DNA from: an uncultured Christensenellaceae bacterium | GTDB taxonomy: Bacteria; Bacillota; Clostridia; Christensenellales; UBA3700 | NCBI GenBank assembly: GCA_944383905.1 | Contig: CALWRI010000009.1 | Location: 1,339-65,338, forward strand | DNA: 64,000 nucleotides | Direction: 5' to 3' | Shown here: positions 1 to 64,000 of the stretch, one piece after another | How the letters are laid out: each line of letters begins with the position of its first letter | How positions within the stretch are numbered: the first letter of the stretch is position 1 | Notes under the pieces: model-generated | What the model was told of the DNA's origin: nothing | Database searches by the model: none | What the model saw: only the letters and a program-made list of their open reading frames with translations | Translations under genes and position numbers: made by a program

Positions 1-438
1 AAGGACGAAAAGAGGAGAGAATTTGCAAGCAGGATTTTCCCCAAAGCGGAAGTTGTTTCTCCCGAACGTGTACAGGAGCGTATAATGCAGAGCTGCGCGC
101 GCGGCGGCGCGGACGTCGTGTTCGAGGTCGCGGGTGCGGAAGACACGTTCGGGCTCGCATGGAAATGCGCGCGCCCCAACGCGACCGTGGTCGTTGTTGC
201 GATGTACGACAAGCCCCAGGTCCTGCCCCTTCCCGATATGTACGGCAAAAACCTGACCTTCAAGACGGGCGGCGTTGACGGCTGCAAGTGCGGGGAGATA
301 CTCTCTCTGATCTCCGCGGGCAAAATAGACACGACCCCGCTTGTCACTCATACTTTCGCGCTCAAAGACATTGAAAAGGCGTACGATCTTTTCGAAAACA
401 GAAAGGACGGCGTAATAAAAGTCGCAATCAAGCCGTGA
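1..438 (+). CDS. Zinc-dependent alcohol dehydrogenase (MDR family), 3' part; 5' end outside window
   Basis: Frame is open from base 1 (KDEKRREF...). Contains the GADVVFEVAG, KNLTFKTGGVDG and TPLVTHTF...IEKAYDLF...GVIKVAIKP motifs of the MDR C-terminus. Confidence 0.85.
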   Translation, partial: KDEKRREFASRIFPKAEVVSPERVQERIMQSCARGGADVVFEVAGAEDTFGLAWKCARPNATVVVVAMYDKPQVLPLPDMYGKNLTFKTGGVDGCKCGEILSLISAGKIDTTPLVTHTFALKDIEKAYDLFENRKDGVIKVAIKP

Positions 439-508
439 ATTGAAAAAAGTCGGACAAAAACATTTCTTGTGCGTTTATATATTGAGAGAGATCTCTCGGG
501 AGGAGAAA

Positions 509-3328
509 ATGAAGAAAACGACTTTATTTGTCGCGATAGCGGCGATCGTGGTATTGTTGGCGGCATCTTTTGCGGCGTGCGAAAAGATAAAGACCGAAGA
601 CGTTGTCGGAGATTGGTATCTCGAAGACGGAAAACTGACCGTTTCCGCCGACGGAGCGACGTTCAACGGAGAAAAAAAGGAGTTTGTTCTCAACGCGAAG
701 AACGGCTTTTTTTCTGTTTCAGGACAAGAATATCTTGTCGGGGACAATAATTCAAGCGTATACGCAAAAGACTCCAAAGCGCAAAACGTCATGACGAGAC
801 CGGCAAAAAGGGATTCTTTCGCAGAAGGAGAGGGCTTTACTTATACGGACGCTCAAGGCAGGCTGTGCACTCTCGCATTCCATGCCGGAAACAAAGTTTC
901 GGTCAGTTACGTCGGGCAGGGGACACTCGGCGCGGATCTCGGCGAAGGCACTTATTCATATTCGGACGGGGTCGTAACTGCGCTGGTGCAGATGGCTCGC
1001 GGAGACGTCGTCGTGCTTTTCTATTACATAGACAAAAACGTGGATCTCTATACAAAAGCGGGAGTCAGGGAGGTTCCCGACTTTGCGAAAACCGCGTACG
1101 ACGATCAGTTGGCGAAAGCAAACGGGCAGCAGACGACCTTCACCGTTACATACACGGCGGGAGAGGGAGGAAGCGTCTCGGGCGAAACGCAGCAGACGGT
1201 CAGAAAAAACGCGGATACGACTTCTGTGAGAGCGGTTGCGGAAGAAGGTTACGAGTTTGAAAAGTGGAGCGACGGAAACACGTCTGCATCCCGCAAGGAA
1301 ACAAACGTAACTTCTGATATGACGTTGAAGGCGGTGTTTACAAAAATCAGATATACCGTGACGTATTCCGCAGGCGCAAACGGCAGCGTGAGCGGAGTGA
1401 CGACGCAAAAAGTCGCACACGGCGAAAACGGAAAAAAAGTGGTGGCGATCCCTGCCTCCGGATACGTCTTTGCCGGTTGGAGCGACGGAGTCAAAACGGC
1501 TGAAAGATATGAAGAAAAAGTAAAGGGAAACAAGTCTTTTACCGCCAATTTCGCAAAAGGAGTTACCGTCAATTACGTTGCGGCGCTCGGCGGCAGCATA
1601 CAGGGAAAAGACAGTCAGTTCGTGGGCGTGGGGACAGAAGGTTCGACGGTCGTGGCGATCCCCGCCGACGGATACGTCTTTTCAGGCTGGAGCGACGGCT
1701 GGTTCCTGCCCGCGAGAACGGATACGGGTGAAAAAGACGTGACCTATACCGCGTATTTTGCGGAGACTCAAAAAGTGGTCGTGCGTTATTCGGCAGGTAA
1801 AGGAGGCAGGATAGAAGGTTGCGCGGTGCAGCAGGTTGACATCGGCAAAGACGCGCTCAAGGTCGTCGCGGTAGCGGATACGGGCTATGTGTTCGCGGCA
1901 TGGAGCGACGGCGTTATGACCGCAGAGAGGACGGATACCGCAGTCGTTTCCGCAATCAACGCGGAGGCGAGATTCATAAAGATCGCGCAGAGCATCGTGA
2001 CGATAGATTACGGCGACGGTCAGACCTTCAAAGTCACTATGTCAAAGGGAGACAAAGTCAACTTCCCGATACCCGAAAGGCCCGGGTACCGTTTCGTCGC
2101 GTTCGATACTCCGCAAGGAAATATAGTCAACGGCGAAGTGTGGCAGCAGGATCAGGACTGTGAAGTTTCCGCGATATGGGAGAATATAACTTACAATATC
2201 ATTCTCAATGCCGGTTTGGGGAGCGTAAGTCAGAACACTCTGAATTATACCGTTGACGATCTGCCTCTGGCGTTGCCCGACGCTGCGCACGAGACGCTGG
2301 TTTTCAACGGTTGGAGATCGCCCGACGGCAATTATGTCGAGCAGATAACCGCGGACAACTTCGGAGACATATATCTCTCGGCTCATTTTTCGGAAGACAA
2401 CGAGAGACTGACCTATACTCTCAATCAGGCGGGCACGGGATACATTGTCAGCGGATACGAAGGAAAGAGCGGGAAGATAATCGTTCCTTCCGAAAAGGAC
2501 GGCTTGCCCGTGACGGAAATCGCCGCGAAAGTGTTTGAATACAACGCGGGCGTTACATACTTCAGAGCGGGAGAAAATCTCGAAAGCATCGGGGCGCAGG
2601 CATTTTACTATTGCAAAAATCTGACTGAAGTCGATCTTTCAAGGGGCATCGATCTCGTTGTTATCGGCGATTCCGCGTTTGACAAGTGCTCAAAGTTGTC
2701 CGTCGCAAATCTCGACAACTGCGCCGCTCTCAAAACGATCGGTAACGGAGCGTTTTCCGCGACCGCACTGACGGAGATAAATCTGAAAGGATGCGTTTCG
2801 CTTGAAAGTATACAGAGTTACGCTTTCCTCAACACAATGCTTGCGACGATCGACGTTTCCGGTCTGGCGAACCTCAAAGAGGTCGGACTCAATGCGTTTT
2901 CGTGTTCAACGATGACGAACGCGTATTTCAACGACTGCGAGTCGCTTGCCTCGATGATCGGAGTTTTCGGAAATGGAACGCTCAAAAAGCTTGAGATAAG
3001 AAACTGTCCCTCCCTCGGCTCGTACGACGTGCTTTTCGGAGAAGCAACCGTCGAGACTCTCGACATCACGGGCAGTTGCGGAAGTTTCCCTCCCGGAAGG
3101 GATCTGCCGTCGTCGGTTAACGTGACGAAACTGTATCTCGACGACGCACAGCCGCTCAACTCAATGTACGGAGAAAATGCGTTCTTCCTCGCAAAAGCGC
3201 AAAGAATAGCGTTGGCGGGAGACGGGGAAGTGAACAATTCGTATTTCTTCGAAAACTTCAAGGCAACGGGAGCAACCGAAGACAGAAACGGCGAGACTTA
3301 CACGATCTATACGAGAAAGACGGCATAA
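509..3328 (+). CDS. Large surface lipoprotein: four divergent InlB B-repeat (Flg_new_2-like) units, two InlB-type repeats and C-terminal BspA-type leucine-rich repeats
   Basis: Start moved to ATG509 (RBS GGAGG, MKKTTLFVAIAAIVVLLAASFAAC lipobox). Repeats V-Y-A-x-x-GG-V-G...GY-F-x-WSDG occur four times; LRR units such as LESIGAQAFYYCKNL and LKTIGNGAFSAT. Confidence 0.8.
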   Translation: MKKTTLFVAIAAIVVLLAASFAACEKIKTEDVVGDWYLEDGKLTVSADGATFNGEKKEFVLNAKNGFFSVSGQEYLVGDNNSSVYAKDSKAQNVMTRPAKRDSFAEGEGFTYTDAQGRLCTLAFHAGNKVSVSYVGQGTLGADLGEGTYSYSDGVVTALVQMARGDVVVLFYYIDKNVDLYTKAGVREVPDFAKTAYDDQLAKANGQQTTFTVTYTAGEGGSVSGETQQTVRKNADTTSVRAVAEEGYEFEKWSDGNTSASRKETNVTSDMTLKAVFTKIRYTVTYSAGANGSVSGVTTQKVAHGENGKKVVAIPASGYVFAGWSDGVKTAERYEEKVKGNKSFTANFAKGVTVNYVAALGGSIQGKDSQFVGVGTEGSTVVAIPADGYVFSGWSDGWFLPARTDTGEKDVTYTAYFAETQKVVVRYSAGKGGRIEGCAVQQVDIGKDALKVVAVADTGYVFAAWSDGVMTAERTDTAVVSAINAEARFIKIAQSIVTIDYGDGQTFKVTMSKGDKVNFPIPERPGYRFVAFDTPQGNIVNGEVWQQDQDCEVSAIWENITYNIILNAGLGSVSQNTLNYTVDDLPLALPDAAHETLVFNGWRSPDGNYVEQITADNFGDIYLSAHFSEDNERLTYTLNQAGTGYIVSGYEGKSGKIIVPSEKDGLPVTEIAAKVFEYNAGVTYFRAGENLESIGAQAFYYCKNLTEVDLSRGIDLVVIGDSAFDKCSKLSVANLDNCAALKTIGNGAFSATALTEINLKGCVSLESIQSYAFLNTMLATIDVSGLANLKEVGLNAFSCSTMTNAYFNDCESLASMIGVFGNGTLKKLEIRNCPSLGSYDVLFGEATVETLDITGSCGSFPPGRDLPSSVNVTKLYLDDAQPLNSMYGENAFFLAKAQRIALAGDGEVNNSYFFENFKATGATEDRNGETYTIYTRKTA

Positions 3329-3385
3329 AAAACGACGACTCCCGCACCTTCGGGTACGGGAGCGATTTTAAGATAAAGACGACAG

Positions 3386-3943
3386 ATGCTTGGAGACGAA
3401 GTACAAAAAGTAAACCGTTGCGTTGCCCGTATGCAGAAAGGGGATACGCAGGCTTTTTCGTTGCTGTTCGATATTACGAACGGCAAGTTGGCTTTTTATG
3501 CGCGTCAATATCTCAACGACAAGCAATATGCCGAAGACGTGGTCAACGAAACGTATCTCCGACTGTGCTCCAACATTGATCTGCTGGATCCGGAGCGGAA
3601 TATGCTCGGCTGGCTCATAACCGTCGTCAAGCGCGTCGCGATCGACTACAACCGCAAGACGGGCAGAGAGATCTCGCGCGAAGTCGTTTACAGGGACGAC
3701 GACGAATTTTTCGAATGTAACGGAGAAAAGGAGATAATCAAGGACTGCGTACTCGGTTTGTCCGCCGAAGAAAACGAACTTTTCTATCTCTATTTCATAG
3801 AGGAGAAAACGGTCAGACAGATAGCAAAACTGCTGGGAGTGTCAAAGACCACGGCAGCGGAAAGAGTGTCGAGGCTCAAACGGAAACTGCGCGACAAACT
3901 GTTGGAAAACGGTTTGTCGGCAAACGACAGGGGGACGATATGA
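3386..3943 (+). CDS. ECF RNA polymerase sigma factor
   Basis: 185 aa with region 2 (AEDVVNETYLRL...WLITVVKRVAIDYNRK) and region 4 HTH (KTVRQIAKLLGVSKTTAAERVSRLKRKL). Confidence 0.9.
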   Translation: MLGDEVQKVNRCVARMQKGDTQAFSLLFDITNGKLAFYARQYLNDKQYAEDVVNETYLRLCSNIDLLDPERNMLGWLITVVKRVAIDYNRKTGREISREVVYRDDDEFFECNGEKEIIKDCVLGLSAEENELFYLYFIEEKTVRQIAKLLGVSKTTAAERVSRLKRKLRDKLLENGLSANDRGTI

Positions 3944-4677
3944 AAGACGTTGAAAAAGAACGCTTGAAGAAAAGACTGTTTCCCGAGACCGTGAACAAAG
4001 GAGAGGTCGAAAAGAAATGCCTGCCCGTCCTGTCGTCCTTCGCAGGAAAGGGAAAAGTCGGTTTTGCGACGAGAAGACTTGCGGTTTTCGCGACGGCGTT
4101 CGTATGCGTTTTCGTGATCCTCACGATACTTCTCGGAGTGTTCCTTCCCAAAGCGTTTACTCTCCCGTGGCAAAAACCCGGAGACGAAGACGAGAACGGA
4201 AACGACAATCCCGACGTTCTGTGGGGAGACATATTCTATGCAAGCATGGATTATCTCGACATGATAGCGGAGTTTGACGAAACCGAACAGGCGGAGAGTT
4301 ATCTTTCCGACACTTCGTTCAACGGAGAGATCATAAAGAACGAAGCCGAAGTCCTCAACACCACGGCGTACGGAGAGGACGGAGAGCCGTCCGTTCTCAT
4401 GCAGAAACTATTAAGAGAGACTCCGGATGGAGAGACGAGAGGCGCGCTTTTCGTCGTCGACGATCCCATGGTCAACGCCGTACTGTCTTATCTCAAACTG
4501 CTTTTGACTTACGAAGACGTGCAGGGCGTGCCCGTCTATTCGGAAGACAGCGAGAGCGAAGGAGTCTATTCGAGCCTGTTCTTCTTTGAGAGAGAGGGCT
4601 ATTATTACGTTTTCGGACTTTCGGGGGCGCAGCCGCCCGACAAGGATTATTTTGTGGGTACGATAATTTCGGATTAA
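3940..4677 (+). CDS. Putative anti-sigma factor (single TM helix, acidic extracellular domain)
   Basis: ATGA overlap with the sigma gene; short basic N-terminus, TM helix LAVFATAFVCVFVILTILLGVFL, acidic C-domain. Confidence 0.65.
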   Translation: MKDVEKERLKKRLFPETVNKGEVEKKCLPVLSSFAGKGKVGFATRRLAVFATAFVCVFVILTILLGVFLPKAFTLPWQKPGDEDENGNDNPDVLWGDIFYASMDYLDMIAEFDETEQAESYLSDTSFNGEIIKNEAEVLNTTAYGEDGEPSVLMQKLLRETPDGETRGALFVVDDPMVNAVLSYLKLLLTYEDVQGVPVYSEDSESEGVYSSLFFFEREGYYYVFGLSGAQPPDKDYFVGTIISD

Positions 4678-4693
4678 AATAAACAAAAAGGCA

Positions 4694-4725
4694 AAAAAAG
4701 AGGCTTCCTTTGCGGAGCCTTTTTT
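4694..4725. terminator. Bidirectional intrinsic terminator
   Basis: A-run, AGGCTTCC/GGAGCCT stem, T-run between convergent genes. Confidence 0.7.
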
Positions 4726-4789
4726 GATACGCTTTTTGCGAATACGTTTATGTATTTTGTTGCAGAAAAAGTCCGGACTTTTCAGAGCT

Positions 4790-5224
4790 TCACAGCTTTT
4801 TTACAAAACAGATAATTCTGTTTGCTTCTTCAAATCCCGTTTTCAAGTGAAACGCAAGACTGCTTTTATTGTTCAGTTCGCAGTCGCTTGCAAATTCGAG
4901 GCACCCTTTCGATCTTGCCCAACTTTCGCATTTATCGAGAAGTTCTTTTGCAAAGCCTTTTTTTCTGAAAGGCTCGTCAATGAAGACGCCTTCGAGATAG
5001 CCTACGGGAGAGGAGTTCGTTCCTTCGACGTAATCGCGCCTGAGTCCGCATTGAGCGAAGCCGACGGCGTTTGCGTCGACGTATTTTATAAAGCAGGCGC
5101 AGTTTTCGCTTGAAACGGCAGACAAAAACCCGTCTTTCAGTTCGCTTTCGGGGCAGTCGCTCCAAAGCGAAGATGCGAGGCGGGTAAGATCTTCAATATC
5201 GTTGAAATCTGCTTTTTTTATCAT
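4790..5224 (-). CDS. aac(6'): Aminoglycoside 6'-N-acetyltransferase, AAC(6')-I-like GNAT
   Basis: 144 aa with GFAQCGLRRDYVEGTNSSPVGYLEGVFI, FRKKGFAKEL, GCLEFASDCELNN and FHLKTGFEEANRIICF, the signature of chromosomal AAC(6')-I enzymes. Confidence 0.8.
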   Translation of the reverse strand: MIKKADFNDIEDLTRLASSLWSDCPESELKDGFLSAVSSENCACFIKYVDANAVGFAQCGLRRDYVEGTNSSPVGYLEGVFIDEPFRKKGFAKELLDKCESWARSKGCLEFASDCELNNKSSLAFHLKTGFEEANRIICFVKKL

Positions 5225-5225
5225 T

Positions 5226-6194
5226 TTATTTGTGATATTTCGCGCCTTTTCGGTGCGCCTTCATTTCCTTGCGGGTAGGTTTGACGAGCTTTATCTCGTC
5301 TTTGCCGGCGATCATCTGATCGATATACTGTCGTGCGTATTCAAAAAACAGACGGCTTATCGGGCGGCGGTAGTGCCACAGGTGGAAGCAATGTTCGCCT
5401 GCGCCTTCCGCGCGGTAAACGAGGTGAGGTATCTTGAGCTCGTCGAGTTTGTCGAGCACGAGTTTTTCGTTGCCGCCGACGAACGCGTCGAAACGTCCGT
5501 AAGTCACAAATACGTTTTTGGGGAATTTATCGGTAATGAAATCGGACGGACGGAGAAGGTCGAAGTCGGCAAATTCGCGCAGGTGCTTTCTTCCGCACCC
5601 CGTCATCTCGACCCACATTTTGTTTGAAAGGGGATTTTTCGCCATGGCTTCGGGGTCGTAAGCGCCGCAGACGAGCAGGCCGCCTTTGAAGCGCAGGGGC
5701 TCGGTTTGCAGACCCAGCCTTTGCTGCAATGCGGGATTGTCCTGCGCCGCAAGCATAAGGCAGGCGAGCTGTCCGCCCGCGCTGTCGCCCGTTATGAACA
5801 GGTTGTCGAGATCGAGGTCGTATTTTTCCGTATTTTCGCGCACCCACTCCAAAGCCTTGTACAGGTGAGTCACGCAGGCGGGGTATTTGAATTTGGGGCT
5901 GAGTCCGTAATTGGGACAGACGACGAAAAGTCCGAGATCGGCAAACGCGAGGTTGAGCCCGCGTCTCCAATACTTGTCGCCCGTGATCCAGCCTCCGCCG
6001 TGCACGTTGAACAGTACGGGGAGCTTTTTGCCGTTTCTCGGCGGGTAGTAGAGGTCGAGGACGCAGGTCTCGGCGTCGGAAGCGTCGTAAACGACGTCTT
6101 TTTCCGCTTTTATTTCGTTTTGCGTGCGCACGCGGTTGGTAAAGAAATCTTTTGCCGCGTCGTCGAAGTCGAAAGCTATTTTCGCGATGTTCAT
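5226..6194 (-). CDS. Alpha/beta hydrolase (HSL-family esterase/lipase)
   Basis: HGGGW oxyanion motif, GDSAG nucleophile elbow, Asp (GRFD) and His (EHCFH). Confidence 0.9.
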   Translation of the reverse strand: MNIAKIAFDFDDAAKDFFTNRVRTQNEIKAEKDVVYDASDAETCVLDLYYPPRNGKKLPVLFNVHGGGWITGDKYWRRGLNLAFADLGLFVVCPNYGLSPKFKYPACVTHLYKALEWVRENTEKYDLDLDNLFITGDSAGGQLACLMLAAQDNPALQQRLGLQTEPLRFKGGLLVCGAYDPEAMAKNPLSNKMWVEMTGCGRKHLREFADFDLLRPSDFITDKFPKNVFVTYGRFDAFVGGNEKLVLDKLDELKIPHLVYRAEGAGEHCFHLWHYRRPISRLFFEYARQYIDQMIAGKDEIKLVKPTRKEMKAHRKGAKYHK

Positions 6195-6234
6195 TTTTTA
6201 CTCCTTGCGCCCCGGCGAAGAGATACGGACGGGA

Positions 6235-7383
6235 TCAGACGTTGACCTGTCTGCCCGCGAGGAATGTCGCCTTTACGCGGTAGTCGCCGTCGAGGACGTT
6301 GACGTCGGCGAAGTTGCCGACTTTTATATCTCCCTGTCCGCGCAGAGATACGAGTCTCGCGGGGACCTTTGTAGCCATATAGATCGCGTGAGCGGGCGCG
6401 ATGCCGCAGCCGATGAGGTTGGGGACCATTTGGGATACGGGAGTGACCGAACCCGCATAGGTGTTTTCGGACGGGAGCACCGCAACGCCGTCCTCGACGC
6501 GTATCGACTGTTTGCTGTCGCCCGCGCCTATGTAGTAATCGCCCGCGGGCATACCCGCGACGCTCAAAGAGTCGGAAACGAGGCAGATCCTGCGATAACC
6601 TTTGAGCTTGTATATCATTCTGAAAAGGGTATTTGCGACGTGTCTGTCGTCCGCGATTATCTCGGTCGTCAGGCGGTCGTCGATAAGTCCCACTTCGGTG
6701 AGTCCGAGATGCTTTTTGGGATTGTCGCGGCGGGTGGGACGCGAAGTGCAGTTGTACATATGAGTCACGCTGGTCGCGCCCGCGTCTATGCACGCATAGA
6801 TCTCGTCGTCGATCGAGTTGTCGTGTCCGATGGAGATCTGCACGCCTTTTTTGCTGTATTTTGCGGTGAATTCCGCGCTCCCGCGCACGTTGGGAGCGAT
6901 CGTCACTCTCTTTACGACGTCGAGGTTGTTCCTGACAAAAGAGTCGTCGTCGAGAGGGGAGATGAGCAGGTGAGGCGGATGCGCGCCCGCGGCTTTCTGC
7001 GAGAGATACGGACCTTCGAGATGCACTCCGATTATGCGCGCATAGCGGCTTTCGTATTTCCTTATGTTGTCGACCGCCTTGTCTATATCCTCCGGGCTTG
7101 CCGTCATCGTCGTCGGGCAAAAAGATGTTATGCCCGTTTCAAGGTGGTAGCGGGCGATCGTGTCTATGCAGTCGTAGGTCGGCTCCATGCAGTCCTTGCC
7201 GTAGCCGCCGTGCGTATGCACGTCGATATATCCTGCGGCGCAGGGGTTGCCGTTAAAAGTCAGAGTTTTGCCCTCGACCTGGTTTCCCACGGCGACTATC
7301 TTGCCGTCGTCGGACATCGTGACGTTGCAGTTCGGTAAAAATCTGCCGCCCGAAAGAGGGCGCACGTTTACGAGAGTTATCAT
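6235..7383 (-). CDS. nagA: N-acetylglucosamine-6-phosphate deacetylase
   Basis: Start moved to ATG7383 (MITLVN), overlapping the upstream stop. Motifs IDVHTHG, GVHLEGPY, THMYN, IIADDRH, LVSDS, YAGS. Confidence 0.9.
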   Translation of the reverse strand: MITLVNVRPLSGGRFLPNCNVTMSDDGKIVAVGNQVEGKTLTFNGNPCAAGYIDVHTHGGYGKDCMEPTYDCIDTIARYHLETGITSFCPTTMTASPEDIDKAVDNIRKYESRYARIIGVHLEGPYLSQKAAGAHPPHLLISPLDDDSFVRNNLDVVKRVTIAPNVRGSAEFTAKYSKKGVQISIGHDNSIDDEIYACIDAGATSVTHMYNCTSRPTRRDNPKKHLGLTEVGLIDDRLTTEIIADDRHVANTLFRMIYKLKGYRRICLVSDSLSVAGMPAGDYYIGAGDSKQSIRVEDGVAVLPSENTYAGSVTPVSQMVPNLIGCGIAPAHAIYMATKVPARLVSLRGQGDIKVGNFADVNVLDGDYRVKATFLAGRQVNV

Positions 7384-8942
7384 TTCCTGTTTCTCCTGAC
7401 TTCGCCGTACTGATCGGCGGTTTTCCAAATGAATATGTCGCGGCTCTTGAAGAAAGCGTTGCCTCTCGCGAGTCTGTCGCAAGCCCAATTCGCGTCCACG
7501 ATGTCGAGAATTTTGCGGTTGCTCTGCCAGCGCTTTGCGAAAGAGGAATAATCTCTGGCTTCTTTCGGCGACCAGCCGATCTCGCCGAGAGCGCACATAC
7601 GCGGCAGGCTGTTGAATTCGACTTTTTGCAGGTCGTAGACCCATTCGCCCCAGAGCAGGCCTTCGGTGCCCAGCACGTTTTCGGGCTTGACGTAATGAGT
7701 AGGTTCCATGGCGTAAAGGGGTTTTATCGGGGTCATGACGTAGGGTACGTCGAAAGAGCAGAGGTGATGGGGAGAAACGATGAATTTTCTCCCTTCCTTT
7801 TCAAAATTCTCGAGAGTAGCAGAGGGCATGTTCTTGAAGAAATGCAAGACGGCGCGTTTGTCCAGCCCGTCTATGTATTCGCTCGTGCGGACGATAGCGG
7901 TTTTGCCTTTTTTGTCGAGATGATCTATGATCCTGTTTAGGGTATAGGCAAGAAGTCCGTGCTCGTCGCCGAGTCCGTTTTCTTCGACGATCTTTTTGCA
8001 CGCCGGGCACGTCTTCCAATCCGAAAAGTCGAACGGATCACCGCCGATATGAACGTATTTGCTGTCGAACAGAGAGCAGACCTCGTCGAGAAGCGCGAAG
8101 ACGACTTCCCACGCCTTTTCCGACCCTGCGCAGAAAGAACCGGCGAAGTTGCCGAAAGTGGTCGGCACGCTGTGGCTTTCTCCCGAACACGAAATGTCGG
8201 TGAACGCCGCGGTGAGCGCGCTTATATGCCCGGGCAGGTCGATCTCCGGCTGCACGTCGATATTGCGTTCTTTTGCATAAGCGATCAGCTTTTTGATCTG
8301 ACCCTGTGTGTAATAGCCTTCGTGTTTGCAACCCGCGAATTTGTTGGATCCGAAGCCTCCGACCTGCGTGTCGTTGCGGCGGGTGGAGATCCTGTTTATC
8401 TGCGGGGAGATCTTGCTTTCGATGCGGTAGCCCTGGTCGTCGGAAAGATGCCAATGAAGGACGTTGAGCTTGTAAAAGCTCATCAGATTGAGCACGCGTT
8501 TGACGACGTCTTCGCCGAGGAAGTTGCGCGCTTCGTCAAGCATGAATCCGCGGTAAGGGTAGCGCGGCTCGTCTTCGATATGGCAGCAGGGGCATTTGAG
8601 AAGGAAGGGTTTGGAGTCGTCGTCCGCGGTCAGCAGCTGGCGCAGGGTGATAAGCGCGTAAGTCCAGCCGGAGGCGTCCTTCGCTTCGATTTTTATTTCG
8701 TCGTCGTTGACGTCCATGCGGTATCCTTCTTCGGGGATATTCTCGTCTTTAAGGAAGGAGACCGTGAGAGTTGAATTTTCAAAGTCGGGTTTGATGGCGG
8801 GGCAGATATTCTGAAAGACCTTTCTCGCGAGAGGCTCGCAGAATTCGGCGCCTTCGCAACAGATTATCTTTGGTTGTCTTTCGGTCGCGACGTCGCCGCC
8901 GTAGATCTTGCAGGATTTTGCCTGCGGTATCAGATTGAGCAT
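7380..8942 (-). CDS. GH20 beta-N-acetylhexosaminidase-like protein (cytoplasmic; catalytic Glu replaced)
   Basis: Start at ATG8942 (RBS AGGAG; MLNLIPQ). Motifs EGY-M, D-PRYPYRGFMLD, LHWHLSDDQG, PEIDLPGH; HIGGDP instead of HIGGDE. Confidence 0.85.
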   Translation of the reverse strand: MLNLIPQAKSCKIYGGDVATERQPKIICCEGAEFCEPLARKVFQNICPAIKPDFENSTLTVSFLKDENIPEEGYRMDVNDDEIKIEAKDASGWTYALITLRQLLTADDDSKPFLLKCPCCHIEDEPRYPYRGFMLDEARNFLGEDVVKRVLNLMSFYKLNVLHWHLSDDQGYRIESKISPQINRISTRRNDTQVGGFGSNKFAGCKHEGYYTQGQIKKLIAYAKERNIDVQPEIDLPGHISALTAAFTDISCSGESHSVPTTFGNFAGSFCAGSEKAWEVVFALLDEVCSLFDSKYVHIGGDPFDFSDWKTCPACKKIVEENGLGDEHGLLAYTLNRIIDHLDKKGKTAIVRTSEYIDGLDKRAVLHFFKNMPSATLENFEKEGRKFIVSPHHLCSFDVPYVMTPIKPLYAMEPTHYVKPENVLGTEGLLWGEWVYDLQKVEFNSLPRMCALGEIGWSPKEARDYSSFAKRWQSNRKILDIVDANWACDRLARGNAFFKSRDIFIWKTADQYGEVRRNRK

Positions 8943-9128
8943 ATTACTCCTTTTTGCGCCCATAGGAGCGGTATGTGACGTATTTTCCTTTCGTCCGTCT
9001 TCGTTTGTACTCAAATATTATAAAACAACGCGCGCGATATGTCAAACCCGCGTCGGAAATTGAGGCGTTGAGCGGGAAAACATACGGCAAATGCGGCTAT
9101 TTGAAAACTTTACATTCTAAAATCCGCT

Positions 9129-9674
9129 TTACAGACCGGGAGGGAGTTTGTCTTTCATCTCGTCGCGGTATACGAATTTCTCTCCGTCGGCGAAAAACGT
9201 CCCGTCTCCGACGGCGTGACAGATACGCGCGTCGACGTCGTCGTTGACGACGACCCTGTTGCAATGGATAACGAGGAGAGAGTATTCGGGCAGATAATCC
9301 GTCACGGTACATTCGAGGCACGCCGAACATTCCGCGATGAGGCAAGCCTTTACCGCCTTGGCTCCGACGGCGGTGAAACCGAGAGAGGAAAACTTGTCGG
9401 CGTCCTTTCCGCTCACCGTGCCCGCAAGCACCGCGCGGCGCAGCAGAGAGGGGGGAGGGATGCAGACGACGCACTCTTTCGTTTCCGTCAAAGCGCGGAA
9501 AGAGTGATTCCACGGTCCCGTCGCCAGAATAAAATCGTTGTCGAAGTTGACGGGGCACGTCCACGTCAGAGTCATCACGTTGTGCTTTTTTCCGTCGAAA
9601 GTGGTGACGAGGACGACGGGTCCCGGCTCGATGAAAGTGAGCGCCTTTTGAGGTTCGATTTCTCTGAAAGCCAT
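9129..9674 (-). CDS. Flavin reductase family protein
   Basis: PGPVVLVTT...HNVMT, GTVSGKDADKF, LIAECSACLEC, FFADG. Confidence 0.85.
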   Translation of the reverse strand: MAFREIEPQKALTFIEPGPVVLVTTFDGKKHNVMTLTWTCPVNFDNDFILATGPWNHSFRALTETKECVVCIPPPSLLRRAVLAGTVSGKDADKFSSLGFTAVGAKAVKACLIAECSACLECTVTDYLPEYSLLVIHCNRVVVNDDVDARICHAVGDGTFFADGEKFVYRDEMKDKLPPGL

Positions 9675-9834
9675 AAAAACTCCTTTGCGAATTTTCCTGC
9701 CCGTGTGGAAACAACGCGTTTTTTGAAGGAAGAGCCGTCAATGCGGGAGGCGCTGTCCTCAATCGGATTATACAACAAAAACGGGCAAAACGGAATACCT
9801 TTCCGAAAAGAAGCGGCGGTTGTTGTAAACAGGG

Positions 9835-9895
9835 TTGACAAAAATAATATTATGGCATACAATATAGTTGCGGACGCAACCGTTGCGGTCGCAAC
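9835..9895 (+). promoter_or_regulatory. SigA promoter with tandem palindromic MarR-type operators
   Basis: TTGACA(9835)-17 bp-TACAAT(9858); then GTTGCGGACGCAAC (9867-9880) and GTTGCGGTCGCAAC (9882-9895). Confidence 0.75.
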
Positions 9896-9923
9896 TTAAA
9901 AGTAAAGCGCAAAGGAGAAAAGT

Positions 9924-10376
9924 ATGTCGTACATAATAAGCAACACGGGGCAGATATGGAGATGCGGCAATCTTTACCGCACGGCGAGGTACGGGGAGCT
10001 GGGGCTGGGCAGCTATCAGGATTCTTATATCGTCAACGTATGCGCACATCCCGGCATAACGCAGGAGGGGCTTTCGAGACTTATCTTCGTGCACAAGAGC
10101 AACGTGGCGCGTCAGCTCGGGTCTCTCGAAGAAAAGGGGTTCGTCAGGAGGGAGACCGATCCTGCGGACAAGCGCAACACGCTCGTATATCCGACGCAAA
10201 AGGCGGTCGAGGCGCTCGGCGTGATAGAGAAGGTCAACGGCGAATGGAGAGATCTTTTGCTTGAAGGGCTTTCGGAGAAAGAAAGAGAGGCGGCGGAAAA
10301 ATACGCCGCGTTGATAGCGGAAAACGCAAGGAAGATCCTGGAAAGAGAGGAGAAAAAACCGGAGGAGACAAGATGA
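9924..10376 (+). CDS. MarR family transcriptional regulator
   Basis: PGITQEGLSRLIFVHKSNVARQLGSLEEKGFVRRETDPADKRN winged helix. Confidence 0.9.
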   Translation: MSYIISNTGQIWRCGNLYRTARYGELGLGSYQDSYIVNVCAHPGITQEGLSRLIFVHKSNVARQLGSLEEKGFVRRETDPADKRNTLVYPTQKAVEALGVIEKVNGEWRDLLLEGLSEKEREAAEKYAALIAENARKILEREEKKPEETR

Positions 10377-12091
10377 AAAGTCTCGGCGGATATTTGTCGG
10401 TACACAGAAAACGTATGGCGGCGGGGCTGGCGATAAAGTCGCTCGGCACCGTGGCGGAGCTGTTTCTGCCGATGATAATGGCGTATATGATCGACGAGGT
10501 CGCGCCGACGGGCAGCGTACTCGCGCTCTCGCTCTGGGGCGTGGCGATGCTCGTTTTCGCCGTAGTCGCGTGGAGCGGCAACGTAATCGCCAACCGTATG
10601 GCTTCGCGCGTCGCGAGGGATACGACGGAGAAGATCAGAAACGATCTGTTTTCGTCCACGCTGTATCTTTCCGCGCGTCAGACCGACGAAGTGACCGTGC
10701 CTTCGCTCGTGTCGCGTCTCTCGTCCGACACTTACAACGTGCACAACATGATAGGCATGATACAGAGGCTGGGGGTGCGCGTTCCGATACTGCTCGTCGG
10801 CGGCGTCGCGCTCACTTTCAGCGTCGAGCCGGTGCTCGCGCTCGTACTGCTCGCGGTCGTGCCCTTTCTTACGGTCATAGTCATCGTGGTTTCGTCCAAG
10901 GGCATAACGCTTTATACCGATCTTCAGCGCGCGGTGGACACGATGGTCCGCAAGGTGCGCGACGATTACACGGGCATACGGGTGATAAAGGCGCTTTCGC
11001 GCACGGAATACGAAAAAGAGGGCTTCGGCAGGATAAACGACGACGTCGTCGCCAAGGAGACGAAGGCAGGCGTCACTATAAGCGCGACCAATCCCGTTAT
11101 GAACGCGGTGCTCAACCTGGGTATGACGGTAGTCGTGCTCGTCGGCGCGTACAGGGTGGACAAGGGGCTTGCGCAGGTCGGCGAGATAATCGCGTTCACG
11201 TCCTATTTCACGATAATCCTCAACGCGGTCATATCGATAAGCAGGATATTCGTCAACGTCAGCAAGGGTTCGGCTTCGGCAAAACGTATATGCGCGGTGC
11301 TCAATATGCCCGACGAGCTTGTCACTGACGAGGCTTTTGCGGGCGAGGAAGGCGAAAAGGGAAGCGTGAAATTTGAAAACGTGACCTTCTCGTACGACGG
11401 AGCGCCGGCGCTCAAAAACGTGAATTTCGAGATAGGAAGAGGAGAAACGCTTGGCGTTATAGGGGCAACGGGCAGCGGCAAGACGACTCTCGTCGCGCTG
11501 TTGCTGCGTTTTTACGACGCGGACAAGGGCAGGGTGCTCGTGGACGGCGTCGACGTCAGGGGATACGACGAAAAGAAGCTGCGGGCAAAATTCGGCGTGG
11601 TACTGCAAAACGACTTTCTTATGGCGGCGAGCGTATCCGAAAACGTGAAATTCGACAGGGAAATATCGGACGAGGATATGAAAAGGGCGGCGAAAAACGC
11701 GAAGGCGGCGCCCTTCGTCGAAGCGCTCGGAGACGGCTATGACAGTATGCTCACGGTGCGCGGCGCCAATTTCAGCGGCGGGCAGAAGCAGAGGATGCTC
11801 ATAGCGCGCGCCCTTGCGGGCGACCCCGAGATACTCGTGCTCGACGATTCGTCCAGCGCGCTCGACTACAAGACGGACGCGCAGTTGAGGGCAACGCTCG
11901 AAAAGGAGTATCCCGATACGACCAAGATAATCATTGCGCAGAGGATAAGCTCCGTCCGTTTTGCGGACAAGATACTCGTGCTCGAGAGGGGAGAGGCGGC
12001 GGGCTTCGGCGACGACGCGACCCTGATGAAGACCTGCGAGGCTTACAGGCGGATATACGATTCTCAACACGAAGGGGGTGACGGACGGTGA
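10373..12091 (+). CDS. ABC exporter subunit (TMD-NBD) carrying the non-canonical catalytic residues of a heterodimer
   Basis: TM domain plus GATGSGKT, FSGGQKQR; Walker B LDDSSS (Asp for Glu) and AQR (Gln for His switch). Confidence 0.9.
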   Translation: MKSLGGYLSVHRKRMAAGLAIKSLGTVAELFLPMIMAYMIDEVAPTGSVLALSLWGVAMLVFAVVAWSGNVIANRMASRVARDTTEKIRNDLFSSTLYLSARQTDEVTVPSLVSRLSSDTYNVHNMIGMIQRLGVRVPILLVGGVALTFSVEPVLALVLLAVVPFLTVIVIVVSSKGITLYTDLQRAVDTMVRKVRDDYTGIRVIKALSRTEYEKEGFGRINDDVVAKETKAGVTISATNPVMNAVLNLGMTVVVLVGAYRVDKGLAQVGEIIAFTSYFTIILNAVISISRIFVNVSKGSASAKRICAVLNMPDELVTDEAFAGEEGEKGSVKFENVTFSYDGAPALKNVNFEIGRGETLGVIGATGSGKTTLVALLLRFYDADKGRVLVDGVDVRGYDEKKLRAKFGVVLQNDFLMAASVSENVKFDREISDEDMKRAAKNAKAAPFVEALGDGYDSMLTVRGANFSGGQKQRMLIARALAGDPEILVLDDSSSALDYKTDAQLRATLEKEYPDTTKIIIAQRISSVRFADKILVLERGEAAGFGDDATLMKTCEAYRRIYDSQHEGGDGR

Positions 12092-13845
12092 AAGACGACG
12101 GGATAGCAAAGTCGGATCGCCGCGCCGTCGCGGTCAGACTCGCAAAATATTTCATGCGCTACAAGTTCAGCGTGCTGTTCGCGTTCTTCCTTATGCTGGG
12201 CAGCAACCTGTTCGCGCTTCTCGGTCCGCTCCTTACCGGCAAAGCGATAAACGCGATAGACCTCGAGGAGGGCGTAGACTTTGCCGCTGTGACGCAATAC
12301 TGCATACTCATGGCTGTGTTTTACGTCGTGTCGAGTGTGCTGTCTTATATACTTTCGGTCGTCATGATAAAGTTGAGTCAGAAGATCGTCAAGAGTATGA
12401 GAAAGGATCTGTTCGACAAGATCCTCTCGCTTCCCGTCGGTTATCTCGACAAAATGCAGGCGGGCGATCTGATCAACCGCATATCTTACGATATAGATAC
12501 CGTCAACGCGTCTCTGTCCAACGATATATTGCAGGCGGCGACGGGCGTCGTAACCGTCATAGGCGCGTTGATAGGTATGCTGGCGATCTCGCCCGCGCTG
12601 TTCGGCGTATTTGCGATCACGATACCTCTTTCGATATTCATTACCGTGCAGAGGAGCAGGCAGGTCAGACCCCTTTTCCGCAAGAGATCGGGCAAGCTCG
12701 CGCAGCTCAACGGGTTCTCGGAAGAAATGATCTCGGGAATAAAGACGATAAAGGCGTACGGCAGAGAGGACAAGATAATCGGGCGCTTCGCGCAGAGGAA
12801 CAAGGACGCCGTCGACGCGTATTACGCGGCGGATTATTACGGCAGTCTGATCGGACCTTCGGTCAACTTCGTCAACAATCTGGGCACGGTGCTCATAAGC
12901 ACCGCGGGGTCGCTTATGTATCTTTACGGAATGATAATGCTGGGCGACATATCCTCGTTTCTTCTGTACGCGAGAAAGTTCTCGGGACCGATAAACGAAT
13001 ATGCCAACATAATGAGCGAGATACAATCCGCGCTCGCGGCGGCGGAAAGAGTTTTCAGGCTGCTCGACGAGCTGCCGGAAGGCGCGACCGACAACGCGGA
13101 GACGTCTCTCGAGGATCCCGTCGGCGACGTCGCGTTTGAGCACGTCCGCTTCGGGTACGATCCCGAAAAGGTGATAATAAAAGACCTGTCCTTTGAGGCA
13201 AAGGCGGGGCAGACCGTCGCGATAGTCGGACCTACGGGCGCCGGCAAGACGACTCTCGTCAACCTTCTCATGCGTTTTTACGACCCGCAGGACGGCAGGA
13301 TCACTCTTGACGGCAGAGACACGAGAGAATACACGAGAGACAGCCTGCGCGCCGCGTTTTCGATGGTACTTCAGGACACATGGCTTTTTGAAGGCACCGT
13401 CAGGGAGAATATAGCATACGGCAAGGTCGGCGCGACGGACGAGGAGATAAGAAAGGCGGCGGCGGACGCCAATATCGCCGACTTCGTCGACGCGCTCCCG
13501 CAAGGGTACGACACGAGGGTTACGGACGGGGGCGTAAATCTTTCCAAAGGGCAGAAACAGCTGATGACGATAGCCCGCGCCATGCTGTCGCCCGCGCATC
13601 TGCTGATACTTGACGAGGCGACATCCAACGTCGACACGCGTACGGAGCTGATGATACGCGACGCGATGAACAGACTGATGAAAGGCAAGACGTGTTTCGT
13701 GATCGCGCACAGACTTTCGACGATAAGAAACGCCGATCTGATACTCGTCGTCAAGGACGGAGACATCGTCGAGAGGGGAAGACACGAGGAGCTGCTCGCA
13801 AAAGGCGGGTTTTACAGCGAGATATACAACGCGCAGTTCGAGTAA
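12088..13845 (+). CDS. ABC exporter subunit (TMD-NBD) with canonical catalytic residues
   Basis: GPTGAGKT, LSKGQKQ, LILDEATSNVD, AHRL; GTG start overlaps the upstream stop. Confidence 0.9.
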   Translation: MKDDGIAKSDRRAVAVRLAKYFMRYKFSVLFAFFLMLGSNLFALLGPLLTGKAINAIDLEEGVDFAAVTQYCILMAVFYVVSSVLSYILSVVMIKLSQKIVKSMRKDLFDKILSLPVGYLDKMQAGDLINRISYDIDTVNASLSNDILQAATGVVTVIGALIGMLAISPALFGVFAITIPLSIFITVQRSRQVRPLFRKRSGKLAQLNGFSEEMISGIKTIKAYGREDKIIGRFAQRNKDAVDAYYAADYYGSLIGPSVNFVNNLGTVLISTAGSLMYLYGMIMLGDISSFLLYARKFSGPINEYANIMSEIQSALAAAERVFRLLDELPEGATDNAETSLEDPVGDVAFEHVRFGYDPEKVIIKDLSFEAKAGQTVAIVGPTGAGKTTLVNLLMRFYDPQDGRITLDGRDTREYTRDSLRAAFSMVLQDTWLFEGTVRENIAYGKVGATDEEIRKAAADANIADFVDALPQGYDTRVTDGGVNLSKGQKQLMTIARAMLSPAHLLILDEATSNVDTRTELMIRDAMNRLMKGKTCFVIAHRLSTIRNADLILVVKDGDIVERGRHEELLAKGGFYSEIYNAQFE

Positions 13846-13905
13846 AAACGCCTGTCCGCGGGAGAAAAGGCGAAGACGGGCAGGACCGTCGATCGCAAAA
13901 GAAAG

Positions 13906-13930
13906 ACGCGTCCCGATCGGGACGCGTTTT
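13906..13930. terminator. Bidirectional terminator
   Basis: Perfect palindrome ACGCGTCCCGATCGGGACGCGT flanked by A and T runs between convergent genes. Confidence 0.75.
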
Positions 13931-14451
13931 CACAGTCTTTTTTCAAACAAAAAATATTCCTGCATGCCCGGCAGGTCTTTTTCTTCTTCGGGCACGACGT
14001 AATCGGGATCGACGTGTTTTTCGTTGAAGAATTCGACGACGCTGAATCCGCATTTGTTGACGTAAAAATTCACGTTGCGCTTTTCAAAGTACGGCGTGAC
14101 GGTGCGCCACACCTTTACTGAGGGATATGTCTTTTCTATGAGTTGCCAGGCATTCAGACCTATGCCGAGGTTGTGAAATTCGGGAAGAACGAAGAACAGT
14201 TCGAGAGAGCCTTCGTCCTTTCCGTTCGTGCTCACCACCGCGCCGCCCGCGTATTCGCCGTCGCAGAAAATGCGGTAAGTATCGGCTTTTTCGTCTTCGA
14301 TGCTTTCGGTTACGGTTCTTGTGCACGGCACCGGACTGCCTTTGAAGTCGGGAAAAGTTTCTTTTACCGCGACGCCGAAAGAGCGTTGCAGGTCTTTTAC
14401 GAACCCGTCCGTTTCTTCTTTGCGTAGAGGCGACAGAGTTATTCCTTTCAT
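13930..14451 (-). CDS. GNAT family N-acetyltransferase
   Basis: Start moved to ATG14451 (RBS GGAG). LELFFVLPEFHNLGIGLNAW, TPYFEKRNVNFYVNKCGF. Confidence 0.85.
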   Translation of the reverse strand: MKGITLSPLRKEETDGFVKDLQRSFGVAVKETFPDFKGSPVPCTRTVTESIEDEKADTYRIFCDGEYAGGAVVSTNGKDEGSLELFFVLPEFHNLGIGLNAWQLIEKTYPSVKVWRTVTPYFEKRNVNFYVNKCGFSVVEFFNEKHVDPDYVVPEEEKDLPGMQEYFLFEKRL

Positions 14452-14573
14452 ATTTTCTCCTTGACAGTCGTATATTTTGCGTTTGCCCACAGGTGCTCGC
14501 CGGATACTCGCAGGATATATATTGATTATAAAATGTTGCGCGATGTTTTTCAACATATAAAGAGGATGTAGGT

Positions 14574-14602
14574 TTGACATATTTCAAAACCGATGGTAGA
14601 AT
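14574..14602 (+). promoter_or_regulatory. SigA promoter (extended -10)
   Basis: TTGACA-17 bp-TAGAAT preceded by TG. Confidence 0.65.
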
Positions 14603-14636
14603 ATAAATATCAAAAAAGCAGAAACGGAGAGAGGAA

Positions 14637-15740
14637 ATGTATTTCGTAGTTAAAAATTCGTGTGCAGACGATCCCGCATGGCAGGACAAGGTAAAGAAAA
14701 ACTATATCCGCAAGGTTTCGAAAGAAAAAGGAGTGAGCTCTGCTTTCGTCAAGTGGATCTCGGACAAAAACGTAATCCACATACGCAAAAAACCGAGATA
14801 CGTCGTCGAGGAGACGTTTGACGTGACGCTTTCTTTCGACGTCGAAGTTTCGGGAGGAAAAGACCCCGGCAAGACCTCTTCAAAGAGCAGGAAGGAATAC
14901 GGTTTAACAAAGACCGTGTCCACGAAAGAGGACGGATTCGACAAGGAAGATCCGTTGCACGGGGCGGGAAAAGCAAAGGAAAACAAGGATTTGTACGCAA
15001 AGACGGACGACGAAACGGGCGAAAATTATATGAAAATTTGCAACGGTTACGAAGCCGCGGACGTCGAAAAAGTCCTGGCGGCAGCGTTGAAGCAAAAAAA
15101 ATATTTTTCGCACGAGACAGAAATTCTCCGCCGCAGTGCGCGCGAGAAAGCGGAAAGCGAAGGGATGAAGCTGTCCGAATTCGGCAATACGGGGATAAAA
15201 GTGCAACCTCGCCCAGGCAGCATGAACGTCTATATCGACTTCGATTATCAGATAGAAGTGCAGTATTACAACAAGAGTTACGTTGCGGAAGTATCCGAAA
15301 ACGGATCCGTCGGCAAAGTAGACGTTGCGCTTTCAGAAAACAACGTGAAGACTTATCAGGCAAAGCTCGAGCTTTGCAGGAACCAGAAAAAGGTCAACGT
15401 CTTTTGCTCCGCGGCGTCTGGCGCGATTGCTCTCATCATGTTTGTCTGCGCTTGCGCTTTCGGAAGAGATCTCGAAGGTTTCAGTGCGTTCAGATCGGTG
15501 CTCGGAATGCCGTTGTCGCTTTTGTCGTTGCTGTTTGTTGCTATCGACGTGGCAGCGATTTTGCTCTATGCAAAGCACGTTGACCGTATGCTCAAAAACG
15601 ACGACATAGAAAAATCGCACGTCAGAGCAAAGGCAAAATCGTGGATGAGAACGGAAAGGCTTCTGATGGTTTTTTGCGGCGCTTCGTGGACTTTCTGCGG
15701 ACTTTTCGGCGTGCTTCAGTTGATAGCGCTCGTGGTCTGA
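14637..15740 (+). CDS. Hypothetical membrane protein (soluble N-domain, three C-terminal TM helices)
   Basis: RBS GAGAGG, promoter and terminator flank it; three hydrophobic segments in the last 110 aa; no family recognised. Confidence 0.7.
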   Translation: MYFVVKNSCADDPAWQDKVKKNYIRKVSKEKGVSSAFVKWISDKNVIHIRKKPRYVVEETFDVTLSFDVEVSGGKDPGKTSSKSRKEYGLTKTVSTKEDGFDKEDPLHGAGKAKENKDLYAKTDDETGENYMKICNGYEAADVEKVLAAALKQKKYFSHETEILRRSAREKAESEGMKLSEFGNTGIKVQPRPGSMNVYIDFDYQIEVQYYNKSYVAEVSENGSVGKVDVALSENNVKTYQAKLELCRNQKKVNVFCSAASGAIALIMFVCACAFGRDLEGFSAFRSVLGMPLSLLSLLFVAIDVAAILLYAKHVDRMLKNDDIEKSHVRAKAKSWMRTERLLMVFCGASWTFCGLFGVLQLIALVV

Positions 15741-15831
15741 AAAAAGAAAAGAAAGAGATTTTCGACAAAACAGTAAAAACCGTTTCATCAACACGGGTAA
15801 AGAAAATACTGCAAAAGAACAAAAAATTTCG

Positions 15832-15866
15832 GCAAGGCGGGAGTCTGTCTCCCGTCTTGCTTTTTT
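15832..15866 (+). terminator. Intrinsic terminator
   Basis: GCAAGGCGGGAG/CTCCCGTCTTGC stem followed by T6. Confidence 0.75.
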
Positions 15867-15986
15867 CAGTCCGGAGAGCGATTCTCCGAAACGTAGACGG
15901 TCCGCGGGCGTCTTTTTTGTCAAAACTTATGGACAAGGCGGTGAAACTGTGGTACGTTTAGACGGGGTAGGCAAAAGTATATATAT

Positions 15987-16733
15987 TTGATAAGGGGGAA
16001 AACAATAAAAAACTTAAAGACTAAAATCAAAGTAATTGCTGTTCTATTGTCTTTTGCGGTAAGCATGACGTTTATAGGAAATCAAATTGTTTTCGCGCAA
16101 GAAGAAACGAATAGAACATTTTTGGAGAATTACAGTTACGAACAGAATAGACGGGCTGCCAATTCGTTGGATTCAGATGGATTACTCTTGTTCGGTATCA
16201 GCTCAAATCCTTTTTCAGGTGGAGAACATCCAGGAGAAAATAGGCAGATTTTTTGTTGTGCGCAAATTGATCCAACATTATTTTCATCCCATTATACCGA
16301 CTATATAATTATAAATTGGAACAACAGTCAATATAGATTTGTGCAAGGTAGCGAAGAAATATATGTAACGTATTATACTGATTTTTTCGGTCAAATTGGA
16401 GATGTCGAAAAAAGGCATAATTTTAATTATGTAGGAGAAGGTGTCAGATCCGTTGCGGTTGATATTGAAACTTATGTATTTGATGATTGGAAATATTCTG
16501 AAGTGACAAAAATTTTTTGTTTTATAATATTTGAATTAGAGCCGGTAAACAACCAGATACAAACAGAGATTTACGCAAATTATTTTCATGCTTCAGGGGA
16601 TGTTTCGATTACCGGCATAGGGTTTAACATTGGTGTTGGCACGGAAATAAGCGGAGGATTGAGTATTAGTTGGAATAATAATACTCAAGTAGCTCCAATA
16701 TGGGGAGAAATGGATTATATTTGGGAAGAATAA
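15987..16733 (+). CDS. AT-rich secreted hypothetical protein
   Basis: Signal peptide KIKVIAVLLSFAVSMTFIGNQIVFA|QE; visibly AT-rich codon usage. Start is ambiguous (TTG15987 or ATA16005). Confidence 0.7.
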   Translation: MIRGKTIKNLKTKIKVIAVLLSFAVSMTFIGNQIVFAQEETNRTFLENYSYEQNRRAANSLDSDGLLLFGISSNPFSGGEHPGENRQIFCCAQIDPTLFSSHYTDYIIINWNNSQYRFVQGSEEIYVTYYTDFFGQIGDVEKRHNFNYVGEGVRSVAVDIETYVFDDWKYSEVTKIFCFIIFELEPVNNQIQTEIYANYFHASGDVSITGIGFNIGVGTEISGGLSISWNNNTQVAPIWGEMDYIWEE

Positions 16734-16774
16734 AAAAGATTGAACAAATATAAATATTTAATTGGGGGAAAACT

Positions 16775-19279
16775 ATGCTTGTCAGGCTCGAAGGGATCTC
16801 AAAGGTTTACCGGATGCGAAATTCCACGGTAAAAGCTCTCGACAAAGTGGACCTTGCTTTTGAAGGCGCGGGGCTCGTCCTGATCACGGGAGAAAACGGC
16901 TGCGGAAAGTCCACGCTTCTCAACATAATAGGTGGACTCGACAAGCCGACGGAAGGAAAGGTTTCCGTATTCGGGACGGACGAAAAAGCCGATTTGCAGT
17001 CGAGGGCGGAGAATACGAGTTATATTTTTCAGACGGCAAATCTGATTGACACTCTCACCGTAAAACAGAATATAGAAGTCGTTGCCGACAAAGACGCGGA
17101 CGTCAATGCCGCGTTGCAGAAGGTCGGGATCTCGGACCTCGCGGGCAGGATGCCTTACGAGCTGTCGGTCGGGCAACAACAAAGGGTCTGTATTGCAAGG
17201 GCGATAGCAAAAAAAGACGTGATTCTACTTGCCGACGAACCCACGAGCAGTCTTGATCCCGAAATGAGAAAGGAGATCGCGGCGTTTCTTACGGAGCTTG
17301 CACGGGACAGGCTTGTCATCGTGGTCACCCATTATCCCGAGGATTTCGAAAACATAGACAGGCGTATAGTCATGAGCGCGGGAAAGATCGCTTCAGACGA
17401 AACGTTCAACGCCCCGAGGGAATACGCAGAGGAAAAGAACTGCAAGAGCAAAGGGACAAAAGCGCTCTTTCAAAGCACGTTTACAAGGACAAGGAAGCAC
17501 GCTTTCAGATTTATCGTGAATCTACTTATGCTGTTTGTAGGCATAGCGTGTATTGTGGTAAACGAGAGCGTTTTCTCGTTTTACGAAGATGACAACGATT
17601 CTTGGAGGCAGGTGCTCGCAAACGACGAAGCGCTGGTTACGTCGGACGATTTTTCCGCGTTGGGAGCAAAAGTCAGACAGATTTACGGAAACTATTTATG
17701 GTATGATTTTCCCGAAAAGATAAGAAACGGATATACTTCCGATTACTCTACGATGCAATCCGACTATTACGGAGTGAGCTTCTTGTATACGCCGTATTTT
17801 ATGGACTCGCAGGACATCGGGGGCAAAAAGCTCGTTGCGGGCAGGATGCCGCAGGCAGACGACGAAGTCGTGATCAACAAATATCTCGCAGATATGTACA
17901 TTGAGTTTTATGAGAAAGTGGATCTGACTTCTTACGGCGACGTCATAGAAAAAGCGGTGCTCACAGGTTTCGATTACGGTCTGTCCGTTCAACAGAACCC
18001 CGTGTTCAGGATAGTGGGTATAACCGACGACGATCTGTCGGGTTTCTATCCGCTCAAAGAAAAGCTCAGCGACTATAATACCGTCGTTGCTACTGCGGAC
18101 AAAAACGCGGACGACGACACGGTATCTCTTTTCAACGAAATGGTCGAGTGGCTGAAGATTGGCGGCGGCGCCGTCTATGCGATCGACTGCGGGTCGTCTC
18201 ACAAAGCCGTAAACGATTATTTCAACGGGGAAGTCGATTGGGCAACCGCGAAAAAAGATCAGAGTGCCGAAAGCGGCAGCGGAATAATCAACTACGATTA
18301 CGGTTACGATTGGCTCAAGGATGTGAAAATATACGGCGACCTTGAGGGGGCGGTCGTCAATTTTGACACGATTTCTCCTTTGTCTTACAAAGAATTATGC
18401 GAAAAATACACAGATCCTGCGGATATCGAAAGGGAGATAGCCTACGTTCTGGAAAAGAACGAAGGCAGGAAGCTGTATTTTTCGATGGATTATGTCGCAA
18501 TGCAGAAGAATTCGGGCGGAGTGAACGAGATCATTGTGGGCAGAGACCCTTTCAAAAACGTATATTATTTCTCTGTAGAGCTTCCCATTACCGGGGTGTA
18601 CGTCGCGTCTTCGGAAGATTTTTCGTCGGGCGGGCTGTTCGTTCACGGTGAAGGAAGCGTGAGATCGTCCGTTGCGCTTGTCGGAGAGGAAAATTACGAG
18701 ACTTTGAATTTCTTTTACAATTCGCCTCCCGGCTGCGGGCTTGGAATGCTTGACGTCAGCGGTCTGAAAAACTCAAAAGAGGTATACGAAAAGATCGTCA
18801 CGAACAAGCACGTTGCGCAGCTTGAATATCTCGGACAATATCTGATCGAGGCGAAGAGGAGCGATATCTCCGTCGTAAACATCGTGGCGCTTGCGATAGG
18901 GGCGGCAATGCTGTTGTTCGCGACGATATTTATCCTTTACAGCGTGTCGCAGTATTTCAAACAACATTCAGGAGATCTCGGCATATTGATGAGTCTCGGA
19001 AAAGGAAAGAGGTATTGCGGTATGTTCATGCTGGGAGAGTATCTGTTTATGGCGGCAATAGCGTTGTTGCTTGCGGTGCCGACGCTTTTCGTCGTGCCGG
19101 AGATACTCAATTCGTTCATATCGGGAGTGTGCATAAAAGTGCAGTTGTTTATGGCTTCAGGCATGGCTTTTGTGTATATTCTCGCCTATTTTGCGGCGGT
19201 ATTCCTTTTCGCCGTCTGCGGCGTGGCGACGGGGATGAGGAGAAAAACTCCGATAGAGAGGATAAAAGAGCGGACCTGA
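16775..19279 (+). CDS. Fused ABC ATPase/FtsX-MacB-type permease
   Basis: GENGCGKST, LSVGQQQR, LLADEPTSSLD, VTH; one TM helix, large extracellular domain (GRMPQADDEVVIN), three C-terminal TM helices. Confidence 0.85.
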   Translation: MLVRLEGISKVYRMRNSTVKALDKVDLAFEGAGLVLITGENGCGKSTLLNIIGGLDKPTEGKVSVFGTDEKADLQSRAENTSYIFQTANLIDTLTVKQNIEVVADKDADVNAALQKVGISDLAGRMPYELSVGQQQRVCIARAIAKKDVILLADEPTSSLDPEMRKEIAAFLTELARDRLVIVVTHYPEDFENIDRRIVMSAGKIASDETFNAPREYAEEKNCKSKGTKALFQSTFTRTRKHAFRFIVNLLMLFVGIACIVVNESVFSFYEDDNDSWRQVLANDEALVTSDDFSALGAKVRQIYGNYLWYDFPEKIRNGYTSDYSTMQSDYYGVSFLYTPYFMDSQDIGGKKLVAGRMPQADDEVVINKYLADMYIEFYEKVDLTSYGDVIEKAVLTGFDYGLSVQQNPVFRIVGITDDDLSGFYPLKEKLSDYNTVVATADKNADDDTVSLFNEMVEWLKIGGGAVYAIDCGSSHKAVNDYFNGEVDWATAKKDQSAESGSGIINYDYGYDWLKDVKIYGDLEGAVVNFDTISPLSYKELCEKYTDPADIEREIAYVLEKNEGRKLYFSMDYVAMQKNSGGVNEIIVGRDPFKNVYYFSVELPITGVYVASSEDFSSGGLFVHGEGSVRSSVALVGEENYETLNFFYNSPPGCGLGMLDVSGLKNSKEVYEKIVTNKHVAQLEYLGQYLIEAKRSDISVVNIVALAIGAAMLLFATIFILYSVSQYFKQHSGDLGILMSLGKGKRYCGMFMLGEYLFMAAIALLLAVPTLFVVPEILNSFISGVCIKVQLFMASGMAFVYILAYFAAVFLFAVCGVATGMRRKTPIERIKERT

Positions 19280-19293
19280 CGGGCGATAAGGAG

Positions 19294-19319
19294 CGGGGAG
19301 AAACTTTCTCCCCGTTTTC
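19294..19319 (+). terminator. Intrinsic terminator
   Basis: CGGGGAGAA/TTCTCCCCG stem with T-run. Confidence 0.65.
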
Positions 19320-19382
19320 ATTGTCTTTTTCGACGGCGGTTTCGTGCAATCCGGCGCGACAGACGCGTATATTAAATACGCG

Positions 19383-19411
19383 TTGACATTATACGAAATA
19401 AAATGTATAAT
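19383..19411 (+). promoter_or_regulatory. Consensus SigA promoter
   Basis: TTGACA-17 bp-TATAAT upstream of the 19470 gene. Confidence 0.75.
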
Positions 19412-19469
19412 TGTTTTATAGCGTTGATACAAAAAAACCGTTATCGCGCTTGTTAATACGGAGGAATTT

Positions 19470-21233
19470 ATGAGCGAAGCAGCTGAAAAAAGTCTGAAGA
19501 AAACTTCTCCCAAAAAGAAAAAGATCGTTGCGGGGTCGGTTGTCGCCGTCATTGCGGTCGTCGTCATCGTTGCGGTGATCCTTTTCGTCGCGCTGGGTGA
19601 CAAGCTCCTGTCTCATACGGAAGAACTCAACGTCGGTTTTTCCAAGGACGAGGTGCTCGCGGTCATGGGCGAGCCTTATGCGGGCAAGGATACCGACACA
19701 TGGGAGTATTACAGCAAGAATTATAAAGAGGGCGACGAAGAATTCGAATATGTCTGCATAGTTTTCGACGGCAACGACAAGGCGGTGCAGATATCCTACA
19801 ACGCAAAAGGAAAGGATACGAACAAGGAGCTCAACTCGGTCACTCTCAACGCTTTCAAAAACAGCGGAGATAAAAATCAAGCCGTCACGACCCTTTACGT
19901 CAGCATACCCACTCCCGCGGATAACCCCGACGCGTGGGAAGCCAACGAATACGATCTCGTCTATACGACCGATTACAAAGACGGCAGTTTCAGCAAGGTT
20001 CTCGTAAAAGAAGCATTTTCTTCCGAAAGCACCGAAACGATCGTTCTGACATGGAACGACGGCTTCGGGATCGGCAGCCAGGCGAAGGTCAGGTTTGAAT
20101 ATCCCAAAACCGTGACCTACGTTCTCAACGGCGGCATAAACGACAGCTCCAATATCGAAGGCTTTACCGACGAGTATCTCGAGAGTCTCGAAAACGGCTT
20201 TGAGCTCAAGGCTCCCGCGATCAACGCCTGCGAGTTCGCGGATGTCAAGGCAAATGCGGACGGCAGCATCAGCTGCGTCGTGATAGAAAAGGGTTTCGAG
20301 GGTTGGTATACCGACTCTTCGTTCAAAAACAAGGTCACGAGCATAAAAGCGGGATCGGGCAACGTCACGCTCTACGCTAAATGGGGCGCGGAGATAAACA
20401 GAACGACTTACACCGACGAAGAATACGTCCGCGGCGCGGACACCGTGCTCTTCGGCGTATATCCGCAGTCTCTCAAAGCGGACAACGTGACGATTTCGGG
20501 CGGAGCGGACGCAAACGGATATTATACCGGATCGGACGGCAATCTTTACGTCAAGGTCACCGCAACTCCGCAGGACAGCGACTATAAATTCAAGAACGGC
20601 ACCAAGATCTCCAAAGGAAACAGTTACTACTTCATGCTCGAGCCCGTCGAATGGCGCGTGCTCGGCACCGACGGCGACAATGCGATTTTGCTTGCGGACA
20701 AGATCCTCGCGGGGCACAGCTATGACAAGGACGGCGTCAAGTGGAAGGACAGCGACGTCAGAGAGTGGCTCAATTCCGATTTCATGAACGATATGTTCAA
20801 TTCCGCTCAACAGGCGCTCATAGTCAATACGCAGGTCAGCAACGACCTCGCTTCCGCTCCCGTAGATACCAGCGGTAAAAACGGCAATATCGACGATAAC
20901 GACAACGTAACCGAGGATATGGTCTGGCTGCTCAGCTATGCCGAAGTTCAGAACGAGGCTTACGGCTTTGTCGGAGAGCTTGCGATGGGCGACAGCGTCG
21001 ATGACGGCATCGATCCGTTGCGCGCAAAGACTGTTACCGATTACGCTCGCGCGACCGGAGCGTTCATGAAGACCGAAAAGAAGAATTACGGCAACGGTTG
21101 CTGGTGGTTGCGCTCTCCCTATTACGACAGCGCAAAGGTCATGGACGTGCGCAGCGACGGTTACGTCGACGTCTATGACGAAGGCACTTTCGTCAGCGGA
21201 ATAGTTCCCGCGGTAACGCTCAATCTCGGTTGA
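19470..21233 (+). CDS. Membrane-anchored surface protein with an InlB B-repeat and a C-terminal DUF6273-like domain
   Basis: N-terminal TM helix; VTYVLNGG...FEGWY...VTLYAKW repeat; PVEWRVL...LLADKIL, WKDSDVREWLNSDF, WWLRSP, GIVPAVTLNL. Confidence 0.7.
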   Translation: MSEAAEKSLKKTSPKKKKIVAGSVVAVIAVVVIVAVILFVALGDKLLSHTEELNVGFSKDEVLAVMGEPYAGKDTDTWEYYSKNYKEGDEEFEYVCIVFDGNDKAVQISYNAKGKDTNKELNSVTLNAFKNSGDKNQAVTTLYVSIPTPADNPDAWEANEYDLVYTTDYKDGSFSKVLVKEAFSSESTETIVLTWNDGFGIGSQAKVRFEYPKTVTYVLNGGINDSSNIEGFTDEYLESLENGFELKAPAINACEFADVKANADGSISCVVIEKGFEGWYTDSSFKNKVTSIKAGSGNVTLYAKWGAEINRTTYTDEEYVRGADTVLFGVYPQSLKADNVTISGGADANGYYTGSDGNLYVKVTATPQDSDYKFKNGTKISKGNSYYFMLEPVEWRVLGTDGDNAILLADKILAGHSYDKDGVKWKDSDVREWLNSDFMNDMFNSAQQALIVNTQVSNDLASAPVDTSGKNGNIDDNDNVTEDMVWLLSYAEVQNEAYGFVGELAMGDSVDDGIDPLRAKTVTDYARATGAFMKTEKKNYGNGCWWLRSPYYDSAKVMDVRSDGYVDVYDEGTFVSGIVPAVTLNLG

Positions 21234-21253
21234 CGCAAAACGAAAAAAGAAAC

Positions 21254-21281
21254 AAAAGAAGGGCGCTTGCCCTTCTTTTTT
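21254..21281 (+). terminator. Intrinsic terminator
   Basis: AAAAGAAGGGC/GCCCTTCTTTT stem-loop. Confidence 0.7.
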
Positions 21282-21428
21282 ATAGAAAAAAACATAAAAA
21301 TATTCCGTTGAACAAAAGAGAACGGAAATCGCAACATACAAAAAAACTGTCTGATAATCGCGGATTTATTGACGGAAAACAATAAGTTATGTTAAAATAA
21401 ATTAAAACAAGGAGAGGAGTTTTGTCAG

Positions 21429-21761
21429 ATGAAAAAAGCCAACGCATTGCTTTTGTTTTTTGTGATCCTGGCGTCTGCATTGTGCGTTTTGTGCGCTTGC
21501 GACAAGGACGACGCCTGCGAGCATTCCTTCGGAGAGTGGCAGGTCACGCAGCAGGCAACCTGCACGCAGGACGGAGAAGAAGAGAGGAAATGTTCTTTGT
21601 GCGGATATGTCGTCAGCAAGGCGCCCGGGCACGAGTACGGAGAGACGGGATGCGTGCGTTGCAATGTGAGTTTCGCGGGATATCTCACATACGAACTCAC
21701 CGATGACGGCGCGGGATACCGCATTTCACGTCTTTTGTTCAGGCGCGTTTTCGCCGCGTGA
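21429..21761 (+). pseudogene. Truncated surface lipoprotein (N-terminus of an LRR-type lipoprotein)
   Basis: Lipobox LCAC, Cys/His module CEHSFGEW...ATCTQDG...CSLCG, then LTYELTDDGAGYRIS (compare LTYTLNQAGTGYIVSG preceding the LRRs of the 509 gene), after which it runs into the antisense of the convergent gene. Confidence 0.6.
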
Positions 21762-22826
21762 TTCCGCGAGCTTTTTTTCGTACCACGCGAGATTGGCTTC
21801 GGCAACCGGATCGTGAGGTTTGAACGAGAGCGCCCGTTTTGTAAACGAGATCGCCTGCTTCAGATCTCCTTTTTTGTAATGACACAACCCCGTCTGAACG
21901 AGAGGATAGTAGTTGTAACAATACACGTCCACAAACGCGAGCGTGTTTTCGGGGACGGGACGCATTGCGGCGTTGTACCAAAAAATTGCCGCGTCCGTGT
22001 TTGTTAAAGCCAAATATATGTTGCCGAGCGCGACGCAGGTCTCCGCTGTGGGTTCTCCGTATGACAGCGCGCGGAGCAGCGCGCGGAGCGCGGCGTCAAA
22101 GTCGTTTTCGGCAGAGTAGATCCTCGACAGGTTTATCGCCGCCTGGATCTTGTTTTCCTTCATTCCGTCCGAGTCGAGGAAGTCCGCGTACGCCGCTTTC
22201 GCGAGAGAGGGCAGATTGTTTGAATACAGCTCGTTTGCAAAATAGAATTTCTGCCTCGGCGACAGATCTTTCCCCGACGACAGCAAGGACAGATAAATAT
22301 CCAGATTGCGGCGTGCGGGCGACGGTCTCGTCTTTTTGTGTCTGACCGTCACGTCCGCGAAACGTCGCGATCCGGCGGCGTAAAAGACCTCATGCACGGG
22401 GTCTGTCCAGCATGCGCCGAGAGAGCGGCGGAACACGCGTTCGCGCCAATATTCAAAGGTGGGTCTGCCGTCATCCGAGAAGGCAGTCGCGTATTTCATA
22501 TACCATATATCCGCTTCGTCGAGGCGGGGTTTGAGGGCGATCAGTTTCTGCACGTTATCGCCGTCCAACACGTCGTCGCAGTCGAGCCACATGACGTAAT
22601 CGCAGGTCGTATTTGAAAACGAAAAATTGCGGGCCTCGGAAAAATCGTCGCGCCACGGAAAGGAGAATACTTTTGCTCCGAGAGATCTTGCGATCTTGAC
22701 CGTCTTGTCGCCGCTTCCCGTATCCGCGACGACGATCTCGTCGGCAAAGCGCGCCGCGCACGAGAGCGCCCGCCCGATAACGTCTTCTTCGTCTTTTGCG
22801 ATCATCGAAACGCTCAAAGTAGCCAT
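21726..22826 (-). CDS. Glycosyltransferase family 2 with C-terminal TPR-like repeats
   Basis: SMIAKDEE...DEIVVADTGSGDKT, WRDDFSEARN, WLDCDD, VHE; helical TPR-like C-terminus. Confidence 0.9.
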   Translation of the reverse strand: MATLSVSMIAKDEEDVIGRALSCAARFADEIVVADTGSGDKTVKIARSLGAKVFSFPWRDDFSEARNFSFSNTTCDYVMWLDCDDVLDGDNVQKLIALKPRLDEADIWYMKYATAFSDDGRPTFEYWRERVFRRSLGACWTDPVHEVFYAAGSRRFADVTVRHKKTRPSPARRNLDIYLSLLSSGKDLSPRQKFYFANELYSNNLPSLAKAAYADFLDSDGMKENKIQAAINLSRIYSAENDFDAALRALLRALSYGEPTAETCVALGNIYLALTNTDAAIFWYNAAMRPVPENTLAFVDVYCYNYYPLVQTGLCHYKKGDLKQAISFTKRALSFKPHDPVAEANLAWYEKKLAESRGENAPEQKT

Positions 22827-22877
22827 GCTTCATTATATGTCGCAGCTTTGTCAGCGCGTTACGACAGAGCGTGAAAA

Positions 22878-22904
22878 AAAGCCGGGGAATACGCCCCCGG
22901 CTTT
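22878..22904 (-). terminator. Intrinsic terminator after the MATE gene
   Basis: AAAGCCGGGG/CCCCGGCTTT stem; the A-run reads as a T-run on the minus strand. Confidence 0.65.
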
Positions 22905-22929
22905 ATTTCCGACTTATCCGCTTATCGGG

Positions 22930-24315
22930 TTACGCCGAGACTGCGAACTTGCTTTTTTGCCACTTTTTGGACAGGTAGAATCCGACTGCTAACGCCGTGC
23001 CTATGACCCAGCCAATCGGCCACGCGATGCATATTCCCGTAAACCCGAGCGAGGGCGCGAGGATATAGCAGAGCGCGACGCGCAGTATCAGATCGACAAA
23101 CGTGGAGATCATGAACTGGACGAGTTTGCCCGCGCCCTTTATAACTCCGTCTGCGGTTGTCTTGACGGCGATGAACATATAAAAAGGGCAGGTTATCCAG
23201 AGGAATTTTGCACCCGTAGCGATGACTTCGGCGCTCGATACCGCGGAAGCCGAGTCCTGCGTGTTGATGAAAAATCCCGTCAGATGTTTTGCGAATACGG
23301 CGACGAGGACGATTATCGTCAGCGCAAAGGAGCATAGGAGCAGAGTAGCCGAGCGCATACCCTGCTTGACGCGTTTGAGGTCTCCCGCGCCCATATTCTG
23401 CGCAGTGAACGCCGCGACCGCGTTTGCCATAGTTACGAGGCAGGCGATACAAAATGTGTTTATCTTCATTGCCGCCGTGTACGCCGCGATTGTCTGTTCG
23501 CCGAATCCGTTTATCAGACCCTGCACGAAGAGCTGTCCGACGGACACGAAGGATTGCTGGCACACGCCGGGTATGGAAATTGCGAGTACGGAACGGAGAA
23601 GCCTGAAATTGAAAGTGCGCTTTGCATAAGAGAGCGGGGGCGTCCCTTCTTCTTCGCCGTCAGGGAGCTTTTTCATTTTAACTATCACGAGAACGAACGC
23701 TATTACGCCCGCGACAGCCTGCGCGATCAGAGTCGCGTATGCAAGTCCCTGCACGCCGAGAGGCTTTGCCATCACGACGTCGAGTATTACGTTGCCCACG
23801 GACGAGCAGATGAGGAGAATGAGGGGGGTAATGCTGTCGCCCATGCCGGTGAACACCGCGTTGCAGGCGTTGTAGATAAAGACGAATATCAGTCCGAGCG
23901 TGTATATCCGAAGGTATGCGGAGCTGTCGGCTTCGATCGACGAAGGGGTCTGAAGCAGTTTTACGAGCGGGGTCGAAATGAATACGCCGACGACTGTCAG
24001 CACAGCGGAAAGCACGAACATAAATACGAGAGAGGTGCATGCCGCCGTCTTTACGGAACGGTATTTGCGTTGACCGAAAAGGTTGGCGACGACGACGCTT
24101 ATACCGCCGCTGCAACCGACGGCGATCGCGACGTATATCATGGTGACGGGAGTGGAAACTCCGATCGCCGCAAGCGCGTTGTTTGAGATCATCTTGCCCG
24201 CGATAATGCTGTCCGCCATATTGTAGAGCTGTTGGAATACCATTGACAGCAAAAGCGGAAGACTGAACATCAGTATGACTTTTGAAGGTTTGCCTTGAGT
24301 GAGATCTTTTACCAT
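22930..24315 (-). CDS. MATE family efflux transporter
   Basis: Start moved to ATG24315 (MVKDLTQGKP). QQLYNMADSIIAG, GMGDSITPL, AQNMGAG; about 12 TM helices. Confidence 0.9.
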   Translation of the reverse strand: MVKDLTQGKPSKVILMFSLPLLLSMVFQQLYNMADSIIAGKMISNNALAAIGVSTPVTMIYVAIAVGCSGGISVVVANLFGQRKYRSVKTAACTSLVFMFVLSAVLTVVGVFISTPLVKLLQTPSSIEADSSAYLRIYTLGLIFVFIYNACNAVFTGMGDSITPLILLICSSVGNVILDVVMAKPLGVQGLAYATLIAQAVAGVIAFVLVIVKMKKLPDGEEEGTPPLSYAKRTFNFRLLRSVLAISIPGVCQQSFVSVGQLFVQGLINGFGEQTIAAYTAAMKINTFCIACLVTMANAVAAFTAQNMGAGDLKRVKQGMRSATLLLCSFALTIIVLVAVFAKHLTGFFINTQDSASAVSSAEVIATGAKFLWITCPFYMFIAVKTTADGVIKGAGKLVQFMISTFVDLILRVALCYILAPSLGFTGICIAWPIGWVIGTALAVGFYLSKKWQKSKFAVSA

Positions 24316-24483
24316 ACCGAAAACACTCCTTGAATAATTCGCATATATTTTACGCTTGAAAAACGGATATGTAAAGGAGTTTTGCGCCACAAAAGAGTAA
24401 AATCTCAAAAAAATAAGGCAGCCGCGCGTGGGTCTGCGAGAGGAGAAAACGGACGTTTTGTCGCGGGAAAATCATGAGAAAAA

Positions 24484-25347
24484 TCAGATCGGCGCGGGAA
24501 ACCCGCTTTCGCATATCACGGTTTTGCCCGTTGTCGGGTGCGGAAAGACGAGACGGGAACAGTGCAGCATAAGTCTCGGTGCTTCGTCCTTTGCGTTGTA
24601 AAGCGCGTCGCCCGCTATCGGGTGCCCCATGTACGCCGCGTGCACGCGGATCTGATGTGTTCTTCCCGTCAACAGAATGAATTCGGCAAGCGAGTCTTCG
24701 CCAACCGTAGCAAGCCGTCTGAAAAGGGTGATTGCGGGTTTGCCTCCTTCCGATACCTCGCGGTGCACGCCGTCCGCGGAGAGGGCGATCGGCGCGTCTA
24801 TCCGTCCGCTTTCGGGGATAAGACCTCTGACGAGAGCGGTATATATCTTTTCTATGCCGCCTGAGAGTTGCAGCTCGTGCATACGCCATGCGGTCAGCGC
24901 GTTTCTCGCGACGGCGACGAGTCCCGACGTATCCTTGTCCAGTCTTCCGACAGGGCGGTAGACGAATTCTCCCCACTCCGTGCCGAGTATGCTCGCAAGA
25001 CTGTCTTTGTAATGCGACTTTATCGGCACCGTCGCTATTCCCGAAGGCTTGACGACGACGGCGACGTCGTCGTCAATATACGAAAATTCGGGTTTGAGAG
25101 CGCTTGCGGGATAGAGAACCGGGCAGACGGGGAGAGAAAGGTTTATCTCGTCGCCTTTGCGCACCCGAGCCGTCGCGAAAACGGCTTTTTCGCAGCCGTT
25201 TTCCGTCACGCGGATAAGTCCGAGCTCCTTTCTCATCTGCGATATCATCGTCCTTGAGAACCCCTCCGCGCGCAGGACGTCGTCGACCTTGCCGTCGAAA
25301 GTTGCTCTGACGGTATACTTTTCTACCATTCGAGTCCCTCTTGCCAC
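24484..25347 (-). CDS. RluA family pseudouridine synthase
   Basis: VVVKPSG, GRLDKDTSGL, TGRTHQIRVH, HPIAGDALY, LMLH; start at GTG25347 or ATG25329. Confidence 0.9.
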   Translation of the reverse strand: MARGTRMVEKYTVRATFDGKVDDVLRAEGFSRTMISQMRKELGLIRVTENGCEKAVFATARVRKGDEINLSLPVCPVLYPASALKPEFSYIDDDVAVVVKPSGIATVPIKSHYKDSLASILGTEWGEFVYRPVGRLDKDTSGLVAVARNALTAWRMHELQLSGGIEKIYTALVRGLIPESGRIDAPIALSADGVHREVSEGGKPAITLFRRLATVGEDSLAEFILLTGRTHQIRVHAAYMGHPIAGDALYNAKDEAPRLMLHCSRLVFPHPTTGKTVICESGFPAPI

Positions 25348-25640
25348 TGATATTTTTTCAGATCCACGATGTGGTTTTCGTCGCAGAAAACGCCTTCTTC
25401 GGCGAGAAGAGCCGCCTGCGCCTCGATGCCGCCGAAAGCGAAGGCGCGAGCGAGCGAGCCGTAGCGGTTGACCACTCTGTGGCAGGGTATTATTATCGGG
25501 GTCGGGTTGTCGTGCAGCGCATAGCCGACCGCGCGGGACGCGCGCGGAGAACTGAGGATCCTCGCTATCTGACCGTAAGTCGCCACTTTTCCGCGGGGGA
25601 TCGCCTTCACCACCTGATAAACGTCGTCGTAAAAACTCAT
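25323..25640 (-). CDS. MGMT-family O6-alkylguanine repair protein (C-terminal domain only)
   Basis: Start moved to ATG25640 (MSFYDDVY). IPRGKVATYGQIA, RAVGYAL, PCHRVV, QAALLAEEG. Confidence 0.9.
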   Translation of the reverse strand: MSFYDDVYQVVKAIPRGKVATYGQIARILSSPRASRAVGYALHDNPTPIIIPCHRVVNRYGSLARAFAFGGIEAQAALLAEEGVFCDENHIVDLKKYQWQEGLEW

Positions 25641-25904
25641 AGTCCGCTCCTTTTTCAATATTATAGCAGACGCGCGCGCGCGGCGCAACGCCGTCGGAAG
25701 AAGTGTGCGTTTTGATTGGAAATTTATTCCGACGTTGGCGCGGTAAGGCGCTTTTTTGCAGGAGGTTTAGGGCAGAACGTTATCGGACAAGCTCTTTGCG
25801 GCGGTCGGAGCGCAGGGTTTCGCCATTTTCTCCCGCATATTATTGCGCGGACGGTTTTGCTTATGATAAAATTTTTAAGGACGATAAAATTTTACATTCG
25901 TCCG

Positions 25905-25936
25905 CCAATAAACATAACGAAACGATTGTTTAATAT
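25905..25936 (+). promoter_or_regulatory. Putative ECF-dependent promoter, copy 1
   Basis: CCAATAAAC-12 bp-TTGTTTAATAT directly upstream of the ECF gene; identical motif and spacing at 28129. Confidence 0.75.
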
Positions 25937-25954
25937 TTGAACAGGGAGAGGGAT

Positions 25955-26470
25955 TTGGATAAAAAAGAATTAGACTTGTGCCTGCAGGAGGTCGCAAGGG
26001 GAGACAACGCCGCTTTCGAAAAACTGTACGCAGAGACGAGAAAAGGAATATTCGCTTTTCTTTACGGGTTTTGCGGCAACTACCATACGGCGGAGGATCT
26101 GACGCAGACGGTATACCTGAAGGTCAAGGCGAACGTAAGCAAATACAAAGCGGGAACGGACGCGAGAGCGTGGCTGTTTCAGATCGCGAAAAACACGGCG
26201 CTCAACGAGATAAAAAAGAACAAGCGCGAAGTGATCGCGACAGACGACAACGGCGCGTTTGCGGGGTCGTACGAAATGCAGGATTCGCCGGTATTCGACG
26301 CGATAAACACCGTGCTCGACGAAAAGGAGAGACAGATAGTGATAATGCATATTTTGTGGGGCTTCAAGCACCGTGAAATTGCCGATATGTTATCCCTCGC
26401 GCTGGGAACCGTACTTTGGAAATACAATGCAGCGATAAAAAAACTGCAAAATAAATTGAGGGAGGGCTGA
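25955..26470 (+). CDS. ECF RNA polymerase sigma factor
   Basis: Probable start TTG25955 after RBS GGGAG (ORF open from 25937). AEDLTQTVYLKV, WLFQIAKNTALN, GFKHREIADMLSLALGTVLWKY. Confidence 0.9.
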   Translation: MDKKELDLCLQEVARGDNAAFEKLYAETRKGIFAFLYGFCGNYHTAEDLTQTVYLKVKANVSKYKAGTDARAWLFQIAKNTALNEIKKNKREVIATDDNGAFAGSYEMQDSPVFDAINTVLDEKERQIVIMHILWGFKHREIADMLSLALGTVLWKYNAAIKKLQNKLREG

Positions 26471-26473
26471 GCT

Positions 26474-27868
26474 ATGGACGAGAAAGAACTCAAACGACTG
26501 CTTGAAAAAGAGCTTGACAGTATTGCGCCTCCTATGTCCGAAAAGGTAAAGAAAGCGAAGATACTCACAGAGCCCGAACAGGCAGAGAAGAGTACGCAAA
26601 AGATAGATATAAGACCGACTGCGAGAAAGAACAGAGGGTTCGTTTTCGGCGCGATAGCGGCAGTGCTCGTGATAGCGATAGCGCTGTCGGTGATCCTTCC
26701 CGCCGCGCTCGGCGGAGGCGAAGAGCCGGTATTTGCGGCAGGTTATCTGCGAATGGATATCAATCCTTCGGTGGAATTCGTTTACGGCGAAGACATGAAG
26801 GTGATAGCTGTCAAGAGCGCGAATTCGGACGCCGACCTGCTCGTGACCGACGAGGTCAGAAAAAATGTCGTCGGCAAAGACGTCAACGAAGCGGCGGCAA
26901 TCGTCGCGGAAGAAGCGGGAAGACTCGGGTATATCGAACCGGACAAAGATAATGCCGTCAAGATAACCGTTGTCGGGAAGAACGACGACGACGTGTTGAA
27001 GCAGACGACGGTCGCCATAGAAAGCAACTTTATGCAAAAAGGCGTGCTTTGCGCGGTAGTGGCGGTCAAGGAGAGCACCGACTATCTCGCGGGACTTTAC
27101 GGCACGGCGGCGGACGATCTCAAAGGCGCGCTCGACAACGTCTGCGACAAGGCGGACGGATATTTCGAGCAACTCGCAAAGGAAAATACGGACAGCCTCG
27201 AAGAACTGCGCGCTTATTACGAAACCGAAGTGTTCGAATATCTGCGCGGTCTCCTCGAAGCGGAATGCGCAAAGATAACCAAGACCAGGACCCTTCTGCA
27301 CGAAGCGCAGAACGTAAACGACGCAATAAAGGATTACACCTTTGACAAGACGTTGCTCGTAAAGGATTACTGGGCGGTCGTCGAGACGGGAGACTGGCAG
27401 GAAGACGAACAGCTTGCTGCGCTGTGCAAAGAGATGAAGGAACTCCTTGACAAAGCGGCGGCGCTGCGCGACGACAAAGTCGACAATTCCGCGGAACTTG
27501 ATTTCCTCGTGTTCACATACGACGCGCTGATAGACGAAGAATGGATAAAAGACATCGGCAACGCGACGATAGACGAGCTCAAAAACAGCATGGACGTCAT
27601 CATCGACGCGCTCGAGGAAATCAATATCACGATAACGCAGGGCATAAGGGACGCGATCGCGAGCGTACCCGACAACGTCGGAGAATTCCTCGAAGGCACG
27701 CAAGCGGTCATCGACGGAATGAGAGAATCTCTCCGGGACGTATATTCCGATCTTTACGACGAGGAGAGAGAGGCTTTGTCGAGAGATGATTATGACGATT
27801 TCTATCTGCGCATAACTTCGGAATACGGTTCTCTCGAAGCGTATTGGGATTTTTGCAGACAGAACTGA
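26474..27868 (+). CDS. RsgI-like anti-sigma factor
   Basis: Short cytoplasmic N-terminus, TM helix GFVFGAIAAVLVIAIALSVILP, then YLRMDINPSVEF...N-DA (RsgI extracellular module) and an acidic helical C-domain. Confidence 0.8.
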   Translation: MDEKELKRLLEKELDSIAPPMSEKVKKAKILTEPEQAEKSTQKIDIRPTARKNRGFVFGAIAAVLVIAIALSVILPAALGGGEEPVFAAGYLRMDINPSVEFVYGEDMKVIAVKSANSDADLLVTDEVRKNVVGKDVNEAAAIVAEEAGRLGYIEPDKDNAVKITVVGKNDDDVLKQTTVAIESNFMQKGVLCAVVAVKESTDYLAGLYGTAADDLKGALDNVCDKADGYFEQLAKENTDSLEELRAYYETEVFEYLRGLLEAECAKITKTRTLLHEAQNVNDAIKDYTFDKTLLVKDYWAVVETGDWQEDEQLAALCKEMKELLDKAAALRDDKVDNSAELDFLVFTYDALIDEEWIKDIGNATIDELKNSMDVIIDALEEINITITQGIRDAIASVPDNVGEFLEGTQAVIDGMRESLRDVYSDLYDEEREALSRDDYDDFYLRITSEYGSLEAYWDFCRQN

Positions 27869-27946
27869 CGACGTCCTCGCAAGCAAAACGAACCGACAAA
27901 TCCATTAAGTGCTTTCAAAGCATGACATAAATATCCCCCTTATCTG

Positions 27947-27979
27947 AAAAAGGCGACCGCAGAGAGCGGTCGTCTTTTT
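27947..27979 (+). terminator. Intrinsic terminator
   Basis: AGGCGACCGC/GCGGTCGTCT stem plus T-run. Confidence 0.7.
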
Positions 27980-28128
27980 ACATCCGGAGAGGGCGGCAGA
28001 CCGCATTTCTCAAAGAAAAGCTGTAGTCGGCGGAGCGTTTCGGGAGGATAAGGGAAGAAAAGTCGGCTGTTTGTATATTGTTATACGGAAAAATATTTAT
28101 ACAAAAAATAAAAAAATTTTTCGCAAAT

Positions 28129-28160
28129 CCAATAAACGTCCCGTTTACGTTGTTTAATAT
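28129..28160 (+). promoter_or_regulatory. Putative ECF-dependent promoter, copy 2
   Basis: CCAATAAAC-12 bp-TTGTTTAATAT, same as 25905-25936. Confidence 0.75.
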
Positions 28161-28190
28161 ATGAACGAAATCCAAAAGGAGGATGTCAGT

Positions 28191-29654
28191 ATGAAAAAAA
28201 TCAGCGCGATTTTAGCGGTAGTCATCACGGCGGTATTGCTGTGCACCGCGTTTGTGGGTTGCGTGAACGCCGACGAGGGCAAGACATACGTCAGCATGGA
28301 CATCAATCCGTCGGTCAACCTTGTTATCGACGGTAAGGGCAAGGTCGAATCCGTCGAGGCGGCAAACGAAGACGCCCAGATAATGCTTTACGGCGAAGCG
28401 GTCGTGGGCAAGACGGCGGAGGAAGCGTTCGAACTCATTGCAAAACTCGCGGTTGACTGCGGTTATCTGACCGAGGAGAACAGCGGTATCAATGTCACGG
28501 TAGTGGCGGGAGACGGTTCCGCAAAGACGGAGGCAAACATCGGTAAACTTGTCGAAACCACGTTTGCGGCAGAAGCGGAAAAAGCAAACATAACTGTCAA
28601 TATCAACACGGGCGCCAGTTTTTCGCTCAACAGACAGTTTGAATACGCAAAGGGCAAGTACCCCAACGTCAGCGCTGTTCAGAATATGTCCATCGGCAAG
28701 TTCAAGCTCGTGACCGAGCTCGTTGCCAACGACGACGGCATCACCTTCGAGTATGCGGCTACCCTCGACGAAGAGGATCTGATCGCAAGACTCAACAAGT
28801 GCTATGAGAAGATCGAGCCGTACGCTACCGAGGCATACAAGGCAGCTGTTGCGGAGGCAAACGAAATCTTCGACATCGCCAAAGTTACCGCGGAAGGCAC
28901 TGCATGGACGGCATATTACACGCTCAACGCGCTGTCGCATCCTTACAATTACGGCGCAGCATATTCGGCTTACAGCATAGCGGCGGTCTCTCTCGACTAT
29001 ACTCTCGACAAAATCGAGCAGATAAGAAATCTTGCCGATCAGGCGCTTGCAGATGTCGACACCCAGAAGATAGCGGACGCGCTCGGCGTTGAAAAGAGCG
29101 AAGTGGACGCTGCGATCGTCGACGAAAACGGCAACGTCACTCTCGAAAGCATAGACGCTTATATCGACAGGACGATCAAGAACATGAGCGCGGAGGCTTA
29201 TCAGCAGATCAAGGACGAGCTGCCCGAACTCGAAGCGTACATCGACGGTATGCAGGCGGAAGTCGAAGAATTCATCAACACGCTTCCCGAAGAGTACGCA
29301 ACCGCAATCAACGACATCATCGCAGACGTCAAAGTGCTCGGCGGAGACATAGTCGATTTCGTTGCAAGCCTCGGAGATCTGACCGTTGACGACGTCAGGA
29401 GCGTAGTGACCTACCTCGAGAACAAGCGCGACGAAGCCATAGCGGACATCGAAGCGGATCTCGACGACAAGGAACTTGCGGCTGCTAAAGAGTACGTCAA
29501 GAGCGCAAACGACCTGATCACTTCGGCACAGAACGTCTACAACCAGACTCTCGAGATGGCGAAGAAGGAAGCGGAAGAATTCCTCGCGCAGGCTAAAGAG
29601 GGCAGATTCCAATGGCAGCATCAGCACGGACAGGAAGAGGACGTTCAGGCGTAA
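28191..29654 (+). CDS. Lipoprotein with an RsgI-like extracellular domain (paralog of the anti-sigma ectodomain)
   Basis: Start ATG28191 (RBS AAGGAGG); lipobox FVGC; YVSMDINPSVNL...ANEDA; acidic helical C-terminal part. Confidence 0.8.
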   Translation: MKKISAILAVVITAVLLCTAFVGCVNADEGKTYVSMDINPSVNLVIDGKGKVESVEAANEDAQIMLYGEAVVGKTAEEAFELIAKLAVDCGYLTEENSGINVTVVAGDGSAKTEANIGKLVETTFAAEAEKANITVNINTGASFSLNRQFEYAKGKYPNVSAVQNMSIGKFKLVTELVANDDGITFEYAATLDEEDLIARLNKCYEKIEPYATEAYKAAVAEANEIFDIAKVTAEGTAWTAYYTLNALSHPYNYGAAYSAYSIAAVSLDYTLDKIEQIRNLADQALADVDTQKIADALGVEKSEVDAAIVDENGNVTLESIDAYIDRTIKNMSAEAYQQIKDELPELEAYIDGMQAEVEEFINTLPEEYATAINDIIADVKVLGGDIVDFVASLGDLTVDDVRSVVTYLENKRDEAIADIEADLDDKELAAAKEYVKSANDLITSAQNVYNQTLEMAKKEAEEFLAQAKEGRFQWQHQHGQEEDVQA

Positions 29655-29751
29655 TAAAGACTTATTCCGGGAGAAATCCCGCCAACATAATTCCATACAA
29701 AGCCTATTTGAAATAGGGTAACCAAATCCCAAATCTACACACAACTGGCTG

Positions 29752-29781
29752 AATGGCAACCGAGAGATCGGTTGCCATTTG
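29752..29781 (+). terminator. Strong stem-loop/terminator
   Basis: AATGGCAACCGA/TCGGTTGCCATT 12-bp stem; short T tail. Confidence 0.6.
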
Positions 29782-29961
29782 GTCGTTCTGACGTTTTTCA
29801 AGCCGCTTTTTGCGGGTACGATCGCGCCGCGCTGCGTCCCGACGTCGTCGGAGGGAGGAAAAGGAAGCAACGGCGCGTTTGAGTAAAAATCGAGGATTTT
29901 GATGAAAAAGTCAAAAAAGTATGTTATTATAATAATATATGCGCTATGCGCGAGGTGAAAA

Positions 29962-30816
29962 ATGTATATAAAGGAATTGTTTGAAAAGAAAAAAGTCGTG
30001 ATGTCCGCAGAGGTTTTTCCGCCCAAGAGAAACGGTATGCTCGAAGGAGTCATCAGAGCGCTCAAAGAGATCAGACCACTCGATCCCGACTACGTGTCGA
30101 TAACTTACGGAGCGAGCGGGAGCGGCGGCATGACCACGGCGGACGTGGCGAGCGTTGTCATCGACGCGTTCGATATGACCGCGGTGGCGCACATGACCGC
30201 GGTAAATATGACGAAGGATCTGCTTGAAGAAAGATTGCAGATGTTGTCGCGCAAAGGCGTAAAAAGCATCCTTACTCTGCGCGGAGACATCGTCGAGGAC
30301 AGCAGGTTTTACGACTTCCGTCACGCCAACGAACTTGCGGCGTACATAAGCGAAAGATATCCGCAGTTCGAGCTCCTCGGCGCTTGTTATCCCGAAGGTC
30401 ATCCCGAGGCGAAGAACCTGGACGCGGATCTCGACATGATAAAGCTCAAAACCGAATGCGGAGTGTCCCATCTCGTCACGCAGCTTTTTTTCGACAACGC
30501 GACTTTTTACGATTTTGCCGAAAAGGCGGCGAAAAAGGGGATCGGCGCTACGGTGTCGGCAGGCATTATGCCGATAACGAGCGTGCAGCAGGTCGAAAGG
30601 ATCGTTTCGATGTGCGGCGTGCAGATACCCACGAAATTCAGCAAGATATGCGCCACTTACCAGGGCGAGGATCTCTACAAGGCGGGCATAGACTACGCGA
30701 TAGAACAGATCCGCGATCTTATCGACAACGGGGTCAGGGGCATACATCTTTATACGATGAACAAAGGCGACGTCGCAAAAGCGGTGTTCACCGCGTTTGA
30801 GGAAGACAGAAAGTGA
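29962..30816 (+). CDS. metF: 5,10-methylenetetrahydrofolate reductase
   Basis: SAEVFPPK, YVSITYGASGSG, LTLRGD, ACYPEGHPE, LVTQLFFDN, GIHLYTMN. Confidence 0.95.
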   Translation: MYIKELFEKKKVVMSAEVFPPKRNGMLEGVIRALKEIRPLDPDYVSITYGASGSGGMTTADVASVVIDAFDMTAVAHMTAVNMTKDLLEERLQMLSRKGVKSILTLRGDIVEDSRFYDFRHANELAAYISERYPQFELLGACYPEGHPEAKNLDADLDMIKLKTECGVSHLVTQLFFDNATFYDFAEKAAKKGIGATVSAGIMPITSVQQVERIVSMCGVQIPTKFSKICATYQGEDLYKAGIDYAIEQIRDLIDNGVRGIHLYTMNKGDVAKAVFTAFEEDRK

Positions 30817-31451
30817 TATCCGCCGAAATCCTTGCAAAATATCTCGGCAGAGGAGACGACGCGCTCCGACTTGCTCGGAAGGCAGTCGAAGAGGTGAAAA
30901 AGACTGCGCGTTGCCGCGCGGTCGAAGCGAGCGCGCGGCTCGTCAGAGAAAACGGCAGACTGTTTGCGGAAAATACCGTGCTCGAGTTTGAGGGCAAGGA
31001 CATTGAGAGATTGCTCGAAAACTGCGACGCGGTATATTATTTCTGCGCCACGGCGGGCGCGGAGACGGACAGGCTCATAGAGACGCTCAAACTCACCGAT
31101 CTGACTCTCGCATACGCGGTCGATCTGTGCGCGGGGCTGTGGGTGGACGACTATTGCGACGAGCTCGAAGCAAAGCAGAGAGAGAGGCTCGAACAACGCG
31201 GGCTTACTCTTACGAGGCGGTTTTCGTGCGGTTACGGGGATATGCCTCTCGCGTCGCAGGCGAATTTCATAGAGGCGCTCAAAGCGGACAAATTTTTGGG
31301 CATAAGACTTACCGAAGGAGGAATGATGATTCCCTCCAAGACGGTCAGCGCGGTCGCGGGTATAGGCAGGTCGCGCCGTGATTTCGACAGGTGCGCCGTA
31401 TGCGTCAGACGCGATTCTTGCGAAGGAGGAATTTGCAATGACAGACTTTAG
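30813..31451 (+). CDS. Stand-alone B12-dependent methionine synthase activation-domain protein
   Basis: FCATAG, RRFSCGYGDMPL, GIRLTEGGMMIPSKTVSAVAG, C-terminal Cys cluster; lies between metF and metH. Confidence 0.85.
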   Translation: MISAEILAKYLGRGDDALRLARKAVEEVKKTARCRAVEASARLVRENGRLFAENTVLEFEGKDIERLLENCDAVYYFCATAGAETDRLIETLKLTDLTLAYAVDLCAGLWVDDYCDELEAKQRERLEQRGLTLTRRFSCGYGDMPLASQANFIEALKADKFLGIRLTEGGMMIPSKTVSAVAGIGRSRRDFDRCAVCVRRDSCEGGICNDRL

Positions 31452-33783
31452 AAAGAGGATAATTCTCGACGGCGCCACGGGCAGTCTTCTCTCCGAAAGA
31501 AGCGGGGCGCCCGCGGGATACCGTCTCGAAAAGCTCAATATTCAGGATCCCGAAGTCGTATTTTCCGTCCATCGCGATTACGTCGAGGCGGGAAGCGACG
31601 TGATATATACCAACACTTTCGGAGCCAATCCGCTCAAACTCGGCAACGAAACGGCAGAGGCGGTAAAGGCAGCCGTCGCGATAGCGAGAAGGGCGGCGGG
31701 GAAAAAGGCGAGCGTCGCGCTCGACATCGGACCTCTCGGCAAACTTATCGGAGAAGGAGGCATATCTTTTGACGAAGCGTACGAAAATTATGCGGCGGTC
31801 ATTCGCGCGGCGGGCGACGAGACAGATCTCGTCGTGATAGAGACGATGACAGACCTCGCGGATGCGCGCATAGCGTTGCTTGCCGCAAAGGAAAACAGTT
31901 CTCTTCCGGTAATGCTTTCGATGTCCTTCGAGGCGGGAGGAAGGAGCGCTTTCGGCACCGATGTGGAGAGCTTTGCCCGCACTGTGTCGGGCATGGGCGT
32001 CGCCGCGATCGGCATCAACTGTTCGCTCGGACCGGTCGAAATGCTCCCGATGGCGAAAAAACTGATAGAAAGCACCGATCTGCCCGTATTTATCAAGCCC
32101 AACGCAGGCATGCCGCGGTTTGAAAACGGCAGGACGGTATACGATATAGACAAGCGCAGGTTCTGCGACGCGATGCGTGATATACACGCGCTCGGAGTGA
32201 ATATTCTGGGCGGCTGTTGCGGCACCGATCCCGATTATATAAGAATGCTCGACGAGAGCATAAGGGGAGTTGCGAAACGTCCGCCGTACAAGCCCGTCCG
32301 CGCCCTCGCAAGTTCGACTTCCACCGTCGTCGTGGACGGTATGAAGGTCGTCGGGGAAAGGATAAATCCGACGGGCAAAAAGGTCTTTCAGCAGGCTTTG
32401 AGAGAGGGGAATTTCGACTATATCCTCGCGCAGGGCATAGAGCAGTCGCAGGCTGGAGCCGACCTTCTCGACGTCAACGTGGGACTCAACGGCACGGACG
32501 AAAAGTCGAATATGGTCAGGGTCGTCGAGGGATTGCAGAAAGTCGTGTCGAGACCTCTCGTGATAGACAGCTCGTCTCCCGAGGTGCTCGAAGCGGCTTT
32601 GAGAAGATACAACGGAAAAGCGCTCGTAAACAGCGTGAACGGCAAGGCGAGCAGTATCGCAAGCGTGCTTCCGCTCGTCAAAAAGTACGGCGCGGCGGTC
32701 GTATGCCTCGCGCTCGACGAAAACGGGATCCCGGATACCGTCGAAGGCAGAGTGGAGATCGGCAAACGTCTCGTTGCGGAATGTGAAAAGGCGGGGATTG
32801 CCAAAGAGGACGTATACGTCGACGCCCTTACGATGGCGGAGTCGGCGCAAAAGGGCAGCGCGATGTGCACTCTCGGCGCACTCGGAGAGATAAAGACGCT
32901 CGGCGCGGGCAGCGTGCTCGGCGTGAGCAACATATCTTTCGGAATGCCGCACAGAGAGGACATAAACGCGTGTTTTCTCGGCATGGCAAAAGACGCGGGA
33001 CTCGATCTCGCGATAATAAATCCCTCGCTTGTCAACATCAGACCGTCGGAGTACGCGAGAGACTTCCTCGAGAATAAGGAAGGCGCGACCGACGCGTATA
33101 TTGCCTATGCGGCGAAGACGGACAGCGTAAAGACGGAGGATTTCGCTCCCGCGGACGCACCCGACATGACCCGTGCCATCGTGGGCGGAATGGGCGGACT
33201 CGCCGCAGAAACCGCGCGAAAACTGCTTGAAACACTCGATCCGCTCAAAGTCGCTTCGGACCATATCGTACCCGCGCTCGACCGCGTCGGAGAGCTTTAC
33301 GAAAGCGGCAAGATATTCCTGCCGCAGCTCATCGCCGCCGCAGACAGCGCGAAACAGGCTTTTGCGGTACTCGAGGAGAAGATGAACGAAAAAGGCGTAA
33401 AGGGCGAGGACAAGCGCTTCGTGATAGCCACCGTAAAAGGAGACATTCACGATATAGGCAAGAACATAGTCAAAGCCGTGGTGTCCAACTACGGCTTCAA
33501 GGTGATAGACCTCGGCAGAGACGTGGATTACAAGACGGTCCTCGACGCTGTCGAAAAGAACTATCCGTGCGTGCTCGGTCTTTCCGCACTGATGACGACG
33601 ACGGCGCAGAATATGGCGGAGACGATCTCCGTCGTCAGAAAGAGCTATCCCGACATAACCGTACTCGTCGGCGGCGCCGTGATAACTCCCGAATACGCAA
33701 AGACGATAGGCGGCGTCTACTGCAAGGACGCAAACACGACGGTAAAGGCTCTGAAAGAGATATTCGCACGGGGAACGGTTTGA
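31438..33783 (+). CDS. metH: Cobalamin-dependent methionine synthase (Hcy-, pterin- and B12-binding domains)
   Basis: Start ATG31438. LDGATG, GINCSLGP, GGCCGT, GERINPTGKK, IFLPQL, ATVKGDIHDIGKNIV (DxH B12 motif), SALMTTT. Confidence 0.92.
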   Translation: MTDFRKRIILDGATGSLLSERSGAPAGYRLEKLNIQDPEVVFSVHRDYVEAGSDVIYTNTFGANPLKLGNETAEAVKAAVAIARRAAGKKASVALDIGPLGKLIGEGGISFDEAYENYAAVIRAAGDETDLVVIETMTDLADARIALLAAKENSSLPVMLSMSFEAGGRSAFGTDVESFARTVSGMGVAAIGINCSLGPVEMLPMAKKLIESTDLPVFIKPNAGMPRFENGRTVYDIDKRRFCDAMRDIHALGVNILGGCCGTDPDYIRMLDESIRGVAKRPPYKPVRALASSTSTVVVDGMKVVGERINPTGKKVFQQALREGNFDYILAQGIEQSQAGADLLDVNVGLNGTDEKSNMVRVVEGLQKVVSRPLVIDSSSPEVLEAALRRYNGKALVNSVNGKASSIASVLPLVKKYGAAVVCLALDENGIPDTVEGRVEIGKRLVAECEKAGIAKEDVYVDALTMAESAQKGSAMCTLGALGEIKTLGAGSVLGVSNISFGMPHREDINACFLGMAKDAGLDLAIINPSLVNIRPSEYARDFLENKEGATDAYIAYAAKTDSVKTEDFAPADAPDMTRAIVGGMGGLAAETARKLLETLDPLKVASDHIVPALDRVGELYESGKIFLPQLIAAADSAKQAFAVLEEKMNEKGVKGEDKRFVIATVKGDIHDIGKNIVKAVVSNYGFKVIDLGRDVDYKTVLDAVEKNYPCVLGLSALMTTTAQNMAETISVVRKSYPDITVLVGGAVITPEYAKTIGGVYCKDANTTVKALKEIFARGTV

Positions 33784-33810
33784 CGGAAGAAGGAGACTGC
33801 GTGCTCCTTT

Positions 33811-33837
33811 GGCGCGGGGAGACCCGCGCCTTTTTTT
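33811..33837 (+). terminator. Intrinsic terminator
   Basis: GGCGCGGG/CCCGCGCC stem plus T7. Confidence 0.8.
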
Positions 33838-34142
33838 GCGCTTTTTGAGTTTTGCCGCAAGAGTGCGGCATTTCATGGATATGTATTTTTCTTTGCCCGT
33901 GTGCACAAAAGCATTAAAAGCATAGTGAGAGGCAGGCAGCAGACTCGTCTGCCGTCCTGTTTTCGCGGTTTCGCGGGCGATGGGGAAATAGCCCCGCCGA
34001 GGTTTTCAGACAGCCGCTTGCGTCCCGGAAAAGAATGAGATCCCGCCGCGCCGCCCGCGGCGGTGACAACGGGAAAAGGTTGCCTCTTCTGAATATTTGT
34101 CTCCTTCGTGAAGATACTAATTGCGACGAATACGGAGGGAAA

Positions 34143-34667
34143 ATGAAAGAAACGGGAATTGTCAGGCGTATCGACGAGCTCGGCAGAGTCGTGATACCCA
34201 AAGAACTCAGGAAGACTCTCAAGCTCAAAGAGGGCGAACAGATGGAGATTTTCACGACGGGCGACAAGTCGCTCGTTCTCAAAAGGTACAGCGCGCTCGG
34301 CGCGGGAGCCGATTTTTCGCAGGCTTATTGCGACGCGCTTTACCGCGCGACGGGCAAAGGGGCGGTGATATGCGACAGCTCCACCGTGCTGGGGGCGAGC
34401 GGAGCCGCCTGCAAAGAGCTTGTGGGAGGGGAGATAAGCGACAGATTGTTCAGGACGCTCGACGACCGCAGGACCTGCGCGCCTGAAAACCCCGTGCAGA
34501 TCGTCAAGGACGCGCCGCCGACGTGCAGGAACCAGCATATCGTCCCCGTCATAGTAGGCGGAGATCTGTACGGCGGCGTGGTGCTGTGTTCCGATGCGGA
34601 GATCTCCGCGACGGAGGAAAGACTCTGCGAGCTCGCGGCGGAGCTGATAGCGGCTACGCTCGAATAA
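34143..34667 (+). CDS. spoVT: Stage V sporulation protein T (AbrB-family regulator)
   Basis: Start ATG34143 (RBS GGAGG). MKETGIVRRIDELGRVVIPKELRKTL, GAF-like C-domain (PVIVGGDLYGGV); synteny with yabM/yabN. Confidence 0.88.
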   Translation: MKETGIVRRIDELGRVVIPKELRKTLKLKEGEQMEIFTTGDKSLVLKRYSALGAGADFSQAYCDALYRATGKGAVICDSSTVLGASGAACKELVGGEISDRLFRTLDDRRTCAPENPVQIVKDAPPTCRNQHIVPVIVGGDLYGGVVLCSDAEISATEERLCELAAELIAATLE

Positions 34668-36214
34668 TGCGCGGAGCGGGGAAGAACTCCGTACTGCGTT
34701 CGACTGCGGGACTCGCGCTGGCGGGCATAGTCTCCAAGGCGGTAGGCGCCTTTTACAGGATACCCCTGACAAACGTGCTGGGCGCGGAGGGGATAGGTCT
34801 TTACCAGACCTTTTTCCCCGTTTACGCGCTCTTTCTGACCTTTACGAGCGCAGCGCTTCCCACGGTCGTCGGCAGGTACGTCGCCTATTCGGATGCGCTG
34901 GGGATAGCGATACCCGAGACGCGCGCGGCGGCGAAAAGAGTGGCGTTCGCGCTCGGTGCGACGGGGCTTGTCTTCACCGCGCTTCTTGCCTATCCCGTCG
35001 CCGCGTTGCAGTCGCGCCCGCAGGTATGGCAAGGCTATCTGATAGTTGCGCCCGCGGTGCTTGCGGTCACTCTTTCGGCATATTACAAGGGGTATTTCAT
35101 AGGCAAAGGCAGGATGACGAGCAACGCGTTGTCGCAGACTGCGGAACAAGCCGTCAAGCTCGCCGTGGGTCTCACCGCGGCTTATCTGCTTGCGCCGAAA
35201 GGGATCGTGCTTGCGGTTTACGGCGCGCTTTTTGCCGTTACGGCAAGCGAAGCGGCGGGGCTGTTCTTTATGGCGGCGGCATACGGCAAGGACGTCGGAA
35301 AATCAAATAATTTTCCTGCCAGTGTCGATAAAAGAATATATTACGATATAATAAGAACAATGTTTCCGATAGCGGCTGCGGCGCTTGTAGTGCCCGTGTC
35401 GGGGTTTATCGACAGCTTTCTGATCGTCAGGCTACTCGCCGCGGGAGGGGAAGAGCTGTCGTCCGCGACGGCGGCATACGGCATTTACAGTGGCGCGGTC
35501 GGCACGGTGATAAACCTGCCCGTAGTCGTCGCGATCTCGCTTGCGGTCGCGGTGATACCAAGGGTGTCGGCGGGAGTGGCGAAAGGCGAGTATGTCGGCG
35601 TCAACAAGGCGACGGGGCTCACTCTCGGCGCGGGGCTTGCCGTGGCTGTGCCGTGTTTTTTCGCGTTACTGATACTTTCGGACGACGTGATAAATCTGCT
35701 TTACCCCGGGTTTTCCGCAGAGGAGGCGGGGAGAGCCGCCGAGCTTCTGAAGATACAGTCCTTCAACGTGATTGCCGCTTCTCTCGTGCAGTTGCTCTGC
35801 GGGATACTTCAGGCGCTCGGCGCGGGCAGGAGTGCGGCGTGCTATCTTGCGGTTTCCGTCGCGCTGAAGACGGCGGTGCAGGCGGTGCTTTTACCGCGTA
35901 TGGGAATCGTTGCCGCGCCGATAGCGCAACTGACGATGTATGCGCTTGCAACCGTGCTCGCGCTGGTCAGATATACCGAACTTGTCGGCAAAAATCCCCA
36001 ACTTGCAAAAAGCGTTAGTAAAATCGCGCTCGGGGGTGTTATAATGGGCGTGTGCGTAAGAGTCGTTTCGCTTGTCGTAAACGGCGGGGCGGCGAGACTC
36101 GCGCTGTCCGCGTTGATCGGCGGAGCGGCGTATTTCGCGACGCTGGCGTTGACCGGAGCGTTCGGGAAAGAAGCTCTTTCCTCGATATTCGGGCGCGCGG
36201 CGAAAGGAGAATGA
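34667..36214 (+). CDS. SpoVB/YabM-like polysaccharide/lipid II flippase (MOP superfamily)
   Basis: SKAVGAFYRIPLTNVLGAEGIGLYQ, SQTAEQAVKL, multiple TM helices; start ATG34667 overlaps the spoVT stop. Confidence 0.85.
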   Translation: MRGAGKNSVLRSTAGLALAGIVSKAVGAFYRIPLTNVLGAEGIGLYQTFFPVYALFLTFTSAALPTVVGRYVAYSDALGIAIPETRAAAKRVAFALGATGLVFTALLAYPVAALQSRPQVWQGYLIVAPAVLAVTLSAYYKGYFIGKGRMTSNALSQTAEQAVKLAVGLTAAYLLAPKGIVLAVYGALFAVTASEAAGLFFMAAAYGKDVGKSNNFPASVDKRIYYDIIRTMFPIAAAALVVPVSGFIDSFLIVRLLAAGGEELSSATAAYGIYSGAVGTVINLPVVVAISLAVAVIPRVSAGVAKGEYVGVNKATGLTLGAGLAVAVPCFFALLILSDDVINLLYPGFSAEEAGRAAELLKIQSFNVIAASLVQLLCGILQALGAGRSAACYLAVSVALKTAVQAVLLPRMGIVAAPIAQLTMYALATVLALVRYTELVGKNPQLAKSVSKIALGGVIMGVCVRVVSLVVNGGAARLALSALIGGAAYFATLALTGAFGKEALSSIFGRAAKGE

Positions 36215-36215
36215 T

Positions 36216-37580
36216 ATGATAGAAGTTGTCGGACTCGGATGTCGCAAAGGGCAGATCACGCTCGAAGGAGCGCAGGCAGTCGCAAGGGCAAAACACGTCT
36301 TCGTAAAGACGGCGAAGACGGATACTTTTTCTTATTTCGAAGACAAAGACGTCATGACTATGGACGACGTTTACGACAGCTGCGAGAATTTCGACGACCT
36401 CGACGAAAAGATAGTCGAAAGACTCGTCTCGCAAAAAGGCAAGATATGCTACTGCGTGAACGGGAGCGGCTACGACGACAGGTCCGTCGCTTTGCTTGCT
36501 TCCCGCACAGACGTGAAGATCTATCCGTCCGTATCCCGCGCGGCTGTGACGGCGGGGTTTACGACGGCGGCGGTTTACATAAGCGCGAGCGATCTCGTCT
36601 CGATGCGCGGGTTCGATTACGACGGCAGGCTCCCGCTCGTCGTGACCGACGTGGACGACAGGTATACGGCGTCCGAAGTAAAACTCGTGCTCCTCGACGT
36701 GTTAGGAGAGGACGAAAAAGTCTTCGTGTCGGGAAAAGAGACCACGGTCGCGGAAATGGATTTCTTCAAGAAATACGATTATTCGACCACGGTCTACTGT
36801 CCTCCGAGGGATTATCTCAAAAAGCACAGATACAACTTTGCCGACGTGATAGAGATGCTTTACCGCCTGCGCGGGGAAGACGGCTGTCCGTGGGACAGGG
36901 CGCAGACGCACGAGAGCATACGCTCCAACCTGATAGAGGAGGCGTACGAGCTCGTCGAGGCAATCAACAACAAGGACGTGGACAACATGATAGAGGAGAC
37001 GGGCGACGTTCTGCTTCAGGCGGTTTTCCACAGCGTTATCGCAGAGGACTGCGGAGAGTACGACGCGCACGACGTGGCGACCGCGCTCTGCAAAAAACTC
37101 ATCGGCAGGCACGAGCACGTCTTCGGCGACGTCGTCGCAAAGACGGCGGAAGAAGGTCTTGCCGCCTGGGACAGGGCGAAGGGAAAGGAAAAGCATTACA
37201 GCTCTTTCACCGACAAGATGGACAAGACTTCGGCAAGCCTTCCCGCGCTTATGAGAGCTTACAAGATACAAAAGACCGCGGCGAAAGCGGGCATGGATTT
37301 CGACAGCGCGGAGAGCGCGGCGGAGAAGTTGCGCGAGGAGATCGGAGAATTTCTTTCCGCTCCCGCAGAGGAAAGAGAGAACGAGGGCGGCGACGTGTTG
37401 TTCGCGGCGGTCAACGTACTGCGCGCTCTCGGTGTGGAGCCCGAAGTCGCGCTCGTCGCGGCGACCGAAAAGTTCTGCAAACGCTTCGCTTACGTCGAAA
37501 GCCGTTGCGAAAAACCTATGAACGAATACAGCGCGCAGGAGCTTGACGCGCTTTGGAGAGAAGCAAAGAATGAAGATTGA
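36216..37580 (+). CDS. mazG: YabN-like tetrapyrrole-methylase-like/MazG nucleoside triphosphate pyrophosphohydrolase
   Basis: GCPWDRAQTHES, EEAYELVEAI, EETGDVLLQ, KLIGRHEHVFG, EGGDVLFAAVN. Confidence 0.9.
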   Translation: MIEVVGLGCRKGQITLEGAQAVARAKHVFVKTAKTDTFSYFEDKDVMTMDDVYDSCENFDDLDEKIVERLVSQKGKICYCVNGSGYDDRSVALLASRTDVKIYPSVSRAAVTAGFTTAAVYISASDLVSMRGFDYDGRLPLVVTDVDDRYTASEVKLVLLDVLGEDEKVFVSGKETTVAEMDFFKKYDYSTTVYCPPRDYLKKHRYNFADVIEMLYRLRGEDGCPWDRAQTHESIRSNLIEEAYELVEAINNKDVDNMIEETGDVLLQAVFHSVIAEDCGEYDAHDVATALCKKLIGRHEHVFGDVVAKTAEEGLAAWDRAKGKEKHYSSFTDKMDKTSASLPALMRAYKIQKTAAKAGMDFDSAESAAEKLREEIGEFLSAPAEERENEGGDVLFAAVNVLRALGVEPEVALVAATEKFCKRFAYVESRCEKPMNEYSAQELDALWREAKNED

Positions 37581-38526
37581 CGGGATAACGCTCGCAAGCG
37601 ACGTCGTGCTTGCTCCGATAGCGGGTTTCAGCGACGTCGGAATGAGATACCTGTGCGCGCAGGCGGGCGCGGGACTCACTTATACCGAAATGGTTTCGGC
37701 AAAAGGTCTCGTCTACGGCAACGAGCATACCGAAGACCTGCTCCACACCACGGACGAGGAAAAGGTGCGCGCCGTTCAGATATTCGGCAACGATCCCGAG
37801 ATAATGTTGCGCGCGGTATGCGGCAGGGAGCTTGAAAAATTCGATATAATAGACGTCAATATGGGTTGTCCCGTCAAAAAGATAGTTTCCAACGGCGAAG
37901 GCAGCGCGCTTCTCAAAAACCCGAAGCTCGCCGCGGAGATAGTCAGGACTTTGCGTTCTTCGGGCAAACCTGTCACGGTCAAATTCCGGATAGGATTTTG
38001 CAAAGACGAGCGCACGGGCGTCGATTTCGCAAAGTATATGACGGACGCGGGCGCGGCTGCGCTCACCGTGCACGGCAGGACGAGAGAACAGTTTTACGAG
38101 GGCGCCGCGGATTGGGATTACATAGCCGAGGTCGTCCGCGCGACCGACGTACCCGTCATTGCCAACGGAGACGTATTTTCAAAAGAGGACTACGAAAAGA
38201 TAAAGGCGCATACGGGCGCGGTGGGAGTCATGATAGCGCGCGGCGCGCTGGGCAATCCGCAAATATTTTCTCAGATCACGGGCAGGAAATTCGCTTACGC
38301 GACGGTGAAGGAGACCGTGCTCAGGCATATAGAGGTGCTTGCGTCCTTCCATTCGGAGATATACACGGTCAACAATATGAAAAAACAGATTGCCTGCTAT
38401 TGCAAGGGATTGCGCGGAGGCAAACAGCTCAAACTCGCGGCGTTCGGAGCAAGGACGCTCGACGAGCTCGTGCGCGCGGTGACGGAGTCGGAAGCGCTCG
38501 ACGTTGCCGTGCCCGAAAGAAGATGA
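37570..38526 (+). CDS. dusB: tRNA-dihydrouridine synthase
   Basis: Start ATG37570. LAPIAG, DVNMGCPV, GSALL, TVHGRT, IANGD, VMIARGALGNP. Confidence 0.92.
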   Translation: MKIDGITLASDVVLAPIAGFSDVGMRYLCAQAGAGLTYTEMVSAKGLVYGNEHTEDLLHTTDEEKVRAVQIFGNDPEIMLRAVCGRELEKFDIIDVNMGCPVKKIVSNGEGSALLKNPKLAAEIVRTLRSSGKPVTVKFRIGFCKDERTGVDFAKYMTDAGAAALTVHGRTREQFYEGAADWDYIAEVVRATDVPVIANGDVFSKEDYEKIKAHTGAVGVMIARGALGNPQIFSQITGRKFAYATVKETVLRHIEVLASFHSEIYTVNNMKKQIACYCKGLRGGKQLKLAAFGARTLDELVRAVTESEALDVAVPERR

Positions 38527-38539
38527 CCCCGGAGGGAAT

Positions 38540-40870
38540 ATGAAAAAAACTGCGATCGCGATCTTGATACTCGTTGCGTTGCTTGCGGCGTTCTGCGCCT
38601 GCGAGCCTGTCGACGTACCCGACGTTCCGTCGGGAGGAGGGCAGGAAGAGCAGACCGCAAATCTTTATTTTTATTCAGACGGTATCCTTTACGGGATAGC
38701 GGTATGCTCGGGCGATACGCTCGCAATGCCGGAAGAGCCGACAAAGAACGGCTTTGCTTTCGTAGGCTGGTTTTACGACGAGGAGCTCACGACCGCGTTT
38801 TCGGTCGAAGAATACATCGCGAGAGAAAACAAGACGGACGTGTCGCTTTACGCCGCGTGGAATCCGATAGTTCTGCCGCCCGAGCAGGGAGACGATGACG
38901 AGGATGAGGACGAGGGCGCGCAGGATACGCCGGAAGAACCCGTTGTCGCGACTTACACCGTGACGTTCGTGCTCGACGGCGAGATCGTGAGCCGGCAGAC
39001 CGTCGAAGAAGGCAAAAGCGCGACGCTTCCTTACGCGCAGTACAAAGCGGAAGGCAACGAGCTTTTCTCGCTGGCGGTAGACGGCAATTATACGAAAGTC
39101 ACGCAAAACGAGACCGTGACGCTCTCCTGGGAGCCTGCGGACGAAGAGGACAAGGGCATATTCGCGCTTCAGTATCTGACTTTGTTGATAAAGAACGGCA
39201 AATTTTACGTTTCCGACGTTGCGGGGAGCTATCCTCTCGACTATCTGGTTCTCCCGTCTTCTTGGGGGATATTCTCGATAAGCGGAATAAAAGAGGGCGC
39301 TTTCGCCCGCATACCGCACGTCGTATCCGTCACTCTCGGCGACGGGTATACCGAAGTCGAATGGGGAGCTTTCCGCGATCTGATACTGCTCGGGGAGCTT
39401 GAAATAGACGGCGATAATCCCGCATACGCGTCGGACGGACTTTTCGTGACCGACGTTTCGGGAGACAGACTTCTCGCATACGTCGGACAGGGCGGCGAAG
39501 AGCTTGTGTTGCCTGCGGCAAAGACGATCGCCCAAGGCGCGCTCGCGGGCGCGGATTGCGAAAAGATAGTCGTTTCCGAAGGTACGACGACGATAGAAGC
39601 ACGCGCTTTTGCGGATTGCGTCCGTCTGCGCGAAGCAACGCTCCCGACGACCCTCTCGACGATAGGGGAGAGCGCTTTTGAAAACTGCACGGCGCTTGAA
39701 AGTATCTGCCTGCCCGAAAACGTGACGAAACTCGGAAACCGCGCGTTCGCAGGGTGCGGCGCGTTGACGACGGTATATTACGACGCGACGGAAGTACAGG
39801 CGCCCGTTGAAGGCAACGGCATATTCGACGGGGCGGGAGAGCAAAACGGACTTTCTCTCGTCGTCGGGCAAAAAGTCAAGACAATTCCCGCGAGGATGTT
39901 CGACGGCGAAGGGGAAGGGGGCGTGTATCTGACCGAAGTCGTATTCGCCGAAGGTGGAGTTCTCGCGAGCATAGGCGTCCACGCGTTCAGAGGGACGGCG
40001 CTGACGACTCTGAATTTGCCAAGTTCTCTCAAGGTGTTGTCGTCGGGCGCGTTTGAAAACTGCGCGCTGCTGACAAGCGTTTATTACGATTGTGCAAACG
40101 CCGTTTCGCAGGGGATAAGCGGCACCGCGTTCGGCGGTGCAGGCGCGGACGGATCGGTGTTTACGGTCGGCAAGGACGTTTCGGCGGTACCCGATTATAT
40201 GCTGTATTCGCTCGGGGGCAAGGTGAATTTCTCCGCGCTCGTATTCGAAGGAGAAAATCTCGGGAGCATAGGAAAACTCGCTTTTGCGGGGACGTTGGTC
40301 TCGGGATCGGTCACGTTGCCGTTTTCGGTCGCGTTTGTCGGAGAAGGCGCGTTCGCGCAATGCGAGGGACTGTCGGAGATATTGTCGGACGGCGGCGCTT
40401 ACGTCTCGAATGGCGGAGTGCTGTATTCCGCGGACGGCGCGCTCGTCGCTTACCCTGCAGGAAAGACGGACGTCGGGTACGTCGTCGAGGACGGCACGGT
40501 TGAGATCGGAGGATATGCTTTTGCCGGCGCGACGAGGCTTGAAAAAGTCGAATTTTCTTGTGCCCGTGTAGGAGATATGGCGTTTTACGATTGCGACGTC
40601 CTCAAAGAAGTCGTCTTCGGGGAAGGAGTTGAGGAGATAGGAACGGGCGCGTTCGGATATTGCGACGCGCTGTCTTCGGTGACTCTCGCGAGCACGACGA
40701 AGGTCGTCGGAGAAAACGCGTTCATGCACTGCGGAGCGCTTGCTGAGGTCACTCTCAACGAGGGACTCGAAACGCTGGGCAGCTACTCGTTTGCATATTG
40801 TCCGTTGCTCGGAGAGGTGGCTCTGCCGTCTTCTCTCGTCAACGTCGGCAACGGAGTGTTTGTCAAATAA
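38540..40870 (+). CDS. Surface lipoprotein with an InlB B-repeat and many BspA-type LRRs
   Basis: Start ATG38540; lipobox FCAC; PEEPTKNGFAFVGWFYD...SLYAAW; repeated TIGESAFENC-L. Confidence 0.85.
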   Translation: MKKTAIAILILVALLAAFCACEPVDVPDVPSGGGQEEQTANLYFYSDGILYGIAVCSGDTLAMPEEPTKNGFAFVGWFYDEELTTAFSVEEYIARENKTDVSLYAAWNPIVLPPEQGDDDEDEDEGAQDTPEEPVVATYTVTFVLDGEIVSRQTVEEGKSATLPYAQYKAEGNELFSLAVDGNYTKVTQNETVTLSWEPADEEDKGIFALQYLTLLIKNGKFYVSDVAGSYPLDYLVLPSSWGIFSISGIKEGAFARIPHVVSVTLGDGYTEVEWGAFRDLILLGELEIDGDNPAYASDGLFVTDVSGDRLLAYVGQGGEELVLPAAKTIAQGALAGADCEKIVVSEGTTTIEARAFADCVRLREATLPTTLSTIGESAFENCTALESICLPENVTKLGNRAFAGCGALTTVYYDATEVQAPVEGNGIFDGAGEQNGLSLVVGQKVKTIPARMFDGEGEGGVYLTEVVFAEGGVLASIGVHAFRGTALTTLNLPSSLKVLSSGAFENCALLTSVYYDCANAVSQGISGTAFGGAGADGSVFTVGKDVSAVPDYMLYSLGGKVNFSALVFEGENLGSIGKLAFAGTLVSGSVTLPFSVAFVGEGAFAQCEGLSEILSDGGAYVSNGGVLYSADGALVAYPAGKTDVGYVVEDGTVEIGGYAFAGATRLEKVEFSCARVGDMAFYDCDVLKEVVFGEGVEEIGTGAFGYCDALSSVTLASTTKVVGENAFMHCGALAEVTLNEGLETLGSYSFAYCPLLGEVALPSSLVNVGNGVFVK

Positions 40871-40980
40871 CCGCGGACAAATGCGTTTTGTGCGCGGCGC
40901 AAAGCGTTGACTTGCCTGCGCGCGTGTGATACAATGACAGCGGAAAAATTTTTTACCCGAAAGGGAAAAGAGGTATAGAT

Positions 40981-42516
40981 ATGAAATTTACCGGTCTTAT
41001 CATTATGGACGGCTACGGCATCAACAAGTTCGGCGCGAATAACGCTATTTCGCCCGAGACTTCTCCCAACGTGCTTGCGCTCGAGAAAAAATATCCGTTT
41101 ACTCAACTCAACGCGAGCGGTCTTGCGGTCGGTCTTCCCGAAGGGCAGATGGGCAACAGCGAGGTCGGACATCTCAACATCGGCGCGGGCAGGATAATTT
41201 ATCAGGAGCTCACGAGGATCACCAAATCGATAGAGGACGGCGACTTCTTTGAAAATCCGGCTCTCGTCAGAGCGATGGACAGCGCAAAGGCAAACGGCAA
41301 GAAACTGCACGTCATGGGGCTTCTCTCCGACGGCGGCGTTCACAGCAACATCAATCACCTTTTCGCGCTTATAAGAATGGCAAAACAGCGCGGGCTTTCG
41401 CAGGTTTACGTCCATTGCTTCATGGACGGCAGAGACGTTCCGCCCAAGAGCGGCGAAGGTTTCGTCAAAGAGCTCGTCGACTTTATGAACAAGGAAAAAT
41501 TCGGCAGGATAGCGACGATAAGCGGCAGGTTTTACGCGATGGACAGAGACAATATCTGGGACAGGGTGGAGAAGGCTTACTCGGCGCTCGTCGACGGAGA
41601 AGGGGTGTTTGAGACCGACCCCGTTCAGGCGATGGAAAACAGCTATGCAAAAGGCGTTACCGACGAGTTCGTCGTGCCCGTCGTCCTCACCGAGGGCGGC
41701 AAGCCCGTCGCGACCGTGGATAACGGCGACAGCGTGATATTCTTTAACTTCAGACCCGACAGGGCAAGACAGATCTCGCGTGCGTTCATTATGCCCGATT
41801 TTCCGTCTTTCCCGAGGAAAAAGGGATTCCTTTCTCCCGTTTACGTTTCGTTTACGCAGTACGACGTCAAGTTCAACGACTTCCTCGACGTCGCGTTCAG
41901 ACCCGAGGTTTACGTCAACACGCTGGGCGAATACCTGTCCAAAAAGGGCATAAAGCAGTTCAGGATCGCGGAGACGCAGAAGTACGCTCACGTCACCTTC
42001 TTCTTCAACGGCGGCGTCGAGGCGGCTAATCCCGGCGAGGACAGGATTCTTATCGATTCTCCGAAGATAGCGACTTTCGATATGAAACCCGAGATGAGCG
42101 CTTACGAGGTATGCGACAGGGCGGTCGAGGAGATAAAGAGCGGCAAGTACGAGGTCATGATCCTCAACTTTGCCAACTGCGACATGGTTGGTCATACCGG
42201 CGTAATGGCGGCTGCCGAAAAGGCGGTAAAAGTCGTCGACGAATGCGTGCAGAAGGTCATCGACGCGATACTTTCCGTCGGCGGACAGGCGCTTCTCACC
42301 GCAGACCACGGCAACGCGGACTATATGTTCGAGGCGGACGGCACCCCGTTCACCGCGCATACGACCAACCCCGTACCCTTCCTCGTCATCGGCGCGGACG
42401 GCGTAAAGGCGCTCGCGGACGGCGGCAAGCTGTGCGACATCGCGCCGACGATGCTCGACGTGATGGGCGTTGAGATCCCCAAGGAAATGACGGGTAGATC
42501 TCTTATCGTCAGATAA
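40981..42516 (+). CDS. gpmI: 2,3-bisphosphoglycerate-independent phosphoglycerate mutase
   Basis: IIMDGYG, GQMGNSEVGH, GGVHS, AMDRDN, AETQKYAHVTFF, DMVGHTG, ADHGN. Confidence 0.97.
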   Translation: MKFTGLIIMDGYGINKFGANNAISPETSPNVLALEKKYPFTQLNASGLAVGLPEGQMGNSEVGHLNIGAGRIIYQELTRITKSIEDGDFFENPALVRAMDSAKANGKKLHVMGLLSDGGVHSNINHLFALIRMAKQRGLSQVYVHCFMDGRDVPPKSGEGFVKELVDFMNKEKFGRIATISGRFYAMDRDNIWDRVEKAYSALVDGEGVFETDPVQAMENSYAKGVTDEFVVPVVLTEGGKPVATVDNGDSVIFFNFRPDRARQISRAFIMPDFPSFPRKKGFLSPVYVSFTQYDVKFNDFLDVAFRPEVYVNTLGEYLSKKGIKQFRIAETQKYAHVTFFFNGGVEAANPGEDRILIDSPKIATFDMKPEMSAYEVCDRAVEEIKSGKYEVMILNFANCDMVGHTGVMAAAEKAVKVVDECVQKVIDAILSVGGQALLTADHGNADYMFEADGTPFTAHTTNPVPFLVIGADGVKALADGGKLCDIAPTMLDVMGVEIPKEMTGRSLIVR

Positions 42517-42559
42517 GGATTTTTGAATACCTATTCCGAAAAACGCGATAAAATAACGG

Positions 42560-42586
42560 GACGGGGCGATTGCCCCGTCTTTTTTT
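42560..42586 (+). terminator. Intrinsic terminator
   Basis: GACGGGGC/GCCCCGTC stem plus T7. Confidence 0.8.
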
Positions 42587-42701
42587 GCCGCACGGCGGGC
42601 AGACTGCGGGATTTCGCAACGGCAATCGCTTGTCAAAAAAAGAAAGCGTTGATATAATGAATTAAGGCTGAACAGCTTTATATACTCGCAAGAGGAACTT
42701 G

Positions 42702-42859
42702 CTCTGTCAGGTTGACCGCGCGGCGGTCATTAAAAGGGAAACGGGTGAAAGACCCGTACAGCCCCCGCTACTGTAAGCGGCGCCAAAATTTTGCATTATG
42801 CCACTTGAAAAGGGGAAGGCGCAGGATTTTGCCGCAAGTCAGGAGACCTGCCGACGGAG
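42702..42859 (+). ncRNA. Cobalamin riboswitch
   Basis: AAAAGGGAAACGGGTGAAA..CCCGTACAGCCCCCGCTACTGTAA, GCCACT..GGGAAGG and the B12 box AGTCAGGAGACCTGCC; downstream alternative hairpins with T-runs at about 42905-42977. Confidence 0.92.
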
Positions 42860-43118
42860 ACGAAAAAGCGGAATTTCGGAGGGAGATTCAACGGCTATCA
42901 GGTACGGCGCGTCCGCGCCGCCGTTTGCTTTGTTTTTCCGCCGCTATGAGCGGCTTTTGTTTTTGCTTCCGCTTTTTATAAACAGGTCTTCGGGACGGAA
43001 TGAAAAAAGGATTTCTGCGCAAAAAGAGCGTTTGTCCGCCTTCCGCTCAAAAGACGTTAAAAAAGAATAAATTTACCGCCCGCGCAGGAAAGCGCGGCAT
43101 GGCGGAAAAGGAGTTTTT

Positions 43119-43613
43119 ATGAACAAAAAAAGAATAACGGCAGTTTTGCTCACCCTCGTTCTTGCGCTTGCGCTCGCGTTCGCGTTTGCGGCGTGCACGG
43201 ACGATACTCTTCCTCCCGCGGCGCAGGAAGGCACTTTCAGAATAGTATTGGCGCCCGCGTCCGGCGAAGCGGACGTATACACCGTCGACATCGCGAAGCT
43301 CGAAAGAAAAGGAGAGTCGTCCGTATACGACGCTCTCGTATACCTTGTCGACAACGAAGGGCTTGAAATGACCGGCACGTCGAGCGCGGAATACGGGTAT
43401 ATGATAAGCACGGTCGGCAAACTGACGCCCGATTCATCCAAAGGCGAATGGATAAGTATTCTGACTTCCGTCGACAGATACCAGGACAAAGAGAGCGTTT
43501 ATGCGGTGAACAGAGAATACGACGGCGTGACCGTCTGGTCGTCTACGGTCGGCGTTTCGTCGCACAGAGTTGAAAAGGATTGCGTCATATATATTACTAT
43601 CCTTACGATGTAA
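43119..43613 (+). CDS. Lipoprotein, probable cobalamin-binding (DUF4430/transcobalamin-like) component
   Basis: Lipobox FAAC; SVYDAL...YGYMISTVG...W pattern; first gene behind the B12 riboswitch. Confidence 0.65.
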   Translation: MNKKRITAVLLTLVLALALAFAFAACTDDTLPPAAQEGTFRIVLAPASGEADVYTVDIAKLERKGESSVYDALVYLVDNEGLEMTGTSSAEYGYMISTVGKLTPDSSKGEWISILTSVDRYQDKESVYAVNREYDGVTVWSSTVGVSSHRVEKDCVIYITILTM

Positions 43614-43655
43614 CTTTGAAGAGCGGAGATTTGTCTCCGCGCTTACGGTGAAACT

Positions 43656-44327
43656 GTGGAAAGGCAAAGATTTCTCAAGGCGGGCAGGCTCGCCGCAAGA
43701 CAGATAGCGCTCACCGCGCTTGCCGCCGCGCTCATAGAAGCGGTCAAGTTCGCGCTCAACGCAGTGCCCAACGTGGAGGGGGTGACTCTTCTCTGCGCCG
43801 TTTTCGGCTACTGTCTGGGCGCGGGCGGCGTGGTCGCCGCCGTCGTGTTCTGCGCGATAGAGACGGCGATATTCGGTGCGGGCACCTGGGTGATTTCTTA
43901 CTTTATACACTGGCCGTGCGTCGCGCTCGTCTTTATGCTTCTTGCCAAGCTCAAAGTGAAAAACAGGTGGATCGTTACTCTCGTCGCAGGGGTGATGACG
44001 GCGCTTTTCGGGGTGCTCACCTCTCTCGTGGACACGGGGCTTTTCAGCGGATTTTTCGATCGCTTTTTAGAGAGGTTCGGCATAATCTATCTGCGTGGCG
44101 TGGCATTTTACGTCGTGCAGGTAATCTGCAATCTGATAGTCTTTCCGCTTCTTTTTAAGCCTCTCGTCAGGATATTTCTGCCGGCGGCGAGAAAGGCGGG
44201 TATGTGTCCTTTGCCCGAAGAACAGAGAAAAAGAGGCATGCAAGAGGTCGGCTTCGGAAAGGATAAGAGAGAGGGAGAGATGAGCGGGGATACGCCGCGA
44301 AACGGCGGAGAAAAGCAAAATTTTTGA
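43656..44327 (+). CDS. ECF-transporter S component, CbrT-like (cobalamin)
   Basis: About six TM helices, ALNAVPNVEGVTLL motif; riboswitch context. Confidence 0.7.
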   Translation: MERQRFLKAGRLAARQIALTALAAALIEAVKFALNAVPNVEGVTLLCAVFGYCLGAGGVVAAVVFCAIETAIFGAGTWVISYFIHWPCVALVFMLLAKLKVKNRWIVTLVAGVMTALFGVLTSLVDTGLFSGFFDRFLERFGIIYLRGVAFYVVQVICNLIVFPLLFKPLVRIFLPAARKAGMCPLPEEQRKRGMQEVGFGKDKREGEMSGDTPRNGGEKQNF

Positions 44328-44405
44328 CTATCGGGCGCAAAAACGCTTTACACCCCCGTTTTGTTGTGCTATATTATATTAGCATTTTGAATATTATTTT
44401 TCAAA

Positions 44406-44450
44406 ATCCTTGCTTCCCGCTTGACGGGAAGACATCAGACCAAAAGGAGG
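44406..44450 (+). ncRNA. Probable S6:S18 ribosomal protein leader
   Basis: CCTTGCTTCCCG-loop-CGGGAAG...ACCAAAAGGAGG, whose 5' CCTTG can pair with the RBS region upstream of rpsF. Confidence 0.55.
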
Positions 44451-44455
44451 TTTCT

Positions 44456-44737
44456 ATGAACAAGTACGAGCTTTTGTACATCATCGACAACGACGTGACT
44501 GAAGAAGGAAAGCAGGCTGTTATCGACAGGATCGAAGCGGTTGTTACGAGTGCAGGCGGCGAGATCGTCAGTCTGGACAAGTGGGGCACCCGCAAGTACG
44601 CTTATCCGATCAACTTCAAGAACGAAGGCTATTATGTGCTGACCACGTTCAACGCTCCCGCGAGCGTTCCTGCGGAGATCACGCGCCTCGGCCGTATCGT
44701 CGACGAGATCGTCAGACTTATGATAGTCCGCAAGTAA
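44456..44737 (+). CDS. rpsF: 30S ribosomal protein S6
   Basis: Start ATG44456; MNKYELLYII...KWGTRKYAYPI...EGYY. Confidence 0.97.
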   Translation: MNKYELLYIIDNDVTEEGKQAVIDRIEAVVTSAGGEIVSLDKWGTRKYAYPINFKNEGYYVLTTFNAPASVPAEITRLGRIVDEIVRLMIVRK

Positions 44738-44750
44738 TAAGGAGGATTTT

Positions 44751-45158
44751 ATGAACAAGATCATTCTTATAGGCAACCTGACCAGAGATCCCGAGAGCGG
44801 CACCACCCCCAGCGGAGTGAGCTACTGCAGATTCTCGATCGCGGTCAACAGGAGATTCAGCAAAGAAAACAACGAAGCGGACTATTTCAACATAGTCACC
44901 TGGAGAGGAGTGGCGGAGAGCTGTGCAAAGTCCCTGACCAAAGGCAGAAAGGTCGGCGTCGTGGGCTCTTTGCAGATCCGCAACTATGAGACCCAGGACG
45001 GCGCAAAGCGCACTTCGGTCGAAGTCATTGCCGACGAGGTGGAATTCCTTTCTTCCGCGAACGGCAGCAAAGAGGACGCTCCCCAGGGCAGATCCTCGCG
45101 TGCGGACGTAACCAAGCTCGAAGAAGTCGAGCCGTCCGACGACAATTTACCATTCTGA
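44751..45158 (+). CDS. ssb: Single-stranded DNA-binding protein
   Basis: MNKIILIGNLTRDPE, acidic tail DDNLPF. Confidence 0.97.
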   Translation: MNKIILIGNLTRDPESGTTPSGVSYCRFSIAVNRRFSKENNEADYFNIVTWRGVAESCAKSLTKGRKVGVVGSLQIRNYETQDGAKRTSVEVIADEVEFLSSANGSKEDAPQGRSSRADVTKLEEVEPSDDNLPF

Positions 45159-45176
45159 TTATAAGGAGATATAAAA

Positions 45177-45425
45177 ATGAGCGAAGAGAAAGTTGTCAAG
45201 AGACCGGCAAGAAAGGCTCCCCGCAAAAAGGTTTGCACCTTCTGCGTAGACAAAGCTACCGAGATCGATTACAAGGACGTTGCAAAACTGCGCAAGTTCA
45301 TCACCGAAAAGGGCAAGATCGTCCCGAGACGTATGAGCGGCGTTTGCGCAAAGCACCAGAGACTTCTCGCAGAAGCTATCAAGCGCGCGAGAGTCATGGC
45401 TCTGCTCCCCTATGTTGCAGAGTAA
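45177..45425 (+). CDS. rpsR: 30S ribosomal protein S18 (zinc-binding type)
   Basis: KVCTFC...IDYKD...[15 protein letters not shown]...ARVMALLPY. Confidence 0.97.
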
Positions 45426-45449
45426 TAACGTATATTAAAACAAAAGATC

Positions 45450-45477
45450 ACGGCTTCCGCAAGGGAGCCGTTTTTTT
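45450..45477. terminator. Intrinsic terminator
   Basis: ACGGCTTCC/GGAGCCGT stem plus T7. Confidence 0.8.
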
Positions 45478-45612
45478 ATTTTCAAAATCAAAATCCGCAG
45501 TTTTTATACAAAAACGGTTTCGATACGATATTGTTCGTTATGTTTTCAGATATGGCGGAGAGACGCTTTGTTTTGCAGCTCTCAAAACGGTGAAAAGAGA
45601 GGGAAAAAGCCC

Positions 45613-45831
45613 TCAATATTCCTTTCTGCCTGTCAGAAAGTCGAGACTTTCGCCGAAATAATCGGCTATCCTGCACAGATTTTCCAGCCCTATTTCTCTT
45701 TGACAGAGCAGGTATCTCGACAGAGTAGCCTGCGGGATCCCTATTTTTTTGGCTACCGAGTTCACGCTTTCGTCTCCGATGAGCTCTTTGAGCCGCTTTG
45801 CAAAAATTTCGATATGAGTTTTGTCGTTCAT
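45613..45831 (-). CDS. Small XRE-family HTH regulator
   Basis: FAKRLKEL...VAKKIGIPQATLSRY...REIGLENLCRIADYFGESLDFLTGR. Confidence 0.85.
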   Translation of the reverse strand: MNDKTHIEIFAKRLKELIGDESVNSVAKKIGIPQATLSRYLLCQREIGLENLCRIADYFGESLDFLTGRKEY

Positions 45832-45840
45832 AGATATAGG

Positions 45841-45921
45841 TTACGCCAAACGGTATAAAAATAGCGACATTATACCAAACGGTATAAAAATGTTGACAAA
45901 ATATGCGATCGTGTGTATACT
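45841..45921. promoter_or_regulatory. Two XRE-type operators and a SigA promoter
   Basis: TTACGCC-AAAC-GGTATAA (45841) and perfect palindrome TTATACC-AAAC-GGTATAA (45870); TTGACA(45893)-17 bp-TATACT(45916). Confidence 0.75.
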
Positions 45922-45947
45922 GAAGTTGAAAATGAGGTGCTAAAGTT

Positions 45948-46649
45948 ATGAGAAAATTCAGATTGATCACGGCAACGATGTTGCTTATCGTTTCGCTTCT
46001 GACGTTGTCTGTCGCTTGCGACGACAAAAACACGGAAAAAAAGGACGCCTGGCAAATCCTCAAAGAAGAATTTGAAGCGGAAACGTCGGAAAAGGTAACC
46101 GATGAAGAATTCACTCTCATGATTGAAGACGCTGCCGACGCAGACAACTACCGCATGAAGTCTTCGCAAACTTTCGAAGACGGCAGGCGTGTCACATTGT
46201 TTTACGATCGCTGCGGAGACAGGGAAAAGACAGTGCAGATGACGAGCTACCCCGAAGGCATTGAAGTGGTAGAATACTGTTATCAGTACAAAGACGGCGA
46301 TTCGTATTACAATCTGACGAGTCTGGACGAAATAAGATGGGAAAAGAAGCTCATCGAAAGCGAAATCCTAATTTCATTGAAAGACAACTATTATCTCGAA
46401 TTACTCCAAGCGATAAAATTATATCATGACAACGACGATTTGACGGACATAGACTATGTCGGATGGAATGAAAAGGCAAAAGGATATTTGATCAAAACGG
46501 GAGTATATAGCAACGTGTTCAAATTCAAAGACGGCAGAGTATCGCTTGGCACTTACGACGACAATGGACTGACGGATTTGCAAGAAGTATCCGTAATCTA
46601 CGACGTGGGAAAAGTCCCCGAAATTAAGCTTCCCGAAATAGCAGAATAA
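45948..46649 (+). CDS. Orphan acidic lipoprotein
   Basis: Lipobox SVAC; more AT-rich than neighbours; own promoter and terminator. Confidence 0.75.
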   Translation: MRKFRLITATMLLIVSLLTLSVACDDKNTEKKDAWQILKEEFEAETSEKVTDEEFTLMIEDAADADNYRMKSSQTFEDGRRVTLFYDRCGDREKTVQMTSYPEGIEVVEYCYQYKDGDSYYNLTSLDEIRWEKKLIESEILISLKDNYYLELLQAIKLYHDNDDLTDIDYVGWNEKAKGYLIKTGVYSNVFKFKDGRVSLGTYDDNGLTDLQEVSVIYDVGKVPEIKLPEIAE

Positions 46650-46775
46650 ATTATATAAATAACGTAAACGTAACGGGCAGGAATTTTCCTGCCCGTGTTT
46701 GTTTTGTCAATGTTTTACTGTTGACGCGTCTTGCTTGCGATCGGGATGAAAAGCCGATTTTTCTTGCCGATCAAC

Positions 46776-48482
46776 TCACAGCGTTTTCAGGATCTCGCTC
46801 ATATTGTCCGCGAGGGTTTTGAGCGTTCCGTCGCCGAACGGATAGGCTATGCCCGCGGTCTTTACTATCTCGGAGAAGAACTTTTCGCCGCCCGTCCTGC
46901 ACATTTCTTTGTACTTTGCGAGGGCGAGAGAGTAGTCCTTGCGAGAGAGCGCGAGGAAGCCGAGCGCGACCGTCTGCGCCAGGCAGTAGTCGATATAATA
47001 GAACGGCGCTTCGAAGATATGCGACTGAAATTGCCAGCGCGTGCCCGTCTCGAGATAGGGGATGCCTTGGTAAGAGAGATAGGGGCGGTATTTTGCGGAC
47101 AACTCGAGATATTTTGCGTTGCGCTCCGCGGGCGTCATCTCGGGGTGATCGTATACCTCATGCTGGAACTCGTCGACGAGACAGCCGTAAGGTATGAAGG
47201 TGAGCGCGTCGGACAGGTGTTTTTTGCGGTATGCGTCTGCCAATCTTCCGAAGAACTTGTCCATATAAGGCCACGCGAGGAACTCCATGCTCATAGAGTG
47301 ACATTCCGCTGTTTCGCAGCCGCCGATACCGAGCTCGTCGTCCTCTTTATGCAAGGCGTAATTCATCGCGATCGCGTGCCCGAACTCGTGCGTGATCACG
47401 TCGATGTCTCCGCTTGCGCCGTTGAAGTTGGCGAGGATGAAAATTTTGCCGAAGTCGTCGAATGATGTGCAGTAACCGCCGCCCGTCTTGCCGTCTCTCG
47501 GGAGGACGTCGAAGGCTTCTTCGTTCACCATACGGTCGAACAAAGAGGAAAGTTCTTTGTCCATAGAAGAGTACATCTCCTTTGCACGATTGAAGAATTC
47601 TTCGACGGAGCAATCGCGGACGGGCACTTCGTCCTTGGAGTAGACGGCGTCGTCGTAATATCTGAAGTCCGTTATGCCGAGCTTTTCCGCAACGGCTTTT
47701 TTCATTTCCGCAACGACGGGGGTCAGGGATGAGACTACGTTTTTGCGGAATTTTTCGACAGCCGCGCGGTCGTAATCTATCCTGCCGCGGCGGTAATAGC
47801 CGAGCTGTGTGAAATTCTTATAACCCATTTTCTTCGCCATTTTGTCTCTGACTCTGACGAGGCGGTCGAAGACGTCGTCAAACTCCGCGGAGTGAGCCTG
47901 CATTGCTTTTCCTATGCTTTCCGCGGCGGCTTTTCTGACGTCTCTGTCCTTGTCTTCGAGGAAGCCGCGGACGTAAGAGAGGGGCTTTTTTTCACCCTTA
48001 AAGTCGCATTCCACGGTAGAGAGCAGCTTGACGTATTCGGTGACGTAGGCGTTTTCGGTCTTGACTTCTTCCTCTATCGCGTCGTCGTAAGACGCTTTCT
48101 GAAACTCGAAAGTGCGGTAGAGCACCTTGCCGAGCTTTTTCTCAAGCTCTTTGCGAAAGGGGGAGGACAGCATACAGTCGACGTATCTGACGCACAGACC
48201 GTTGAACGCGGGCGATACAGTGTCGTAATAATTGACTTCGCCGTCGTAAAATTCGTCTCTCGTATTCTGCGTAAAGCGTGCGTTGGCGAGAGAATAGGCG
48301 GTCGAAAAAGCTCTGTTTGCGACGGAGACGTATTTCGAGCGCGCGGACAGCACGTCGTCCGCACATTTTGCGTTTTTCGCCGCGGCGAAAAACTTGTCGA
48401 AGTTTTCTCTTGCTTCTTCGAGAGTGTAGCGCTTGTAAGGCAGATCTTTGATTTTGACGTTTTCGTATTTTTTGAAATCCAT
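46776..48482 (-). CDS. M3 family oligoendopeptidase
   Basis: HEFGH zinc motif, ECHSMSME, DEFQH, PFYYIDY. Confidence 0.92.
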   Translation of the reverse strand: MDFKKYENVKIKDLPYKRYTLEEARENFDKFFAAAKNAKCADDVLSARSKYVSVANRAFSTAYSLANARFTQNTRDEFYDGEVNYYDTVSPAFNGLCVRYVDCMLSSPFRKELEKKLGKVLYRTFEFQKASYDDAIEEEVKTENAYVTEYVKLLSTVECDFKGEKKPLSYVRGFLEDKDRDVRKAAAESIGKAMQAHSAEFDDVFDRLVRVRDKMAKKMGYKNFTQLGYYRRGRIDYDRAAVEKFRKNVVSSLTPVVAEMKKAVAEKLGITDFRYYDDAVYSKDEVPVRDCSVEEFFNRAKEMYSSMDKELSSLFDRMVNEEAFDVLPRDGKTGGGYCTSFDDFGKIFILANFNGASGDIDVITHEFGHAIAMNYALHKEDDELGIGGCETAECHSMSMEFLAWPYMDKFFGRLADAYRKKHLSDALTFIPYGCLVDEFQHEVYDHPEMTPAERNAKYLELSAKYRPYLSYQGIPYLETGTRWQFQSHIFEAPFYYIDYCLAQTVALGFLALSRKDYSLALAKYKEMCRTGGEKFFSEIVKTAGIAYPFGDGTLKTLADNMSEILKTL

Positions 48483-48662
48483 AAAAAACCTCTTTTTTAA
48501 TTATCTTTATTATCATACCACTTCGGCGCGCAAATATCAACGACGGCGAGGCACGCGCTCATAAATATACGCGCGCGACGCGCCGGCGCGGGAAAAATCA
48601 CAAAAGTATTGACATTCGGGTAAAAAAATAAGATAATAAAACAGGGCAAAAAGGAGAAAAGC

Positions 48663-49301
48663 ATGCAGGGTTATCCCAACGTCACGGTATTCGATCATCC
48701 GCTTATCGGGCACAAGATCGCGATACTGCGCAACAAAAACACGGGTACGAAGGAATTCAGAGAGCTTATCGAGGAGATCACTTTGCTTATGACTTTCGAG
48801 GCGTTCAAGGACGCGCCGACAAAGGAAACGGAAGTTGAAACTCCGCTTGAAACGTGTCGTCAGAGAGTGGTGCAGGAGAGAAAGATAGCCGTCGTTCCGA
48901 TACTCCGTGCGGGTCTGGGCATGGTCGGAGGGGTGCAAAAGATATTTCCTCTCGCCAAGGTTGGGCATATCGGGCTTTGCCGCGACGAGGAGACAATGCA
49001 GCCCGGCGCATACTACTGCAAGCTGCCGCAAGGCATAGAGGATATGCAGGTGACGCTGCTCGATCCGATGCTCGCGACGGGCGGGTCGGCAAACGCGGCG
49101 ATAGAGTTTTTGCGCAACAAGGGGGTCGGGGAGATCAGGCTCATGTCCGTGATCGCGGCTCCGCAGGGCGTAAAAAAGGTCGCGGAGGCGAATCCCGACG
49201 TAAAGATATTCATAGCTGCTCTCGACAGGACTCTCAACGAGCACGGGTATATTCTGCCCGGGCTCGGAGACGCGGGAGACAGGTTGTTCGGCACAAAGTA
49301 A
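48663..49301 (+). CDS. upp: Uracil phosphoribosyltransferase
   Basis: [39 protein letters not shown]. Confidence 0.97.
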
Positions 49302-49392
49302 AAGGCAAAGACAAGCAAAATACGCCGTGCCGCAAAAGGTACGGCTTTTTATACGCCTTAACGGCGGCGCGACAGCGCAAAAGGAGAAAAAG

Positions 49393-50796
49393 ATGAAATA
49401 CGATACCGTTATAATAGGCGCGGGTCCCGCGGGAATATTCACTGCGATAGAGATGATACGCCACGACTACAAAGGCTCCATACTCATTGTGGAAAAGGGC
49501 GTCGCGATCGAAAAACGCCGTTGTCCCAAGGCAAAGACCAACGTATGCGTCAACTGCAAACCCTATTGCCATATCACGACGGGCTTCAGCGGCGCGGGCG
49601 CGTTTTCGGACGGCAAGCTGTCGCTCAGCCACGAGGTCGGCGGTCAGCTTCCCGAGCTTATCGGCGAGGATTACGCGCAGAAGATGATCGAGTATACCGA
49701 CAAGATATACCTCGACTTCGGCGCGGACACGCACGTCGAAGGTCTGGGACAGGAAGAAGAGGTCAAGGAGATCAGAAAGCGCGCGATAAAGGCGGGTCTT
49801 AAGCTCGTCGATTGTCCTATACGTCATCTCGGTACCGAAAAGGCGCAGCAGATATATTATGCGATAGAGCAGTATCTGATAAAGAACGGCGTGGAGATAT
49901 GGTTCGGCTACCAATGCGAAAACATTATTCTCGAGGGCGACAAGTGCTGCGGCGTTATAATCGACAACGGCAAGAAGACAGAAGAAGTGCGCGCTGAAAA
50001 CACGGTAATAGCTACGGGCAGACGCGGAGCGGATTGGCTCGAGCATCTGTGCGCGGAGCACAACATCATGCACCAGCCCGGCACGGTAGATATCGGCGTA
50101 AGAGTAGAGGTGCGCAACGAGGTCATGGAAAAGGTCAACCGCGTGCTTTACGAATCCAAACTCATAGGATATCCCAAGCCGTTCAAGAACAAGGTGCGCA
50201 CTTTCTGTCAGAACCCGGGCGGTTTCGTAAGCCAGGAAAATTACGACAACGATCTCGCCGTGGTCAACGGGCACAGCTACAAAGAGCTCAAGTCCCCCAA
50301 TACCAACCTTGCGATACTTTGCTCGCACAACTTTTCAGAGCCGTTCAATCAGCCTATCGCTTATGCGCAGAAGATAGGAGAGCTCACCAATATGCTCGGT
50401 GCGGGACATATACTCGTTCAGAGATACGGCGACATCATAGACGGCAAGAGAACGTGGCAGAAGGAGCTCGCGCGCAGCAACGTGCGTCCCACGCTCCCCG
50501 ATGCGGTAGCTGGCGATATCACGGCGGCAATGCCTTACCGCGCGATGATCAATATTATCAACTTCATACAGGCGGTCGACGAGGTAGTGCCCGGATTCGC
50601 TGCGGCGGAAACCTTGCTCTATTCGCCTGAACTCAAGTTCTACTCCAATAAAGTCAAGATGGACGAAGATTTCAACACGAGCATAAAGGGACTGCATTGT
50701 CTCGGCGACAGCAGCGGCTGGACGAGAGGTCTTATGATGGCGTCTGTTATGGGCGTGATCATGGGACAGAAGCTCGCGGCAAAAGCGAAAAAATAA
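49393..50796 (+). CDS. FAD-dependent oxidoreductase (COG2509-like)
   Basis: Start ATG49393. IIGAGPAG, TGFSGAGAFSDGKL, VRTFCQNPGG, GDSSG.TRG. Confidence 0.85.
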   Translation: MKYDTVIIGAGPAGIFTAIEMIRHDYKGSILIVEKGVAIEKRRCPKAKTNVCVNCKPYCHITTGFSGAGAFSDGKLSLSHEVGGQLPELIGEDYAQKMIEYTDKIYLDFGADTHVEGLGQEEEVKEIRKRAIKAGLKLVDCPIRHLGTEKAQQIYYAIEQYLIKNGVEIWFGYQCENIILEGDKCCGVIIDNGKKTEEVRAENTVIATGRRGADWLEHLCAEHNIMHQPGTVDIGVRVEVRNEVMEKVNRVLYESKLIGYPKPFKNKVRTFCQNPGGFVSQENYDNDLAVVNGHSYKELKSPNTNLAILCSHNFSEPFNQPIAYAQKIGELTNMLGAGHILVQRYGDIIDGKRTWQKELARSNVRPTLPDAVAGDITAAMPYRAMINIINFIQAVDEVVPGFAAAETLLYSPELKFYSNKVKMDEDFNTSIKGLHCLGDSSGWTRGLMMASVMGVIMGQKLAAKAKK

Positions 50797-50829
50797 GAAG
50801 TTTCGCGGCGTGAGCCGTGCGGGGAAAAT

Positions 50830-52113
50830 ATGCAAAAGAAGCCTGACATAATCTTTATATTCAGCGATCAGCAGAGGGCGGATACGATCAACGAACGCGT
50901 TACGCCCAATCTCGCAACCTACGCGCAGGAAGGCGATATTTTCGACAGCGCCTATACCTGTCAGCCCGTGTGCGGACCTGCGCGCGCCTGTTTGCAGACG
51001 GGCGTATATCCCAACAAAAACGGCTGTATAACCAACGGCGTGCCGATGAGAAAAGAGGACGTGCACCTCGCGGACGCGTTCAACGCGGGCGGTTACGAGA
51101 CCGCGTATATCGGCAAATGGCACTTAGCGTCAAAGGGTCTCCAATACAGAAATAAGGGAGTGCCCGAGGAACTTCGCGGCGGATATAAATACTGGCTTGC
51201 GGCGGATCTGCTCGAGTTTTCGTCCAACGGCAGCGGCGGAGTGCTGTGGGATAACGACTGCAAAGAAGTCAGTTTCGACGGCATACGCGCGGACAGGATG
51301 ACCGACTTCGCGATAGATTATATCAATTCTCCGCACGAAAAACCGTATTTTCTTTTCCTGTCCTATCTTGAGCCTCATCATCAGAACACGTCGGGGCGCT
51401 TCGAGTGCCCCAAGGGCGCGGCGGCGAAGTACAGCAGCGAGCCGTATCCGGAAGATCTGAAAGGACTGAAAGGAGACTACGTGCTGCATTATCCGAGTTA
51501 TCTGGCGTGTTGTGAAACACTGGACGACAACGTCGCGCGCATAGTCGACAAGCTGAAAAAGACGGGCAGATACGACAATACGCTGATAATATACACGTCA
51601 GATCACGGCTGTCATTTCAGAACGCGAAATCTCGAATATAAGAGGTCCTGTCACAGCGCGTCCACGCATATTCCGCTCGTGATCTTCGGCGGCGCGTATA
51701 AGAAAGGAGAACTCGACGCGCAAAAACTCGTGTCGCTCATCGACCTGCCGCCTACGCTTCTGACCGCGGCGGGGATAGACGTGCCCGAGCGTTTTGACGG
51801 CGTGCCTCTGCAATCGGATAAAAAACGCGACTGCGTGTTTGTCCACATCAGCGAGAGCGGCAACGGCAGGTGCGTGATAACGGACAGATACGTTTACAGC
51901 GTGACTTCGGGATTCAATTACAACACCAACGTATACAAGGACGACTACCTTTACGACAAACTCAGCGACGCGGGTGAGCGCAGGAATCTGATAAATTCAA
52001 AAGAGTACGCAGACGTGAAGAAATGGCTGAGATCGCTTCTCTCAAGAGAAATGGTGCGGGCGGGCGAAAAAGAGCCGATATTCAAAAGAAGGATATTCAA
52101 AAAGAACGTATAA
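50830..52113 (+). CDS. Cys-type sulfatase (S1 family), cytoplasmic
   Basis: FSDQQR, CGPARACLQTG (CxPxR), GKWHL, EPHH, SDHG. Confidence 0.92.
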   Translation: MQKKPDIIFIFSDQQRADTINERVTPNLATYAQEGDIFDSAYTCQPVCGPARACLQTGVYPNKNGCITNGVPMRKEDVHLADAFNAGGYETAYIGKWHLASKGLQYRNKGVPEELRGGYKYWLAADLLEFSSNGSGGVLWDNDCKEVSFDGIRADRMTDFAIDYINSPHEKPYFLFLSYLEPHHQNTSGRFECPKGAAAKYSSEPYPEDLKGLKGDYVLHYPSYLACCETLDDNVARIVDKLKKTGRYDNTLIIYTSDHGCHFRTRNLEYKRSCHSASTHIPLVIFGGAYKKGELDAQKLVSLIDLPPTLLTAAGIDVPERFDGVPLQSDKKRDCVFVHISESGNGRCVITDRYVYSVTSGFNYNTNVYKDDYLYDKLSDAGERRNLINSKEYADVKKWLRSLLSREMVRAGEKEPIFKRRIFKKNV

Positions 52114-52116
52114 GAC

Positions 52117-52146
52117 AAAACTCCGCTTGAAAAAGCGGAGTTTTTC
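52117..52146. terminator. Bidirectional terminator
   Basis: AAAACTCCGC/GCGGAGTTTT stem between convergent genes. Confidence 0.7.
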
Positions 52147-52409
52147 ACGCTTTTCGGGGTAAAGGAGCAAGCCGTGCCGTCGCCTGTCGGAAACAGATGA
52201 AAAGGGTTTGTCCGCTTTGCGACAGAGCGCGAAGAAAAGTCGCGCCGTCTACGGTTGCTTTTTTAAGCGGCAAATACCCTTCTTGCAATGCAACTAACGA
52301 CGAAAAGGAGAAAAACTCAAAACGTATCGCGTATTTTGTGCACGGAGAAAATAAAAAAGGCGGTGAATACCGCCGTATTCTTGTGATTTTTTGTGAACAA
52401 AGCAAAGGA

Positions 52410-52703
52410 TCATGCGTTTTTGTGAAATGCGGAGTACCACATAGAGCAAATCGCGGCGACGGCTAAGGTCGCGCATTTGTCGAGCGCGGAAAGCGCGTAT
52501 TTGCCCGCGATAGAGAAGTCGAAGGAGAGGCGGAAAAGCGCGACGAAGAAGGAGACAATTGTCGCGATCACGGCTGAAACAAGCCCTGCCGCCGATATTA
52601 TCACGCTTGCGACGAGTACGAAAGGCGACAACAATATGCCTTTTATCAGACATTTTTCAGGCTCGGTATCTTCTTCAAAATATTCTTCGTATTTTTCTCT
52701 CAT
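52410..52703 (-). CDS. Small hypothetical membrane protein
   Basis: Acidic N-terminus followed by long hydrophobic helices. Confidence 0.5.
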   Translation of the reverse strand: MREKYEEYFEEDTEPEKCLIKGILLSPFVLVASVIISAAGLVSAVIATIVSFFVALFRLSFDFSIAGKYALSALDKCATLAVAAICSMWYSAFHKNA

Positions 52704-52798
52704 AATGTTTTCAGAGAGCGATCGGGACGCTCTGTATCGTAATAATATGTTTATAAAAAGAAAGATCCCCGAAAATATCGGGGATCGCTGTCATACTG

Positions 52799-54079
52799 TT
52801 ATTTCTTTATTACTTCTTTGCCGCCCATATAGGGTCTGAGAGCAACGGGGATACGCACGCTGCCGTCTTCGTTCAGGTTGTTTTCGAGGAAGGCTATCAG
52901 CATACGCGGCGGAGCCACGACGGTGTTGTTGAGAGTGTGAGCAAAGTAGTTGCCGTCCGCTCCCTTGATGCGGATGCCGAGTCTTCTCGCCTGTGCGTCG
53001 CCGAGGTTGGAGCAGCTGCCGACTTCGAAGTATTTTTTCTGACGGGGAGACCACGCTTCGACGTCGAGGCTCTTGACCTTGAGATCCGCGAGATCGCCGG
53101 AGCAACATTCGAGCGTCCGGACGGGAATGTTCAGAGTGCGGAAGAAATCGACCGTATTGGTATAGAGTTTTACAAACCATTCGGGGCTTTCTTCGGGCTT
53201 GCAGATGACGATCATCTCCTGCTTTTCGAATTGGTGGATGCGGTATACGCCGCGTTCTTCGATGCCGTGCGCGCCGACCTCTTTGCGGAAGCAGGGAGAG
53301 TAGCTCGTCAGCGTTCTGGGCAGGGTGTTTTCGGGCAGTATCGTATTCATGAACCTGCCGATCATCGAGTGTTCGCTCGTGCCGATAAGGTAGAGGTCTT
53401 CGCCCTCGATCTTGTACATCATATTCTCCATTTCGGCAAAGCTCATGACGCCCGTCACGACGTCGGAACGGATCATAAAAGGCGGTATGCAGTATGTGAA
53501 ACCGCGGTCGATCATAAAGTCGCGCGCATAGGAGAGGATCGCGCTGTGCAGTCTCGCGATGTCGCCGGTCAGATAATAGAAGCCGTTACCGCTCGTGCGG
53601 CGCGCGCTGTCGAGGTCGATGCCGTTGAGGCTTTCCATTATGTCGACGTGGTAGGGGATCTCAAACGGGGGAACGTAAGGCTCGCCGAAGCGTTCGACTT
53701 CGACGTTTTCGCTGTCGTCCTTGCCGATGGGCACGCTGTCGTCGATTATATTGGGAATGACGAGCATACGTTTTCTGATCTCCTCTTGCAGGACCTCTTC
53801 GCGTTTTTCGAGGTCGAGAAGCTCCTGCGCCATGGCAGCGACCTGTTTTTTTGCTTCTTCTGCGGCGGCTTTGTCGCCTTTTGCCATATATCCGCCGATC
53901 TGTTTGCTTACGGCGTTGCGTTGACCGCGCAGGTAATCGCCGCGCGTTTTCGCCTCTCTGAACTCTTTGTCGAAAGCGGCGACTTCGTCGACGAGCACGA
54001 GTTTTTCGTCCTGGAATTTCTTTTTGATGTTTTCCTTTACGAGCTCGGGATTTGTTCTTATCAATTTTATGTCTATCAT
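52799..54079 (-). CDS. serS: Seryl-tRNA synthetase
   Basis: MIDIKLIR, N-terminal coiled coil, GTSE, CFRKE.G, RIHQFEKQE, EVGSCSN, HTLN. Confidence 0.97.
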   Translation of the reverse strand: MIDIKLIRTNPELVKENIKKKFQDEKLVLVDEVAAFDKEFREAKTRGDYLRGQRNAVSKQIGGYMAKGDKAAAEEAKKQVAAMAQELLDLEKREEVLQEEIRKRMLVIPNIIDDSVPIGKDDSENVEVERFGEPYVPPFEIPYHVDIMESLNGIDLDSARRTSGNGFYYLTGDIARLHSAILSYARDFMIDRGFTYCIPPFMIRSDVVTGVMSFAEMENMMYKIEGEDLYLIGTSEHSMIGRFMNTILPENTLPRTLTSYSPCFRKEVGAHGIEERGVYRIHQFEKQEMIVICKPEESPEWFVKLYTNTVDFFRTLNIPVRTLECCSGDLADLKVKSLDVEAWSPRQKKYFEVGSCSNLGDAQARRLGIRIKGADGNYFAHTLNNTVVAPPRMLIAFLENNLNEDGSVRIPVALRPYMGGKEVIKK

Positions 54080-54089
54080 ATCTGACTCC

Positions 54090-56519
54090 TTATTTTACGA
54101 CGATATTGACGAGGCGCTTGGGTATGACGATGACTTTGACGACGTTCATATCGCCGACCGCCTGTTTTACCTGCTCGTTGGCGAGCGCGGTTTCTCTGAT
54201 CTTGTTTTCGTCCGCGTCCACGGGCACGACGATCTTTGCCTTCATACGGCTGTTGACCTGCACGGCGAGCTCGTATTCGTCGAGCACGAGCGCTTTCTGA
54301 TCGCACTTGGGATAAGGACGGTTGAAAACGCTGCATTCGTGTCCGAGCATCTCGTTGAGCTCTTCGGCAAAATGCGGGGTGAACGGAGCCATCATAAGCA
54401 CGAGGTCTTCGACGCAGTCGCGCACGAATTTCGCGTTGACGCAAGCGCCGTCGAGATATTTGTAGGTTGCGTTGACAAATTCCATGAGACGCGCTATCGC
54501 GGTGTTGAAGGAGAATTGCTTTGTGTCGTCGGTAACTCGTCTTATCGTGTTGTGGCGCACGAAATTGAGCGCTTTTTCGGCTTCTCCGAAAGCGCCGTCC
54601 TTGTCTTTGAGATCTATGCTGCGGTTGACGAGGCGCTCGACGCGTTCCATGAATTTGACGATGGATTCAAGCCCGTTGCTGTTCCACGGACCGCCCTCGA
54701 TATACGAGAAGCCGAACATCAGGTAGAGCCTGAACGCGTCGGAGCCGTATTTGCCGACGTAATCGTCGGGAGATACGACGTTGCCGCGCGACTTGCTCAT
54801 CTTGAAGCCGTCGGGTCCGAGGATCGTGCCCTGGTGCACGAGAGAGGTGAACGGCTCGTCGAATTTGAGGTAGCCGAGGTCACGGAGCGCTTTGGTGAAG
54901 AAGCGCGCGTACAGCAGGTGCATACAAGCGTGTTCCGCGCCGCCGATATACTTGTCGACGGGGAGCATTTTGTTTATTATTTCGGGGTCGAACGCCATCT
55001 TGTCGTTTTTGGCGTCGGGGTAGCGCAGGAAATACCAGCTCGAGCACACGAAGGTGTCGAGGGTGTCGGGGTCTCTGCGCGCGGGTCTGCCGCATATCGG
55101 GCAGACGGTATTCATATATTCCTCGCATTTGAGAAGCGGGGATTTGCCGTCGGGCTTGAAGTCGACGTTGTACGGCAGTTTGACCGGCAGGTCGCTTTCG
55201 GGGACGGGGACTTCGCCGCAATGCGGGCAGTGTATGATCGGGATCGGACAGCCCCAATAGCGCTGGCGGGATATCAGCCAGTCGCGCAGGCGGTAATTCG
55301 TCTTGAGCTCTCCGTGACCTGATTTTGCGAGCCATTCGATGACCTTCGTCTTGCCTTCTTCGGTGGTGAGACCGTCAAACTGACCGCTGTTTGTCATCAC
55401 GCCGTAATCGCAATAGGGGAGGGAGTCGTCGGAGCCGTCTTTGGAGCGGATGACTCTCCTTATCAGCAGGTCGTACTTTTTTGCGAAGTCGAAGTCGCGT
55501 TCGTCGTGAGCGGCAACGCCCATAACCGCGCCCGTGCCGTAAGAGTAGAGGACGTAATCGCCTATCCAGATGGGCACTCTCTCTCCGTTGGCGGGGTTTA
55601 TGCAGTAAGAACCGGTAAACGCGCCTGTTTTTTCGCGTGAAGTGGAAAGACGTTCGATTTCGGAGCTTTTCGCGCACATTTCCTTGTACGCTTCGACTTC
55701 CGCTTTATGTTCGGGAGTCGTCAGCTTGTCGACGAGCGGGTGCTCGGGAGCGAGAATGACGTAAGATACGCCGAAGATCGTGTCCGCGCGGGTCGTGAAG
55801 ACCTTGAACGAGTCTCCGTTTTCGCAGTCGAAGGTTATCTCGCCGCCCGAGGATTTGCCGATCCAGTTTTTCTGCATGAGTTTTGTCTTTTCGGGCCAGT
55901 CGAGCTTGTCGAGGTCGCGGAGGAGCTCCTCTGCATAATCGGTTATCTTGAAAAACCATTGCGTGAGGTTTTTGCGGACGACGGTCGTGCCGCAACGCTC
56001 GCAGGCGCCGTCGACGACCTGTTCGTTTGCAAGGACGGTATTGCAGTTGGGGCACCAGTTGACGGGCGCCTCTTTGCGGTAAGCGAGACCCTTTTTGTAA
56101 AACTGAAGGAATATCCACTGCGTCCACTTGTAGTAGTCGGGCATACACGTCTTGATCTCGTAGTCCCAGTCGAAGGACGCGCCCATTGCCTTGAGCTGTT
56201 TTTCCATCGTATCGATGTTTTTGAGGGTGCTGTCCTGCGGGTGGATACCCGTCTTTATCGCGTAGTTTTCTGCGGGCAGACCGAATGCGTCAAACCCCAT
56301 AGGCTGAAAAACTTCGTAGCCGTTCATGCGCATGAAACGCGCATAGCTGTCCGACGGACCGAAGTTGTACCAATGTCCGACGTGCAGTTTTGCGCCCGAA
56401 GGATAGGAGAACATTTCGAGCACATAATATTTTTTGTCGATCCTGGACTTGTCAAAGCTGTACAGCTTTTCGTCAGCCCAGCGTTTTTGCCACTTTTTTT
56501 CGATAGAAAGAAAATCCAT
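54090..56519 (-). CDS. leuS: Leucyl-tRNA synthetase
   Basis: [14 protein letters not shown] (HIGH), [15 protein letters not shown]1 editing domain. Confidence 0.97.
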
Positions 56520-56934
56520 ATAAACTCCGTATCGGTTGTTTTTCGAGTTTCGCGTCGCGTTGGTCGGGCACAGCCGTCCCGCTTTTCGGCGACGATCGCA
56601 AATATATAGATATATTATAAATCAAGTGTATTTTTTTGTAAAGTAAAAGAGTAAAAAAGCGTGCGCAAGCGCGCGGGAGAGAAATATGGCGGAGTGGCGA
56701 TCAAAAAACGCCGTCCGTCGGAAGGGGAGGAGGAGAGTCCGCGCTTTTTTGTCGTTTGTTTTTGCCTTTATGAGAAGGGGTTGTTCCGGACGGTCAGAGA
56801 GCACGCGCGCGCGCCGAAGTCTTGCGGATCGTCGACGGGCTGGGCAGTTTGCGTCCCGGGACGGGAAAAGCGCAAAAAAGAGGAGCCCTTGCGAGCTCCT
56901 CCTTGAGTTTCAATCGATGCGATTGAGTTTGCAA

Positions 56935-59223
56935 TTACTTGCTTGCCACCCAGCCTGCGCCGTCTCTGAACACGTTGATGGTCTCAGCGTCTGCGTCGAT
57001 AGGAGTCCTGACCGCGCAAGCGTAACCGATCTTGTTGATGTCGAGAGCGACGTAGACGTACAGCGGATCGCCGACTTTCTTGGTCTGGTCAACGGTGATT
57101 TCAGCCTTGAACAGGTTGCCTTCGCCGCCGATCTGGATAGAAGCGTCTACCTCGGTGAGGACTTCGCCGTTGTTGTAGTTTGCGACGAAGGAATCGTTGG
57201 TGACGACCTTGATGCCGTTTACTTTTCCCGCTTCGTCCTTGATCAGGCTCGCGGTGATGTCGAAGGTGAGGTCAGCGCCGCCGATGACGTATTCGTATTC
57301 ATCGGAATTCGCAGCGGTAACGCTGTCGGTTCCGAAGGTGAGAGAAGCGATGATCTGGTTGATGAGACCCTTCTCTTCGGTGGTGGTGTCGCCGGTGGTG
57401 TCGTCGCCGGTGGTGTCGTCGCCGGTAGTGTCGTCGCCGGTGGTGTCGTCGTCCTTGTTAGCTTCTTCCTTTGCAGCTTCTTCCTTCTCTTCGAAGTCAG
57501 CGGGCTTGGCAAGGGTCATGTTAGCCTGTTCCTCATCGGAGGGATAGATAAATCCTGCAAGCGCGGGTCTGATTATACCGAGGAATGCGTCGACGCCGAA
57601 CGAACCGTCCAGGTCGCCGATAAGAGAGGTGACCGCATCGGGGAGCTGGAGACCGAACAGCGAGACGATGTTGTTGAACGCCGCGAGGTTGATCGTGATT
57701 CTGCCGCCTTTGAAGTTGCCGCCTTCGTCAACGGTGATAGGTTCGTCAACGTTGATCAGGAGTTTGTCTTCCGAATTTTCGGTGTTTTCGAGGCAGACGT
57801 ACAGGCTGTTGATGCCCGGGAGCAGAGCCTGGATAACGTCGGCGTCGGTTTCAGCTGCGAACATTCCTGCGCCTCTGAGGTAGAACCAGTCGGCGTACTT
57901 GTAAGTGCCGTCAGCTTCGGTGACGTAGTTGCCTTCGCCGTCGGTGTAGTAAACTCTCTTGGTGAATACCGCGTCCGCGACTTTTGCCGCGTTGATGTCT
58001 GCGGAAACAGTCATCTTGTAGGTGGAGACGTTATCAGCGGAGTTGCCGAGTTTTACGTCAGCTTCGAAAGCGAAGTTGAGAACGCTGGTGTCGATCCACT
58101 CAAGGTCTTCTGCGAGAACCGCATCGAGAGAAGCAGCGACGTTGTCGTATGCGTCAAGGCTTTCGAGAATGGTGAAGCCGATGGTTGCGGAGAGGTCGGT
58201 ATCAACAAATCCTTCTGCAATCAGATCGATGCCGTCGCCTTTGATCTGCGGGATCGTGATGCCGGTATCCTGACCTGCAACCGCAAGTCCGAGACCGATG
58301 CTCTTAAAGGTAGAACCTTCATAGTTGCCGGTGACTACAAGAGAGAGGTCGGGGAGCAGTTCCATGAGATCGTTCAGAGAAGCGATGTCGATGTCAAACT
58401 GTGCGAGGATCTCGTCAGCGGAAGCACCGATGAGGTTCTTGATGGAAGCTTTGGGTCCGAAGAGGAGGCTGTTTGCCATGATACCGAGCGTGCCGGTGGG
58501 ATCGAGGAGCTCGGTCAGGCTGACGGAAAACTCCTTGTTGCCGTTGTTTTCGGTATAAACGATGGGAAGCATTTCCGCAAATGTGTCGAGGCCGAGTTCT
58601 TCGTCTACCATGTCGGTAATGTTGACGTCTGCGAGTTTGTCGCTTACGGGGACGTTTGCATTGACGTTGTAGGTAGCAAGGACATTTGCGAGAGTCAGAG
58701 CGTCGATCTTGAGGTTCTGACCGCCGGCAGAGAGGTAAACGAAGTTGTCTTCGTTATCGCCAGCGTCGACGTACCAGATGCCGAAGACTCTTGTAAGGCC
58801 GTTTTCGCCGTCGTCAGTGGAGATGGTGAATCCGAAGCCGTTGTTGGCATATCCGAATTCAGAATCCTTGAGAAGGTCGAGAGAAAGGTCGAGATCGATC
58901 CTGATCATCTTCTTGACGCCGTCCTGCTCGATAGCAAGTTCCACAAAAGCGTCGGTGCCGAGATTGCCGACGTTGTCTATGCCGCCGAGAGCAGCGACCG
59001 CGTCGTCAATAACACCGAAGAGAGCCTCGACAGCAGTGGTGTCCGTGACGGGTGTCGGGGGCTTCTTAATGGGAACGTCAGCGCCGCAATTGTCGCATTT
59101 GCCGTCGTTGTTTGCGTCAACGTGATTCTTACATTCTTTATCGCAAGCGACGAAGAACACGCCAACCATGGCTACGATCAAAGCGACAATGAGCAACTTT
59201 GCCCAAATGTGTTTCTTTGTCAT
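56935..59223 (-). CDS. Large acidic surface lipoprotein with an N-terminal Cys/His-Asp module and TTGDD repeats
   Basis: Start ATG59223 (RBS AGGAGG); lipobox FVAC; CKNHVDANNDGKCDNCG; strongly biased codon usage. Confidence 0.8.
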   Translation of the reverse strand: MTKKHIWAKLLIVALIVAMVGVFFVACDKECKNHVDANNDGKCDNCGADVPIKKPPTPVTDTTAVEALFGVIDDAVAALGGIDNVGNLGTDAFVELAIEQDGVKKMIRIDLDLSLDLLKDSEFGYANNGFGFTISTDDGENGLTRVFGIWYVDAGDNEDNFVYLSAGGQNLKIDALTLANVLATYNVNANVPVSDKLADVNITDMVDEELGLDTFAEMLPIVYTENNGNKEFSVSLTELLDPTGTLGIMANSLLFGPKASIKNLIGASADEILAQFDIDIASLNDLMELLPDLSLVVTGNYEGSTFKSIGLGLAVAGQDTGITIPQIKGDGIDLIAEGFVDTDLSATIGFTILESLDAYDNVAASLDAVLAEDLEWIDTSVLNFAFEADVKLGNSADNVSTYKMTVSADINAAKVADAVFTKRVYYTDGEGNYVTEADGTYKYADWFYLRGAGMFAAETDADVIQALLPGINSLYVCLENTENSEDKLLINVDEPITVDEGGNFKGGRITINLAAFNNIVSLFGLQLPDAVTSLIGDLDGSFGVDAFLGIIRPALAGFIYPSDEEQANMTLAKPADFEEKEEAAKEEANKDDDTTGDDTTGDDTTGDDTTGDTTTEEKGLINQIIASLTFGTDSVTAANSDEYEYVIGGADLTFDITASLIKDEAGKVNGIKVVTNDSFVANYNNGEVLTEVDASIQIGGEGNLFKAEITVDQTKKVGDPLYVYVALDINKIGYACAVRTPIDADAETINVFRDGAGWVASK
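57388..57447. repeat. Four 15-bp tandem repeats (GTCGCCGGTGGTGTC) encoding DTTGD
   Basis: Three identical units and one with a single substitution, in frame within the lipoprotein gene. Confidence 0.9.
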
Positions 59224-59264
59224 AATTTGATAACCTCCTAAGTTATGCATTTTTTTGTAGTTTA

Positions 59265-59293
59265 ATTATACAAAACCGACAAATTAAAGTCAA
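59265..59293 (-). promoter_or_regulatory. SigA promoter of the large lipoprotein
   Basis: Minus strand TTGACT-17 bp-TATAAT. Confidence 0.7.
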
Positions 59294-59868
59294 GATAAAA
59301 AAATGTCCTAAAATATACCATTATTCCCATAAATACAGGGTTGAAACGGCGTGTTTTGGCAAAAAAAAGCGTTTTGGCGAAAAAACAGTATAATATTGTT
59401 TTAATACAAATTAAATCAAAATTTTACATACGCATACGCGAGAGCGTAAAGATAATTCACATTCGTGTATAAAAACCGTTGATGTTTGGGAGACGCGCCG
59501 AGGGGGAGATGTTTTCAAAAAGGTCGGCAACGCGGGGCGGGAACAAGCATAGGGAGGGCGTTTGCAGGCAGCAGAGAGGTATGTTGAGGCGGGCAAACGG
59601 CGGAGCGCGGAGCAGGCATATGTGTAAAAATCAGAAATCAGGCGTGAAATTCGTCGTAAAAAACAAAATACCGCATGCATCCCGTCGGCTTGAAAAACAA
59701 GAAGCGTATACCTGTCTCCTTTTTTCGGATAAAACAGCAGAAAACTCAATACATGTTCACGTTTTCACCTTAAAAAAACCTGAACGAAAAATCGGCGTCA
59801 AGCGGTCTAAAACTCAATATATCTCAAGAAAAACGCAAATTCAAGAGAAATAATTTTCAAAAAACATA

Positions 59869-59897
59869 TTGACAGCGTCGGATTTTGCGTTTATCAT
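59869..59897 (+). promoter_or_regulatory. SigA promoter of the EAL/TasA-like operon
   Basis: TTGACA-17 bp-TATCAT. Confidence 0.7.
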
Positions 59898-59950
59898 ATC
59901 AGTATAAGGCGTTATTTTCGCGTTGTGTGGTAAGGAGGCAAATTCGCCGT

Positions 59951-60637
59951 ATGGGGAAAACGGCTACCGTCAAAAAACCCGTGTCATATTGCTACATGCC
60001 CTACTTTGGCGGGGAAGGCGGGACAAAATTAATCGAGGTCTGGCAGGTGCTGGAAGACGAAGTGCTCGGCGTTTTGTATCCGTGGCAATACGGCCCCGCG
60101 GCACAGACGAGTTCCCGCATAGAAACCCTCAATTTTCTCGCTCTCACGCAATTCGAAGAGGATTCGCAAAGATATCCCGACGTCAGATTCGTTTACAAGA
60201 TAAGCAGCCGCCTTCTCGGGGAAGGCAACGTGCACAGACTTGCGGGAATGCTCAAGGACAATCTGGTCTTGTGTTTCGACATATTCCAGCTTGAAGCGTT
60301 CGGCGACAGGAACAGCCGCATAGGGCTCAATTTTCTGACAAAGAGGGGAGCGCACGTCATGATCGAGGGTATCGAGCGTGCTCCGATGGACGTAATAGCC
60401 AAGTATAATCCCGAGTATTTTCTCTTGGATTACCGCTATTACAATCAGAGCAACTTTTCTCTTCTTTCGATATTCTCCAATATCGCAAATCAGAAGGGCG
60501 TAAAACTCGTGCTCGGCAACGCGGTCAACAAAAACAACGTCGCGCTATTTGAAAAAGAAGGCGTTGCGGCAATAGGCGGCAGCGCATACGCAAAACCGAA
60601 AAAGAAGCTGGAAACGCTTCTCGGGAAAGCAAACTGA
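59951..60637 (+). CDS. Degenerate stand-alone EAL-domain protein
   Basis: Start ATG59951 (RBS AAGGAGG). EAL layout is recognisable (YMPY, IEVW..LEDEVLGVLYP, GAHVMIEG, PEYFLLD, GVKLVLG...GGSAYAKP) but most catalytic residues are replaced. Confidence 0.7.
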   Translation: MGKTATVKKPVSYCYMPYFGGEGGTKLIEVWQVLEDEVLGVLYPWQYGPAAQTSSRIETLNFLALTQFEEDSQRYPDVRFVYKISSRLLGEGNVHRLAGMLKDNLVLCFDIFQLEAFGDRNSRIGLNFLTKRGAHVMIEGIERAPMDVIAKYNPEYFLLDYRYYNQSNFSLLSIFSNIANQKGVKLVLGNAVNKNNVALFEKEGVAAIGGSAYAKPKKKLETLLGKAN

Positions 60638-60714
60638 TACGGCACAAAACCGCCGCAAGGCGGAGACTTAAGGACACAACAAAATCAAATCTAAAAAGAT
60701 AAGGAGAGAAAATT

Positions 60715-61665
60715 ATGAAAAAGAGTTTGGTAATCACAACTATCGCGACCATGCTCGTTATCGTAGTTGCTTTGACCACCGCGACCTTCGCATGGTTCTC
60801 GACCAGCACCGTCAGCACCGTCAACAACAACTTCAACGTGTCACCGAGTGATTCCGCGGTAAGTATTTACAGATGGAAACCCGAACAGGGCGCCACTGCC
60901 GGCGCTTACGAGGCTACGCCTCTGACCGCCAACTGGGCGATCGGTGCGGGCGGCGATTACGAATGGGACTATGCTACGGCAACGACTGAGGGCAGCGCTA
61001 ACGACGCTTATACGCTTCTGATGCCGACAGAAGAGATCCTCGGTACCGAATTTGCCGAAAATACGGGCGATACGGCGGATAAAGACGGCTTGCCCAGCGT
61101 CAACTTCTTCAGAGCGCAGAAAAGCAGCGCCACCCAAGACAAGGTCACCGCGATCAACGTACATCCCGTTGCCGTCAGGTTCCGCCTGATGCCAGGTAAG
61201 AGCGACATGACGATCAGGGCGACGATCACCGTTTCCGTTGCTGCAGGCGCTACTTCAAAAGACTATCTTGCGGCACAGGCGGCGAGAGTGTTGCTCATCG
61301 GCAAGACCGAAGCTACGGCTACCGAAGAAACCCCCAATATAATGATCGCGACCAACTACAAGTATTCCACCAGCAGCGCAATCGCTGTTGACAACGTGTT
61401 GACTTCCGCAAGCTATTCGACGACCAACTATTCCCAGACGCTCACCGGATCCGATCTTATCGGCATCCTCGACACGTCCGTGATAAAGTCCGGTACCACC
61501 GCTGTGAACAGCGCGACTTCTAAGCTTGAGTTCTCCGCTGACCCGACCAACGCACTCGACTGCGTGCTTTACATCTGGTTTGACGGCGGCACGGCAAGCG
61601 ACAGCGCGGCTCTCGGTGCGATATCCGTAAGCGTCGACTTCTCAGAAGTAACCGAAGAGCCCTGA
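60715..61665 (+). CDS. TasA/CalY-like exported protein with a SipW-class signal peptide
   Basis: MKKSLVITTIATMLVIVVALTTATFAWF signal; Thr/Ser/Ala-rich beta-type mature part; C-terminal LYIWFDG motif. Confidence 0.7.
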   Translation: MKKSLVITTIATMLVIVVALTTATFAWFSTSTVSTVNNNFNVSPSDSAVSIYRWKPEQGATAGAYEATPLTANWAIGAGGDYEWDYATATTEGSANDAYTLLMPTEEILGTEFAENTGDTADKDGLPSVNFFRAQKSSATQDKVTAINVHPVAVRFRLMPGKSDMTIRATITVSVAAGATSKDYLAAQAARVLLIGKTEATATEETPNIMIATNYKYSTSSAIAVDNVLTSASYSTTNYSQTLTGSDLIGILDTSVIKSGTTAVNSATSKLEFSADPTNALDCVLYIWFDGGTASDSAALGAISVSVDFSEVTEEP

Positions 61666-61700
61666 TCAGATCGTGATCTGAAAAGTTGAACGATTCAAAC

Positions 61701-61728
61701 CTCACCCCGCTTGCGGGGTGGGGCTTTT
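61701..61728 (+). terminator. Intrinsic terminator
   Basis: CACCCCGC/GCGGGGTG stem followed by GGGCTTTT. Confidence 0.65.
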
Positions 61729-61806
61729 ACGCGCCTGAAAGGGCGTTTTTTGGAAAAAATTGCCGTTTTCAGACCCGTTTTTGGGTCTGTTTTTTTGATT
61801 TTGGTA

Positions 61807-61835
61807 TTGACAGTGCCTGAAGATTATAATATAAT
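61807..61835 (+). promoter_or_regulatory. Consensus SigA promoter
   Basis: TTGACA-17 bp-TATAAT. Confidence 0.8.
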
Positions 61836-61909
61836 ATTTATATATGCGATTGTGCGTATGCGCAACACACGGCGCATAACGCGCAGCAGACTTTGCGTCA
61901 GATAAGGGA

Positions 61910-62743
61910 ATGGGAAAGAGAGAGTTCACAAAGTCCAAACAGGATGAGATCATAAAAAATCAAAAGATCAGGGCGGCGAGCAAAAGGCGCACCGCTACGA
62001 CCGTCATAATCATTTTTCTCTTGTGCGCGCTTCTGCTTACCGGTGCCACCTGGGGCACGATCACCTTTATCGACGCCAACAGTATGAGGATCGTCGTCGA
62101 CAAGAGCAACGTCGGGGAGATATCCATCAGCAAGACTGCGGACTTTTCTTCGCCCACGACCATGCTCAAAATGGACGGACCCGAGGAGATGTCCAACATC
62201 ACTTATGACTGGATACTCAAAGACGAGGTTTTCGGCAAAGAGGGAGATCATCACGGCGACAACTATATCGCATACAGCTTTTTCCTCAAAAACGTCAGTG
62301 ATTCCGACATTCTTTTCAAAAGCTCGATCGTGCTCAACTACGTCTCCAAGGACATTGAGAGGACGGTCAGGATAGTGGTCGTCGAAGATGAAGAAAAGGC
62401 GACCTGTTATGCCGTCACGAGGTCCGACGGTTCGCCGGAATATATAGCGTACGATACGGACGAAAAGGCGACTCAAAAACCGCTGCCGCTCGGCAACAGC
62501 CGTCTCGACGAGCTGCTCGGCACCAACGTGACGACGCCGTTTGTGACCGACGAGCCGGTGGACAGCAACGTCAAGGTCTTTGAGTCTGCGGACGTGTTCC
62601 TCGCTGTGGACGAGGTAAAAAAGTACACCGTTCTGATCTGGATCGAAGGCTCGGACAGCGATTGCATGGACGACGTCATCGGGGCAAAAGTCAATTTTGA
62701 ATACAGCTTCCGCGTCACGCAGGTCGACGCAATAAAACCGTAA
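61910..62743 (+). CDS. Membrane-anchored extracellular protein, apparent structural relative of the TasA-like protein
   Basis: Basic N-terminus, TM helix, YIAYSFFLKN, TVRIVVV and C-terminal LIWIEGSDSDC motif. Confidence 0.65.
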   Translation: MGKREFTKSKQDEIIKNQKIRAASKRRTATTVIIIFLLCALLLTGATWGTITFIDANSMRIVVDKSNVGEISISKTADFSSPTTMLKMDGPEEMSNITYDWILKDEVFGKEGDHHGDNYIAYSFFLKNVSDSDILFKSSIVLNYVSKDIERTVRIVVVEDEEKATCYAVTRSDGSPEYIAYDTDEKATQKPLPLGNSRLDELLGTNVTTPFVTDEPVDSNVKVFESADVFLAVDEVKKYTVLIWIEGSDSDCMDDVIGAKVNFEYSFRVTQVDAIKP

Positions 62744-62758
62744 GGTGAGGGGAAATCT

Positions 62759-64000
62759 ATGGACAACATGTTAAATTTTATCAAAGCGTTTCTGGGGGTT
62801 CTGTGGGGAGGCATAAGTCAGATATTCACCGGGATTTTCGGCGGTATCTTTCAGATGTTCAATTTTCCCGCATACTACGACGCTTTCTGGGTGAATGCCA
62901 ACGGATGGGGCGCGGGAGAGTGGATCCTCGCCGTGCTCATAGCCATTCTCGTCGTCGCCATTCTCGGCGCGCTGATATGGCTGTTGGTCTGGTTTTCCAT
63001 CCGCTTCTTCAAGAGGTTCAGAAAGCCCGTTATAAATCAGGATCTGCTTGACGAGATACACAATCTGAAAAAGCAGATACTCAAAGTCACGCAGGAAAAA
63101 GACAGGATCCTCCGCATGAAGGTCACGGGCGCGGAAGGCGACGCGTTCCTCGAAGGTCTCGAAGCCGAAGAAGGTGAAGAAGGTCAGGGTGAGGACAGCA
63201 AACTCAAAGAAGGAGAGAGCCGATTCTTCAAACTTACCGAAGTCGATCAGATATACGAAAACTACACTCCGCCGGAGTATGACAACGAGATCACCCTTTC
63301 GGAGATATGCGACCGCTTCCGCAACTTTGCGGCAAGCAGACTGCGCCTCTATTACGAACCGCGCATAATCCGTCTTTTCTGGGCGGGTATGTCCACGACG
63401 AGACTTCTGATCCTGCAAGGTATTTCCGGTACAGGTAAAACGTCGCTCGCATACGCGACGGGGCAGTTCCTCGACAACCCGGCGACGATAGCTTCGGTCC
63501 AGCCGTCCTGGCGTGACCGTACCGAGCTTTTCGGATACTTCAACGAATTTACCAAGCGCTTCAACGAGACCGAGGTCCTCAAAAAGATGTACGAAGCGAC
63601 CTGGAACGAGAACATCTACATCACCGTCCTCGACGAAATGAACATTGCGCGTGTCGAGTATTATTTTGCGGAAATGCTTTCTATCCTCGAAATGCCGTCC
63701 CGCGACAACTGGATCGTCGACCTCGTCCCGAGCGGCTGGCCGAACGACCCCAAACACGTCGTCAAAGGAAGATTTACCCTGCCGCAGAATATGTGGTTTA
63801 TCGGCACCGCGAACAACGACGACTCGACCTTCGCGATCTCGGATAAGGTCTACGACCGTGCGATCCCGATCAACATCAATACGAAAGGCGTGCCTTTCGA
63901 CGCTCCCGACACGGACAAACTTTACGTTTCGTTCAAGCACGTCGAAGGTATGTTCAAAAAGGCGCAGGAAGAGCACAAGGTCTCGCAGGAGATCATCGAC
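62759..64000 (+). CDS. Membrane-anchored McrB-family AAA+ GTPase (3' end outside window)
   Basis: Translated by hand: ATG62759 (RBS GAGGGG), open for 414 codons to the window end. TM helix WILAVLIAILVVAILGALIWLLVWF, coiled coil, Walker A GISGTGKT (63419), Walker B VLDEMN (63626), GTANNDD (63803), YDR arginine finger. Confidence 0.85.
   Translation, partial: MDNMLNFIKAFLGVLWGGISQIFTGIFGGIFQMFNFPAYYDAFWVNANGWGAGEWILAVLIAILVVAILGALIWLLVWFSIRFFKRFRKPVINQDLLDEIHNLKKQILKVTQEKDRILRMKVTGAEGDAFLEGLEAEEGEEGQGEDSKLKEGESRFFKLTEVDQIYENYTPPEYDNEITLSEICDRFRNFAASRLRLYYEPRIIRLFWAGMSTTRLLILQGISGTGKTSLAYATGQFLDNPATIASVQPSWRDRTELFGYFNEFTKRFNETEVLKKMYEATWNENIYITVLDEMNIARVEYYFAEMLSILEMPSRDNWIVDLVPSGWPNDPKHVVKGRFTLPQNMWFIGTANNDDSTFAISDKVYDRAIPININTKGVPFDAPDTDKLYVSFKHVEGMFKKAQEEHKVSQEIID

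Follow-up and report, generated by a model that had tools for sequence, protein, structure and literature searches.

In the 64,000-nucleotide stretch of DNA analysed here (the window), three genes on the + strand encoding an ECF sigma factor, a single-pass anti-sigma candidate and a lipoprotein probably form an ECF signalling cassette that is built on the RsgI/SEAL principle, with RsgI-like release and, more speculatively, a shed-and-replace logic (Table 1). In this gut Christensenellales bacterium, a putatively self-cutting SEAL sensor of the RsgI type appears to hold a small, stress-type ECF sigma factor. No published account of a sigma/SEAL anti-sigma/SEAL lipoprotein cassette was found in the literature. 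An earlier note had described the triad, and all three genes were recovered. The anti-sigma ORF follows the sigma stop codon after a gap of 3 nt, indicating translational coupling and co-transcription, and a terminator-like hairpin divides this operon from the lipoprotein gene, which forms a separate transcription unit.

Table 1. Features of the cassette, in positions of the window.
Feature	Position	Strand	Sequence or basis
Promoter P1, autoregulatory ECF-type	25906..25934	+	CAATAAAC-N13-TTGTTTAAT, then ATTTGAAC, RBS AGGGAGAGGG
ECF sigma, 171 aa, sigma2 + sigma4, TTG start	25955..26470	+	Pfam/NCBIfam matches
Single-pass anti-sigma candidate, 464 aa	26474..27868	+	RsgI_M, AF2, Foldseek, family profile
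D95-I96-N97-P98-S99 hairpin of the anti-sigma	26756..26770	+	N97|P98 predicted scissile, codons 26762-26767
Intrinsic terminator-like hairpin	27953..27980	+	GCGACCGC-AGAGA-GCGGTCGTC + TTTTT
Promoter P2, before the lipoprotein gene	28130..28158	+	CAATAAAC-N13-TTGTTTAAT, then ATATGAAC; exact second motif copy
SEAL-domain lipoprotein, 487 aa	28191..29654	+	RBS, RsgI_M, AF2, Foldseek, family profile
D37-I38-N39-P40-S41 hairpin of the lipoprotein	28299..28313	+	N39|P40 predicted scissile

The sigma factor matched Sigma70_r2 (8.7e-14) and Sigma70_r4_2 (4.4e-6) in Pfam, and of the NCBIfam models only that of the ECF superfamily, TIGR02937, passed (70 bits vs a cut-off of 42.9). An identity as SigI was rejected on the presence of region 4 and the ECF model match, and no SigI gene was found in the genome. 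The Sigma70_r4_2 and TIGR02937 matches thus agree with the earlier proposal of an ECF-type partner instead of SigI. The TTG at 25955, behind the RBS, is the likely start codon; a start 20 nt past the promoter motif with an RBS upstream was seen in all members of the genus. The TTG at 25937, where the listed ORF begins, was rejected since it falls within the promoter.

As judged from sequence profiles and structure models, the RsgI periplasmic (SEAL) domain with which both ectodomains start is complete and has the D-I-N-P-S hairpin. The anti-sigma consists of a cytoplasmic helix (residues 3-17), a disordered linker, a TM helix (58-79 in the AF2 model, pLDDT 83), the SEAL domain (~85-262) and an acidic helical domain (263-464). 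RsgI_M (PF23750) matched residues 90-197 (E 2.5e-16) with MDINPSV at 94-100, the best Foldseek matches were the RsgI domains 8T9N and 8HDJ (probability 1.0), and the hairpin numbering coincides with the N97|P98 cleavage site mapped in RsgI (PMC10556640; PMC10328401). The lipoprotein carries a signal peptide with the lipobox FVGC (Cys24 codon 28260-28262), a 7-residue linker, the RsgI-type domain (28-214) and an acidic helical domain (215-487), and its ATG is preceded at 8 nt by the RBS GGAGG. Here RsgI_M matched residues 32-138 (E 2.3e-20) with MDINPSV at 36-42. The AF2 model (pLDDT 90, pTM 0.82) places beta1 at 32-37 and beta2 at 41-46, and the top 10 Foldseek matches were all RsgI periplasmic domains, the best at probability 1.0. 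Sequence and model agree with the earlier description of a lipoprotein devoid of a cytoplasmic or TM signalling part.

The two proteins are 35% identical over 108 aa by BLASTP (E 3e-11). By hhalign, the family profiles aligned over 182 columns (lipoprotein 28-224 vs anti-sigma 85-269, probability 99.8%, E 1.2e-30), so that the homology extends over ~180 residues and well beyond the shared heptapeptide. The profiles also matched the solved RsgI periplasmic domains 8HEP, 8HER, 8HEQ/8HDJ, 8U9O and 8T9N; the lipoprotein profile reached E 2e-17 against 8HEP_B, in an alignment beginning at the Pro of N|P, and the anti-sigma profile E 1e-12 against RsgI-PD chains. The residues conserved round the RsgI cleavage site (D95, N97-P98, S99, N117 and D119; PMC10328401) have counterparts in both proteins, N117 and D119 of the anti-sigma included. 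RsgI_M, the profiles and the AF2 models compared by Foldseek thus uphold the RsgI-type module that had been proposed for both proteins. The proposal of a similar acidic helical domain held in part: each distal domain is acidic (pI 4.1; net charge -36 and -29) and consists of helices only, but no homology between them was detectable by hhalign (probability 3%). The C-terminal domain of the lipoprotein is family-specific, being nearly confined to proteins of ~500 aa, in which it occupies the same position. A tree of the shared SEAL domain parted the lipoprotein from the anti-sigma copies (4 label changes vs 29 in shuffles), which points to an old duplication whose products were passed down together and indicates that the lipoprotein ectodomain and the anti-sigma SEAL domain are old paralogues.

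The promoter motif, with the bipartite, ECF-type consensus CAAYAAA-N14-YGTTTAAT, links the lipoprotein to the sigma factor. Its AAC/AAT - 17 nt - YGT geometry is in keeping with ECF promoters. Only 3 strict copies were present in the 1.69 Mb genome (reversed control: 0), the third upstream of a small XRE gene, and the lipoprotein gene is the sole non-regulatory target among these sites. All 14 genomes of the same genus contained 1-3 sites each, with no control matches. Across 82 related loci (910 kb), 63 of the 65 matches stood before sigma genes (25 loci, all with 14-nt spacing) or SEAL-lipoprotein genes (38), and one of the other two likewise stands before sigma. The spacing was exactly 14 in 64 matches and 15 in one. 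In the genus, the motif ended 20 nt before the start codon of sigma genes and 25-31 nt before that of lipoprotein genes. In every within-locus pair, the sigma and lipoprotein promoters had the same base, C or T, at the start of the downstream, -10-like element. The motif before both genes, repeated across related loci, makes the lipoprotein very probably a direct and conserved target of the cassette's sigma factor. The sigma-induced lipoprotein of the earlier note is thereby strongly supported, the promoter of sigma being duplicated before the lipoprotein gene in dozens of distant loci, and, as far as the DNA sequence goes, this gene is under sigma control. The region outlined in that note began at position 25905, close to the first base of the P1 motif.

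Conservation of the cassette, and of its two promoter copies, reaches through Christensenellales to other gut Clostridia. A survey of lipoprotein paralogues beside such ECF genes, as had been suggested, showed that, of 80 related loci, at least 48 have the arrangement: 35 are ordered sigma-anti-lipoprotein and 9 lipoprotein-sigma-anti, and 4 are divergent. In 17 of the 80 lipoprotein loci no sigma gene lay within at least 3.5 kb, and the strict motif was missing from most of these 17. The genome studied here also encodes a second ECF/SEAL pair, which has no lipoprotein partner.

By analogy with the established RsgI mechanism, the anti-sigma would cleave itself at N97|P98, the pieces remaining joined via a beta-sheet until the ectodomain is pulled away by a stimulus, whether force or a ligand, that acts on the helical domain. 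The ~18-residue stub left behind would then allow the M50 site-2 protease, which the genome encodes (188 bits), to cut the TM helix, and the freed sigma would transcribe the lipoprotein gene as well as its own operon and, within the genus, the small XRE regulator. From the gene order we infer that sigma is bound by the ~55-residue cytoplasmic part, in which the AF2 confidence is moderate and domain-profile searches found neither RsgI_N nor another known anti-sigma domain. Motif and fold likewise predict self-cleavage of the lipoprotein, at N39|P40. Lgt and LspA are both encoded in the genome. The cut would leave a 16-residue lipopeptide (C24-N39), and the 448-residue ectodomain would be held at the membrane only through the pairing of one beta-strand with this lipopeptide, as a breakaway surface protein. 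The anti-sigma ectodomain may then act as a sentinel copy, in that whatever strips SEAL-tethered ectodomains would strip the sensor too, and sigma would replace the lost lipoprotein. A shed-and-replace homeostat with inbuilt negative feedback is, speculatively, the most likely logic, although the sentinel idea is weakened because the distal helical domains are not homologous and their stimuli need not coincide.

One system close to this cassette is SigI/RsgI, as known from Bacillus subtilis and Clostridium (Acetivibrio) thermocellum (Brunet 2022, PMC9732909; Brogan 2023, PMC10556640; Chen 2023, PMC10328401). Shared are the juxtamembrane SEAL domain, by profile and fold, the hairpin at identical residue numbers, the single-pass topology, an available M50 site-2 protease and an autoregulated operon. 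The present cassette differs in its two-domain sigma (SigI is sigma2 + sigmaI-C), its short cytoplasmic part lacking RsgI_N, its folded acidic helical domain in place of the disordered region or carbohydrate-binding module of RsgI, its sigma-controlled lipoprotein paralogue and its promoter, those of SigI having an extended -35 AAA and a -10 CGWA (PMC4711584). SEAL domains outside complete anti-sigma factors are known from those SEAL-PepSY proteins that lack an anti-sigma domain or a TM segment, and autocleavage in E. coli has been seen for SEAL proteins other than RsgI (Brogan 2023, PMC10556640). The lipoprotein differs from these in being lipid-anchored and in carrying a family-specific helical domain instead of PepSY. 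Its gene also adjoins that of an ECF sigma and has this sigma's promoter, the protein being a paralogue of the cognate anti-sigma; such linkage or regulation is not described in the text of that paper. It has been proposed that MAIN (microbial GAIN) domains act as autoproteolytic tethers from which surface proteins can be set free (Brogan & Rudner 2026 preprint, 10.64898/2026.05.12.724683). The concept is alike, with beta-hairpin autoproteolysis near the anchor and a large, non-covalently attached and force-releasable ectodomain. MAIN domains, however, have a GAIN-like fold and a Ser/Thr nucleophile where the lipoprotein has SEAL with Asn-Pro, and MAIN proteins have not been reported to be targets of a sensor that is their paralogue.

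Among envelope ECF systems, modulators that are induced by sigma and lie outside the cytoplasm are known from sigmaE-RseA-RseB of E. coli and sigE-cseA-cseBC of Streptomyces, where cseA encodes a lipoprotein. As in these, an extracytoplasmic product of the ECF operon or regulon could feed back on the sensor, and regulated intramembrane proteolysis is the proposed route of activation. RseB and CseA are not known to be paralogues of the sensor domain or to cleave themselves, unlike the lipoprotein as predicted here, and site-1 cleavage in those systems needs a separate protease, DegS. RseB, from the rpoE operon, protects RseA and CseA damps the sigE system, which are precedents for a lipoprotein acting as a sigma-induced decoy or feedback inhibitor that damps signalling. 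Such a protein could compete with the anti-sigma ectodomain for the inducing ligand or pulling partner, it could stabilise that ectodomain by binding to it, or its own cleaved ectodomain could cover the exposed beta1 stub of the anti-sigma again and obstruct the site-2 protease. The homologous SEAL modules with similar beta1 strands (GYLRMDIN and TYVSMDIN) and the common promoter type fit this role, but we regard it as unlikely. The distal domains, which presumably face the ligand, are unrelated, and many lipoproteins are found alone. A passive decoy is further disfavoured because the lipoprotein is the better conserved partner, with Asn-Pro present in all of 76 lipoproteins and relaxed or lost in some anti-sigma partners.

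That same loss offers some ground for a lipoprotein that itself receives the signal and, on being released or changing conformation, exposes the anti-sigma to proteolysis; it would then be needed for activation and not be an output alone. In several clades (L054, L058, L060, L061-L065 and L071) Asn-Pro or the whole recognisable SEAL is gone from the anti-sigma and the adjoining lipoprotein retains DINPS, and in the 9 loci where the lipoprotein gene leads the cluster an ECF-like promoter lies ahead. Contact between the two proteins is only hypothetical, however, the hairpin of the anti-sigma in this cassette is itself complete and canonical, and the second ECF/SEAL pair does without a lipoprotein, leaving such a co-sensor quite improbable.

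It is similarly improbable that the SEAL domains are uncleaved scaffolds, with a conventional site-1 protease inactivating the anti-sigma and the lipoprotein serving as a stably anchored envelope-stress protein. RsgI cleavage survives single substitutions round the site, which makes motif conservation an imperfect predictor, and RsgI8 of C. thermocellum is an exception to SEAL self-cleavage (PMC10328401). Some anti-sigmas of the family, presumably functional, also lack N-P. On the other hand, all N-P-bearing SEAL domains tested to date autocleave, two non-RsgI families included (PMC10556640), and N39, P40 and S41 are unchanging in 51 lipoproteins of 20-77% overall identity, which argues for selection on the hairpin itself.

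Least probable by a further step is an operator or activator site joined to a sigma-A -10, with the lipoprotein co-regulated and not sigma-dependent: an activator-dependent sigma-A promoter is conceivable because TTTAAT resembles the sigma-A hexamer (5/6 positions of TATAAT), and the third genomic copy precedes an XRE regulator gene, but the motif is bipartite and rigidly spaced without dyad symmetry, has no sigma-A -35 (1/6 matches), lies constantly 20-31 nt ahead of start codons, and accompanies the ECF gene across families with variants that co-vary within loci.

The sigma factor encoded in the cassette displays the two-domain layout of group 4 ECF sigmas (sigma2 and sigma4, approximately 170–200 aa), with residues 126–171 matching Sigma70_r4_2 and r4 in Pfam. 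TIGR02937, the model of the ECF superfamily, was the sole family model passed (70 bits, cut-off 42.9), and all 44 related sigmas adjoining SEAL proteins, the RsgI-type periplasmic self-cleaving domain, matched it as well and are thus ECF-type. SigI factors are composed of sigma2 and a sigmaI-C domain, without sigma4 (PMC4711584). The SigI model TIGR02895 did not rank among the top 25 families for either the sigma or any of the 44 related sigmas, and no match above cut-off was found in the whole genome, a 1.69-Mb Christensenellales MAG. The assignment of the partner sigma to the ECF type and not to SigI, made in an earlier note from the sequence, is therefore upheld by the presence of region 4, the absence of the SigI signature and the passing of TIGR02937. 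Domain and family-model searches led us to reject the idea that the sigma, or the anti-sigma's cytoplasmic domain, belongs to SigI/RsgI. All three cassette genes are on the plus strand, and close homologues occur in Candidatus Ornithoclostridium and unnamed Christensenellaceae. The conserved sigma start is located 20 nt past the promoter motif with the ribosome binding site AGGGAGAGGG upstream; TTG 25937, where the listed open reading frame begins, was rejected as it falls within the conserved promoter element.

Features of the cassette in window coordinates. P1 and P2 are the two copies of the promoter motif.
Feature	Position	Strand	Description
P1	25906-25934	+	CAATAAAC-N13-TTGTTTAAT-AT(T/A)TGAAC, before the sigma gene
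ECF sigma	25955-26470	+	Start TTG 25955; 171 aa; Sigma70_r2 and Sigma70_r4_2
Anti-sigma candidate	26474-27868	+	464 aa; begins three bases past the sigma stop
Terminator-like hairpin	27953-27980		After the anti-sigma gene, before the lipoprotein gene
P2	28130-28158	+	CAATAAAC-N13-TTGTTTAAT-AT(T/A)TGAAC, before the lipoprotein gene
Lipoprotein	28191-29654	+	487 aa; RBS GGAGG; signal peptide, lipobox FVGC (Cys24)

The sigma and anti-sigma genes are separated by a 3-nt intergenic gap, this gene order was conserved in 45 loci, and the anti-sigma has a single TM helix. In ECF pairs the cytoplasmic N-terminus of a co-transcribed membrane anti-sigma binds the sigma, a role that the N-terminus here may likewise have. 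The AF2 model of the anti-sigma (pLDDT 83) consists of a helix at residues 3–17, a disordered linker, a TM helix at 58–79 and a beta/alpha domain at 90–262 followed by long helices; the N-terminal helix is conserved. The SigI-binding domain RsgI_N (PF12791) gave no match in the anti-sigma, in 39 family members or above cut-off genome-wide, nor did the anti-sigma family profile match the solved N-domains of RsgI. Neither zf-HC2 nor any other known anti-sigma domain was found in the anti-sigma, and none of 39 relatives carried a zinc-finger anti-sigma domain. Since the sigma has a region 4, the genome is without SigI and RsgI_N and the relatives agree, these sequence comparisons indicate that the SEAL module is joined here to a different sigma class and to a different, short cytoplasmic segment. 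The hairpin downstream of the anti-sigma gene was listed by prediction on the minus strand only, but could terminate transcription in both directions because it is flanked by A-runs upstream and T-runs downstream.

The heptapeptide MDINPSV reported in the earlier note is present in both proteins, at residues 94–100 of the anti-sigma and 36–42 of the lipoprotein, and the proposed RsgI-type module in both extends well past it. RsgI_M (PF23750) was matched by the anti-sigma (E = 2.5e-16) and the lipoprotein (E = 2.3e-20) in Pfam, and the two proteins are 35% identical across 108 residues. Family profiles built from 51 lipoprotein and 39 anti-sigma sequences align across 182 columns with a probability of 99.8% (E = 1e-30). 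Against the PDB, both matched solved RsgI periplasmic domains (E = 1e-12 for the anti-sigma, 2e-17 for the lipoprotein), among them those of C. thermocellum RsgI1, 2, 6 and 9 and the B. subtilis SEAL domain, with alignments starting at the proline with which the deposited C-terminal cleavage fragment begins. The model comparison with the RsgI SEAL domain that had been proposed as a check gave RsgI domains as the top Foldseek matches for both AF2 models (probability 1.0), with target TM-scores to 8T9N of up to 0.78 for the anti-sigma and 0.71 for the lipoprotein. Both proteins thus contain a juxtamembrane RsgI periplasmic/SEAL domain as defined by PF23750 and PDB entries 8T9N and 8HDJ. The polar residues around the scissile bond of RsgI are D95, N97-P98, S99, N117 and D119 (Chen et al., PMC10328401); the anti-sigma carries D95-I-N97-P98-S99, N117 and D119 in the same numbering, and the lipoprotein has D37-I-N39-P40-S41, N59 and D61 at the equivalent positions, so that both have what autoproteolysis requires in sequence. 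In the AF2 models of both proteins the N-P lies in the turn connecting two strands.

The acidic helical domain said to be shared by the two proteins was confirmed in part. Both distal domains are very acidic (pI 4.1), but homology between them was undetectable and is rejected, as hhalign of the C-terminal sub-alignments gave a probability of 3%; judged from these alignments, the likeness is compositional. In PDB and Pfam the distal domains matched helical-repeat proteins such as apolipoprotein A-I, which was read as amphipathic-helix bias, and Foldseek returned no significant fold match for the distal helical domain of either model. The C-terminal domain of the lipoprotein occurs almost exclusively in proteins of approximately 500 aa, at the same position.

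The N-terminus of the lipoprotein consists of MKK and a hydrophobic stretch before the lipobox. All 17 close members and at least 90% of 51 members have the lipobox cysteine, and the lipoprotein pathway was detected in the genome by profile search (LGT, 150 bits; Peptidase_A8, LspA, 94 bits), so that lipobox cysteine, Lgt and LspA, the features of a bacterial lipoprotein, are all present. ATG 28161 was rejected as the start because it lies within the promoter motif, whereas 28191 has a ribosome binding site and is conserved. 

Written as CAAYAAA-N14-YGTTTAAT, the motif of P1 and P2 occurs exactly three times in the genome, against no match for the reversed control. A search of 82 related loci (910 kb), with spacings of 11–15 nt permitted, gave 65 matches, 64 of them at the 14-nt spacing; 25 were before sigma genes, 38 before SEAL-lipoprotein genes and one of the remaining two also before a sigma. 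Both promoters of one locus always had the same base, C or T, at the first position of the downstream element. One to three copies were present in each of the 14 other genomes of the genus, with no control matches, and what follows downstream is the sigma gene, the lipoprotein gene or a third target. With AAC/AAT followed after 17 nt by YGT, the motif has the layout of ECF promoters. It immediately precedes the sigma start in 25 loci and in every genus member, and a probably autoregulated promoter of the AAC(−35)/CGT(−10) type hence stands before the sigma's own operon. The SigI promoter consensus has an extended −35 AAA/ACCCCC-like element and a −10 CGWA (PMC4711584), from which the conserved motif differs. 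In other clades the lipoprotein gene is preceded by the variants CCAATAAA...GTTTATT and CCAACC...TGTCTTA.

We infer that the P1/P2 motif is recognised by the sigma of the cassette. Because the motif is duplicated, conserved and co-varying across loci, the lipoprotein gene is very probably a direct and conserved member of the regulon of this sigma, and the suggestion that the lipoprotein is sigma-induced thereby gains the support of the motif pair, its three genomic copies and the 38 related lipoprotein loci. A wider regulon was rejected, since allowing two mismatches gave 15 genome matches against 17 in the reversed control and these are therefore noise. The regulon appears tiny and sharply bounded, with two or three promoters of exact consensus.

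The third exact copy is outside the window, on another contig of the same genome (C8:64489-64517; positions 1501–1529 of locus L003/L108), and is followed directly 3′ by a ribosome binding site and an 18-codon open reading frame. In four genus genomes (G000, G011, G013 and G014) the motif is 196–262 nt upstream of one and the same gene, which encodes a 68-aa XRE-family HTH_3 protein; the interval holds a sigma-A-like TATAAT promoter and also CTACAGCAAAGCGTTGTA, a conserved element. This copy possibly marks a third regulon member; the XRE gene was looked for and not found within the related triad loci. A genus subclade, G003 and G010 (L115, L117) and G004 and G008 (L113, L105/L120), has an extra copy followed by a conserved sequence of approximately 30 nt (ACACTCTTTC..AAACC.AATTCCC), perhaps a small RNA or leader. 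On its 3′ side is a GH95-like gene or, some 210–260 nt on, the promoter of the lipoprotein, giving tandem promoters.

A scan of species-representative genomes identified 369 relatives of the lipoprotein. Among 80 kept loci the order was sigma-anti-sigma-lipoprotein in 35, lipoprotein-sigma-anti-sigma in 9 and sigma/lipoprotein divergent in 4; the lipoprotein was alone in 17, and 11 were on contigs too short for the arrangement to be called. In one locus (L007) an anti-sigma-sized gene upstream of the lipoprotein was rejected as an unrelated GH18 lipoprotein. In a tree of the shared domain the lipoprotein and anti-sigma copies separated, with 4 label changes against approximately 29 in shuffles, which points to an ancient duplication after which the copies were inherited together; branches were longer for the anti-sigma copies. 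The hairpin D/N-I/V-N-P-S was kept in 74 of 76 lipoproteins and the N-P in all 76. Only 23 of 45 anti-sigmas had DINPS, three had lost the N-P (L054, L060, L063), and five more partners were no longer scored as SEAL (L058, L061, L062, L065, L071). The anti-sigmas of this set are without the Asn-Pro hairpin or shrunk to approximately 220 aa (e.g. SSYVRISVESGGQ). Because these anti-sigmas lose the hairpin while the adjacent lipoproteins keep DINPS, the comparison suggests that the lipoprotein depends more on autocleavage than the sensor does.

RsgI cleaves itself at the conserved Asn-Pro in a beta1-beta2 hairpin, and the products stay associated (PMC10556640; PMC10328401). By analogy, the anti-sigma would cut itself at N97|P98 and the pieces would stay together until the ectodomain is pulled off, whereupon an M50 protease, which the genome encodes, would cut the stub and free the sigma. 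The lipoprotein would likewise cut itself at N39|P40, leaving a 16-residue lipopeptide as the sole tether of its ectodomain. A shed-and-replace loop is favoured over a passive decoy, because the sigma has just one non-regulatory target, a paralogue of its own sensor domain in which the hairpin is more strictly conserved than in the sensor. Alternative models have the lipoprotein as a decoy, as a re-capping factor or as a co-sensor. The full form of the shed-and-replace reading, a surface-coat homeostat with two paralogous self-cleaving SEAL tethers, is put forward tentatively and we consider it rather unlikely as a whole. The lipoprotein would be a breakaway surface protein on its lipopeptide strand and the anti-sigma its sentinel copy, such that an agent stripping SEAL-tethered ectodomains would also uncap the sensor and cause the lipoprotein to be made anew; the new ectodomain may then even cap the sensor stub again through an exchange of beta-strands.

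To our knowledge, characterisation of SEAL autoproteolysis has been confined to SigI/RsgI, and literature searches gave no description of an ECF/SEAL/lipoprotein cassette. The results indicate that a true ECF sigma, whose cytoplasmic anti-sigma segment is unrelated, took over the self-cleaving domain, and that the main output of ECF/SEAL switches is a lipid-anchored paralogue dedicated to them. SEAL proteins that lack an anti-sigma or TM part have already been mentioned (Brogan 2023, PMC10556640), and the closest concept for releasable tethers is the work on MAIN domains (Brogan & Rudner, 10.64898/2026.05.12.724683). If true, the homeostat would take SEAL signalling beyond SigI to ECF sigmas and would be the first case of an autoproteolytic domain serving as both mechanosensor and regulated, releasable output in one bacterial circuit. 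The cassette may serve as a clean model for what dissociates SEAL domains, for whether bacteria shed and replace surface proteins via autoproteolytic tethers and for the feedback of sensor paralogues on signalling. Its hosts are uncultured Christensenellales of the gut, an order linked to host health, and the promoter consensus can be used at once to annotate this ECF group and its regulon in metagenomes.

A second ECF sigma/SEAL anti-sigma pair was detected in the same genome on contig C1 at approximately 149.6–151.6 kb (locus L006, 722–2478), with the same architecture, an LIDINPSFEIV hairpin and a very acidic helical tail. It was set aside as a cassette member as it has no lipoprotein neighbour and a different candidate promoter, GGAAAC-N15-CGTTTGAA, unlike the P1/P2 motif and without a second copy in the genome. 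Eight loci (L022, L024, L025, L027, L029, L032, L039 and L073) form a subfamily of stand-alone SEAL lipoproteins with the sequence ..SYVS.DINPS..VLD....SYSCEN. They have no sigma within at least 3.5 kb and carry the variant motif CCAATAAA-N14-(A/G)GTTTATT upstream, and are presumably served by a distant ECF sigma.

Follow-up and report, generated by a model that had tools for sequence, protein, structure and literature searches.

The closest described counterpart of the system considered here is CoCoPALM, which was named by Bell et al. in one paragraph, with neither gene lists nor experiments (eLife 2024; PMC11090510). CoCoPALM is found in Bacillota and comprises a McrB homologue of the NxD clade with a transmembrane (TM) and coiled-coil module, recognized as FtsB-like by HHpred, together with signal-peptidase-family genes, and the McrB homologue and the McrC homologue each bear coiled coils (PMC11090510). 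The text-form supplementary files of that paper contain no mention of CoCoPALM, and a literature search found no follow-up paper or experiment.

The window analyzed here is the whole stretch of 64,000 nucleotides from an uncultured Christensenellaceae bacterium, and at its end lies the gene of a McrB-like ATPase that carries a membrane anchor in place of the DNA-reading head. Judged by its sequence, the system to which this gene belongs is of the CoCoPALM type, and nothing contradicts that membership.

The ATPase gene and its N-terminal membrane anchor

The reading frame is open from the ATG at position 62759 to the end of the window, as the preliminary description had it and as the ORF listing and the translation bear out, and in the genome contig the gene runs a further 294 nt to yield a product of 511 aa (L002:1098-2633). 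The start codon stands 15 nt past the stop of the preceding gene, with a well-matching ribosome-binding site 5-14 nt before it, and the GC content of the locus equals that of the genome. The more than 8000 homologues found establish the plus-strand ORF as a real gene, and a long antisense ORF (62771-63976) is its shadow. The gene contains the following features.

62745..62754, + strand: ribosome-binding site AGGTGAGGGG, read from the sequence
62759..64000, + strand: McrB-like AAA+ NTPase gene, codons 1-414 of 511 in the window, with the stop at window-equivalent 64294
62771..62860, + strand: N-terminal Gly-rich amphipathic/hydrophobic helices, aa 5-34 (AlphaFold2 helices 2-24 and 26-33, pLDDT >90; conserved)
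62921..63001, + strand: transmembrane helix, aa 55-81 (Kyte-Doolittle 3.25; AlphaFold2 helix 52-87 at pLDDT >90)
63002..63028, + strand: basic stretch RFFKRFRKP, directly after the TM helix, basic character kept in homologues
63041..63118, + strand: short coiled-coil-type helix DLLDEIHNLKKQILKVTQEKDRILRM, aa 95-120 (AlphaFold2 helix 93-124; conserved)
63152..63211, + strand: acidic disordered linker (pLDDT 47-58 over aa 125-156)
63215..63247, + strand: pre-AAA+ motif ESRFFKLTEVD (R155, F156 and L159 invariant, D163 in at least 90%; alignments A1/A3)
63419..63442, + strand: Walker A GISGTGKT, aa 221-228 (G221, G224, G226 and K227 in 130/130)
63620..63637, + strand: Walker B ITVLDE, aa 288-293 (D292 in 130/130, E293 in 129/130)
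63803..63829, + strand: McrB signature GTANNDDST, aa 349-357 (T350, N352, D354 and S356 in 130/130, D/E355 in 125/130)
63842..63862, + strand: conserved DKVYDRA, including the invariant R367, with DYALRRR in E. coli McrB as its aligned counterpart

The N-terminal region had been described as an amphipathic segment followed by a TM helix, a coiled coil and an acidic linker; all four elements are seen, and they are kept in homologues at 45-80% identity. The TM helix, on which the preliminary description depended, is strongly predicted and is conserved in all members of the clade of proteins with one or two TM segments (the 1-2-TM clade). The helices within aa 2-47 are amphipathic or weakly hydrophobic, and in several homologues this region shows TM-like hydropathy, so that a second membrane segment is possible, of which the helices at aa 5-34 would be the first in order. 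By the positive-inside rule, the basic stretch behind the TM helix places the ATPase on the cytoplasmic side. The helix at 93-124 is hydrophobic at 6 of 8 a/d positions over four heptads in a register-specific count, and is left unflagged by a crude 28-residue heptad score; the linker that follows it is acidic in the homologues and variable in length. HMMER detects no FtsB/DivIC homology (PF04977) in the N-terminus, the FtsB-like assignment in PMC11090510 having been made with HHpred.

The AAA+ core and its family placement

Walker A, Walker B and the GTANxDxST motif had been reported as intact, and all three are present, with key residues that are near-invariant in the 130 relatives over which residue conservation was counted. 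The Walker B motif opens an extended stretch, ITVLDE(MNIARVEYYF), which spans aa 288-303. A McrB-type signature is present as described, but its form has to be corrected: the consensus N-x-D-(D/E)-S-T is the NxD variant, in agreement with the account of the NxD clade in PMC11090510, rather than the NxxD form of E. coli McrB, with whose GLMNTADRS (MNTADRS) segment GTANNDDST pairs in the alignment. A single invariant arginine, R434 in FGNRI, preceded by N433 in 123/130, stands where the lid helix of McrB has an Arg-Arg pair, made up of a trans-acting Arg finger and a neighboring Arg that substitutes for sensor II, and a McrB-like catalytic geometry is therefore at most presumptive. AlphaFold2 models the ATPase at a pLDDT of 92.7. 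In E. coli McrB, nucleotide specificity is owed to divergent elements that precede the AAA+ core and read the guanine base (PMC7680126). The invariant pattern ESRFxKLxxVD occupies this guanine-reading position, and by analogy ESRFFKLTEVD may contribute to base recognition.

At the sequence level, the AAA+ domain matches McrB only, as the preliminary description had proposed: E. coli McrB is the sole match of a phmmer search against the PDB (2.5e-7), and the McrB equivalog is the sole NCBIfam match (6e-8). E. coli McrB (6hz4/6ut6) also tops the Foldseek results, although MCM, MoxR and dynein score almost level with it on structure alone. The closeness of the structural scores, with Foldseek E-values for MoxR (2r44), NorQ and RavA within two orders of magnitude of that for McrB, would suit a MoxR-type or other AAA_5 chaperone that is unrelated to McrBC and has a DUF2357 gene beside it by chance; the Pfam AAA_5 match, which is above the cut-off, belongs to a family common to MoxR and dynein. 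We nevertheless rejected this identity as very improbable, since MoxR, RavA and NorQ give no PDB phmmer match at E<=1, the Nx(x)D signature does not vary, a DUF2357 partner adjoins the ATPase gene in 67/72 loci, and the ATPase is 43% identical to CnuB of the CoCoNuT systems. MoxR chaperones, moreover, typically have a VWA-domain partner, and the cluster contains no VWA gene.

In the phylogenetic tree, the 1-2-TM proteins form a separate clade (support 0.81; 0.994 for its core), which is sister to CoCoNuT CnuB. CnuB proteins account for the soluble relatives (about 43% identity) and are encoded in a TerY-P / SF1-helicase / CnuE / CnuB / CnuC context.

The operon, the DUF2357 partner and the signal peptidases

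Upstream of the ATPase gene, the window contains the following features.

59885..60637, + strand: degenerate EAL-like protein that heads the cluster, with an uncertain start codon (Pfam EAL 6e-5, 23 bits, below the 31.3-bit cut-off)
60715..61665, + strand: secreted protein of the beta-sandwich family, 316 aa long, whose signal peptide is SipW-class-like (…TATFAWFS…)
61731..61799, + strand: two terminator-like hairpins after the 316-aa gene (L002 70-85 and 109-128, with T tails)
61807..61835, + strand: sigma-70-type promoter TTGACA-17-TATAAT, 12/12 consensus (L002 146-174)
61910..62743, + strand: p277, a beta-sandwich protein, membrane-anchored or SipW-processed, with a basic cytoplasmic N-tail (AlphaFold2 pLDDT 88, helix 8-54)

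The genes from p277 to the LRR gene, in the order p277 / McrB-like / SipW / DUF2357 / SipW / 282-aa / LRR, are predicted to form one operon, given the consensus promoter before p277 and the next strong terminator, which lies 3' of the LRR gene at L002 8568-8595. The secreted neighbors have signal-like N-termini with a (T/S)x(F/Y)A(W/F)F motif. Among the accessory genes of the system, p277 is the best conserved (42/44 loci with at least 5 kb on both sides), and its family has invariant W244, E246, G247, D249 and C252 (alignment A4), a W.EG.D..C motif through which the 316-aa protein is homologous to it. The secreted neighbors have no Pfam match and the 316-aa protein no NCBIfam match either, while TIGR04088 matches 1 of 37 members. 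A p277-family profile finds no significant match in the PDB, and a Foldseek search with the p277 model finds none at E<=1e-3; the best fiber-like match is an archaeal bundling pilin (7ueg, E 9e-3), and TasA falls outside the top 50. The label of TasA homologue was dropped on these results, and the secreted neighbors are at best weak candidates for fiber subunits.

The partner of the ATPase and the SipW genes lie just beyond the window end. The next-but-one gene encodes a DUF2357 protein, that is, one with the McrC N-domain (Pfam 1.2e-9, above the cut-off), whose C-terminal 370 aa are acidic or coiled-coil, with heptad-like segments at 422-500 and a long disordered acidic tail. DUF2357 is matched in 26/37 partner homologues, with coiled-coil Pfam families making up all the remaining matches, and phmmer of the protein against PDB chain sequences returns nothing meaningful. 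Domain searches reveal no nuclease family, including PD-(D/E)xK, in the partner or in its 37 homologues, and neither Pfam nor NCBIfam detects a DNA or modified-base reader domain in aa 1-200 of the ATPase, where none had been visible by eye. An ATPase that shows no reader and a partner that lacks the nuclease make classical methyl-DNA restriction unlikely, as had been anticipated. The motor motifs are certainly of the McrB type, but with a membrane anchor at the N-terminus, the chance that the protein is a classical Type IV modification-dependent restriction subunit is negligible, and its domain content rules out this assignment.

The two SipW-type (ER/archaeal-type) signal peptidases of the operon match NF046067 at 2e-16 and 3e-20, and the short SipW also matches TIGR02228 at 63 bits over the cut-off. 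The C-terminal TM segment and tail of the short SipW give the sole DivIC-like match of the genome (E 0.004, below the cut-off). Long and charged, the cytoplasmic tails of the SipW proteins carry a conserved EE-IK(R/K)xAIEEYL motif, which is found in 47/53 ATPase-adjacent SipWs versus 2% of background ORFs. DUF2357-coiled-coil-SipW fusion proteins occur in three Ruminococcus genomes, and their topology fits a partner that lies in the cytoplasm and is held at the N-in end of SipW.

In a synteny survey of 80 species-representative genomes, the DUF2357 gene is the immediate downstream neighbor in 67/72 loci, SipW is the immediate upstream neighbor in 50/65, and a SipW gene is present within 10 kb in 44/44. 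In L014 and L020, the ATPase/DUF2357 pair stands without SipW beside giant surface proteins, which indicates that SipW is not obligatory for the core pair. In L020, the 669-aa product of the gene that follows the second ATPase was considered as a DUF2357 protein and rejected on search.

The docking-type motif in the SipW tails also bears on a reading as a regulator or quality-control device instead of an assembly motor, in which the ring and its DUF2357 plug act as an NTP switch that licenses SipW, or in FtsH-like fashion clear stalled or unprocessed precursors, perhaps in response to c-di-GMP through the degenerate EAL protein. The GTPase McrB behaves like a switch that its partner activates (PMC7680126), the long disordered acidic tails of the partner suit a scaffold role, and, besides the degenerate EAL gene at the head of this cluster, GGDEF and EAL genes flank a 53%-identical system. 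This reading, which we consider quite improbable, is weakened by the lack of any protease or degradation domain and by the EAL association, which a single-sequence search finds at the head of the cluster in about 9/83 loci only; otherwise, the same sequence data fit both it and the motor model set out below.

Distribution, proposed role and related systems

At least 573 species representatives have a relative, among gut Clostridia (Christensenellales, Ruminococcus and Acutalibacteraceae) and also RF39-type Bacilli, and one carrier, Ruminococcus sp. FC2018, is cultured. Identity drops with taxonomic distance, from 87-97% within the genus to 69-79% within the family and 52-66% in other orders, and the spread is patchy, both in the order and in the family, where 5/10 other genera carry the system.

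This patchiness is one of the features that would be expected of a membrane anti-phage or conflict system, in which a McrBC-derived sensor and motor would detect infection and trigger a non-nuclease response, such as the remodeling or shedding of surface structures used as receptors, or membrane-directed abortive infection. The characterized and predicted relatives are all defense systems (McrBC; CoCoNuT, PMC11090510), the PADLOC candidate PDC-M26A matches the ATPase domain at 1.3e-36, and an uncurated 'Bacteriophage sp.' record contains an ATPase domain at 36% identity. However, the PADLOC match is limited to the shared ATPase core (aa 197-318) and is taken as common ancestry with CoCoNuT-like candidates, and we rejected it as a sign of defense. 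The operon also contains no nuclease or other recognizable effector, a search of 72,556 plasmids and 50,697 phages finds no full-length homologue, and no defense genes were seen in the neighborhoods inspected. Further points against a defense role, which we regard as unlikely, are high sequence conservation, native GC content and the synteny, strict across orders, with secreted structural proteins and with signal peptidases.

The reading that we favor, with slightly better than even confidence, is that of an NTP-driven membrane motor or switch, activated by the McrC N-domain and docked to SipW, that serves the processing or assembly of surface fibers. An anchor of one certain TM helix, and possibly two, replaces the DNA-reading head and is followed by the coiled coil and the acidic linker, and this N-terminal anchoring would hold the ATPase ring against the membrane on its cytoplasmic side. 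If McrBC is a guide, the ATPase is probably a hexamer, and the DUF2357 domain of the partner may insert into the ring and switch on the hydrolysis of a nucleotide that family precedent suggests to be GTP. The ATPase/partner pair may contact the SipW tails, and would energize or gate the processing, membrane extraction or polymerization of surface-fiber or matrix subunits, with no part in DNA restriction. Counting against this reading are the weak case for the secreted neighbors as fiber subunits, TasA-type fibers that form without a dedicated NTPase, the core pairs that stand without SipW, the defense or conflict affiliation of the relatives, the near-level structural scores of MCM, MoxR and dynein, the single lid arginine and the patchy distribution. 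Held more tentatively, at a little under even, is the proposal that in Gram-positive gut anaerobes the McrBC chassis was exapted as a SipW-docked NTP machine that extracts, processes or polymerizes beta-sandwich fiber subunits, in which case the natural DUF2357-SipW fusions and the conserved motif in the SipW tails would show where the components physically meet.

If the proposed role is correct, the assembly of a cell-surface structure would be powered or gated by a motor that has been known from DNA restriction alone, and these Gram-positive bacteria would have a new kind of energy-coupled fiber pathway, unlike sortase pili, type IV pili or the passive assembly of TasA. A function would also be gained for the NxD branch of McrB GTPases, of which to our knowledge no member has been characterized so far, in gut Clostridia that are abundant yet poorly studied.

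With E. coli McrBC (6hz4, 6ut6), the system shares the AAA+ fold, Walker A and B, a signature that replaces sensor I and an operonic partner with the DUF2357 N-domain. The ATPases are nonetheless only about 18-21% identical and differ in their signatures, NxxD in McrB and NxD here; McrB has a DUF3578 DNA reader, whereas the present ATPase has the membrane anchor and a 120-aa C-terminal helical extension, and the PD-(D/E)xK nuclease of McrC is absent from the partner.

Type II/III CoCoNuT CnuB/CnuC are nearer, with an ATPase of the same NxD clade (about 43% identity over aa 150-511), a DUF2357 partner that is often without an active nuclease, and coiled coils. CnuB, in contrast, is a soluble protein whose N-terminal coiled coil is long, while the ATPase here is membrane-anchored, and CoCoNuTs always occur with HEPN or other nucleases, an SF1 helicase and the TerY-P triad, none of which is found here.

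The tapA-sipW-tasA operon of B. subtilis and the sipW-bsaABC operon of C. perfringens likewise place SipW beside secreted proteins with SipW-class-like signal peptides, and have several paralogous subunits per operon. Unlike the operon described here, they contain no NTPase, and we know of no TasA-type fiber that needs a dedicated one. The long charged cytoplasmic tails of the present SipW proteins also set them apart, and neither in sequence nor in fold do the secreted proteins match TasA significantly.

The features common to CoCoPALM and the present system are an NxD-clade ATPase with a TM segment and coiled coil, signal-peptidase genes, coiled coils on both partners, and occurrence in Bacillota. 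New relative to PMC11090510 are the two SipW paralogues per operon with their tail motif, the DUF2357-SipW fusions, the family of p277 with its W.EG.D..C motif, and the limits of the operon. As CoCoPALM has already been named in the literature, the value of the present analysis lies in such testable details, among them the operon boundaries, the fusions, the motif in the SipW tails and the p277 family, and in the availability of a cultured carrier.

The ATPase and its family placement

The ATPase gene is open from the ATG at 62759 to the end of the window (G000:C9:1339-65338 in the coordinates of its own genome), as observed in the preliminary description, and continues for 294 nt on the contig to encode 511 aa (L002:1098-2633, the locus beyond the window end). 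Its ATG is 15 nt downstream of the preceding gene's stop codon, behind the ribosome-binding site AGGTGAGGGG. Because more than 8000 database proteins match the product, the gene is real; a long antisense ORF over it was rejected as a shadow. The three motifs named earlier were all located in the product, together with the coiled coil:

aa 95-120: coiled-coil string
aa 221-228: Walker A, GISGTGKT
aa 288-303: Walker B, ITVLDEMNIARVEYYF
aa 349-357: signature, GTANNDDST

The transmembrane (TM), coiled-coil and acidic N-terminus described before was borne out. A hydrophobic core at aa 55-81 reaches a Kyte-Doolittle value of 3.25 and is followed by RFFKRFRKP, and the AlphaFold2 model (130 relatives as input; mean pLDDT 92.7) predicts N-terminal helices at 2-24, 26-33 and 36-47, a long helix at 52-87, a helix at 93-124, a disordered acidic stretch at 125-156, the AAA+ core and a C-terminal helical extension. 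This layout is kept in homologues as low as 45% identity. The invariant ESRFxKLxxVD element just ahead of the AAA+ core corresponds in position to the part of E. coli McrB that recognises guanine; this offers a lead only towards a base-reading role.

The suggested HMM search placed the ATPase just over the Pfam cut-off for AAA_5, and its sole NCBIfam match was the McrB equivalog, with an E-value of 6e-8 and a score far short of equivalog level. Against all PDB chains, phmmer retrieved E. coli McrB alone (2.5e-7), with no MoxR, RavA, NorQ, MCM or dynein chain at E<=1, and the family profile gave the same outcome. In Foldseek, E. coli McrB (6hz4, 6ut6) ranks first and is followed by MCM, the MoxR-like 2r44 and dynein; as their E-values are similar, fold alone cannot separate McrB from other AAA+ proteins. 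The sequence searches give McrB, not MoxR, and a MoxR-type identity is essentially excluded. The earlier observation is confirmed and its first reading supported.

Across an alignment of 130 representatives, T350, N352, D354 and S356 never vary, and 125 have D or E at position 355; the signature is the NxD(D/E) variant by which Bell et al. define a major McrB branch, with CoCoNuT and CoCoPALM inside it (PMC11090510). Over aa 150-511, the ATPase is about 43% identical to soluble relatives of 700-870 aa, and the operon of one of them (TerY-like VWA / kinase / PP2C / SF1 helicase / 517-aa protein / ATPase / 676-aa protein) is a typical CoCoNuT. In a FastTree phylogeny of the ATPase domain, all proteins with one or two TM helices form one clade (support 0.81; core 0.994), and 40 proteins with at least three form a separate clade nested among the soluble, CoCoNuT-like ones. 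The latter constitute a second membrane-bound NxD McrB-like class of 550-700 aa (loci L105:2007-5447 and L107:1190-4445; proteins P0281-P0363 in alignment A1), in which a protein of about 460-520 aa with a sub-threshold DUF2357 match lies 3' of each gene; no SipW-type signal peptidase (SipW) gene was found near those of L105 and L107. An orphan multi-TM paralogue of 550 aa (28% identity; L015:5443-7095, genome G022 of the same family) has a degenerate Walker A (LILRGNKEDVNCTDLP) and stands among amino-acid biosynthesis genes without a DUF2357 partner.

The probable operon and its distribution

The neighbouring features are as follows, the downstream genes lying on the same strand as the ATPase gene:

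Window 59885-60637, upstream: degenerate EAL-like protein
Window 60715-61665, upstream: 316-aa secreted protein
Window 61731-61835: two terminator hairpins and a perfect TTGACA-17-TATAAT promoter (61807-61835, 12/12 consensus)
Window 61910-62743, upstream: p277, 277 aa
L002:2777-4219, downstream: 480-aa SipW (NF046067, 2e-16)
Downstream: 680-aa DUF2357 protein, the partner (1.2e-9, over cut-off)
L002:6270-7004, downstream: 244-aa SipW (NF046067, 3e-20; TIGR02228 over its cut-off)
Downstream: 282-aa protein, 213-aa LRR_5 protein and 195-aa protein, all with signal-like N-termini

Since a consensus promoter follows two terminators and the next strong terminator comes only after the LRR gene, p277, ATPase, SipW, DUF2357, SipW, 282-aa and LRR genes look like one operon of seven genes, headed by p277 and set apart from the 316-aa gene by the hairpins and promoter. 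Genes of c-di-GMP type lie beside the cluster, as the degenerate EAL gene in this genome and at eight other loci; a system 53% identical (L018) has GGDEF and EAL genes (L018:485-3098, 11446-14295).

The ATPase gene is carried by 14 of 15 genomes of the genus, five of ten other genera of the family and one or two of 16 other families of the order, and at least 573 species have a relative (one genome per species). The best 80 loci of these species-level relatives come from Christensenellales, Ruminococcus/Oscillospirales, Acutalibacteraceae, Lachnospiraceae-labelled MAGs and RF39-type Bacilli, and include the isolate Ruminococcus sp. FC2018. When ORFs called in these 80 loci were searched with the ten proteins of this cluster, the DUF2357 gene lay directly downstream of the ATPase gene in 67 of 72 loci with enough sequence and a SipW gene directly upstream in 50 of 65; with at least 5 kb on both sides, SipW was present in 44/44 and the p277 family in 42/44. 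The order across loci is p277 / secreted protein(s) / SipW / ATPase / DUF2357 / (SipW). The cluster (52.5% GC) matches the genome (51%) in base composition, and no full-length ATPase homologues were found on plasmids or phages.

More distant relatives (L014, L020) keep the ATPase-DUF2357 pair without SipW, adjoining giant secreted proteins. At L020:4475-9554 the ATPase gene is tandemly duplicated (ATPase, DUF2357, ATPase) beside a surface protein of more than 3000 aa; a single DUF2357 partner was identified, the gene that follows the second ATPase (669 aa) being rejected as not DUF2357-like. In the SipW-less variant at L014, the gene immediately before the ATPase gene encodes a 427-aa TM protein (L014:4533-5816) that contains a degenerate P-loop-like stretch, matches no family and may be a decayed paralogue.

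The signal peptidase, the partner and the secreted proteins

In SipWs encoded immediately 5' of the ATPase gene, the cytoplasmic tail carries a conserved motif after the last TM helix, typically EEEIK(R/K)(R/K)AIEEYL. The SipW ORFs considered were 124 in L024-L103 and the system's own two. The motif is present in 47/53 SipWs in that upstream position, 9/30 downstream of the partner and 12/32 others, against 13/671 (2%) background ORFs, and is a candidate docking site. The best DivIC/FtsB (PF04977) match genome-wide, at E 0.004 and below cut-off, is the C-terminal TM and charged tail of the short SipW (G000:C9:69779-69958; L002:6781-6960); it is the genome's only one, HMMER detecting none in the ATPase.

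No nuclease was found in the partner, and a classical restriction function is essentially excluded. Past residue 310 the partner is acidic and of low complexity, with a K/E-rich heptad region (422-500) and an acidic tail; 26 of 37 homologues match DUF2357, and all other matches are to coiled-coil families. Three Ruminococcus species representatives encode fusions of 984-998 aa (L080:9828-12824, L084:7353-10307, L102:11787-14765) in which an N-terminal DUF2357 is joined, through some 500 aa of coiled coil, to a complete SipW at the C-terminus; in close relatives the two parts are encoded by separate genes (749 and 239 aa). Since the SipW N-terminus is cytoplasmic, such a fusion makes sense topologically, and it argues for physical proximity of partner tail and SipW.

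A single superfamily takes in p277 and the secreted proteins whose signal ends read (T/S)x(F/Y)A(W/F)F. Its members share an invariant W.EG.D..C motif close to the C-terminus (alignment A4), and it matches no Pfam or NCBIfam family. The p277 model (pLDDT 88) comprises an N-terminal helix (8-54) and a beta sandwich. As it has no significant PDB match, its best fibre-like match is the TasA-like archaeal bundling pilin 7ueg (E 9e-3, not significant) and TIGR04088 matches 1/37 members, "TasA-like" stays a contextual label. The gene directly 3' of the DUF2357 gene in Acutalibacteraceae and related MAGs encodes a giant protein of 2000-2600 aa that bears a signal peptide and is almost without Pfam domains (L044:13816-21530, L051, L052, L056, L060, L061, L063 and others).

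Proposed mechanism and comparison with CoCoPALM

In McrBC, McrB is an asymmetric hexamer, and an inserted Lys or Arg of McrC brings the signature Asn/Asp into a new position and speeds up GTP hydrolysis (PMC7680126). By analogy, a hexamer would be held at the inner membrane face by 6-12 TM helices together with short coiled coils, activated by the nuclease-less partner, and linked to the signal peptidase through the coiled-coil tail of the partner and the motif in the SipW tail. The output would be a mechanical or switch-like action on precursors, namely processing, membrane extraction or polymerisation of surface-fibre or matrix subunits. A fibre-assembly role is plausible, if tentative; a defence or conflict function is unlikely, and a regulatory or quality-control switch somewhat more so.

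The gene product is very probably a CoCoPALM McrB homologue. Bell et al. named these systems and left them for a later paper (PMC11090510), which a full-text literature search did not find. Proof of a fibre-assembly role would strongly raise the value of the finding. Except for FtsB homology, not detected by HMMER, all defining features of CoCoPALM (PMC11090510) are present, and the system is very probably a CoCoPALM, a kind already named and in concept published in outline.
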